Origin: Zootoca vivipara
Lineage: Eukaryota
Direction of reading: 5' to 3'
DNA: 64,000 bases
Assembly (NCBI RefSeq): GCF_963506605.1
Contig: NC_083278.1
Coordinates: forward strand, 44,826,001-44,890,000
Both the position numbers and the translations under genes were made by a program. Shown one piece after another: positions 1-64,000 of this stretch. Every line of letters starts with the position of its first letter. Position 1 is the stretch's first letter. Under the pieces are notes generated by a model. It was not told the DNA's origin, made no database searches, and saw only the letters and a list, made by a program, of their open reading frames with translations.

Positions 1-13658: not shown

Positions 13659-15258
13659 AAATATAACCAAAAACACTGTTAAAGGAACAGTGAGAATAAA
13701 ACGTAGCTACAAGGCAGTAAGGATACATAGAACGAAGTGGAAATGTCCTTCCCTTGTGTAGCACAAAGGCAGACCTTCATGGAACAGGAGACCTTATCAA
13801 AGCTACAGTAAACCCTCCACTTGCTGTCAGGCATCAGTTTGGTACCCAGTGACTTCACCATGAACTCTGGCGCCAGAGGTTGGCCTGCAAATATGATGCA
13901 TGACACACAACTGTTCATCACCATGTGTGTCTAACCTAAGTATCTCCCACCCAGCACTTTTAGAAAATTCCACTCCAATAGGTTGAGCTCTTAATGCAAT
14001 GTCCGGATATCAAAATTTCCCATAGACACAGTCTAGCCTAGCTTCAGCTGCAGAAAGTATCGTCGTACTAATGCCAGGGAACAGACATTGGCCTTAAGGC
14101 TGTGCTGTTCATTGCAGTAAATATAGTTACAAAGAATGCAAAGTTGGTTAGAGTGCCTTATCTGTGGCAAGCTCAACATCCTCTGAGATGGGGTGGGGGT
14201 GTCTACACTGGACTCTGAAGCACTGTTTCCCTCATCCTTGGAATAAGGAAGAAATCTCACTCCACTCGCCTTCCTCTGTGCTTTTGAGCTTCCACCAGCT
14301 CCTGCTACAAAAAGAATTGTTGAGTGTCTTTAACCACAGTTGGTTAGAGACCATGGTGCTGTTAACGCCAAGGTTGCAGGTTCGATCCCCATACAGCACA
14401 GCTGCACTGCAGGGGGTTGGCCTAGATCAGGGATGTCCAACTTCTGAGAGACTGTGATCTACTCCCACTAAAAAAACACTGGCAGTGATCTACGCATTGT
14501 ATTTACGTACCAGAGTTGTTGAACTTTTTTTAGGGAGCCAAAGTTATCTCTCCCCTTGCTTAGTAACCAGTCCCTTATCAGGTGCTTTCACTTGTGCATA
14601 GAGTGACACTCTGTTCTCATCTCTACTGCAACAGATAGGTGATGTTGGCCTTGCTTGGTGTCAAAGACCAAAATGAGTGCATAAATGACTACAGTGTTCC
14701 GGTTCCTGATTGCAACCACAGCAAAATCTCTAATGATTTTCTGGAGCACTGACTAACTAGTGTTACAAGAGTCTTCTCCTCTGATGACTCAGGCCAGCAC
14801 AAACAGCAATTCAGGATAAATCCACCTAATTCATTTTACAAGCTTACTCAAAATTGTAGCATAAAGGCATGCATTTCCATCTTTAATTGTTAACAGTTCT
14901 CAGATGTCAAAGATATCAATCTGTTTACTACTGCTTCGCGCAAGGATGGCTCCTTTGTCTACCAGAATATATCTGTCACAATAATCTCTGGATGTTGCCT
15001 CCACCACCACCACCACTCCATACTTATCATCTAGATCTATAGGAGAAATGGTTTGCCAGGTGCTGCCCCAAGACAGCCAGGACTCGCAGCCACCGTTATT
15101 TAATATAGTTTACAAGAATAATAAAGACCAACTACGACACTAGTTGTTGACTTCAGGTTCTGGCCTATGACAATCACAGTTGCATAATTTATCTAAACAT
15201 TGTTGGTCTCTTATTTTAAGCTGCTTGTGGCATTTACAGCAAGCTACACTACAGTGAA

Positions 15259-15608
15259 GGGACGCGGGTGGCGCTGTGGGTTAAACCACAGAGCCTAGGG
15301 CTTGCCGATCAGAAGGTCGGCAGTTAGAATCCCCACGACGGGGTGAGCTCCCGTTGCTCGGTCCCAGCTCCTGCCAACCTAGCAGTTCGAAAGCATGTCA
15401 AAGTGCAAGTAGATAAATAGGTACCGCTACAGCAGGAAAGTAAACAGCGTTTCCGTGCACTGCTCTGGTTCGCCAGAAGTGGCTTTGTCATGCTGGCCAC
15501 ATGACCTGGAAGCTGTACGCCGGCTCCCTCAGCCAATAATGTGAGATGAGTGCCGCAACCCCAGAGTCGATCACGACTGGACCTAATGTTCAGGGGTCCC
15601 TTTACCTT
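15259..15608 (+). mobile_element. Sauria (Squam1) SINE, full length
   Basis: GGGACGCGGGTGGCGCTGTGGG head through CCCTTTACCTTT tail; colinear with the other copies. Confidence 0.92.
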
Positions 15609-16052
15609 TACACTATAGAAGACCATTGCAAATAGATGGAGATGGTATCATTTTGAAGTAGTAGGCACATCTATATTGACTTTTATGTCAACAAACCCTC
15701 ATGTCTGAAGGTAAGGGAGTGTAAGAAAGGGGCTTCACAGATCTGGGACGGATTTGGAGGGTTTGGGGTACAATTCAGCAACTGTGGGAGGATGTGAACA
15801 TGTCTCAGATGAGAAACACTAACTGATTCTCCCGTTGCAAAAGAGAGAGGGGTGTGTGGAAGATGTGGTGACATATTTATGCCAGTGGGATTAGCAAGAA
15901 GTTTTTTGGGTCTGGATTCATCCCACCATTACCACCTCCCAATACCTTCCCCAAAGAAGTAGCATTCCCAGAAAGTTAGAGGCTGACCAGATATTTAGTG
16001 GAACTGCTATGTTTGGGTGGAACTTGAAGACTTAGAGCAGGTATAAGGAACT

Positions 16053-16542
16053 TAAAAAGCAGAGACATCACCTTGCCTACAAAGGTCCGTATAGTTAGAG
16101 CTATGATTTTCCCAGTAGTGATGTATGGAAGTGAGAGCTGGACCATAAAGAAGGCTGATCGCCGAAGAATTGATGCTTTTGAATTATGGTGCTGGAGGAG
16201 ACTCTTGAGAGTCCCATGGACTGCAAGAAGATCAAACCTATCCATTCTGAAGGAAATCAGCCCTGAGTGCTCACTGGAAGGACAGATCCTGAAGCTGAGG
16301 CTCCAATACTTTGGCCACCTCATGAGAAGAGAAGAATCCTTGGAAAAGACCCTGATGTTGGGAAAGATGGAGGGCACAAGGAGAAGGGGACGACAGAGGA
16401 CGAAATGGTTGGACAGTGTTCTCGAAGCTACGAACATGAGTTTGACCAAACTGCGGGAGGCAGTGCAAGACAGGAGTGTCTGGCGTGCTATGGTCAATGG
16501 GGTCACGAAGAGTCGGACACGACTAAACGACTAAACAACAAC
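16053..16542 (+). mobile_element. BovB (RTE) LINE, 5'-truncated 3' end
   Basis: ORF TKVRIVRAMIFPVVMYGSESWTIKKADRRRIDAFELWCWRRLLRVPWTARRSN...LQYFGHLMRR is the RTE/BovB C-terminus; (CAA)n tail; TSD AAGGAACT. Confidence 0.95.
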
Positions 16543-17789
16543 AAGGAACTGCAGGCCTGGGAGACAAATACAGCCCCTCAGGCTTCCCTGCCTGGCCCTT
16601 GGGCCTCTCCCCAGTCCTACTTCATATCTCTCATGAGTGTCTTTTCCTGGCTGAAATGTTTTGTTGAACTCCCATAATGCCCCTTGGTTGCCTGGGTGGG
16701 TGATAGAGAGGGGTGTGGAAACTAGCCTAGTGTATCAATGTGAAATTTACATTTGTTCCTTCAATTGCTTTTGCCTCCAGCCCCTCTGACAACACACTGG
16801 TCATTTAGAGTTTAAAAACACTAGTGGAGGGCAGGGAATGGACAGCTGTGTGTCATGGAGAAAATCCCACAGTAAGCAGTTTTGTAAGGGTGACGTATTA
16901 TGACTCAAAATGATAACAGAAGGCACATCCCAACTGGTACAGCTGTACTTTGAATGGAGTTGCTATCCAACACATGAAAATGAGTTAACGAAAGTTTCTG
17001 CTCTGATTCTCCCCCTCTCCCTGTTTTCTACACCCATTTCTATCATATTTGGTGCTTATATCATATGCTTTGCAGCATAAACACATACCTATAATAGGGT
17101 AGAGAGGGCCATATGAACCAATGGCACAACCCACCAGGAAGTCTCCAGTGCAAGCCCTATTTTTCAGGAGGCTGCCCATAGGGACTACTATTCTGCATGC
17201 CCAACGAGTATTATTTAGCTGTGTGTCAAGTACTCCATAATAACCAGGTTGCAAGAAACCCAAAACAAACCACAGCCCTGTAAAGTAGTCCACATCAACT
17301 GCTAGCATTTAAGAGCTGTGTACTGTATATATTATTATTGGGATATTATTTTTCCATAGCCCCTAACCTTAAAACATAGTTGGCATGGCCTGATCAGCGT
17401 GAAGCATATTATAAAACTCAGCTTTATTCATGGGGAGGGCATTAAACCTGTCTGCAAATTGCACCTGGAAGCCCCCCACCCTTCAGCTGCAGGCTGCATT
17501 TTCTCAGTGCCATAAATACACTCTACATATGCTCAGAGGCCCATGACAAGCGTTTCACGGACGCATTGCCATTGAAAGCAGGTTCCGGGGTTGATGGACC
17601 TTGGGCTCAGACTAAGGCCTGCAGTTGTTATGGTCCACATTGAAACAAAGGAGGTGCAGCTTCTCTTTCTGCCGGTATCCTGGTCCCCATTTGATAGATG
17701 CATGATGGCTGATCACAACCCGTCCCTTCCCCCACCCAGCAAAGAATCCCCACCCCACCCTAGGAAAACAACCCTCCTCCCTAGGGGAC

Positions 17790-18800
<1,011 letters not shown>

Positions 18801-20103
18801 GAACAAACAAAAGCATGCATTCTCGTTGGTAAACAAAACCCCTGCTTCTTAGAAGATGCGGGTTTTTATTTATTTTAATTATTAGTTTTCCTTCCATGTT
18901 TGGCCATGAGGACGAACAGTGTGATCCTATGCATGTTTACTTAGACGCAAGTCTCACTCTAGATTCCATAGGGCTGGCTCTCAGCTAAGAGTCCAGAGTC
19001 CAGACAAAAGATTTGCTACCTAGCTCCTCTTGGCCCTCAGAACCATGGTTGCTTCATTCACCATACCCCTGGCCCAGAAGTCAGCAACCAGTTGGGCAGA
19101 GGACCCTTGTTGCTTTTTTTTACAGAGAATGGGGTGGGTCTCTGATGGACCCTATTGCCACTTACTCAAATGGCATTGATGCAAAGGCCTACTGGCATGG
19201 ACTATCCTTCCAAACCGCTCTTGGGAGGGGAAGGGTGACAGCAGAGCTTACTAGCTGCTGAGTCCTATCATAGGGAACAGCTAATTTTCCCACCCATGTT
19301 ACCCAAGATGCCTCTGCAGATGGGAAACAACTGTTCACAATGCAGCCGATATTCTTTCTCCCAATTTAAGGTGGCAAGTGTGAGGTTATCCTTACAAGCC
19401 TAAGAAACAGTCTAGAGCAGATCTAAACACCAAGGCCATTTAGCAAGCTTCCATTTGTCTTCCCATTATTCTTTTCAATACTGTCCCTTGAAATCTACTT
19501 CTCCCTGTATTTCTAAAAATAATTCTTCTTTTGTTAGACATTTTCTTTCTTTCTGCAGTGTCTACGGACCGAGGACAACTTGTCCTTTTTCTATTATGGA
19601 GTGCATCTTCTTTTCCAATTAGCTTCCTGCCTACCACTTTAAAGATGACTTCCATCATACATATTTAAGAATCCATCAGTAGAGTAATCTTGATATCAAT
19701 AATTGGAAAGGGGAAGCCTTGTGGTTATGGGAATGTTGTTGCACAACCAGGCAAACAAACATTAACAAATCAATGCACATTTTAAAAATTGTGCATTTAC
19801 TTGTATCTAACAGGACATGAATGATTATTACTTCACAACTGTATACTATGGGAATGGGAGTGAAATGGTTTCCCCCTCCCCCCAATTAGCCCACAACTGG
19901 AAAGCCAGAAGAGAGACCTGGATTCAGAACCACATTCTGTACCAAGTTTGCTAGGTGACCTTGAAATAATGATTATCTGGGAGTGTAGGTCTGGAAAGAT
20001 GGGATTATAGAGTCAGTTATGCCACCTGGTCTCCTTAAAAGGGAAAGGAGGGGGAAATGTAATACAATTATTTCTATTGCATGTACTTTGGCTTAGTTAA
20101 GAT

Positions 20104-20239
20104 CAGACATCCCCAAACTGCGGCCCTCCAGATGTTTTGGCCTACAACTCCCATGATCCCTAGCTAACAGGACCAGTGATCGGGGATGATGGGAATTGTA
20201 ATTCAAACCATCTGGAGGGCCGAAGTTTGGGGATGCCTG
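20104..20239. mobile_element. hAT MITE (same family as 12961)
   Basis: TIRs CAGACATCCCCAAACT / AGTTTGGGGATGCCTG; 8-bp TSD GTTAAGAT. Confidence 0.9.
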
Positions 20240-22618
20240 GTTAAGATACTGGGGGTAGTTCCAAAGGCTTTCCAGAAAAGGTGGATCATATACTTTAGCT
20301 CAGAAAACAGGGATCTAGTTTCAATCCCTTTGTGTACTAAATCTATGGAAAATATATGGAGTATAATTAATATAGACACTATACCTATTGCCATTCACAT
20401 TTCAGATGAGTTAGTATATTAATTTGGTGCTAATTAGTAGTAATAAAGCTCACTGGCTTTTTGTCATGGAATACCATAGAAGATTTTAGTTTGTTAACAG
20501 GGTGCAACAGATGGAGCTGAACATTTCCTGAATTTGGTAGCTATACGACCACTATATAGATATTTCAGCAGAAGGTTGGACTTAATGGGGCAGTGGTTTT
20601 TACACCTCATAATCTCATACCATAGAAGTCAAGACTTCAAACCTCTAGCTACTTAACTGGAAGCAAACCCTATTAAACTGAATGACACCTGCTTCAGAAT
20701 CGTCATATAGAGTCAGGGCTAGATTTCTCTCAGTAGGAGTGTGACAATTTTGTGCAATCCAAAATATCTTGTAGAATTCTTGTTTTCCCACAATCCTTAC
20801 TGTCATAGTAGCGACTGAAAGGCACAGAGTTCCTCAAATAAAAAAGCCCTCCTGAATGGTTTCAACATCTACAAGTCTTAAAATCTGTGTTCTTTCCATA
20901 GTTCTATTTTTATTTACAAGTTTCCTTAAGACTCCTTTCCCCAGTTATCTGATAAAAATCTGATAAAGAGCTATAAAAATTGTATCTGCCCCTATTCAAC
21001 CCACTGCTGACAGCACAGCCCTTTGCTATCAACAAAGCATATATACTCTCCTGCAATTCTTGCCTTAATTGTTTCTAGGGTGCAAGACTATAAGGTAGGA
21101 CCAGCTATGTTCTCCTAAACCCTGGAACAAAGAGATATAAAAGGCTGCTACAAATACAGCAACAGGAAGTTAATAAAGCATTTGCCACAGAAATAGCATA
21201 AAGCCATGGTTCCATGTTACTAGGTACCAACAAAAACAGCTGCTGGTGAGGAACAACATCCTTTAAGTACCCTACCTCAGCTATTTCTCCACGGACAACA
21301 AATAATGGTGCAAGAGTCTCCATTCATTGCAAAGCAAAGCAGTAATTTGGGCAAGTTTCATAGAATCATCCCATCTTTTACTTTTACAAAAACAAACCTG
21401 CAACACATTTTGCCTTTCAAAATTCTATTGAGAAGTGCCTACATTTGTATTGCTAGAGATAGAATTTGTCTGTTCCTCTGATTAGGCACCAATGGTGCTA
21501 TTGCAACCAACCTCACATGAAATATTGATTGTAATATTTAATGGAATTATTCTTCATCGTTTCTAAGGGTGGTAAAAGCTATTTTAGCAAAAAGCTTTTG
21601 TGGTTTGGTACTGATGATCTTGCTGGTGCAGTTCAGATTTTAGAATTTAGCATAAGAAGGAAGTCTTAACTACTGCAATTTTTAAAAACCAGTTTATTTC
21701 TTGGCATTACCTTCATGAAAGAAGAGACCAGATTTACACTATACCCCCCCCCGCCCAGTTTGTGATATATGTTCTCAAAGCAGATTTTCCAATCCAAGGT
21801 TCTTTAAGTCAGGTGACTTCAATATCTAGTAGAGTACAGCTTACCCTGCCATTTCCTTAGATCACTGGACAAGCCTTAATTTCCAGTCTGGATACCATAA
21901 CAAGGTCCCATGGAGTCTAGTGATCAGAATGTGCCAAGGCACAGTTCAAGTGACAAAAACATTCTAGCATCTGTCCCTACAGCTATGGAGAATGCATGGC
22001 TGTATTTTGCCACAAGCGGACGTATTTCCAACATGATAGTCACATGATGATGTCCCCATTTCCTAGCTCTGCATTTCCACATAGGAAATGTGGAAAGCAG
22101 CCCTCTGTTCACCCACATATTGAACAGCAGTTCTTAACAAGTCAAGAAATAGTCCTTGCATGGATTTAAGTCTTGGTTCCATTGCATGTACGCATAACAG
22201 CATACCTGAAGATTAACAGGCAATCAAGAAATAAGTAGGGGCTTATTTCTTAGACAAGCTGCTGAACTAGGATAATAAAAGCAATTCAGCTATTTTACAA
22301 ATACAAAATGTACCATTTTAAACCAGTAACTCTAAAGTCTATTAAAATAATTATTCTCTGGAATTTTAGAGGCATGCATTTTAAGAACTCTTTCACAAAG
22401 AACTGCCCCTTTCCCAATAACTTTCACAGCACACCTAATCTGTAGGTATGCAATTGACTCATTATTTAACATAACTCATCTCTGAGAGCTTTGTAGATCT
22501 GATACTGTGAAGAATGAACCATTATTTACCACAAGACAGACTGGCAGACATATTCTAACATCCAGCACTGTGAACACAATACTGCTTGTTCCTTCCTGGT
22601 TCATTACGGTAATTTATG

Positions 22619-22824
22619 CTATAATGTCTTAGCCGGAGGTTCTGATGCCATAGTTTTTGTCTGGAGCTGCTCTTCATCTGTCTCTAGATTTGGATCCACT
22701 TTTTCCTGTATATCTGATTTTACAGCATGGAGTGCATAGTTAATACTAGTGCTTTCAGTCCAGCTCCAGGACCCAAACAGGGGGTTGTACAACATTCCTT
22801 TCACTGTCTTGACTAAAAAGCCAT
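22619..22824 (-). CDS. COQ3: COQ3 exon 7 (terminal coding exon)
   Basis: TTACAG acceptor; (N)GFLVKTVKGMLYNPLFGSWSWTESTSINYALHAVK...AKTL*. Confidence 0.93.
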
Positions 22825-23948
22825 CTGTAAGAAAGGAGAGAGAGACAGCATAAGGAGACTATTCTTTAAAAGGACCTAATATCCACAGTAAACATATGCA
22901 AAATTTCCTGTAATGTCATTCTGGCACAATGGTGGTGTTGTCTCAGTAAACTTCGAGCCAAAGCAGCATTAGGAACAGGTTTTTAATCTTGATGCTATCA
23001 AAACATTCAAGAATGTCCATCCCAAGTAAAATGTATCTTGCTGAATACAGTGCTACAGATTCAAATTAGCACCTGGATGATTATTTTTGAATTGTGACTA
23101 AAACACTTGCATTAACCCAAACCCAGAGTCGAAACAAAATACCTATCTTTAGAAAGCTGATGTTTAAAATCATTTTTAAAGGACACCTACAATTTACACA
23201 CCAAGATTTTACACATCAGATGATCCAATAGTAAGTGTTTAGGTGTATTATCTACATGTTCCCGTGTGTGTATATACCACTTCATCATTTAATTGTCAAC
23301 CCCCTCCCTCCCCCAAGTGGGATAAACACTGTTAGCCAAACTTGCCACTTGTAGAATAGTGCACTTGCCCCTCCCCAACCCCATGATATCATACAGTAAA
23401 TCTTCTCACTGATGCTTTAATTAACATAAATTCCTAAAGCAGAATCCCTTCTGAAAATACACTTTAAATGCAACCTACAAAATTCAGGGTGAAAACGGGA
23501 CACCGAAAAAGAACTAACAAGGCCCACCTATGTTCACTCGGAAGAAAGTCTTATTTAATTCAATAAGGCTCAACCCCAGGTAAGTGGGGTTAGAACTGCA
23601 GGACTCACTTCTGACAAGGATAAGATGCAGCTCTTCCCGATACCTTCCCCCATTTAATTATTTACAGTCATTCTTCGCCACTCTTCATCAAAGGATTCCA
23701 GGGTTGTGGGTGTAAGTGTGAACAAATTCACAAAACTGTCTTTCACTTCCTGGTGTGAGACTGGGGGGTCTTTTGATTTAGTATTTCATCCACCTTAGAT
23801 TCCCCCTACCCATTGACTACATATGATTACTCTGTAAAGCATGCTTGCTTTATGCAACACCTGTATCACGGGACAGTTAAGGTCAGCTAGCAGCCATACT
23901 TGAAGGAAGTTACTGACTGTGTCCTTTCATTGGGGTTTAAACACTTAC

Positions 23949-24108
23949 TTGACTCTAGGAGCCTCTCTAGCTCCTCTGGTGGTATGAACTTCTCCCAATC
24001 ATGGGTGCCTGGCGGAACAATGCCCAGTACTCTCTCAGCTACCACAATGCCAAAGATATAGGATAGCTGTGATTTGTTGATTGTAGTCATAAATAAGGAG
24101 CCTTCCGG
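23949..24108 (-). CDS. COQ3: COQ3 exon 6
   Basis: 160 nt; PEGSLFMTTINKSQLSYIFGIVVAERVLGIVPPGTHDWEKFIPPEELERLLES. Confidence 0.95.
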
Positions 24109-25298
24109 CTTAAACAACAACAGCACAAGTGTTAGCACATCTGTCATGTATACACAATATAACTAGCAGCATCCAGTTAGTGTGTTAAAATTAGGATTGT
24201 CACCAAAGTAAAAAAAAAAATTGTGGTACAAGCTTAAATTGATTTTTTTTTTTACAGATTTCCCAGCCATTGTAGCAGATACCATCTTAGAAAAAGCATT
24301 TCTTTACATGTGTGCATATTCTTCTTCAAATATTATTCTTGCCTCCAGTTTTCTGGAATAAAACTATTTTAAAATTCTGCCATCCCTACAAATACTGGCA
24401 CCTTTCTTGCCAATCACCAGATTTTTAATTGGTGAAACTAGCCCATCAGTCAAGGAATGTAGCCCTAAACATGTAGGCCTAGTCAAAACATATTTGCATG
24501 GGTCAATTCAAAAACAGGTCTCATCAGAGCTGTTTGAATTTGCAATATAAGCAATGCAATTTATACTGAAGCCAAATTCAAATTTATTCATGTTACTATG
24601 GTTCTGAGATTGGTATACAGAATATCTGTTAAGCGTTACTGCAATATTTTTGTGCACTAATCACTGTTTGGCTTGTTTCTATAAGAAAACAATCTAGGCC
24701 CCATCTGCATTCTACATTCAAAGCAGTATTGTATCACTTTAACAGTCATGTCTTTCCCCCCAAAATCCAGGGAACAGTAGTTTGTTAAGGGTGCTGAAAG
24801 TTGTGACAAGGCTGCTATTCCTCTCGCAGAGTTATAATTCCTAACGGTTTAACAGTCAACCCCTTTTCGCAGGGAACGCTGGGAGTTGTAGCTCTGTGAG
24901 GAACAGGGTGCCACAAGCCACAAGGCGGGGTTATGTGATCAATAAACTACTAGTATTTGCCCTGGCCCCTTGGGATAAATAGAACTCAAAATATCTACTT
25001 ATTTACTGTGCATTTTATATTTTATTTCCTTCATGTTTTTAGGTCAACTTAACAGATCTGTACCCAGAACCCATTCATTGTCTGGTTCATCTCCTCAGCA
25101 GGAAAAAGTGCAATATTCTAAAGGCTGTGTTTGTTTTCAATCTGGATAAGTTGAATCAATAAGGGTTGCATAAAATTAGGCTCTTTAGCACAGAGCAAAT
25201 CAAAAAAGGAAACCAATGCAAAACATTTCTTATAATCAACAGCTCAATTTTACAGTGCAAATGATTCAGCATTCTTTTTTTGTTTTCTTCCAACTCAC

Positions 25299-25541
25299 TT
25301 TTAACACTTTGCTGCAGCACCTGATGAACATTTCCACATCAGCCACATGTTCTACAACTTCAGAAGCTACAATGACATCAAATGTGTCTGATGCCTCTTC
25401 CACAATATCCTCCAGTGTACAGGATTTGTACTGTATTCTCTTAGCCAGGACTGGATCAAATGATTTATGCAGTTCTGCTGTTCTAATGCTGTCTTCCAGA
25501 GGATCAATCCCAGTAACCGAAGCTCCCAGTCTACCTAGAGG
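25299..25541 (-). CDS. COQ3: COQ3 exon 5
   Basis: 243 nt; PLGRLGASVTGIDPLEDSIRTAELHKSFDPVLAKRIQYKSCTLEDIVEEASDTFDVIVASEVVEHVADVEMFIRCCSKVLK. Confidence 0.95.
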
Positions 25542-26076
25542 CTAAGACCATAGACACGTTAGTCTCTTCTGCTTAAAAATAATAGAATATGTAACAAAGT
25601 TGTTATTTGATTAGAAGGAAGTTACTGAAGAGCTTAAAGTAAACTCTGAAGCTTCCTCCCTAACATCTACCCTTTTGGTGTCTCTCTACGCCCCCCCCCC
25701 AAAAAAAAACACCCTACTGGAATAATAGAAGGGACAGGTTTCTAGGTTGATTAAGGAGAACAGATCGTCATAAGCATAGTTGCAGTTTAGACTGCCAATT
25801 ATAATAAATAGCTAATTATTTTGTCTTCTGGAATCTGTAGACCACAAATACACACTATGAAAAGTAAGGCATGCATAAGGCTTCAATCCTGTCAGCACCT
25901 ACTTGGAAGTAAGGATCACTGAACACAGTGCAATATAAAAGTAAAAAAAAAAACTTTGTGGAAGTTCCAGCAAATTAGGGAACTTCAACCCTTTCCACAA
26001 AATCAGTTGAAGTGTGTTCCAGCTCACAGTTTAGCTCTACAGCTAAATTCTGCATTTCCAGCAAGAACAATAAATA

Positions 26077-26315
26077 CAGTGGAACCTCTATTTGCGACCA
26101 TAATCTGTTCCGGAGGTCCGTCCAGAGGTCAAAACGGGTCGCTGGGAGAGGTGCCATTGTGTGCAGGCGCAGATTGCCTGTGCCCGTCCGTGCGCATGTG
26201 CGAACGGTGATCGCCGCTCCTGCGCATCCGCGAACGACGGCAAACCTGTCGGTTACTTTCGGGTTTGCCGCAGTCATGACTTAGAATGAAGCAGTGGTAA
26301 GTAGAGGTTCGACTG
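26077..26315. mobile_element. Tc1/mariner (pogo/Tigger-like) MITE in COQ3 intron 4
   Basis: TA-CAGTGGAACCTCTA...TAGAGGTTCGACTG-TA: TIRs and TA TSD. Confidence 0.85.
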
Positions 26316-26534
26316 TATGTGCATCGGCACACACGCCCTACCACTTTGCTTTATTGGAGGACCTTAATCTAAATAATACAATAATGAACTAATAGAGCAG
26401 ATTGCAAGAGAGACTTGTAGTTAAGCAAGTACTTGGAAGAACTAAATAAGCACTATTCAAAACTTCAGTGCTGTGCTACTTCAAAACAAAGGGTCAGGGA
26501 TAAGAAAATTTATTATCAAAGGAGTAAGCCCTAC

Positions 26535-26634
26535 CTCAGTTAACAATCCACCACCGCAGCCAACATCCAGGATCTTCACACCAGAGAGAGGGCTTCCAGG
26601 CTGATGATCACTTCTCATATTTAAAACAGTATCT
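26535..26634 (-). CDS. COQ3: COQ3 exon 4 (SAM-binding motif I)
   Basis: 100 nt; DTVLNMRSDHQPGSPLSGVKILDVGCGGGLLTE. Confidence 0.95.
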
Positions 26635-26999
26635 CTTACACAAAGTACAAAATGAATTATATTTTAATTGTGACCGTCCACCAGTAAAGAGCTTTTAGTT
26701 GATCAACTACACTTGCATATTACCAAAGCCTCAAAATGTTTGCCTTGTTGGGCTTCCTGTTTCGGGTACTGAGAAATGGCTGACTCCCATATGATCGGAC
26801 CTCAGCCGTGCCAGTAGTTCAGGGGTGATATGGGGGTAATTAGCCCTGGCAGACTCCCCAGGGTGGGGGAGGACTGTCTCGTAGACCCGCAGATTGTCCG
26901 AGATTGTCATCTTGCATCAAGGTGCAAGCGGCAGGACACTGGGTCCCAGAGCACGACACAGCTGGCACTCTCCGAAGCCACTCTCATAGCCAGAAATAT

Positions 27000-27832
27000 C
27001 TGTTTGATAAAATAATTAGATTTGGACAATTAGATTTGGTCGTCTTTTGATCTTTGCCTAACAGGAGATGATCAAATTTTTGCTTTTCTGGGAGGTCAGC
27101 GAGCCTCGCCAGCAGTGGATCAATAGTCTCTCTACGTGCCTCTTCATAAAAGGGGCATCTAAAAAATAAGTGCTCTGGGCTTCCTATCTCCCCCAATGAA
27201 CCGGCGTATATTCGCAGAGGATCAGTGGGGCTATTCCTCAGGGGAGCAGATTCAATGTCAGCCATTTGTAGATTGATGTTAGGCAGATATAAGCCTCCAC
27301 TCTCATCATCCCCGTTTCTAGTCTAGCCCATGTGTTTGAATCGCATCTGGGGACATGTAGGAGAGCTCTAAGGAGTTTGGATTGAACTCTCTCAAGGGGG
27401 GGAGAAAGCAGAGGAAGGCGGGCCCAGAAAGGATCCATAAAGGAGCTGTGCCAACGGTCTGGCCTTGTATAATTTTAGGGCCGCGGGGATGAAAAAGCCC
27501 CCTTGGGCTCTAAAAAATTTAAGAATACAGTTTGCGGTTTTTTCCACAGAGCTCCCAATGGAGTTTATGTGAAGTTTGTTGGTCCCTGAAGCCTGTACCA
27601 CCATTCCTAGGTACTTATAATTTGTGACTTGTTCTAATTTGTGGCCTTGAAGTTCCCAGCTTCTAAGCTTTGGTTTCCCCCCGAAAGTGAGTATCTTGGT
27701 CTTTTGATAGATAATTTTGAGACATTCAGTTTCACAGTATGCTGCGAGCTTTCTTAGTGCTCTTTTGAGGGGTTCTAGATAGGATTACCGCATCATCGGC
27801 ATATGACAGGACCGAAATATGCCGATTTGCGC
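27000..27832 (-). mobile_element. Degraded non-LTR retrotransposon fragment (RT to C-terminal Zn knuckle; RTE-X-like, clade uncertain)
   Basis: Minus strand ISVLSYADDAVILS (YADD at 27792-27803), YKYLGM, RLETGMM, EHLFFRCPFY; several frameshifts. Confidence 0.8.
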
Positions 27833-27974
27833 AGCTCCAGTTGTAATAGCTTTGCACTCAGTAAATATTTAAGCCGAGCAATACAAATGAAGACACCTCT
27901 TCTCTAAAAGGTGATGTATTACGATTTTCAGATTCCCAGAAGTATGTAAAAGCTGACCCATTCCAAAACCTTAC

Positions 27975-28127
27975 CTAATAAATGGCACTCTAATATCATT
28001 CATAGAATGAAGAGCTGCATAATCTCCACGCTCGTCCCACCACTTATGTGCCAGGAGTTGGAATTTTTTCATCTCCTTTGGATCGACTGTTGTTTGTGAC
28101 ATGCTGCAGTGTCGCTCTGTGAGTAAC
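27975..28127 (-). CDS. COQ3: COQ3 exon 3
   Basis: 153 nt; LLTERHCSMSQTTVDPKEMKKFQLLAHKWWDERGDYAALHSMNDIRVPFIR. Confidence 0.95.
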
Positions 28128-29092
28128 CTAAATATCAAAGGTGTTATTACATTAGGTGGCATAAAAACAGGGATCAGCTAGCAAAAAATGATTTTAGAAG
28201 TGCAACAAGAAGTTCCCTTTATGGAAAAGGGAAAATAAATTCAGATTACAGTAGGACCCCACATGATCGTTCCTTACATTGAAGGCTAATGTATTTGGGA
28301 AATAGTTTTATCAATGGCTAATAAACACAACAGCTTCATGGAATCTCCGTGTTCTCTGAATACCAATACCATGCCTCTGAATACCCATTGGTGGAGTACG
28401 AAAGATGGTTTTCATGGCCTGCTTATGAACTTCAAAAAAATCTAGCTAGCCACCCTAGAGTTAGTTGAGCCCTTGATTTGAATCAACAGAGCACTTATTC
28501 ATGTTGACAAAGTCTAGCATGCACAGACCCAATTATATCTATTAGAGATTACAAACTATCTGACCTATGTAGAGACAAATAATTCACAAATCACATCCAG
28601 TAATCCCAGAGGTAGATGTGCAGAATCCTGCTGTCCAGTTGTATATAAATTATGCCTTACCAACACATAATGATCCTTTTGTTTGAATAAAACAAATGGC
28701 TGTCCATTAGCAAGGTTTGCCATGCCACTACGTAAAACATTGGTGGCAAGGACACTAGCATAGTGGCACAAAAATGTGCTTTATGCTTACAATACAAAGG
28801 CACAAGTGCCCAGAATGCTACTAGTTTGTAGGCCATGTACCAAGAGAGTTACAGATTACACTACTTATTAAGAAATGTATGAAAACCATAACCCCCTCCA
28901 CACAAAAAACCCCACAACTTTCATTTTGAACTGAGTCGATCATTATGAAGTAATCAGAAAATACAGAAAGTGTGGGAGGTTATTATTTTTGTTTATTACT
29001 ATGTTATGCATTTTTGTGTTTTTATAATGTAAACCACTCTGTGATCCTTGTATGAAGGATGGAACAGAAATTTAGTAGATAATAATACTCAC

Positions 29093-29204
29093 ATTGTGTT
29101 CCTTGCTTGAACCAAACTAACAAATATATGATATTTTAACTGATTTTTACACCTCTTAAGGAAGGGTATTTGGACTATTTGAGGAGGCTGTCCATAGCGA
29201 TTAC
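29093..29204 (-). CDS. COQ3: COQ3 exon 2 (poorly conserved transit-peptide region)
   Basis: 112 nt; strong CTCTCTCTCTCCAG acceptor and GTGAGT donor; open frame; phases 1 to 2 bridge exons 1 and 3 exactly. Confidence 0.75.
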
Positions 29205-30699
29205 CTGGAGAGAGAGAGGTAAAGCAATTTTTGTTGTAAGCTTCCTGGCCCAACCATTTTTAAAACTGCTAAGAATCCCCAATACATCTGAGTTTCTAGC
29301 TGAACAGGTTAGCACCTATCTTCTACAAACAATGGCTGCAAAGGGTTGGCTCATCACACCTTGTCTCCCTATTAGAACGATATGTAACATTTTGGAGTTA
29401 TTCCAGCAGCATATAATGCTTTGCACATTTTCATAATTAGTCTCAGGAATCAGATTGTTTTAATCCAAAAAGGCAACCATGTGTTACCACAGTTATACAT
29501 TAGTTATGTTTGTGCCACTGCTTTTTAATGGGCTAAAACTACTATGTGCACCAAGAGCTCATTTTCCCATATTAACATGCCATTGCTATAAGATGATCTT
29601 TCACTCCTCATCTAATATGGTGCAAGAGTCAAGAAAAGGCCCTTTTCGGTGGTGGATCCTTGCCCCTTGGGATCCTTGCACATGCATCTCGCCTCATTTC
29701 TTTACGGATCCAAGTAGCTAGCAAATACAGTTTTTCAGTGGGCATTTGGAGGAGATGAGACCTGATTGTTGCTGTGATGAAAAACTGTTATTCAGTGATT
29801 TGTTGTATGTTTTTAATAAATTTTACATGTCCTTATTTACTTGCTTTGATTTTAAACCATCCTGTGGCCTGTACAAAGATGACAAAAATCATCTTAATAC
29901 ACAGATACTGTCAGGAACACTACCTCGATGGTGAAAGATCCACACCCTCACACTCCAGTGATAATTTCAATGCAAACTTAACATTCAATAGAATAAGCTA
30001 GTGACATGAGGATCAGACAACCTGGCTGGGGCTGTGAAAATTCATCCGAAGTTAAATGGCAAAGCTATTCCCCCCCCCTTCTACAGCATTAGCAGCACAC
30101 CCTAGCACCTTGCAAAATTGCATAAGCAGCAAATCGAGGTCCCTGTTCCCAAGGACCTTACAATCAACAGACAGAGCGGGGAAACACTACAATGGCAGGG
30201 TCAGGCAAATGCCACGAAACCTATCTAGAGCCACGAAACCTATGTCAATTGGTAGGGCTGTAATTGGTTGGGTTTTCCTAAACAAAAAAACTCAGTAACT
30301 TCCAGGGTCTCCTGGTTTTTACTTTTAGAAATATGGCAGCCCTACGAGAGGAAGCCCCGCTTGCTAGGGTTGCCGCCTGCCCTGTACAGTATAATACAGG
30401 ATTGTCCCCTATTCCGATCTGAAATGCTGCGTCCTGTATTGATACACTTTTGTCTTCTCTCTCGTTACGGTTCCTCTCCAAATGCACGTGTTTTAAAGGG
30501 TGCGTGGAAGGTCCTGTATTTAAGCCAAGCACAGACAGATTTACAAATCCATTTGTAGGGTCTGTGTGTGATCAATTCCAAAAGCATCGTCCTGCAGCAG
30601 TTTGTAATGAAATGCTTTGAAGTCACTTCAGCACCAGATTTTTTGGGTGGGGGGGGGGGTCAGTTCCCCAAGCCTTTTACCGGAGCAAAGGTGCCAATT

Positions 30700-31170
30700 C
30701 CGCAGGGGTAACAGGGAGCCACCCAGCCGGAGATACGCACGGAAGAAGCCCGTTAGCATGCAAGGACACTGAAGGTAGGGCAGGATCCCAAAGCCACGGC
30801 GAAGCGCAAAGTTACTCACAGGAACTCAGGGCGCGCCGGCAAGCCGCCCAGCCTCCCGCCATCTCCCCGCGGAAGACCCACAGCCGCCTGGCCTGGCTGA
30901 GACAGCCGCTCTGCCAGCCCTTCATGGCTCAAGCTGATCACCGTGCCACTCTCAGGCGGGGCTCCACCTCCCGGCCCCTGCACCTACCAATAGGGCTCGC
31001 CGTTTCCAGCCGCAACCCGCGCCCAGCTTCCGGTTCCGGCGAGAAGAGAGTCGGCTTCCCCTTTCTTTCTTTTCAGGAATAGCGGCACGGTCCTCCTGAA
31101 AGGCCGCCGGGGGAAACAGCCCTGCAGCAAAGTCAGACTGTAGCCTTGCTGGCGGGTGGCGAGGAAGCCG
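30700..31170. promoter_or_regulatory. CpG island / COQ3 promoter
   Basis: GC/CpG-rich; tandem ETS-type TTCCGG at 31028-31039 and CCAAT at 30987-30991 upstream of the start codon. Confidence 0.7.
30820..30925 (-). CDS. COQ3: COQ3 exon 1 (ubiquinone biosynthesis O-methyltransferase, mitochondrial)
   Basis: GCCATGA Kozak; MKGWQSGCLSQARRLWVFRGEMAGGWAACRRALSS (Arg-rich presequence-like); GTGAGT donor; 7 exons total 1080 nt = 359 aa. Confidence 0.82.
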
Positions 31171-31221
31171 CTTTTTTGAGCAGTTTACTTGTTAGTTCAT
31201 TTTTAAGAACACAGGCATCAA

Positions 31222-31740
31222 TTAACTAATGTGGGAAGGATGCATTCTTAATTGCCTGCATAGGCCTGAATAGAGAAGTTTACACCAAGGCTGACACAGA
31301 AGGAGCCTGCTGAATAATGGCAGATAATTCCACAGGACTGGGCAGATGACACCAAAGGTTCTGTTTGTCATTGTCCAACAAGCCACACCAACTTGGGGAG
31401 TGACGATGATGCTTCTGCAGATCTCTGGGATATAAGGATTCAGGCAATTCCTGAGGTTCCCTGGACCTAAATTGTTCTGGGCTTGGAAATTAGTGCAAGA
31501 ACCTTGAACCTGGTTCCATAGTAAGCAAGCAGTCAAAGCAGCTGTTTTAGTGATGGTGTCGCAAGTTCTTGACCAGAAGCTTCTGTCAGCTGCATTCTGC
31601 ACCAGTTGGGAGTTTCCAAACCAGACCAAGGGCAGGTCGACATAGAACGCATTACCGTACTCCAGTCTTGAGGTTACCAAGACATGGACAACAGCAGCCA
31701 AGCTATCCCTGTCCAGGAATAACTATAGTTGGTGAATCAG
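31222..31740 (-). mobile_element. L2 LINE ORF2 3' fragment, degraded
   Basis: VVHVLVTSRLEYGNAFY...QLVQNAA resembles the L2 motif SRLDYCN...LQLVQNAAAR. Confidence 0.8.
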
Positions 31741-32559
31741 ACAAGCTGGTAAAACGTTTCAAGGGGAGTGACTGTGTTTGAGGTCTTTCTCAGCAAAAAA
31801 ATCAGTCTGTTATATCCTTTCCTTATTGCAATGTTTCAATATAAGTTCATTTTGTAAAGGAAAGGGGAGACTAAAATGGCTGGAGCAACAGATGTGCATT
31901 TAACATTTGTACAGTAGGCTAATTTCACCAGCCAAGCACTCGAGTGTGAAGCAACACAAAGGGTGTGGCCTGTCCCCCAGACAGATGTTCCCAATTTCTG
32001 CCTTTATGGCTTGCACATGAGGGGAGAAAAAAACTTCTGGTTGTTTACAATCTTCTACATGGGATGGTTCTCCGTGGGACCTTCAACCTACAATAACTCT
32101 CCCGTTGTCTCTTCATTCAGCATAGAGAATAGACTCTTATCTAGGCAACCATTATGATTCCACAAGCACTGGAATAATTGCCAGGGTGCGTAAGAGAGGT
32201 GATGAAATTGAGTATAAGGTAGGTACAGTATTGTATTGGCTGGTGATGGCACAAGGCACTGAAACCCAAATAGGCCCAGACAGCTGCCTTCTCTCACTTC
32301 TTTGGTTCCAAGTCCCCATATTTACCATATTGTGTAGAAAAATTAATTATAGCTACAATAAAGGAAACTCAATTTACTTAAAGGCTCATTGTGACAACAG
32401 CTTGGTTCCACCATTCTCTCTGTGATGTGAGTGTTATAGACCATTAAGTAAAACCTATGAGCCTTTTAAATAGGAAGAGTATGCTCTCTTTATTGGCATA
32501 CAGACATTACTGAAATTAGTGCACTTGTGTGAATGAAATTTCCACAGATACAGGGAGTG

Positions 32560-32675
32560 ACAAATCCAGCTGGTGTGGTATATAAAAAGCTTCATGCACA
32601 ATCTTGTTTACTTAACAAATCCAGCTGGTGTGGTATATAAAAAACTTCATGCACAATCTTGTTTACTTAACAAAT
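32560..32675. repeat. ~55-bp tandem duplication
   Basis: ACAAATCCAGCTGGTGTGGTATATAAAAA(G/A)CTTCATGCACAATCTTGTTTACTTA twice, followed by ACAAAT. Confidence 0.9.
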
Positions 32676-32842
32676 AGAAGTCTAGTTTTAAAAGTGGATG
32701 CAGTAGATCATGGAAAGCTGTACAGTACAGTACTTCATTTTAAAATAAATGGGAACACTGAAAAAATCTTTGCCCCCAGTTTTAATTTTTGAACCCAATC
32801 TCTCAGATTCTTAGTTATCTAAAAACCAGTTTATCCTTAGAG

Positions 32843-33169
32843 CAGGGGTAGGCAACCTAAGGCCCATGGGCCGGATGCAGCCCATTCGCCTTCTCAATCC
32901 AGCCCGCGGATGGTCCGGGAATCAGTGTGTTTTTACATAAGTAGAATGTTTCCTTTTATTTAAAAATGCATCTCGGAGTTATTTGTGGGGGCTGCCTGGT
33001 GTTTTTACATGAGTAGAATGTGTGCTTTTATTTAAAATGCATCTCTGGGTTATTTGTGGGGCATAGGAATTCGTTCTTTTTTTTTTTTCTTCCAAAATAT
33101 AGTTTGGCCCACCACATGGTCTGAGGGACGGTGGACCGGCCCATGGCTGGAAAAGGTTGCTGACCCCTG
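32843..33169. mobile_element. hAT (Charlie-like) non-autonomous element
   Basis: TIRs CAGGGGTAGGCAACCT / AGGTTGCTGACCCCTG; perfect 8-bp TSD CCTTAGAG; internal ~65-bp duplication. Confidence 0.9.
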
Positions 33170-34164
33170 CCTTAGAGCTTGTTTCTCTTCTTTCGTTTAA
33201 AACTACAGTAGGTTGAATTCATGGAGAAAGGGATGGGAGGACTCTGGACAACATAATTCTTTGGTGCAGTTCTTTTTATGCAATGTTTACCTGGAAGACA
33301 AATCCTGCTGAATTTAATGGAACATTCCCAACTGCATATGCCATTGCATTCGTTAGCCATTTCTAAAGGGTAAATTTAGTGAGCAGAATTATATTTTAAA
33401 ACCAAAAAGCATAATACTGGGAACCCCTCATCAGAATGTCTTGACATTTTGAAGTTCACAAGAAGTCACAATGAGTTGTTTGGGATGGGCAGCTTGTATT
33501 TATAGTTTGCAAATACCTGTTTTTACGAGTTCGGTTCTATCAGCCAAAAGAACATCTCTCTAGGTGGTTAATATGTTGGCAAAAGAAGTTTAAGAACTGT
33601 CTTGTTTTTAAAGTGAAACCATAATTCTAGTAATAAGTTGCAAGACCAGACCTAGTTATTTTTATTAACCTTCTGTATCACAGAGTTATTTAATGGTTTC
33701 TACTGCAGAAGTTATAGAGTAATAAAACAAATGAATCCAAAATAGATTCTAGCTTCTCTAACCATATGAACCATTATAGAGTGTGCTTTTGAACACAGAA
33801 GTACGATGTTGAGGAATAGAGTTTCAAAGCTACAAACTCACATCATACATGTTGTTTACTTGCACTTCGCTACTATTTGTGCTTGGCTAGTATTGGTATG
33901 TTGTACAATAAGAATTATGCATATTTTAGTCACAGACAGTAGGATGATAATTCAAGAAAAAATTTTTAAAAACAAAACCCTACAGTTCATTTCAACAATT
34001 CTTTTGCCCAGGGACTGACCTTGAATTATCCAACGAGGAAATTAAAACACTGAGAAAATTTAAAACTGACAAACTGTTCAGTATTTTACAAAAGTGTATT
34101 GTAAAAAAAGGAATTTAAAATAAATTAAAATACAAGAATTTAAACGAAAAATGAACTAAAGAAC

Positions 34165-34170
34165 TTTATT
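34165..34170 (-). terminator. Candidate PNISR polyadenylation signal AATAAA
   Basis: TTTATT on + strand about 300 nt past the distal stop; a second candidate at 33661-33666. Confidence 0.5.
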
Positions 34171-34475
34171 GACATCACAGTACATTCAATAGCAATTTTA
34201 AGAACATTACAGCTGAAAGAGAATGGCATATTTCATAGTCTTAGTAAGCACTACTAAGGAAAAATGTAAATACAAAGAAATCCTAGCAAGTACTTAACTC
34301 CGAGCAGCGTTTCCCAAAAATACAGCTATTTACAGATTACTTTTTTTAAAAAGGAGGGTTCAGCTTTCACCTACACAGCCACAACTGTAGCCTCTATAAT
34401 GAGCCTCTATAATGAGACAAGCCCTTAAAAACTCATGGAATTTTTAAATCGTATGACTAGTGCCATTAACATTCC

Positions 34476-34506
34476 TCAGCGTTTACGACGTGGAGGAGTC
34501 ATTGAT
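34476..34506 (-). CDS. PNISR: PNISR alternative terminal coding exon (SMTPPRRKR*)
   Basis: Long pyrimidine tract plus TTTCAG acceptor; joins the AAG|GTAGTA donor at 34767 in frame. Confidence 0.75.
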
Positions 34507-34762
34507 CTGAAAAATAAAGAGAAAGGGAAGGAAATTAAAGGGGAAAAGAACTATCAAAACCACACACACGTTAGGCTTAAAAACTTAAATTTTCTTAGTT
34601 GGAAATAAATGCTATCAAAGTCGTTCCCATCCGCCGCCACCCCCACCCCACCGAGAATAATCTAAAGAAGTTAGCTTAACTTGTAAAATATATAGTTTCA
34701 GGCATGATGATGAACAAAAACAGAAATAAATACATAAATCAAACAAGATACTTAAAAGAATA

Positions 34763-35877
34763 CTACCTTGATCGTGATTTAGACTTGTGTTTGCGGCTTG
34801 CCTTCTTACCAGACCTTTGAGATTTCTCCACGGACCGCGACCGACTATGCTTTGCTTTCTTAGACTTCTTTTCTTTGCTGCTGCCTGGTGATTCAGAACT
34901 GCTCCTTGTGCTAGATTCCGAACCTGAGTGCTTTTTGCTCTCTTTGGTAGAACTTTTCTTGCTTTCCTGCCTAGAATCATGCCTTAATGTTTTTGAGGAA
35001 ACTGAATCGCTGCGAGAGACCGTTCTTTCACTATCTCTTTTCCTCTTTAATCTCTCATCATGATTGCCAGCTTTACTGTCTTTTTCTTCTTTTCTCTGTT
35101 TCTCTTTGCGCTTCTCCTGGTCTCTCTCCCTCTCTCTGTTCTTTTTTTTGTCTTTTTCTAGGCTCCTGCTGCGTTCCTTTTTCCTCTCCTGAACTTTACT
35201 ATCGTGGCTGTGTTTGTGCCTGTTTCCACTTTCACTTCTACGCTGGTCCTCATTTTTACGCCTATCTCGACTCCCACTACGAGTGGAAAGGCTAGCAAGT
35301 CTATCCCTTGAGTGACTATCACTTCTACGCCTCTCCCAGTTTCGGTCATGGGAAGGACTACGATTTCGTCTCCTCTCCCCCCTGTCTACACTCCTATGTC
35401 TACTAGATCTCCGCCTTTCTCTTACCTTGCCCCTACTCCTGCTCCTCTCTCTCCTGTTTCTATGAGAATAGCTCCTGCTTCTGCTGCGCCTAACCTTATG
35501 TGAAGGTGATCTACTGTGGCTATGCCTCTTTTTCCTTTTAGGGGAAGAAGAATGTGAAGAGCTGCGGCTGCTGCCAGAGCTACTGCTATAGGATGAACTA
35601 GAGGCTGTGCTGCTGCTACTACTGCTGCTACTTCTGCTGTTGGCACTCGAGCTACCACTGCTTGAACTTTTTGACCTACTCCTCCCTAGTCTCTCTTTTT
35701 CTTTAACCTCTTTTTTGGGTTCAGCATCTGGTGTCATTTGCTTTGGAGATTTTTTCTTTTCACTGAACACATCCACCTCCACCTCTTCTTTTGCATCCTC
35801 TGGTGGTGAACTGTTTTGCTCTTTACTGGTGAGTTCACTCATCTCTTTAGCAATTTTCTCATTATGGAGCCTTTCTT
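34763..35877 (-). CDS. PNISR: PNISR large RS/K-rich exon (to proximal stop)
   Basis: TTTGCAG acceptor; 370-codon Ser/Arg/Lys-rich frame ending KKASRKHKSKSRSR*. Confidence 0.95.
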
Positions 35878-36740
35878 CTGCAAAAGTAAGTGCATAAAAG
35901 AAACAAATACAAAAATCATGCCAAGCGAGATAGCAGATACACAAGAAATCTCTCCCTATCATCCACTAATGGCCAGTGTATCAACAAGGCAGCATGGTAT
36001 AACATTACTTCTTTCATATTACTTCTTTTCTGTAGCTATTTGAAAGTCAATGGAGCTTATTTACAAGTGAACATGAATTAGATTGGGTTGTTAATCATCA
36101 ACAATTTCCTTTTTAATAGGGTTTTGAAGCAAGTATATAAATGGAACCTAAACAATAATAACAATAAATATCTATGAAATATCTGTGTTGCCATGGGCAA
36201 TTGTAAACTGGCAGTCTCATTGAATTCAGAGGAATCTTTGTAATATGCGTGTTCCTGGAATCTCTGTACTGGAAAGTATGTGCCTTTCCCCAAGGATTTC
36301 TTCATGCTATAGCTAATTCTGCCTCTATTCTATCCAAAGATTCTAGCAGATTCTTTACTTGGTAAATTCTGGATGTGAGCCAGTCCTTGTGTGTCCAACT
36401 CTTAACAGGTAGATCTTAGGAATTACAATGGCCAAGGCCTCTGCTTATGAATTTTTACTATCTGTGTTATTGACAGAGGTGAGGTCAGCTAAAGATAAAA
36501 CAATCTGGAGTTGTGAACCAGTATCAAAGCACAGAGAAAATACCAAATTCCTCAATTACCTGTAATGTACTCTATAGCTCAGGCTTGTGTACATGGTGCA
36601 TTATTCTGCGCAAGTTTACGTTCTTATTTCCATTTAGCTTGGCTCCCAGGTTGCAAGTTAGGGTACAAGCTGGCACATAAGTCTGAGAGGTTGAAAACCA
36701 CCGCTGCTGTCATCAATTCTGAACCAAACACACATCCTAC

Positions 36741-36911
36741 CTTCCAGCTGTTTCTCTAGCAATAGCTGCTGTTCTCTCTCCTTTCTCCAAAATGCTTCTT
36801 GTTTTTGCCTGATTCTGTGTCGCAGTTCCTCGTCATCAGTATCGGATGACTCAGAGCCTCTGTCGCTCCTCTCATCGTCACTGTCTCCTGATCCATAACC
36901 ACCCAGTCCAC
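36741..36911 (-). CDS. PNISR: PNISR coding exon
   Basis: 171 nt; GGLGGYGSGDSDDERSDRGSESSDTDDEELRHRIRQKQEAFWRKEREQQLLLEKQLE. Confidence 0.95.
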
Positions 36912-38117
36912 CTGCGTGCATAAAGCCTAGTCTATCACGAGGGAAGATTAATCCTGGTTCTTAATATTTCTGCAGGGCAAAGAGGAGAGTATATTGCCCA
37001 TCTTTCACTTCTTCACTGAAGAAGCCACTTATTCTGGAGGAAGTGCCAAAGGTGGTTGACTGGATGTTCAAGGCCCACACATTTGACCTGTTGTTCAGTA
37101 TCTGGTTTTACGTCTTCCGGAATAGCTTGCCATGTTTTCCAGCAAGCAATCGCTATGATTACATACTTTCCCGTTAAGTATATGGGTAAAAAAGCTCTTT
37201 ACAGAGCCAGTACCAAATGCTTAGTGTACATCAGCAAGACCATATACACAGGAGTGCAGTGCCTAAGACCTATCCCTGAAGACATCTTTGCAATGATTTC
37301 AGCCAGCTTCAATATCCAGGGCTTTAAAAAGTCCCAAATGCCAATCAATTTTCTACTGTTCAGAAAAGACTGTACATTAAAGAGGTACAGGTATGGAATA
37401 GGAATGGACTTCTCTTCCCCCAAAAGATAGATCTGGAAAAACTAACAAGACTAGCAGAAAGTAATCTTGAACATCTGATACAGAAGCATTCTTACTTTCT
37501 TTTTATGTTCTCTTCAGTATTAGTTGACTAATACATTTAAGCTAACGTGAAAAGAATTTGTTACTAGTACGGTAGTAAAAATATTTAATATAACAGTTAC
37601 TAAAATTGTATAATTAATGTTACACTGAGATTTCAAACATTTTTTAAAAATCTATTACATCTCAGAATGTAATTCTGAATTTCATATCCAGCATATCCCA
37701 ATATTATACTAAGTGCTGGCTATGAGAACTCAAAATGTACATTTGTTGCGTGGATTGCTGGCAGGGCAAAATTGTAGATTTTTATTGGTTTCTTTTATCA
37801 AAACACACACTAATAGCTGAATTAAAAACAGGAGAAAAATTCCTCCAAATTCACTTTATTTAGATACTGTAGTAGCTATCTGGTGCAAAACATTTCATTT
37901 ACAGGACAGGCTTACATTATGCTTACAATGGAAATAACACCACTGTACAATTTCATGTATTTCAATAGGTTTATTTGCAAGATAAGCCCTTTCTAAGAAA
38001 CACAAAAGTTATCAGATGCTTGCATATTGCATTTTGGGCAGTTTCAATATATATTTAGAAATGCAAGCTAGAGCAATCTCCCCATTAAGTCCCTCTCAAA
38101 ATTGGGAACATACTTAC

Positions 38118-38127
38118 CAAGTCCAGT
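38118..38127 (-). CDS. PNISR: PNISR small coding exon, only last 10 nt visible
   Basis: ACT GGA CTT G|GTAAGT (TGL-G) next to the N gap; fits the expected ...ASLTGL|GGLGG junction. Confidence 0.8.
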
Positions 38128-38285
38128 NNNNNNNNNNNNNNNNNNNNNNNNNNNNNNNNNNNNNNNNNNNNNNNNNNNNNNNNNNNNNNNNNNNNNNNNN
38201 NNNNNNNNNNNNNNNNNNNNNNNNNNNNNNNNNNNNNNNNNNNNNNNNNNNNNNNNNNNNNNNNNNNNNNNNNNNNNNNNNNNNN
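38128..38285. other. Assembly gap (158 N)
   Basis: Run of N. Confidence 1.
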
Positions 38286-38809
38286 AGAAAAAACATTAAA
38301 AACGTAATCCATTGAAAACCCAATTATTTTCTGGCCACGAATGTTCAGAAATTTAAACTGTGAATTAATAGTGGATAGAGCAGTTTCTTATAGTTATACA
38401 TTTCCAAGTTAATAAATTTCATCTGCAGACAGAACATTATAGAATTATTTACTCACAACTATATGGAATAAAGCTGCCTATTTTCGTAAAAAGAAAATAG
38501 CTGGCTAACAGTGAAAGTTAATTCATTCATAATTTAAGTATGCCTTAAGTTTTACTCAGTTAAATTTGAACTAGAATTATTTAAAATATGTAAAAATAAA
38601 TAAATGTCATTCTATAGGAAAGAAAGAAATAACTGAAGTTAACTCACAATACACTGCACAGGACAATAGTATATGATTATTACAACTGAATTTTTGCAAC
38701 TTTTCTTCCTTAACATACAGGCTGCTTTTAGGTACAGATACTATGGATTTAAATGTTCTAGGACATGCAAAAGGATATTTAATTAAAGTACTAGAAAGCC
38801 TAAGCATAC

Positions 38810-38909
38810 CTTTTATTGCTTTACGATGGGCATCTTTAGCCACGTAATATATTTCTTCATTTGTGACATCTAGGAGAATTTCTGTCAGCAGCATTTTTGT
38901 CAGCAACAT
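38810..38909 (-). CDS. PNISR: PNISR coding exon
   Basis: 100 nt; MLLTKMLLTEILLDVTNEEIYYVAKDAHRKAIK. Confidence 0.95.
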
Positions 38910-39975
38910 CTAAACAATTATAAATATAAAATCCCCAGTTCAAACACAATTCTCAGCAAACCCTTGCAATTCTATTTGGTTATTCATGTTATGAAGCATA
39001 ATGGTTCCTTTACCCATGATTTATTGGAACTACTGAAGAAAGCATTGGGCCCATACTATATGCAACTTCTTACATGTTCAGCCACCAGCACCGTACTTTA
39101 AAATGTACCTATTTGTTCAGTATGCACAGCAGTTCACCTTTGCATTCAGTGATGTGTAGTCAAGTAATGAAAGCAGATGGAAACAGAGTTTGGGGGAGAA
39201 GAGCGCTACAATCACATTTCACATGCAGTACATATTTTCTTCTGAGTAAGAGAATCAAGATCCTTATAGGGACGAAGTTTGGGGGTGCCTGCTCTAGCCC
39301 ATAACTTTACAAAAGGTCATATATGTCCACTTTTTTTTGCCCAAATTTGGTTTTATGTTCTTTCTCAAGCTGGTCAAATGTGTAGTTAAATGCCAATGTA
39401 GGTTGTGTGGATTTAAAGTTGGAGTTGACTGTCATCATATTAGGCTGTGCATACAACCATTTCGTTCTTGCCTTAATAGCTACTAGTGGAAGCACTAGCG
39501 GAGGCACAGAGAACTTGCTTGCTAGCAGGCTTGCTAGCTTTCTCTAGCTTAGCCCAAGGGGAACAGCTTTTCCTAATAACTAAGAGTGCAATTTTTAACT
39601 AACTAAGGACAGGTTGATTAAACTTTTTTTATTCAACTCAAAAAGGAATCCTTGCTTAATTTTTTTAAAAAATTGTTTTTAAGTAAGCATAAACAACAGG
39701 TGGCAGACACCATCTTTAAAGAGGCACCCCCTTCAATTCTGGAAAGGAGGGAATACCTCTCAAAAATTGCACTTGCTGCAAAATACATGTACACCATATA
39801 AAAACAGGGTGTTTTATGCAAACTCTTATTTTAATCAAATGAATTTTAACAAAAATTAATTAAATCGGTGTTATTTGATAAACCAACTATGATTTCTTTA
39901 AATAGAATGGCAGTCCTACTAATAAGCAAGCACATACAGCCATGGGCAATGAAGTGGTCCCAAACTCATCCATAC

Positions 39976-40113
39976 CATCTGATACTCCTTTTCTTCCTCT
40001 GTCATTTCTGGTTCGCTTTGCTCCTCTTGAGGAGCTGGAGAGGGACTTCTACTGACTTTTCCACTACTTATAGCTTCTACGTTATCAAGATCTTCATCTT
40101 CTTCATCACTATC
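39976..40113 (-). CDS. PNISR: PNISR coding exon
   Basis: 138 nt; DSDEEDEDLDNVEAISSGKVSRSPSPAPQEEQSEPEMTEEEKEYQM. Confidence 0.93.
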
Positions 40114-40212
40114 CTGTAAGAAAAAGGTTAGGAAATAGTTTAAAATACGAGTTAGAATTCAATGCAGAATTATTACAACTGTTCTGTCAGTGCAATAAAC
40201 TTTTTCACTTAC

Positions 40213-40403
40213 AAATTTACTTTTCTGAGGTAACCGTGGTCCATCTTCTTCTCCTGGGTGGGCATTTTCCTTTTTTTCTTTCTTAGACAATTGAGAACGC
40301 TGCTGCTCCATTCTCTCTTTCTCTAGTTTCTTTTGCTTTTCTCGTTCCATCTTCTCTAGGCCCTCACGAATCCAAGCAGGCAGAGTTCGGCGTTTAACAG
40401 CAT
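40213..40403 (-). CDS. PNISR: PNISR coding exon
   Basis: 191 nt; DAVKRRTLPAWIREGLEKMEREKQKKLEKERMEQQRSQLSKKEK...PQKSKF. Confidence 0.95.
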
Positions 40404-40590
40404 CTAAATATTCATACAGAAAAGTAGTTTCTTAAAAAGGAACCCATTCATTTTCTTTTTAAGCTCATCAGATGATGGATGGGTTAGGATGTTTCACGGG
40501 GGAAAAGCCACTGTAACTTTCTAATTCTCTCCCTAGGCTAAACTAGACATTGTGGTGGCAAACACATAAATAGGAGTTGGGATGTGGCTA

Positions 40591-40890
40591 AGGTAAAGGT
40601 AAAGGATCCCTGGACAGTGAAGTCCAGTCAAAGGCAACTATGGGGTTGCAGTGCTCATCTCGCTTTCAGGCCGAGGTAGCCAGCGTTTGTCCACAGACAG
40701 CTTTCTGGGTCATGTGGCCAGCATGACTAAACCGCTTCTGGCGCAACAGACCACCGTGACAGAAACCAGAGCGCACGGAAATGCCATTTACCTTCCCATC
40801 GCAGCGGTATCTAGTCATCTACTTGCACTGGCGAGCTTTCGAACTGCTAGGTAGGCAGGAGCTGAGACAGAGCAAGGGAGCTCACACCGC
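40591..40890 (-). mobile_element. Sauria SINE, divergent subfamily, 5'-truncated
   Basis: AGGTAAAGGTAAAGG tail and CATGTGGCCAGCATGAC core shared with the other copies. Confidence 0.85.
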
Positions 40891-40997
40891 CATTTGAAAT
40901 CCAAAGCATAGGGAGGTGAAAGGGAAATCTCCTACCCATGCATTCTCTCTGAGATCAGCTCACTACATTTATTAAAATTAATATGATGAGGACATAC

Positions 40998-41184
40998 CAA
41001 TTTGAGGAGTCTCCTGTTTTGCAGGTAATGTGATAGGTGAACGCTGGCGATCTCTGAATGCTGGCCTCTCCCTTCGATTCTGAGGTGGTGCAGGAGGTGC
41101 TGGAGGACCTGGAGGGCCTGGTGGTCCAGGCTGCCAGTAAGGTGGATGAAACCCACCTTGAGGTGGACCAAAATTAGCCCCATG
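40998..41184 (-). CDS. PNISR: PNISR coding exon
   Basis: 187 nt; HGANFGPPQGGFHPPYWQPGPPGPPGPPAPPAPPQNRRERPAFRDRQRSPITLPAKQETPQI. Confidence 0.93.
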
Positions 41185-42867
41185 CTGAAAGAGTAATGAA
41201 GCTCATTTTCTTTCAGATCAATGCCACACATTTCCTAACTTTAATATTTGGTCTGCACAAGAATGCATAGCAGAAAGAAGTTGAATAGAAGCCCTTTTAA
41301 TATTTTAAGGGACAGCCTATATTATCTAAACTGTGCAATTGACCGTTTCAGAAAAGAAAATGTGACTAGTCCCTTCTCATATCAGAATTCAGAAATAGGA
41401 ATTTTGCGTTACTGTAACACAACAAAAATAAACAGGAAAAGTTCCAAGTCCCTTCCGTATTGGATGGGTGTTGGAAGAGAAGATTTAAGTAGATATATTA
41501 ATTATATTAATTTCAACTACACTTATCAGTTTGATTTATAGTTCAAAGGAAAGCCACTGTAGCTGCAGTAAGCCAGCTGCTAGTTTGGGATATAAAGTAA
41601 AGGAACATAACATCTAAGTTTCTTTCTTTTTAAATCATACTTGCCCCCTGGTTATGAGAGTTGTAAATTAGTTTATGCTATCTCTGTTCTAAGGAATGGT
41701 GTGGTTTTTTGCTGCCTCTTACTGTTTAATTTCATTTTAATTGTTATATGTTGTACTTTAATATTTTTGTAAGCTGCCCAGGGAAACTATATAAATGTGC
41801 ATGTGTGAGAACAATCTGCATAGTAATGTCTGGGTCAATCTCAGACATTCAATGTGTACATTTTTATTTGTGTGTAGAGCTTCAGCTGACCAATCTAACA
41901 ATTACATTAAAGTCTGCAGCATTTTTTGCAATTTAAAAAGCCCAGGGGAAAAAACTTGTAATATCTACGTCTAATAAGCATGTGGGGATTTGACACAGAA
42001 GTGGAAAAGGAAAAAGAAAGAGCCCTGAAAGTCATTCTCCACTGATGTTTACTTTTAAAAAATCATTTACAACTTCGTATTTGACTGCCATATATCATAC
42101 TTTATAACACTGTGTAACATCGACACACTGTTTATAATAGCAATTCAGAAAAGTGTGGCATGTTTAAGTACCACTGAAATGAATGGAGCTGGGCACTTCC
42201 TCTGAAAAGCCTAATCTAGAAAGCCCCCCCCCCCCCGCCGACTCAAAAGCATAAATGTGCACAGCGGTCCACACTGCTCACTTCAATCCGCACACCTAAA
42301 GAAATATACACTTCCAGTAAAATGAATGGAGATGCTTTTTCAGCTAGAGGTGTTCCTTGCACATACTGGAACTCTTGCCCAGGAAAAATAACAGAACCAG
42401 AGTAACTGGCTATAATTTTGGCCAGTTCTACGCTTCTAAATTACAGTATTTCAGAGAAGCTTAGCTGTGTGCAGGAGCACACAATTCATTTTGGAAACTG
42501 ATATTGTGAGCATAATTCACCTTTATGAATCAAATCAAACTGGTGAGAGGTGGAAAAGAAATACTAAATCATCTAGGCTATCTTTCTAAATAGGCAGTTC
42601 CTTCTCAGAATACACGTGCTCATGTAATTAAGCATTTTGTTTTCTTTCATATTTTTCTCTTTTACACGAAACTTATTGTATTGGAAAATGAGGTGTTTTA
42701 ACAACCAAAATATAAAGAGATGCTCACAATGCAGGTGGTTTGCAGATGACAAATTGTATCTGAGCAAACAATAAAACTTGTGGATTCTGTTGAAAATCAG
42801 CACTAGAGGCACAACTCCGTGGAATGGGCTCTGCATGCTTACAATATTTAAGCAAGAAATGTTTCAC

Positions 42868-43094
42868 CTGATAGTCAAACTGGTTCACTGGGCCCATTGC
42901 AAAGTTATCAGGTGGTGGTCCCCCAAAGTTGTGATTATTCTGACTAAATATATGCCTGTTGTCAGGGGCAAATTCCCCACTGTCCTGACTGTTGCTGTCT
43001 TCCGACGGAGGAACAATATCCATTGGGCCTGGTGCTGGAGGAATCCATGGCTGCTCTGGAGGTGGATGAGGGGGTTGGTGGGGCATGCTCCAGT
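42868..43094 (-). CDS. PNISR: PNISR coding exon
   Basis: 227 nt; DWSMPHQPPHPPPEQPWIPPAPGPMDIVPPSEDSNSQDSGEFAPDNRHIF...NQFDYQ. Confidence 0.95.
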
Positions 43095-43999
43095 CTGTTT
43101 GGATTTAAAAATCAAAATGGTAACAACTCATTTTTTCCATTTCTTCTCTTGAGACTTTTAAAATAAAATCTTTAATGTAAAATACACACAAATATATACC
43201 TTAATAAAGCTACCATTAATTGTTTGTGACAATCACTGATACTCCTTCTTGATTTTTGTTTGCTGGCTACCGTAACTATACCATGAAATCAACCAAAATC
43301 AGGAAGATCTTGTCTTTCATCATCAATAACGTACTAAGAGCTAGTTGTGAACTTGAAAAAGGATCATGAAACAAGTCAGTGAGGAAGGACACTGTTCTTG
43401 GCTAGTTTATCCAAGTACCTTACCATTTCCCTTAGCATATAGCTGTACTAGGCACACAGGCAGAACGGGGGGGGGGGGGGGGCGACGACTTTCAACTATA
43501 CATTTCCATACTGTATCCTTTAGCAAGCTTAATTTGAAATACATATAAGAGTTTGTGAAACTGAAAAGTCCTTCGTGTACAGTAATGTACATTTGTAACA
43601 TTTTAACAAATAACGTTAGCCCATTTGAAGCATAGAGGAAGAACAGTAGCAATTGCTGAAAAAGCACTAGACTTGCTGGTATGAAAAATCTCTGTATGAA
43701 ATGCCTGTGAGGGAAAAGAAAACATTTTGATCTATAGATTGCTATCTGACCAGAGCCTGAATCTGACTACAGCTGGCTGATTAAGGCAGCATCTAGGAGC
43801 ATATCACAGAGCACTACAAAGGGCAGAACTATATGCTCCAATTTAAATTCTGTGCGTTAACAGAAAAAATAATTCAAAGCCAATGGATTTGGATCTTGCA
43901 GTCAGCTTGCCTTTTCCAAGGATGCTCCAGGCTTAGAAAGATAGAACATATCAGTGTTAGAATCCAAAAGCAAAGAGGAATTAGTATTTAAAAACAAAC

Positions 44000-44185
44000 C
44001 TGGCTGCCACATTCTGTTGAAGTTTGGATCACCCTGAAAGTTGCCATGGTTGTTTGGACCAGGCTCCATGCCTGTCATCTCCTGGCCATTTGGGATCATC
44101 CCTTGCTGTTCCACTACACTCTGCTGCCCCGACGCTTCTCGCTGAGCAATCCATGCTTGAGCTAATGCTGCCCAGTCAATTTGGC
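44000..44185 (-). CDS. PNISR: PNISR coding exon
   Basis: 186 nt; QIDWAALAQAWIAQREASGQQSVVEQQGMIPNGQ...NFNRMWQP. Confidence 0.95.
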
Positions 44186-45504
44186 CTAGAAATAAAATTA
44201 GATTTTCAACATACAGGTTTCCATGGCAGAACTAGGAAGACTTATTTGTCAAGCTCCTCAGAACAGCACCTTATTCACATGTAGGAAGTACATTAAAAGC
44301 TTCCTTTTAAAAGTGTCCTTCACATAATTAATCTAACACTATGGTCTGTTTCAAATAAGGCAAATAATCATTAGATTTAGGCTGTAATCCTATATACACA
44401 CACATAGAAATGAGCCCCAGTGAACACAGTGGGACTTCCTTCTTAAGACTGCACATTAAGACTACCAAAACAGTTCATTGTCCTATTACATTTTCTTCCA
44501 ATCCTCCATTTCAAAAATATCTAATAAACAGAATTTGTCAGCTGTATTCAGAGAACGAAACCTGTACTGGTACTAATACTCCAGTTGCTATAATATACAT
44601 ACATATTTAGCATGCATACTTAAGCTTCAATGGATTTAGTGGAACTTATTCCTGAATACGTATGTAGGAATGGGCTGCAGCCCTGCAATCCTGAACACAC
44701 GCCAATTTTAATGGGATTTAAAGATCTAAGCAGTCTACATGAAGGCTTGCAGCCTAAAAGGTTCAAATCGGCATCACACTTAAGTCAAGGGGAAAACTGC
44801 CAATGGATTTAAATGGGTGTGGTATGCGCCCGTTTTAAATTGCAGCCTATCTTTGTTCTCCCATCTCCCAAAAGCTTTTTTTTTTTTTGAGGGGGAAATA
44901 CTTTTCAGTCAGACAACCTAAATTTACTATCATTTTCAAGGCTGAAAGTTGCAATATTATTTCTGCGTACCCATGTTACACAAGTAGGATTCATTGTAAG
45001 TATTCTAGTAGAGCCCAGGTCTTTAGTTAGTGCATTCTGATCAAATTGAGGGGCACTGGTGCTGACCATAATAGTTTTAAAACACTACAACAAAATGTCA
45101 GCCAACCTACTTCAAGTCAACATACAAGAAATCAAAAGATAGCAAATAAAATACTAACAGTTGTATTCAACCTAGTGTTAAGTGTACAAGATTTTCCACT
45201 TGTGCAATGGGATTCTCACCCTCTCTCCTTCCCCTGCCTCCCCAGTTTACAGGGGTTCCCTCTATTTTTTGCAGATTTGGGGAGGCCGTGGGGTGCATGC
45301 ATGGGAAGATAGAGGGAGAAAGTTTCATTGTGCTAATGAGAATCCTCGCACTGCTGGGATGTGTTAGTTGCATGCTGCCCTATGGAACAGATTAGCTTGA
45401 TTAATTCTGTAGCAGGTAAAATATCATGTCCTCGTCAAATTCCTAAAATGCCGATTGGTGTGCTAGCTTGCATCTTGAAAGCATTTTTCCAACTATTCAC
45501 TTAC

Positions 45505-45592
45505 TTGGATCTTGCTGGTGCTGAAATGACTGCATCCATTGCTGCTGATTCAAAGGCCACTGTTGCCAAGGCTGCCCACTTTGATCCCACAT
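45505..45592 (-). CDS. PNISR: PNISR first coding exon (PNN-interacting serine/arginine-rich protein, SFRS18)
   Basis: MWDQSGQPWQQWPLNQQQWMQSFQHQQDP; 88 nt to GTAAGT donor. Confidence 0.95.
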
Positions 45593-47399
45593 CTTTAGTT
45601 CTTTATATATTCTACATTTAATCAAAAATAACAGTTGATGTTTGAGTTGAAGCTTCATGTGTTTAGAGTCATTTAACTCTTTCAAAAGTAAAAAATTATA
45701 TTTTAAAATGAAATTAACTACCCAAACATTATCTCAAACAGATCAAGTAATATTTCCATTTTGTTCCGATTCCTGGAAGCATCCAGAAACACTTATATGC
45801 CAGACAATTGCAAATAACAGAGTTGCCATTTCATATTGCAGGATTATAATCAGTTGAGAAACAAGTAAAAACTTCACTTCCAGAACTTTACACTTTCAGA
45901 AAACTGGTCAATTTAGATATTACATGAATTCCTAACAAAATTGTGAAGGGGAGGGAAAACCATGATAAACACTTTTGGGAAATAAATATATTGTGAAAAG
46001 ATGTCCAGAAGAGTTGCCAAATCACAGGAGTGCCTCTTGGTGGTGGTTTTTTTTAAAAAAAAACACACCCAGGCTTCCAAAGAACCCCACCCCTATCAAG
46101 AAAAATTAATTTAGTCTCTGTGACTAGACAGATGATAACAAGTGTTCTCAAAGCACACTATGACTTTGAAGTGGCAACAAAAGCTAATTAATTATTGAGA
46201 CTATAATGTATTATCATTTGCTTAAGTAAAACTGCTACTGGGTGGGATGGGGTGGGGCATAGACCAGAAAGCTATCAATATGCTTAAGAGACATGTTCCT
46301 TAGAAATACTTCTGGATACCTACTGAAACATTCCTTCTAAGTAGGATTCAACAAATATTTGTAACACGTTTATTACAATTCAAGAGTGAAATTATTATTA
46401 TTTTGTTGTAAATATTGCACACAAAGAGACAAACTCATACACATGAGAAAGTGTAACTTCCTTCCTTACAATTCTATGAACGCTACCCTAAGCAGTGGAA
46501 ACTACTGAAGGAAATACATATTTCTATTGTCCCAAGCAAACATGCTGGACCACTTTTTCTCATTACCAGTCTGCTTGATCACTAAGGTCAGCATCTGAGG
46601 CTCTTTCCCGTGTGCTTCAACATTGTATAGTAAGGCATGTGGCTACCAAGTACAAAAAGAGAATCACCTGTTCACTGTTTACATGCCAACTTGCCTGTGG
46701 AATGTTCTCCCCAGGGAGCCTCACCTGACATTCACTTTGATGTCATTTTGGCACGAAATATTTCACACACACCCTTCCAATTTTCCAACATATTTATTAC
46801 ACTCCACTGAATTTATTATTATTATTATTATTGTATTTGTGTGTTACATTACAGTATTGAAATATATTGTTGTATTATTTTCTAAGCTGCTCTGGGAATA
46901 TATCCAGCATGGAAGGTGCTTGATATACATCTTAGAAATTATATATACTGGATACGAAGAACCATGAACAAGAGATTTGAAAAACAGCTTGCACAAAAAT
47001 TCATATATAATAACAGGCAAGGGGAAGAATTCAACATCATACAGTAACATGATTTGTCTTGCCAGATGGAATGCTCCCCTCTAACACCCCCTAGCCAATA
47101 TTGGGGGGCACACAGTGGAGAGAGGGAGCCCTGTTGCACAAGCAGAAGTCCTTGCAGAGGGCTTCCACTGATGAGACTCATTCATACATTGAATCCCACC
47201 CTTGGTTTATACTATAGCAGTTCAGAAGCATCCACTAAGAGGCTGCAGAAACTCTTGTGCAAGCAGGTGAATTTACTTTCACTTTCTTTGCACAACATTC
47301 CAGTGTGAGATGGAATACAATCTTTCCATAAACAGTAGGAAGCCACCTTCAAATCCAATCACTTGGTTTTGCCTTCAGTGTTTCACAGAAGCCCTATAG

Positions 47400-47533
47400 C
47401 AGGAGTAGTCAATAAGGTACCCTCCAGATGTCAGACTCCAACTCCCATCAACCCGACCAATGGCTATAATGGTTGGGGCTGATAGGAGCTGGAGTTCAGC
47501 AATGTCTGGAGGGCACCACTTTGCCTACCCCTG
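47400..47533. mobile_element. Older hAT-type MITE
   Basis: Imperfect palindrome CAGGAGTAG...CTACCCCTG; degenerate TSD CCCTATAG/CCCTAGAA; similar relic at ~48700-48837. Confidence 0.6.
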
Positions 47534-48905
47534 CCCTAGAATATTAGAGTACTAATCTATATGCGTTAGTAAGACTGGATTTGTTTCCACTTGACCGAAT
47601 AGGAAATACTTTACTAGACATAGGAATAGGAATAGAATAGGAAATACTAGATCTAGACATATTGTCCCCTCATGACCTATCCCTTCCATCTTTTGCCTTG
47701 TTTCTGAATGCCCTGCTCTTCTGGTGCAGCTAAGATACAATATTCCAGGCTTGAATTTTACAAGGGGGAACCCCAATTCCTTCTGATGCAGTTGAATTTA
47801 GAATCTAGAAATACTGTACGCTAATGTTCAAACCATTTATATATTAACTATATACCTATAGGTTTTGGATTTTTAAACTTTTTGAACAAACAGAAGTGAC
47901 AATGAACAATCATATGATCATTTAGTACACAAGAAAAGTTATGCCATTATGTATTTATGGTACACATAAAATGTCTCACAGAACTATAAAATAGGTCTCT
48001 CCTTCATAAGTATTGCTGAATTCCAAATGATGTGAAATTTGAAATACTAGAACTCATTCCGCTGTCTTACCAAAGTAAATTCCAAAGTAAATTCTAACAG
48101 ATTGTTATTGCCTAGTTTTTATTATGTTTTAATCCATTAGAGACCAATATCTTACATATATTAAGAAAAACAATTATATTTAATGGAATGTACTTCCTAA
48201 TAATTTTGGGATGTTTTCTGTATCAGAGCATTCCAAACATAAATGAAAAAGTTGCCTTTTGATTCTTGGCATCTCCTCTATTTACCTACCCTTCTTGTTG
48301 TATATAATTTCCAGGTGGAAAGTGTCAGTACAGAACCACTGTAAAGCAACACTACTTGCATGTGGCCCCACTTCTCATACATTCAGCTGAGATGGCACTG
48401 CAACAGAATAATGATGAATGAGTGGCACAAGACCCCCCCTCTCCTCCATGTGTAACTGTCTCATCTGCTTAAGTTTGCATGGAGACATATTAATGTGACT
48501 TTTTCCCTTCAAAAAGCAGGGGACGCTCACAAGTCAAATGGGCATATGCAGAGGGCCAAGTTCACACTAGAGACTGTTTATGTGTAGGTGAGGAGCTGCC
48601 GACATTGTTCCTCCACTGCTAAACTATTTTAGCATGAGCCAGACAGTAAGTTTTCATCTATAAATATTCCCAAAATATGAATCATTTTCTTCTTCTGTAC
48701 TAGGTGTAGGAAACCTTTCACCCTCCAGATGTTGCTGAACTACTACTTCCATCATCCTTAGCTATTGGTCATGCTTGCAGTGTTAATGGGAGTTCTAGTT
48801 CAGCGAAATCTGGAGGCCCAAAAGTTCTCCACATCTGTTCTAGATCTTCTATCATTTGTACATGCATTATTTTTCAGTGTTCTAAAAAAATGATGCAATA
48901 GATAC

Positions 48906-49037
48906 CTTTTTTATCTCAAATGCTTTACTTCTATTAATAAAAGTTTCAAAATTATTCTTTCTGCCTTTGAACTTGCACCCCGAAGCTGGCTTCCAACTCT
49001 CAGCAGATGTGACTATGTGTGTAATTTCAGTAAAGGA
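48906..49037 (-). other. PNISR: Probable PNISR 5'UTR exon
   Basis: TGTTTTCAG acceptor and AAG|GTATCT donor between the promoter exon and the ATG exon; acceptor position uncertain. Confidence 0.45.
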
Positions 49038-49140
49038 CTGAAAACAGATGAGCAGTACATACTAAACATGTGTGACTCCAACACAATCTCACATATGTAC
49101 TCTATATAGAAGAGGCTGTAATTTCCTTTTTGTTACTAGT

Positions 49141-49496
49141 AAAGGTAAAGGTAAAGGGACCCCTGACCATTAGGTCCAGTCGTGACCGACTCTGGGGTTG
49201 CGCGCTCATCTCGCATTATTGGCCGAGGGAGCCGGCGTATAGCTTCCAGGTCATGTGGCCAGCATAACAAAGCCGCTTCTGGCGAACCAGAGCAGTACAG
49301 GGAAACGCCGTTTACCTTCCCGCTGTAGCGGTTCCTATTTATCTACTTGCATTTTGACGTGCTTTCGAACTGCTAGGTTGGCAGGAGCTGGGACCGAGCA
49401 ACGGAAGCTCACCCCGTCATAGGGATTTGAACCGCTGACCTTCTGATCAGCAAGCCCTAGGCTCAGTGGTTTAACCCACAGCGCCACCTGGGTCCC
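49141..49496 (-). mobile_element. Sauria (Squam1) SINE, full length
   Basis: Colinear with other copies; TSD TTTGTYACTAGTA. Confidence 0.92.
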
Positions 49497-51021
49497 AGTT
49501 TGTCACTAGTACCATGCTACATATCCTATGTTTCACTAAGATCTTCAATAGGTGCCCCCATCATCTGAGATGCAGCGGGTAGCTAAAGAAAACAACCTAC
49601 GGTACTTATTTTTCTTACAATTGGAGTGGATAGCCCTCCCATTGTAGAATGCTGTACCCAGGGAGCATTGCCTGAAAATGCAATGTAATTTCATGAGTAA
49701 GCAAATACCTATTTTCTGTTCAAGTCTTTTAATCCTATCTACATTACTTTTGACCTTTGGTGTTTGCTTTTATGCCATTTGTTTACACTATGGCTTTTTA
49801 ATGTTTTTAATTTTAATCTTTTATAAGCTACCCTGGAAAACTGTAGAACAGATTTGACCTGAACTAAAATCTATTTATTGGAAAACACTATTTCCCCTAA
49901 TTCTCAGAGACACCAGTTGGACTACACACAGGATCATATGCAACAAGATACCTTCCTTGATTTCAGACATTTAACAGATATATTTTACTTTTAAAGCCAA
50001 ACTGGCCCTTTATATTTTATATTTATATTTCTTTAACTAATATCATATGCCTTGTATATGTCTATTTTGTCCTCTATTAGGCACAATGAAAATTCCAACA
50101 AGCAAAATGTTGCTGAGAAGCCATTAAAGCATTCCCAGAACACCCATCACAGTATAACTAAGTCAGATCCCAAAAGTAAACTGCAATTGGCAAAAATGTG
50201 GCCAAGGCTGATGTAGGATTTTGCTGAAAAGTAAACTTGGGTGCAGATGTTTCACGTGTTAGGTGTGTGAAGTTAATCACTGAAGTTCAAGCTTCAATGA
50301 TTTCCAGAAGTGCAGCAAAGCCTTCCTGTCTGGAGTTTTGACAGCAAAAGTTTTGACACCCATGTGGTAATTTTAATTTCTAAATATTTTAACTGGATAG
50401 TCTGTTTTTACTTTATTTTCTTAAGCTGCTATTATTCATCCAAAACCTTTGGGAAGAGATGGGGCGTAATCAGAAATAATTATTTAGACAATAGCTGGTA
50501 CAGAGACATCTGGATGTTATCAACATAGATTACCCAACAGTGAATCTTTGACTATCAGAGTATTTCAGTTTTCAATGTATGTTGAGAAGTGTATGAAGTT
50601 GATAAGTATGTTTTAGTACAGTACCTTAGTTTGCCACCATAACCCCACTTATCTAGAAGTCCTATTGAATACAATAAAACTTACTTCTGAGCAGACAGTT
50701 AGAATTAAGTTATCAAAATAGCTGTACGATTTGAAAACTATAAGTTAGCATGGACAAGACAAGCCCTTTTGTACATACTCCTGAACACTGCATTCTACAT
50801 GCATTTCCATCAATAATGTAACTGGTTCCATGCATACTGAAGCTTCTTTTCCATGAAATATTTACACTCAGGCCATCCAGAGTTGGTATACAGTGGGGAT
50901 GAAAACTGTCAACTGTGAATTCCCTTTACAGGTAGGTAGCCGTGTTGGTATACCATAGTCGAAACAAAATAAAAAAAATTCCTTCCAGTAGCACCTTAGA
51001 GACCAACTAAGTTTGTCATTG

Positions 51022-51059
51022 GTATGAGCTTTCGTGTGCATGCACACTTCTTCAGATAC
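51022..51059 (-). ncRNA. Minimal hammerhead ribozyme motif, sense to PNISR pre-mRNA
   Basis: Reverse complement GTATCTGAAGAAGTGTGCATGCACACGAAAGCTCATAC, identical to 13580-13617. Confidence 0.72.
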
Positions 51060-51242
51060 ACTGAAACAGAAGTCACCAGACCCTTATATATAGTGAGAGG
51101 GTAGGGAGGTGTATTACTCAGAAGGGTGGTGGGAATGGGTGATTGCAGTCATCAGCCAATCACCCATTCCCATCACCCTTCTGAGTAATACCCCTCCCCA
51201 CCCTCTCACTATATATAAGGGTCTGGTGACTTCTGTTTCAGT

Positions 51243-51280
51243 GTATCTGAGGAAGTGTGCATGCACATGAAAGCTCATAC
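51243..51280 (+). ncRNA. Minimal hammerhead ribozyme motif (variant)
   Basis: GTATCTGAGGAAGTGTGCATGCACATGAAAGCTCATAC; changes are at the variable N of CUGANGA and a G-C to G-U pair in stem II. Confidence 0.65.
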
Positions 51281-52329
51281 CAATGACAAACTTAGTTGGT
51301 CTCTAAGGTGCTACTGGAAGGGTTTTTTTAAAAAATTGTGAATTCCCTGTTTAAAATCTCAAAGCCATTAACTCAGCTGGTAGCATTAAGCAAAACTGCT
51401 ACTCTCTTTTCTCCTCTTCCCATCTATAATGTCAGAATACTCTCCTGCATTACAAAACTCTTTATTGGGATTACTGAGTTAGTGCATGTAAAACCAGTTG
51501 AATTGCTGAAATAATCTGTATATAAAAGCTTAGTTCCCCACCCCAACTTTTTGCGTACACAATCACAGATTTTACTGCTGTGAAGCAAAATGAAGTAGAG
51601 TGCTTCACTTAGCACACATGCTTTCATAGCAAAGATGTGAAAGGCTTCAAATTAATCCTAACCATGACAATCTTTTATTTATTTCAAAGTCCAACTTTCT
51701 TCCATCATGGAACCCAAATCATTACACATAAAGTTCCCAGACTGTCTCCCATCCCGACACTGATTATTTATTGCATTTATATCCCACCCTGACTTCCCAA
51801 GAGACCCAGGAAGGCAAATAATATACACAACTTAAAAACAAAAGGCAAAAACATTCTGAAAACAATCAGTTAAAATATGCTCTGCCACCACTCCCCTTTA
51901 AGCATCTGGGGGCTGAGGAAACACCAAGGGGGCTCCCCTCTGCCGATCTGTGCAAGATCTGTGAGGTTAGAGCCTTCCTGAGCCTCAATGCTTGCAGCTA
52001 GGCCTCACTAAACTGAACAATGCTTACTGCCAAGTAAACATGCGCAGGGTACTGTTGAAAAACATTATCAGAGTTCACATGAATAACTGCAAGAATTTGA
52101 CATTTTTGGACCAGACGAATATGTAGTGAAGTATGAATTGCTTTACGAGGCTACACGAGGGGAAAAACCCACTTAGCTTAAAAAGCATCCAAGTTCCCAA
52201 CCCCATTATGGCAACTATCAGCCAGTAATCCTATATAATAAAAACGCCTATACTGTAAAGTACATGCTTATCGAGCCAATGGGCGTGACTGACTCCATCC
52301 CTTCCCTCCAGGCACCACTAGCAACAAGA

Positions 52330-53400
52330 CCACCACCGGCCCCAAACGTCAACCCCCATATATTTCATTCCGATCAACCGGGAGCGCACCGGCGCATGCG
52401 CATTATGGATTCGTAACGGGTTTTAATCTCAACCCGCCCGTTCAGTACCACAGCAAGGACAAAGGCGCATGCGCAAAAGGGGGTGGGTACGTGAGGGGTG
52501 GGGGAAAGAGAACCTCGAGAAAAGGGGTTACGTGCAGTAAATAAGCGCCAGCTGAGATAAGTCAACCAATGTGGGGGAATCGAGAGGGGCGAATCCCTCC
52601 ACGCTTCTTCACATGGGCCCAGAGGGCAGACCCCTCCCCCCACCTTCTCAACCGCGCCGGCTGCTGGGACAACAGCGCCGAGCCCTGGCGCGCCCCCTGA
52701 CGGCGAAGGGAAAGACGCCCCAGTCCTTCGGCGGCGTCGAGTGTCTTTTCAACGGCAGCCGCCCTATGGGCCCTTACTCACCCCTTCCCGCTCCTTTCCT
52801 GCCGACCGGCGGCACTAGCAGCTCTTGGGCTGCCTCCGTTTCTCCGGTAGGCTTTTTTCCCGAACCACACAAAATGGCGCCCGCTAGGACTCACCCGGAA
52901 CAGAAACTTACGTCACTGGAACCCGCTGGAGAAAGCGGTCCGACCGCCATCTTTCGTAAGGGCAGACGCGGCGCCTGAGATACTCCCTTAACGAGAAGTG
53001 GACGGGGGGGGGTGTTAGCCATTTAGGGGCTAAGAAAAGCCCACTATTGACAAGAGAATACGGGTCCTCCGAAATATGCTAGGAAGAGGAAAGAACCCTT
53101 TCATGTCTGCTGATTTTAATCTCAGTCTGCTCTTCCCCGCCACCAACACACACCTTTTAGGGTTCGGATTAAGTTTATTCTGTCGGCGTCATTTTTAGGA
53201 AGGGCGCAACGCTCTTCCTTCCGCTCTTGGCATTTCCGCCTCGAGGCGAGGCTTGGGAAGGGTAGTGGCGTGTGCCTGGTGGCTGTAAGGTGTGTTACTG
53301 GGTTGCTGGCAAGAAAGCCGGTGGAGCTGCGCATGCAGAACGGAGGATTCGTAAAACCGTTTCGGATTTCGAGACTGCTGCGAATAAGGATGAGCCCAGT
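52330..53400. promoter_or_regulatory. CpG island / PNISR promoter and non-coding exon 1
   Basis: NRF1 palindromes GCGCATGCGC (52392, 52465), YY1 motifs in both orientations (52870-52879, 52945-52953), ETS CCGGAA (52895), CRE-like TTACGTCA (52908); minus-strand GTGAGT donors at 52781 and 52894. Confidence 0.82.
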
Positions 53401-53443
53401 CCTTGCAAAATTAAGACATGTCTCACGCTCCTGTGCATGTTTA

Positions 53444-53753
53444 GGTAAAGGGACCCCTGACCATTAGGTCCAGTCGTGACCGACTCTGGGGTTGCAGCGC
53501 TCATATCGCGTTATTGGCCGAGGGAGCCGGCGTACAGCTTCCAGGTCAGCCGCTTCTGGCGAACCAGAGTAGCACACGGAAATGCCGTTTACCTTCTCGC
53601 TGTAGTGGTACCTATTTATCTACTTGCACTTTGACGTGCTTTCAAACTGCTAGGTTGGCAGGAGCTGGGACCGAGCAACGGGTATTCGAACCGCCAAGCT
53701 TCTGATCGGCAAGCCCTAGGCTCAGTGGTTTAACCCACAGCGCCACCCGCGCC
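53444..53753 (-). mobile_element. Sauria SINE with two internal deletions
   Basis: 14-bp TSD CCTGTGCATGTTTA (53430-53443, 53754-53767). Confidence 0.9.
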
Positions 53754-54388
53754 CCTGTGCATGTTTACCCAGACATAAATTTTACACTGAATTGTTTTAT
53801 TCCTAGGTGAGTGTGCGTAAGGTTGCAAGCACGGCAAGTGAAGTAGTCGGAGCACAGCTGTCAACCTTCCTATTTTTTGCACGAAATTCCTACCCAGCGC
53901 CGTTTCCTACTGCTATCCTGGATTGCCTGGGGACTCACCTTTGTTTCAGCACTTCCCAGCGGTGTGGTTTCCTTGCTGCTGTATCCCTTTGCTGGGTCGC
54001 TGCGCTGTGGAAACCACCGCTTGAGGCTTCCTTTGGCTGCTGGCTGGGCTTTCTGCCTTTGGGCCTTTGGCTTGGAGGGGCTTGGAAGATACCTGTGCTC
54101 GGAATTGGATGGATACTAACATCGACGTCCCACTCACCCATGCCAGGGATAAGGTCTGTCTGGAGTGGGGGCACATGGGGGAAAGAGAAGAAGCGGCTGG
54201 TTGGGTACAATGGCGGGCGGGGATCTCATGGGAGGGGGGCTTTTGGATTTGTTTTGGAGTTACTCCAGTCAAATCCCATGTATGAATGTGGAGGAGGTAG
54301 GCTTGCTACAGGAGAGCAATCTCTTTGCAAATTGCATGTGTGGCTACTCTAATGTGTTGCTTTTCTTCTTTTTCAAACAAAGAAAGAG

Positions 54389-57038
54389 ATGGATGGAGGT
54401 GGAGAAGACATTCCTTCAAAAAAAGCAAAGAAGTTGTGCAAGTATCTTGAGAAATGGGAGAGCGAATTTAGCTTCGTGAAGAAGAGCAGAGTGGGGGACA
54501 GTAACGCATTCTGCACAATTTGCAGTTGCGATTTTAGTGTCTCCCACGGGGGAAGGAACGATGTCGCTCAGCATAAACAATCAGCCAAGCACAAGCGCAG
54601 GCTAGAGGCACAGAAAAATGCCCCGACAATGTCCGCATTTGTGAATAGGAATACCACAGAGGCTGACCAGGTTATAAATGCAAAGGTTAAAATGGCCATG
54701 CTGTGTGCCAAAAACAACATTTCTTTCACCTTCTGCGACGACTTCAACAAGTGTGTAGCTGACATGTTCCCGGACTCTGCCATTGCACGAAAATATTCTG
54801 CGGGGGAAACCGAAACTATGCAAATCGTAAAAGGTAAGTTGATTCAAATTAAGAAACAATGGTACCTCGGGTTAAGAACTGAGGTACCACTGTAATATTG
54901 TCGGCTTATTGTTAGCTAACATTACTGTGCTCTTACTCAACAGGTGCCATAGCAACAGAGCTAGATGACGAGTTGGCCAAAACATGCCGATCTCAGCCCT
55001 TTTCATTGATGTGTGACGAATTGAACAACAGAAAAGCAGACAAAAAATTCGTCATCATGGCTAGACTCTACGATGAGGCCAATCTGCAGGTTGCTACCAG
55101 ATTATTAGAGATGCCCATATGCAATGTTGGAAATGCAGAAAATCTTTATGAAAAGCTGAGTGAAGCATTAAGGTAGGGAAGCTGCACTGTGTTGTTGGCG
55201 TGTGCAGTAGTTTGCTCTTAACTATAACCTGACATTTTGTTGCATTTTTTCTTATAGAAAAAGAGGCATTCCGTGGGAGAACCTGATAGCCTTTAACTTT
55301 GATAATGCGAGTGTCATGGAAGGCAAACACAACTCTGTTATCAGCAGACTGAAGACCAGACAGCCCCACATTCAGGATCTTGGCTGCATCTGCCACCTAG
55401 TACAGCTGGCCACTGGCTGTGCCATCAGAGCAGCACAGGTACCTGTTGAAGACATCCTGGTCAGAATATATACCCACTTTGGTAAAAGGTGAATTCATGT
55501 ACATTATTATTAGATAGGCCTTGCAAACATACACATACATATCCAGCCACTAACAAAATTATTTTCTATATTACAGTGCAAAAAGATGTGAAATTTACAA
55601 GGAGTTTGTCGATTTTACTGATTCAGACCACCTGAACCTGCTCAGGTATTGCAGCACCCGATGGCTGAGTCTGTTAACCTGCATCCAGAGAGTGTTGAAC
55701 CAATGGGACGCACTAAAGGTAAGGATGGTAAGTGCAGCAGATATATACACGCTTTACTATGCTTTGTTTTCATTTTAATTATGTCCTGCAGGCCTACTTT
55801 AACAGCCTTGAGGAGGTGGAGAAGAGTGCCAAACTACGTGATCTAGCCAGCCATCTGGGTGATCCGGTCGTGAAGATCTACTTCTTGTTCCTGGCTGCTG
55901 CCCTTAAGCCTTTATCTGAATTTAATATTGCCTTCCAGGTGGGTACCAATGACATTGTATGTATGTGTGAATAATAGTTACGGTATAAATAGGATTGTGC
56001 TAATTGTAGCATTCCTAATTCTCTGTTTTTTGACATTTTCTGCAGTCAGAGGAAGTGCAAATTCACAGGCTTGAAGAGGAGATGTGCAGGCTGATCAGGA
56101 GGATCCTGGGCTACCTCGTACCAGCCAGGGCCATCGTGGGTGTACCTCTCAGGGAGGTGGAGTATGGAGAAGGACATCAGTTGGCTGATGAAGACCTCTT
56201 TATCGGAAAAGACACAAAGGCGTTCATGAGAAGCACAGAGCTTCCTGTGTCCGCCGAGAAGAAAATCTTTCAGTGAGTATATTACCCAGCATTTATGTAA
56301 TCATGATATCATCGCACTATGAGAGTATAGGCTGTGTGCCTAAAATGTTGCCACTAATCAGTTTTTCAACTCTTATGCTGTTGTAGATCTGTGAGAAGAT
56401 TCTACGAAGCAGTGCTTCAGAAGATGTTCTCCTCCTTTCCCTTTGACAATCCACTCCTGAGGGACTTGAAAGTGCTGGACCCTGCTGCTCGCCTTGACAT
56501 TACTCCAGGGGCAGGTAGATGTTTGGGACGCTTTCCCCATTGATAGAATGATTGAGTTAGTGCATAGTTTGATCAGCACTGTTCAGTCAAACACTTGTTT
56601 TGTTTTACAGTGGAAAGGCTAGTGGCCCTGCTCCCTCAGTTGAGCTTGAGTGAAGATAAGCTGAGAGAGGAACTCACTGACTACCAGCTGACAGACAGCA
56701 AGCAACTCCCCCAAGAAGAAAAAATTGACAGATTCTGGGGCCTGCTAGGGAAGGATGTGAGGTTCAGTGAGCTGCCAAGATTAATGAAGGCTTTACTCTG
56801 TATTCCCCACAGCAATGCCAGTTCTGAAAGGGTGTTTAGTATATGGTGAGAAAGATAAGTTACAGAGAATAGAATGCCATTAGACAACAGCACTATTTGT
56901 GCTTTGCTTGCATGTAAAATCAACCACTCTGGCCCGGCCCACAAATACACTCCTTCCAAAAGAGTGTTAAAGGATGCAAAGTCTGCAACACGTTTGTATA
57001 ATAAGTCATTAATGGATGCGAGAGAGCCAAAAGAGTGA
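54389..57038 (+). pseudogene. hAT transposase, 8 coding exons: 54389-54833, 54944-55172, 55258-55488, 55577-55718, 55792-55938, 56046-56272, 56387-56514, 56611-57038 (premature TGA at 56847-56849)
   Basis: All 7 introns GT-AG with matching phases (1,2,2,0,0,2,1). Motifs: Zn finger CTIC...H..SAKH, FSLMCDE (D1), FDNASVM (D2), CICH, TRWLS, PHSNASSERVFS (E). 595 aa to first stop; ~657 aa reconstructed. Confidence 0.9.
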
Positions 57039-57064
57039 ACCTGATCAATCTGCCCATGGCGCTG

Positions 57065-57208
57065 GAGTCCCATGGACTGCAAGAAGATCAAACTGATCCA
57101 TTCTGAAGAACATCGGCCCTGGTTGCTCATCGGAAGGACAGATCCTGAAGCATCGCATGAGAAGAGAAGACTCCCAGGAAAAGAGACCCCGAGGTGGGGA
57201 AAGATGGT
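57065..57208 (+). mobile_element. Internal BovB LINE fragment embedded in the hAT 3' region
   Basis: GAGTCCCATGGACTGCAAGAAGATCAAAC...GGAAGGACAGATCCTGAAGC...CATGAGAAGAGAAGA aligns by eye to 16208-16370 with a ~20-nt deletion; no tail. Confidence 0.85.
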
Positions 57209-57629
57209 GGTGTGTAGCCTGGTGTAAATTAATTTGTAGCCTGTGGGGATTACCGCGGCATGGACTGTCCCCAAGAACTGTATACTGTCCCAGGCTGCTG
57301 ATCCCTTATTTTCAAATCCGAAAGTTGACAGCTATGAGTCGGAATGACCTACATCTAACACCACCCCTAAGCTGCAATTATAAACATTTATTTAGAAATT
57401 AAAAATCCGTAGCAGTGAATGTGATGTGCTACTCGTTTCCATGCAAGTTTGCTTAGCAGTTAGTTGAGTGCAACCTATTTCGTAGCAAGTATACAGGTCA
57501 TCACAGCTTTATGTCCAAATAAATTTGCTCAGAATTTGTGGGTGCACTGCAGCCACAGCCTTATCTAGATAAAACCCATGGAACTCTAGAGCTGCATTCT
57601 TATCTGTGATAGATTTATTAAACGCAATA

Positions 57630-57980
57630 TAAAGGTAAAGGGACCCCTGACCATTAGGTCCAGTCGTGACCGACACTGGGGTTGCGCGCTCATCTCGCAT
57701 TATTGGCCGAGGGAGCCGGCGTATAGCTTCCAGGTCATGTGGCCAGCATGACAAAGCCGCTTCTGGCAAACCAGAGCAGCACATGGAAACGCCGTTTACC
57801 TTCCTGCTGTAGCGGTTCCTATTTATCTACTTGCATTTTGACATGCTTTCGAACTGCTAGGTTGGCAGGAGCTGGGACCAAGCAACAGGAGCTCACCCCA
57901 TCACAGGGATTCGAACCACCGACCTTCTGATCAGCAAGCCCTAGGCTCAGTGGTTTAACCACAGCGCCACCTGGGTCCCC
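57630..57980 (-). mobile_element. Sauria (Squam1) SINE, full length
   Basis: 11-bp TSD TAAACGCAATA (57619-57629, 57981-57991). Confidence 0.92.
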
Positions 57981-60288
57981 TAAACGCAATACTTATAATC
58001 ATTCATTTAATTCATTCATTTAATTCATTTAATTTAAGGAATTAATCATTAATTCCTTAAATTAGCCCAAGGTCCACATTTCATCCGTTCCACAACCCTG
58101 CAAGGAAGGTTAGGCTAAGAGATGTGCCGGAGGCAAGTAAGACAGTTGAGTGGTGAGTTGAAGCCTGGTTTCCCAGATTCTCTTAACTACTATGCTATAC
58201 TGATTCTGAGGAAATATGCATAAATTCATGCTGTATTCAAATTGTGTGTCAGATTTCAGATTCTGTGTTCTGTGTTGGAAGGGATTAGCATGATGTGGGT
58301 GTGTCCCTCTGCTTAGTCCTGCCCAGCTCTGTCATGAGGGAAACTGTAGCAATAGGCCAGCTGAAGCCACTGCCAGCAGCATCCCTAGGGTGGGGCTGGT
58401 GCAGCAAAAGGGTATCTTTCCTACCTTCCACCTTGTCTGGTACGAGCAGCAGAGCTGTGCTGTTCCATCAAGCCCTGCCATTGTTGGCCAGGGACTTGGA
58501 TCAACCCCTGAGCTTACGGGTAGGAAAGGACCCTAATCCAATCTACCTCACACATTCCATTTCTTTCCACCTAATTATTGGAAACTTTACAACTCGCAGA
58601 ACAGGCAAGCAATAAGGGGCAAACTGCAGAGCACAGCATCATTCAAAAAGACACAAGACAGCTCTAACCATCTGCAGTTGGATCTCAAGAGGTGCATGTG
58701 CCAGACTGCCTGCCTGTGCCTCTTCTCTCACTCCTCACAGTGACAGCACTTAACCAAAGCAAAGGTAAGGGAGATGATGCAGGGGACACATCAAACAAGG
58801 CTGGCAGCCACTTCCATCCCATGAGCTCAATAGTAAAAGAATCACTTGGCAAGTTAGGGAAGACATGATCCCCCCACCTGTCTTAATGAAATCAAACACA
58901 ATAATCTGTTTAACATCTGACATTCGTTTCTGGAAATTTCCCACTTATTTTGCAACATCTTGATATACAACACACCTCAGAGAAGTAAGGGAATGATAGA
59001 TTCTGGGTAAGCTGTGGGTTCAAAATAAGCCCTTTCCCATCCTAAAGTGGGGTGACTTTAATGAACCCACATACTGAATAAAGTTAGCTTGGAGAAAGAA
59101 TAATCTAGAAACCAGAATATGACACCGGATTTCAGTTAATAATTTATCTTGCCCCTTCAAATAAATATAAACTGAACATTTTTCTAAACTTGTGTGCTGA
59201 CTTTTATGTTTTATTTTGACAATCAAAAATAAACAAGTGTTTTTGTATCCCAATGGTATATATTTAACAGACATTTTCATATTTTGCCTCTGTTTAATTA
59301 AATACATATTCCTGTTGAACATTCTCTATACATTTTATACATAAAATACGTAAAAATACAGTAATAGGTTCATTTATTGCACATACAAAGTAAATTATGC
59401 TTGCATTTCTCTTTGCTCATCATTACACAAGTATCCTCTGCAATATATTATTGGCCTAAATATTGTTTTAATATAATCCCAGTTTACTAGTATACTGAAA
59501 TATTAAGGAGTAGAAAATCTGTTATAGTGCATTCTAAATTTATTCTAAGTATCATCTGCCTCACAAAGTTCCCTGGTTTAATCTATCATATGTAAACCAT
59601 TGAGGAAAAATTTAAAATATTTCATTTTGAAATTAAGTATTTTGAAATTCTAGACTTCTTTTCAACACACGGCTGTTCCCAACAGGCAAATCAAGTTTTC
59701 ACTGTGCCTTAAACATAAAACTCACAGAGACTCTTGTGTTGGTAAGCGAACACCCCTGCCTTAGGAAGTACTGGCCTGATACTGTACTTTGTAGCCTAAA
59801 TTCCAATAGATCCAGGTTTTACAGTGTGCAGTTCCAAGATTAAGCCAGAAGATGGTGCCACTTGCACTGCTCAGTTACCATACTACAGTAGTGATCATAT
59901 CAGATTTCCTTCTATGATTCCTCCTTATCTGAGGAAGTGTTTTATAGTCAGAGGACTGCTTTCAGTCTGAACCACAACCACACTAACATGGGCATGCTAG
60001 TATAAAGAAAAAGAAGTCGAAGGTCGGGAGCCATTTCAAAAGGCTGAAAAGGTTGAAACGCATGGGGAAAAGCAAAGAGAGAAAAAGTGATGGTGTCTCT
60101 GTTATTGGGATACTGAATTCTAATTCTAGGGCTGAATATAAATACAAGAGGTGAAAACCTGAGGTAGTACAAGGAGATTGCAAGGGAGATACAGGCAGAG
60201 ATCCTTTTTTTCAAAAATCACAGAAAACCACTCAACCAAGATACCTCCAGAAGTAGAAAGCTAATTAGGCTTTTGTAGCATGAGCAGA

Positions 60289-60526
60289 CTTTGGCCACCT
60301 CATGAGAAGAGAAGAATCCTTGGAAAAGACCCTGATGTTGGGAAAGATTGAGGGCACTAGGAGAAGGGGACGACAGAGGACAAGATGGTTGGACAGTGTT
60401 CTCGAAGCTACGAACATGAGTTTGACCAAACTGCGGGAGGCAGTGCAAGACAGGAGTGCCTGGCGTGCTATGGTCCATGGGGGTCACGAAGAGTCGGACA
60501 CGACTAAACGACTAAACAACAACAAC
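60289..60526 (+). mobile_element. BovB LINE 3' end, 5'-truncated
   Basis: Nearly identical to 16310-16542; (CAA)n tail; 12-bp TSD AGCATGAGCAGA. Confidence 0.93.
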
Positions 60527-60705
60527 AGCATGAGCAGAACCCATACACTGTTCATTTGCTATCATGAGCCAGCCATTTAAAGCCCACTGATTTTAATGTG
60601 AGCATTTTAAAAGTGTAGTTAACTCCCTTTTAATTTGACAGAATTTAGCTTTAAATTGTGTGAATTTTAAAGGATGCTTTTTTAGAAATTCTTAAATATA
60701 ATGTC

Positions 60706-60711
60706 TTTATT
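60706..60711 (-). terminator. Candidate USP45 polyadenylation signal
   Basis: TTTATT on + strand in AT-rich sequence ~2.5 kb past the USP45 stop; not unique. Confidence 0.3.
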
Positions 60712-62252
60712 TGATGTAGAAACCAAAATATAAATCACATTCCAGAGCTTGTGTATGCATTCTTCAGAACTCCCGTACCAATGAATAGGTACCATTTCTT
60801 TTCAGTGTATGGGGTTTTAACCCGTGTAGAAACAGATAGCAAATTCCTGTATGCACTTGAGTCTTCATGTCTTATCCCCAAAGTGCTGGAATGTGGCATT
60901 TAAAATAAATTCTGAATATGATTGTGCATAAAAAGGTACATCTGAGTAAGCTACATTGCTCTAAATGTGCATGGGTGAGTGTTGGATTTGTTGGTATAGA
61001 TACGTAATCTGGAAATGATCACACTGAAACTGATTAATTTACTTTAAATTATCAGATTAAATGTGGATCATCATGGATTACTACAGGTCACAACAACTCT
61101 CTCTCCAGTGCTGGGGTTATAACATAATATCAATAAATTATCATTAAAGTTGGAATTAGTGAGGTGGGTATGGAGACATTCTGGGTGTATTCTGCATGAA
61201 ACTACTCAGAGATAGATACGCATGTGCATGACACACGCACTGCTGTCCCATTATACAGCTTGTTAAATTGACTCTCTTGTTTTTAGCAGGCAGTGGGTTA
61301 TATCCAACATGGTTGCTCTGCTGGTAAGCAAAGCTGCTGTGACTGGAAAGGGAGGGAAGCAATTTCTCATGATTCTTCCTCCCTCTCGCAGCCCCTTACT
61401 TCCCTTAACTATGCTCTGCTTTCCTCCCCATTCCACTGATGGAAGCCTTACCATCGGCTAAGACACATAACTGGCTGGAACCCAATGGCTACAATTTAAA
61501 GAGTATCCTAATATGTGTGGTTCAGTGCACAGGAGAAACTTGGATTGTCCTGAAGCTGAAAAGGAGTATCCACAAAGAGATAATAATATTTCTTTAAAAT
61601 TCTCCAAGTCCTAAAAGTAGAGCATGTGGTGCACAGGTAAAAAAAGAAGTTTAAAAATATGCATTTCACATGCGGAACTAGTCCCACTGTCCTCTGTACA
61701 ATAGAAATAATATGCATAAATCCATATTATTGAGGACAGTAATAAACAGCAGACCTGATCCTTTGTAAGAGACAGCAATATACCCCCACCCCCATATTTA
61801 ATAGAAAATAAATTGAGTACAGTCAGTAGTGTATATATGTAATGTGTAAATCACAAAAACTAAGAAAATGTATAATTATTATAGGGTATCCAGTCACCAC
61901 CCTAAAATGTTGGGTGTGCAGTAAATCAGCATGCTTGACTATACGATGCTTTGCAGATATAAATGGCAGAGAACATAATGTACGACTAGAAAGTATATTT
62001 GGATATCTATAAGCAAAGTCAAATGTTCTGAAAAAGTAGCATACTGTAGTGACTATAGTCATGGTGCATATCTGAATACACTCCCATCTCAAGCACTCTT
62101 TGAATGTGAAAAGGAAGCACATAAGGTAGAAAGGCTCTGTTCTAATCTACTCCCTGATGTACTCAACTTTCTGCATATAGAACTCAACAAGCATTCAGAA
62201 GAGATTCAGTTCTAGAAGAACTGCAACGTGCCTTTTTTGAATATAGGAATTG

Positions 62253-62320
62253 ACAGAATCACAGAATTTTAAAGTTGGAAGGGACCCCAAGGGTCATCTC
62301 CAGCCTCCTGCAATGCAGTA
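62253..62320 (-). mobile_element. CR1-type 3' tail fragment
   Basis: CAGAATCACAGAAT...AGTTGGAAGGGACC is the reverse complement of a CR1 3' end. Confidence 0.6.
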
Positions 62321-63234
62321 ATCTCAACTAAAGCATACACAACAGAGTAGAACTCAATTGTTGAGCTTGCAACTTAACAAACTACAGCAATGTTTTAAAG
62401 GAACGTCAGGTTTCAGATATGCTATTCAAACATGATTAGTGAATGGCACAAACTAACTCTAATGGTTGCACAAACAGAAAGCCTGTGCAATCACACTCTC
62501 TCTCTTCCCCAGTCCCTCCTGTACTGCCCCGAAAAAGCCTTCTCCAAAGGAGAGGGCTGCACAGTGAGGGTTGTGTTATACTAGCTTGCAGTGGGAGGGG
62601 GGAAATCACCAAAATCAGGTGGAAGAATTTTGCTCTAGTCTCTGCTATACAGTCCTCTGCCTCCCCTTATTGCAAGAGAAAGGTAGAGAAAGAGACTGCT
62701 TATGTGAGCTGCAACCCTACTTCTGTATTAAGGAAAACTCAGGCAGAACTCCAGTTCATTTCTCAATTCATGTTTTTTTAAAATTTTGCTCATCCGGAAT
62801 TGAAATTTCACTACAGTATTCAGTTTCCAAGTACATTGTTTCAGATGCATTTTGGGGATTTAGATAATGAGCATGTGGACTTATATTCAGAGAAACATGA
62901 AGTTATTCCCACTTACACATGAGGTGATTTTCTGTTCCTCCACTCTGGTGGCAGCTCCACATGCCCCTTCCAAAAGCACCAACACAGGGTGCTAAAACTG
63001 CATCCTCTGCTGTTTGATGGGCAGCTGCCAATCAGCATAGTAAGATACCCTACTTATGTGTGTATCTAGGTGTTTTGTGCATGCACCAGCTTCTTAGAAT
63101 GCAAGGCATGGTTTTTAAAGTAAGAAATCATGGTAATTTTTGTATTAGAGAACAGATAAAAGCACAATATTTACATGTACTGCATTTAAGAAAACAGAAA
63201 AATAACTTATTTAGACTTTCAGTATTGATTACAG

Positions 63235-63365
63235 CTACAGTATTCTTTCATAGAAAAGCAAGTATGCTTGTGAATTTAATACTCTTGATTCTGTAACTGC
63301 TTGTACATGGGTATCACTGACATATACCCATTGTCCTACAGTGGCTCCTACAGAGTCTTTCAAAC
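63235..63365 (-). CDS. USP45: USP45 terminal coding exon (ubiquitin-specific peptidase C-terminus)
   Basis: TTGCAG acceptor; [43 protein letters not shown] (USP WxxxSD...AYLLFY box). Missed by the ORF track; synteny with PNISR favours USP45 over its paralog USP16. Confidence 0.9.
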
Positions 63366-64000
63366 CTGCAATGCAAAAAAATAAAAAGTATTAATTACCA
63401 TCATAGTGCAAAAGAGAATATGACTAAGCCAATAACTGTGAGAATTTTGAAGGTTTGTTATTGCATAAATTCCACTGAAACTTTGTTTTCATATTCTCAG
63501 TACTGCCAGCTTTGAAAATTGTCTTAGCAAGAGTACAAATTGGGAAAGGCAGTGTTTTCCCAACTGCATGTTGGAGTGAGCTAGAGTGGCCTTGAAAACT
63601 GAAGCTACTTTGTTGGATACCTCCACTGCTCTGTGCTTGGGCAGGGAGAAAAGGGCCAGTAGTTGGGGGGGGGGGCAGAGAAGAAATGGAAATAAAAGTG
63701 CATAGAGCACCAAAACCCCACTACATGAGCAATGGATTTCTCGTCCTTTCTAGCCTCTTGCGATTTCACTAGAAACTTGTCCATGTTACAAATACATTTC
63801 TGCTTCTGTGCAGGCCACACACTTATAATTTAAAAAGAGAACACTTAGCTTCTGAAGATACCCATGTCTACAGTTTATGGGGCTGCTTTGTAAATGCAGA
63901 ATCACTGAGTCTACAGCACAGATATCCAGCAGTCCTGGATAATACAGAGAGTCCTGAACAATGTGAAATGACATATTATCTCCAATATAGAAGATACAAG

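Follow-up and report, generated by a model that had tools for sequence, protein, structure and literature searches.

We found that a 64-kb window of the Zootoca vivipara genome, the whole stretch of DNA analysed here, contains a 3.5-kb transposon copy at positions 53853–57336 that is a member of the hAT superfamily of DNA transposons. Its terminal inverted repeats (TIRs) are 13 bp long (CACAGCTGTCAAC at 53853–53865 on the plus strand, and CATAGCTGTCAAC read on the minus strand at the partner site, 57324–57336) and agree at 12 of 13 bases. A search for the TIR 13-mer with up to one mismatch returned the two ends of the element as the sole sites in the window, where 0.17 chance matches are expected over 64 kb. 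The element is flanked by an 8-bp target-site duplication (TSD; AGTCGGAG at 53845–53852 and AGTCGGAA at 57337–57344) whose two copies agree at seven of eight bases. Both features had been claimed in an earlier sequence-only reading of this DNA, and both are present. Between the 5′ TIR and the earliest annotated start codon lies a non-coding region (53866–54108, plus strand, G+C ~0.55) that carries the motif TTCCTA three times within its first 60 bp. Part of this region (53997–54062) is an exon in paralog gene models and matches residues 131–152 of two Zootoca paralogs at 86% (P0151) and 91% (P0001) identity.

The transposase gene lies on the plus strand and is divided into eight coding exons. 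The main first coding exon (54383–54833) contains ATG 54389 and encodes a CCHH zinc finger along with the beginning of the catalytic domain; it is separated by intron 1 (54834–54943, 110 nt) from exon 2 (54944–55172), which supplies the first catalytic Asp in a CDE motif. After intron 2 (55173–55257, 85 nt), exon 3 (55258–55488) provides the second catalytic Asp (FDNAS) and the CxxH motif (CICH). Intron 3 (55489–55576, 88 nt) precedes exon 4 (55577–55718), which holds the RW motif (STRWLS), and intron 4 (55719–55791, 73 nt) precedes exon 5 (55792–55938), which encodes the insertion domain. The remaining part of the gene consists of intron 5 (55939–56045, 107 nt), exon 6 (56046–56272), intron 6 (56273–56386, 114 nt), exon 7 (56387–56514), intron 7 (56515–56610, 96 nt) and the open part of exon 8 (56611–56846), which encodes the C-terminal hAT dimerisation region, including the catalytic Glu (SSERVFS). 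All seven coding introns begin with GT and end with AG, have pyrimidine-rich 3′ ends and contain stops in their read-through frames, and their G+C content is 0.36 versus 0.465 for the exons. With the exons joined by script and codons and stops counted, a 595-codon frame runs from ATG 54389 to TGA 56847 with fitting phases. The proposal that this is a hAT transposon whose transposase gene is unusually rich in introns is thus borne out, down to the length of each intron.

Comparison with RefSeq revealed that all exon peptides, including those of exons 6 and 7, are identical to the product of LOC118082233, which is labelled as an uncharacterised gene of Z. vivipara. Splicing and translating the exons gave exact substrings of XP_034965228 (isoform X2, 595 aa, starting at ATG 54389), in order and with zero to one residue (a split codon) between pieces, and the exon peptides are likewise identical in XP_034965226. 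The gene model is therefore not new. Its description as undescribed and invisible to screens does not stand, since RefSeq already contains the same exons and dozens of relatives in fish and lizards carry annotations as uncharacterised proteins. LOC118082233 has two protein isoforms, both predicted models, which are filed under six RefSeq accessions and differ at the 5′ end only. In isoform X1 (612 aa), acceptor 54382 is joined to donor 54154, which defines a 229-nt GT–AG 5′ intron (54154–54382) and an alternative first coding exon (54109–54153; MDTNIDVPLTHARDK), the coordinates of which were set by eye from the N-terminus of P0189 against the DNA. The sequence-only reading had suggested an eighth intron here, and its acceptor at 54382 is indeed the one used in X1, but the donor is 54154, in a 229-nt intron preceded by ATG 54109. 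The proposed donor at 54297 and the MNVEEKE start that went with it are absent from both retrieved RefSeq isoforms. Because RefSeq holds several isoforms for the locus, it may be transcribed, and on these models the shortened protein might serve some function.

We next considered family membership, using the exons singly as queries and the RefSeq products P0169 and P0189 in place of a joined protein. Among nine single-exon pieces searched against Pfam, seven gave no match or sub-threshold noise only, and exon 1 alone gave no match in a sequence search of the PDB. The exon 8 piece (56613–56846), by comparison with Dimer_Tnp_hAT (Pfam accession PF05699), yielded the match that the sequence-only reading had anticipated (E 2e-6, passing the Pfam cut-off). 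A profile of the transposase family matches the Hermes C-terminus at E 1e-8, and when an AlphaFold model (pLDDT 86.6) was compared with the PDB, the top-ranking structure was that of Hermes, aligned over ~560 columns with E 2e-10 and probability 1.00. The zinc finger, DDE triad, CxxH and RW residues that had been pointed out are all in place: C59/C62/H79/H85, D190, D257, C285..H288, R347-W348 and E606 (X1 numbering) show little or no variation among 31 relatives. The Pfam zf-BED domain is sub-threshold in one relative (E 0.0024) and does not match exon 1, while the CCHH spacing is kept. As to the hAT subgroup, source names (ZMYM1-like, ZNF862-like and AC9 transposase) and weak DUF4371 matches serve as hints only.

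The reading frame of this copy is broken. Two in-frame stops, TGA 56847 and TAA 56856, lie in the C-terminal domain and shorten its PF05699 region; they fall in a stretch (56847–56858, plus strand) where relatives have five residues (MVRKI) against six codons here. The same frame continues beyond them to the ancestral stop (TGA, 57036–57038), and this rest of the ancestral C-terminus (56859–57038, plus strand), which lies outside the annotated product, is end to end 81% identical to a Nothobranchius copy (P0165) and 75% identical to an intact Zootoca paralog (P0164). Intact relatives, which are 655–659 aa long, align across 56859–57035, and relative to them the last ~60 residues are lost. An additional intron that would skip both stops was ruled out: the sole GT..AG pair there would give an intron of 20 nt, and the alignment to relatives continues residue by residue through the stretch. 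The element, which had been called complete, is thus complete in structure (its ends and exons) but not in coding capacity. Given the two stops and the missing ~60 residues, this copy is most likely unable to move itself, and at best it might be moved in trans by intact paralogs, for which 659-aa models exist.

The surroundings of the element are those of a lizard genome. A lizard SINE lies directly upstream of the insertion and more copies lie downstream. The 3′ region of the element also contains a LINE 3′-end fragment (57065–57210, plus strand; matching 16209–16373 of the window at E 5e-34), which we take to be of BovB/RTE type. This fragment is common to at least one paralog, P0162, the C-terminus of which reads through the same piece. 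The SINE flanks and the paralog-shared LINE piece support a true integration and spread within lizards. The window further contains a 90-bp MITE (6816–6905) with inverted ends CATAGCTGCCAAGTT and a perfect 9-bp flanking direct repeat AGGTGAAAC, which had been put forward as the element's own. Its ends are related to those of the hAT element over ~15 bp (13/15 to the 3′ end, 11/15 to the 5′ end), with little likeness further in, but shared ends alone are insufficient for derivation, and the similarity suggests a weak link at most.

Protein sets contain several diverged paralogs in Zootoca and one copy in Lacerta agilis. Zootoca paralogs share 83–93% protein identity, and this locus is 85.5–88.6% identical to its own Zootoca paralogs. 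Taken with one mismatch each in the TSD and the TIR and with the broken frame, this divergence means that the element is not young, as had been supposed. Two Zootoca paralogs retain full 659-aa frames despite ~14% protein divergence, a better preservation than simple neutral decay would predict, so selection could be acting on some of the copies. In three Zootoca paralogs the gene model fuses a KRAB to the transposase; the three KRABs are different and 48–54% identical. In P0162 the KRAB exons are joined exactly at the acceptor equivalent to 54382, with upstream exons ending in ...YFS, followed by KEMDGGG. These models may be annotation chimeras within KRAB-zinc-finger clusters.

Relatives of the transposase are concentrated in fishes. 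A search with exon 1 gave 2327 relatives at E<=1e-3, and in the protein search full-length relatives above 60% identity were confined to Zootoca, Lacerta agilis and many teleost orders. The closest teleost copies are 82–85% identical to this copy at the protein level (Nothobranchius 84.9%), other fish lineages of the same transposase family are ~50% identical, and distant relatives (30–50% identity) occur in the coelacanth and many fishes. One 90%-identity cluster combines Mormyridae, Cypriniformes, Esociformes and Sparidae, and another combines Labridae, Characiformes and Nothobranchius; fish orders that split more than 200 million years ago share copies over 90% identical. Besides lacertids, the only squamate above 60% identity is the agamid Phrynocephalus forsythii, in which an exon-1 fragment is 68% identical, and this fragment leaves room for the family having entered squamates earlier or more than once. 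Protein databases, which under-represent transposons, returned no match above 50% identity from birds, mammals or amphibians, so absence from other tetrapods is weakly indicated. A comparison of the family alignment with metagenome and viral contigs found no relative, a blank that carries no weight.

In our tree, the six sequences from lizards group together (support 100); this clade lies within a teleost clade (98) as sister to Nothobranchius (93), and the path from this locus to Nothobranchius measures 0.19 substitutions per site. Enforcing teleost monophyly made the tree 73 log-likelihood units worse and was rejected (AU p = 3.3e-6). Judged from these protein sequences, fish–lizard identity is far above the vertical expectation and the element tree is incongruent with the host tree. 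The earlier suggestion that the element came horizontally from a genome with compact introns thus gains support at the protein level, and the pattern points to an old horizontal transfer between fish and lizards.

Contamination of the lizard assembly with fish DNA would likewise give high similarity to fish proteins, though nothing else speaks for it. The flanks refute it: the insertion sits among lizard SINE copies within its own target duplication. Its LINE fragment recurs elsewhere in the window, and several diverged Zootoca paralogs exist alongside the one Lacerta agilis copy, so that contamination has a negligible probability. An active lineage might instead have persisted vertically in fishes and squamates under selection for activity, and never have been transferred horizontally. 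The agamid fragment, which shows that the family is not lacertid-only, and the distant relatives in the coelacanth and many fishes agree with such persistence, but it would require ~430 million years of unbroken activity with only ~15% protein change, whereas other fish lineages of the family differ by 50%. The lizard clade moreover lies inside the teleost copies rather than beside them (AU p about 3e-6), >90%-identical copies are common to fish orders long diverged, and DNA transposons have been reported to evolve neutrally within genomes (PMC7070016). We consider vertical persistence very unlikely.

The same high fish–lizard identity could reflect a host gene (ZNF862-like or ZBED-like) that was domesticated from a hAT element, inherited vertically and kept under selection since the fish–tetrapod ancestor, and the NCBI name of one paralog isoform ('zinc finger protein 862'), the KRAB box in some paralog models and the intact frames of some paralogs are in line with this. 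A domesticated gene has lost its ends, keeps its frame and occupies a single orthologous locus, whereas here TIRs and TSD are retained and the frame is broken, which largely refutes domestication at this locus. The family is also multi-copy in Zootoca and in single fish species, proteins above 50% identity are lacking from the birds, mammals and amphibians searched, the element tree contradicts the species tree, and no KRAB match at E<=1e-3 exists anywhere in the 64-kb window; we hold domestication to be highly improbable. A further alternative takes the element for a young, autonomous, undescribed lineage whose small introns control the transposase via splicing, as with the third P-element intron. 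Almost intact ends, canonical splice sites in all seven introns, two protein isoforms under six accessions and full-length 659-aa paralog models are compatible with it. The C-terminal domain, however, is kept by all intact relatives and cut here by two in-frame stops, TSD and TIR each have a mismatch, paralog proteins differ by 7–17%, the isoforms are unlike at the 5′ end only, regulated intron retention is without support, and the gene model is already in RefSeq. This alternative therefore seems improbable to us.

We consider it likely that the locus is a decayed hAT insertion from a teleost-derived family that was acquired horizontally in lacertid ancestry, with the direction and date of the transfer inferred from sequence comparison. 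The family would have been widespread in teleosts and exchanged among them before entering lacertid ancestors horizontally, perhaps tens of millions of years ago; after entry it would have gained the LINE fragment in its 3′ region, made several copies and decayed since. Its uniformly small introns may represent teleost-type gene structure carried along with the element. An intact member would produce a spliced mRNA from eight coding exons and the 5′ intron, which would encode a transposase whose N-terminal zinc finger (CCHH, BED-like) is followed by a DDE core containing an all-alpha insertion domain and by a hAT C-terminal domain. This transposase presumably binds the CAYAGCTGTCAAC ends, excises the element and reinserts it elsewhere, making an 8-bp duplication. 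A bolder version, namely an unreported teleost-to-squamate transfer of an eight-exon hAT gene whose fish-type mini-introns came along and are still spliced in a lizard, together with a three-locus KRAB–hAT capture in Zootoca that could have given rise to nascent ZNF862-like regulators, strikes us as rather doubtful. In that version, the splice acceptor shortly before the start codon, acting with the internal donors, may have enabled different KRAB-zinc-finger genes to take up the transposase.

Like the founding hAT transposons Hermes (Musca domestica), hobo and Ac, the element combines an 8-bp TSD and short inverted ends with a C-terminal hAT domain and a DDE core into which an all-alpha domain is inserted. 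The predicted protein finds its best structural counterpart in Hermes (~560 columns) and sequence likeness to it is detectable in the C-terminal domain, but the two proteins share just 13–16% sequence identity and the end sequences differ. Introns are absent from Hermes and hobo and number four in Ac, compared with seven coding introns and one 5′ intron here. Tol2 of medaka and Tgf2 of goldfish are autonomous teleost hAT elements with spliced transposase mRNAs, small introns and four exons; the present element resembles them as a spliced, teleost-type hAT and is set apart, by description, in having twice the exons. SPIN and OposCharlie1, classic hAT elements that reached squamates or other tetrapods by horizontal transfer, are mostly high-copy families with short non-autonomous derivatives, whereas here a handful of protein-coding copies is visible and the partners are teleosts, a distinction again drawn by description. 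For SPIN, this horizontal entry is summarised in PMC11008031.

The passages of the same paper on hAT-6_XT describe what its authors interpret as horizontal transfer among turtles, fishes and a frog, with a transposase predicted by a gene finder, and those passages name no lizard host (PMC11008031). As described there, hAT-6_XT is like the present family a vertebrate hAT with high identity between ray-finned fishes and reptiles (PMC11008031). It is nevertheless a different family, because the ends differ: hAT-6_XT starts with TAGGGCAGGGGTGTCAAAC, compared with CAYAGCTGTCAAC here. With respect to ZNF862 and KRAB–transposase fusions, a splice acceptor pre-existing in the transposon has been described as the mechanism of transposase capture (bioRxiv 10.1101/2020.05.07.082677). 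Paralog P0162, with its join at the 54382-equivalent acceptor, is similar to such fusions, whereas the locus studied here lacks a KRAB, retains its transposon ends and has a broken frame.

Cut-and-paste transposons persist over the long term mainly by jumping between species. Documented vertebrate cases of such jumps mostly involve ray-finned fishes (PMC7070016). A family common to many teleost orders and lacertids would add a fish–reptile case and could provide a natural test of multi-intron gene expression after transfer between very different genomes. Small introns with built-in splice sites are a likely source of chimeric host transcripts, as suggested by the KRAB-containing paralog models. 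Literature searches returned neither a published hAT that has seven or eight introns nor a report of this family in lizards, which falls short of showing absence. For annotation, the lesson is that transposase genes underlie loci such as LOC118082233 as well as fish proteins that carry the label 'Connexin 27.5'.

Fish copies probably carry the same introns, as inferred from their protein models. The fish model P0179 starts exactly at exon 2, P0173 skips exon 4, and P0172, P0177 and P0179 either stop where exon 7 ends or switch there. Of 117 relatives that extend as far as the end of exon 1, 60 terminate within 60 residues beyond it. The Lacerta agilis protein model seemingly reads partway into its equivalent of intron 4.

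The hAT transposon at 53853-57336 carries a transposase gene of eight coding exons on the plus strand. Between them lie seven GT..AG introns (110, 85, 88, 73, 107, 114 and 96 nt), all of which have pyrimidine-rich 3' ends and contain stop codons in the read-through frame. The G+C content of the element's introns is 0.36, versus 0.465 in its exons. Intron phases are compatible and 595 codons are open from the ATG at 54389. Database searches used the exons singly, and the joined exons served for codon and stop counting only. Each exon peptide is an exact, in-order substring of two RefSeq products from Zootoca vivipara, with zero to one residue (a split codon) between consecutive pieces. XP_034965228 ("uncharacterized protein LOC118082233 isoform X2") comprises 595 aa and has the C-terminus ...SERVFSIW, and LOC118082233 isoform X1 comprises 612 aa and begins MDTNIDVPLTHARDK at ATG 54109. 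The 229-nt 5' intron of isoform X1 (plus strand) has its donor at 54154 and its acceptor at 54382, coordinates that, like that of the ATG at 54109, were derived by eye from the sequence. Because the exon peptides are identical to RefSeq products, the window is Zootoca vivipara DNA, the NCBI pipeline had already predicted these exons, and the gene model of the transposase is not new. An earlier, sequence-only reading had put forward the same seven introns and 595-codon frame, and its lengths, GT..AG boundaries and phases are all borne out, with exons that are those of LOC118082233. It had also proposed an eighth intron, the acceptor of which (54382) recurs in isoform X1, while the donor at 54297 and the associated MNVEEKE start occur in neither X1 nor X2.

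Multiple lines of evidence bear on the identity of the element. When the exons were searched singly against Pfam, only exon 8 matched, to the hAT C-terminal dimerisation region (E 2e-6), and a profile built from ten family members matches the Hermes C-terminal domain (E 1e-8). An AlphaFold model of isoform X1 (mean pLDDT 86.6, with 31 relatives as input) has Hermes as its best solved-structure match (~560 columns, E 2e-10, probability 1.00). The zinc finger, DDE triad, CxxH and RW motifs noticed in the sequence-only reading are all found in this copy and, in X1 numbering, are near- or fully invariant among 31 relatives that range down to 25% identity: C59, C62, H79 and H85 (zinc finger), D190, D257, C285..H288, R347-W348 and E606. 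The element is a member of the hAT superfamily, with the target duplication, inverted ends, catalytic core and C-terminal domain expected of one, and its mode of action, predicted here from sequence and modelled structure, would resemble that of Hermes, hobo, Ac and Tol2. Among characterised hAT elements, Hermes and hobo have no introns, Tol2 has three and Ac has four; the seven coding introns and one 5' intron of this element exceed these counts. A search confined to published papers found no description of a hAT with a comparable intron number. Identity with the hAT-6_XT family was ruled out by differing end sequences.

In the window sequence, the element is a bounded insertion at 53845-57344 with the end sequence CAYAGCTGTCAAC. 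The 13-bp 5' inverted repeat CACAGCTGTCAAC (53853-53865, plus strand) pairs with the 3' inverted repeat CATAGCTGTCAAC (57324-57336, minus strand) at 12 of 13 bases, with one mismatch. Sites within one mismatch of the 13-bp repeat occur only twice in 64 kb, at the two element ends, where 0.17 would be expected by chance. The flanking target duplication, AGTCGGAG and AGTCGGAA, likewise contains a single mismatch. Both the inverted repeats and the duplication had been noted previously, and both are present.

We found that this copy has decayed at its 3' coding end. Intact relatives are 655-659 aa long and continue past ...SERVFS with the sequence MVRKIVTENR..., where this copy has six codons in place of five residues, two of them stops (TGA at 56847 and TAA at 56856). 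Beyond the stops the frame picks up again, at 75-81% identity to relatives, until the ancestral stop at 57036. We considered an intron bridging both stops, and the only GT..AG pair spans 20 nt, which is too short. The annotated product thus lacks ~60 residues of the C-terminal domain, a truncation that probably renders it inactive. The suggestion that the element is young did not hold up: Zootoca and Lacerta copies share 82.5-92.8% mutual protein identity, and in our tree this copy is separated from the lizard copies' common node by 0.049 + 0.011 substitutions per residue. Assuming neutral decay, each copy would have diverged by a few percent at the nucleotide level, which by a very rough and uncalibrated estimate corresponds to tens of millions of years. 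The element is an unexceptional hAT in decay; its gene is unusually split, and the gene model is already in the annotation.

The insertion is embedded in lizard repeats. A Sauria-type SINE lies just upstream and more copies lie downstream. Shortly after the ancestral stop, 57065-57210 matches a LINE 3' end at 16209-16373 (E 5e-34), and comparison also with 60301-60348 places this piece as an internal part of the 3' end with a small internal deletion. We take the LINE of 57065-57210 and 16209-16373 to be BovB/RTE-like. A Zootoca paralog outside the window, P0162 (LOC118080162), reads through the same LINE piece, so its acquisition predates at least some of the amplification in lizards. Contamination with fish DNA is ruled out by the flanking lizard SINEs and by the LINE piece, which recurs elsewhere in the window and in the paralog. 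Approximately 1 kb upstream of the element's 5' end is a CpG-rich stretch (52500-52900, G+C 0.63-0.68), with the Sauria-type SINE (53438-53758) between it and the element; CpG observed/expected is 0.89 across the adjoining 52853-53852. If this CpG-rich stretch acts bidirectionally, the several transcripts annotated for the dead hAT copy could be driven from it.

The connection to fishes is the part of these results most worth pursuing. A search of 1.8 billion representative proteins with exon 1 gave 2327 relatives at E<=1e-3, and full-length relatives were sought with a Zootoca paralog as proxy query. Above 60% identity to this paralog we found only Zootoca (at least five loci), Lacerta agilis and teleosts of many orders (Nothobranchius, Girardinichthys, Metynnis, Notolabrus, Umbra, Eleginops, Leuciscus, Triplophysa and Labeo); below this tier come pipefishes at 50% and then coelacanth at 36%. 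One 90%-identity cluster unites mormyrids (Mormyridae), cypriniforms, Umbra (Esociformes) and Pagrus (Sparidae), another unites Notolabrus (Labridae), Metynnis (Characiformes) and Nothobranchius, and mixed clusters are represented by P0174 and P0172. Judged from these protein clusters, the family has evidently moved among fishes, and their mixed make-up implies repeated recent exchange among distant teleosts. Several Nothobranchius and Umbra proteins carry the UniProt name "Connexin 27.5", which looks like propagated misannotation.

In a maximum-likelihood tree, the six lizard sequences group together as a clade (support 100) that falls within a teleost clade (98) and adjoins Nothobranchius (93), and constraining the teleost sequences to one clade is 73 log-likelihood units worse (AU p = 3.3e-6). 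Protein identity of this copy is 84.9% with a Nothobranchius sequence and 85.5-88.6% with its own paralogs. DNA transposons are reported to undergo neutral evolution inside genomes and to persist via horizontal transfer, for the most part with ray-finned fishes involved (PMC7070016), and at the level of protein comparison the fish-lizard pattern is what horizontal transfer predicts. The sequence-only reading had hinted that the mini-introns came from a compact-intron genome; this is reasonable, given the nested protein tree and the dominance of short introns in compact teleost genomes (PMC9438311). Among the fish gene models are ones that start precisely with exon 2, ones that leave out exon 4 and ones that stop or switch where exon 7 ends; of the 117 relatives extending to the end of exon 1, 60 stop no more than 60 residues past it. 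Such breaks in predicted proteins indirectly support the presence of the same introns in fish copies. A search of metagenome and viral contigs with the family alignment found no relative.

A 183-aa predicted protein from Phrynocephalus forsythii (Agamidae; P0002, KAJ7326640.1) shares 68% identity with exon 1 and stops near the exon 1 boundary. It lies on a long branch of uncertain position relative to the lacertid clade. This fragment suggests that the hAT family is present in a second family of squamates, so its entry into squamates may have been at an earlier time, or on more than one occasion.

RefSeq models at three Zootoca vivipara loci fuse the transposase to a KRAB box: P0151 (LOC118081241), P0162 and P0170 (LOC118081165 isoform X1). 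KRAB lies upstream of the transposase in two models, with the P0162 junction exactly at the equivalent of acceptor 54382, and the third runs through exon 7 into a KRAB-zinc-finger tail. The three KRABs share 48-54% mutual identity and come from three different KRAB genes; one paralog isoform carries the name "zinc finger protein 862". Within the 64-kb window, the search for KRAB gave no match. Transposase capture proceeds by fusion through splice sites pre-existing in the transposon (bioRxiv 10.1101/2020.05.07.082677), and the KRAB joining of the predicted Zootoca models looks like the same route. These models may reflect transposase capture that is still under way, or else chimeric annotation in zinc-finger clusters.

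A separate 90-bp MITE at 6816-6905 has inverted ends CATAGCTGCCAAGTT and is flanked by a perfect 9-bp direct repeat, AGGTGAAAC. Its ends agree with those of the hAT element at 13/15 and 11/15 bases and its interior is little alike. By sequence, the end type of the MITE is related to that of the hAT element, and its cross-mobilisation by a hAT transposase is possible. Elsewhere in the window, a near-perfect long inverted repeat (50973-51145 / 51157-51329) has 173-nt arms that are 96% complementary and 11 nt apart, with part of the arm sequence found again at 13576-13620; possible identities are a palindromic repeat and a foldback element. At 32560-32669, a 55-nt unit occurs twice in tandem with 98% identity.
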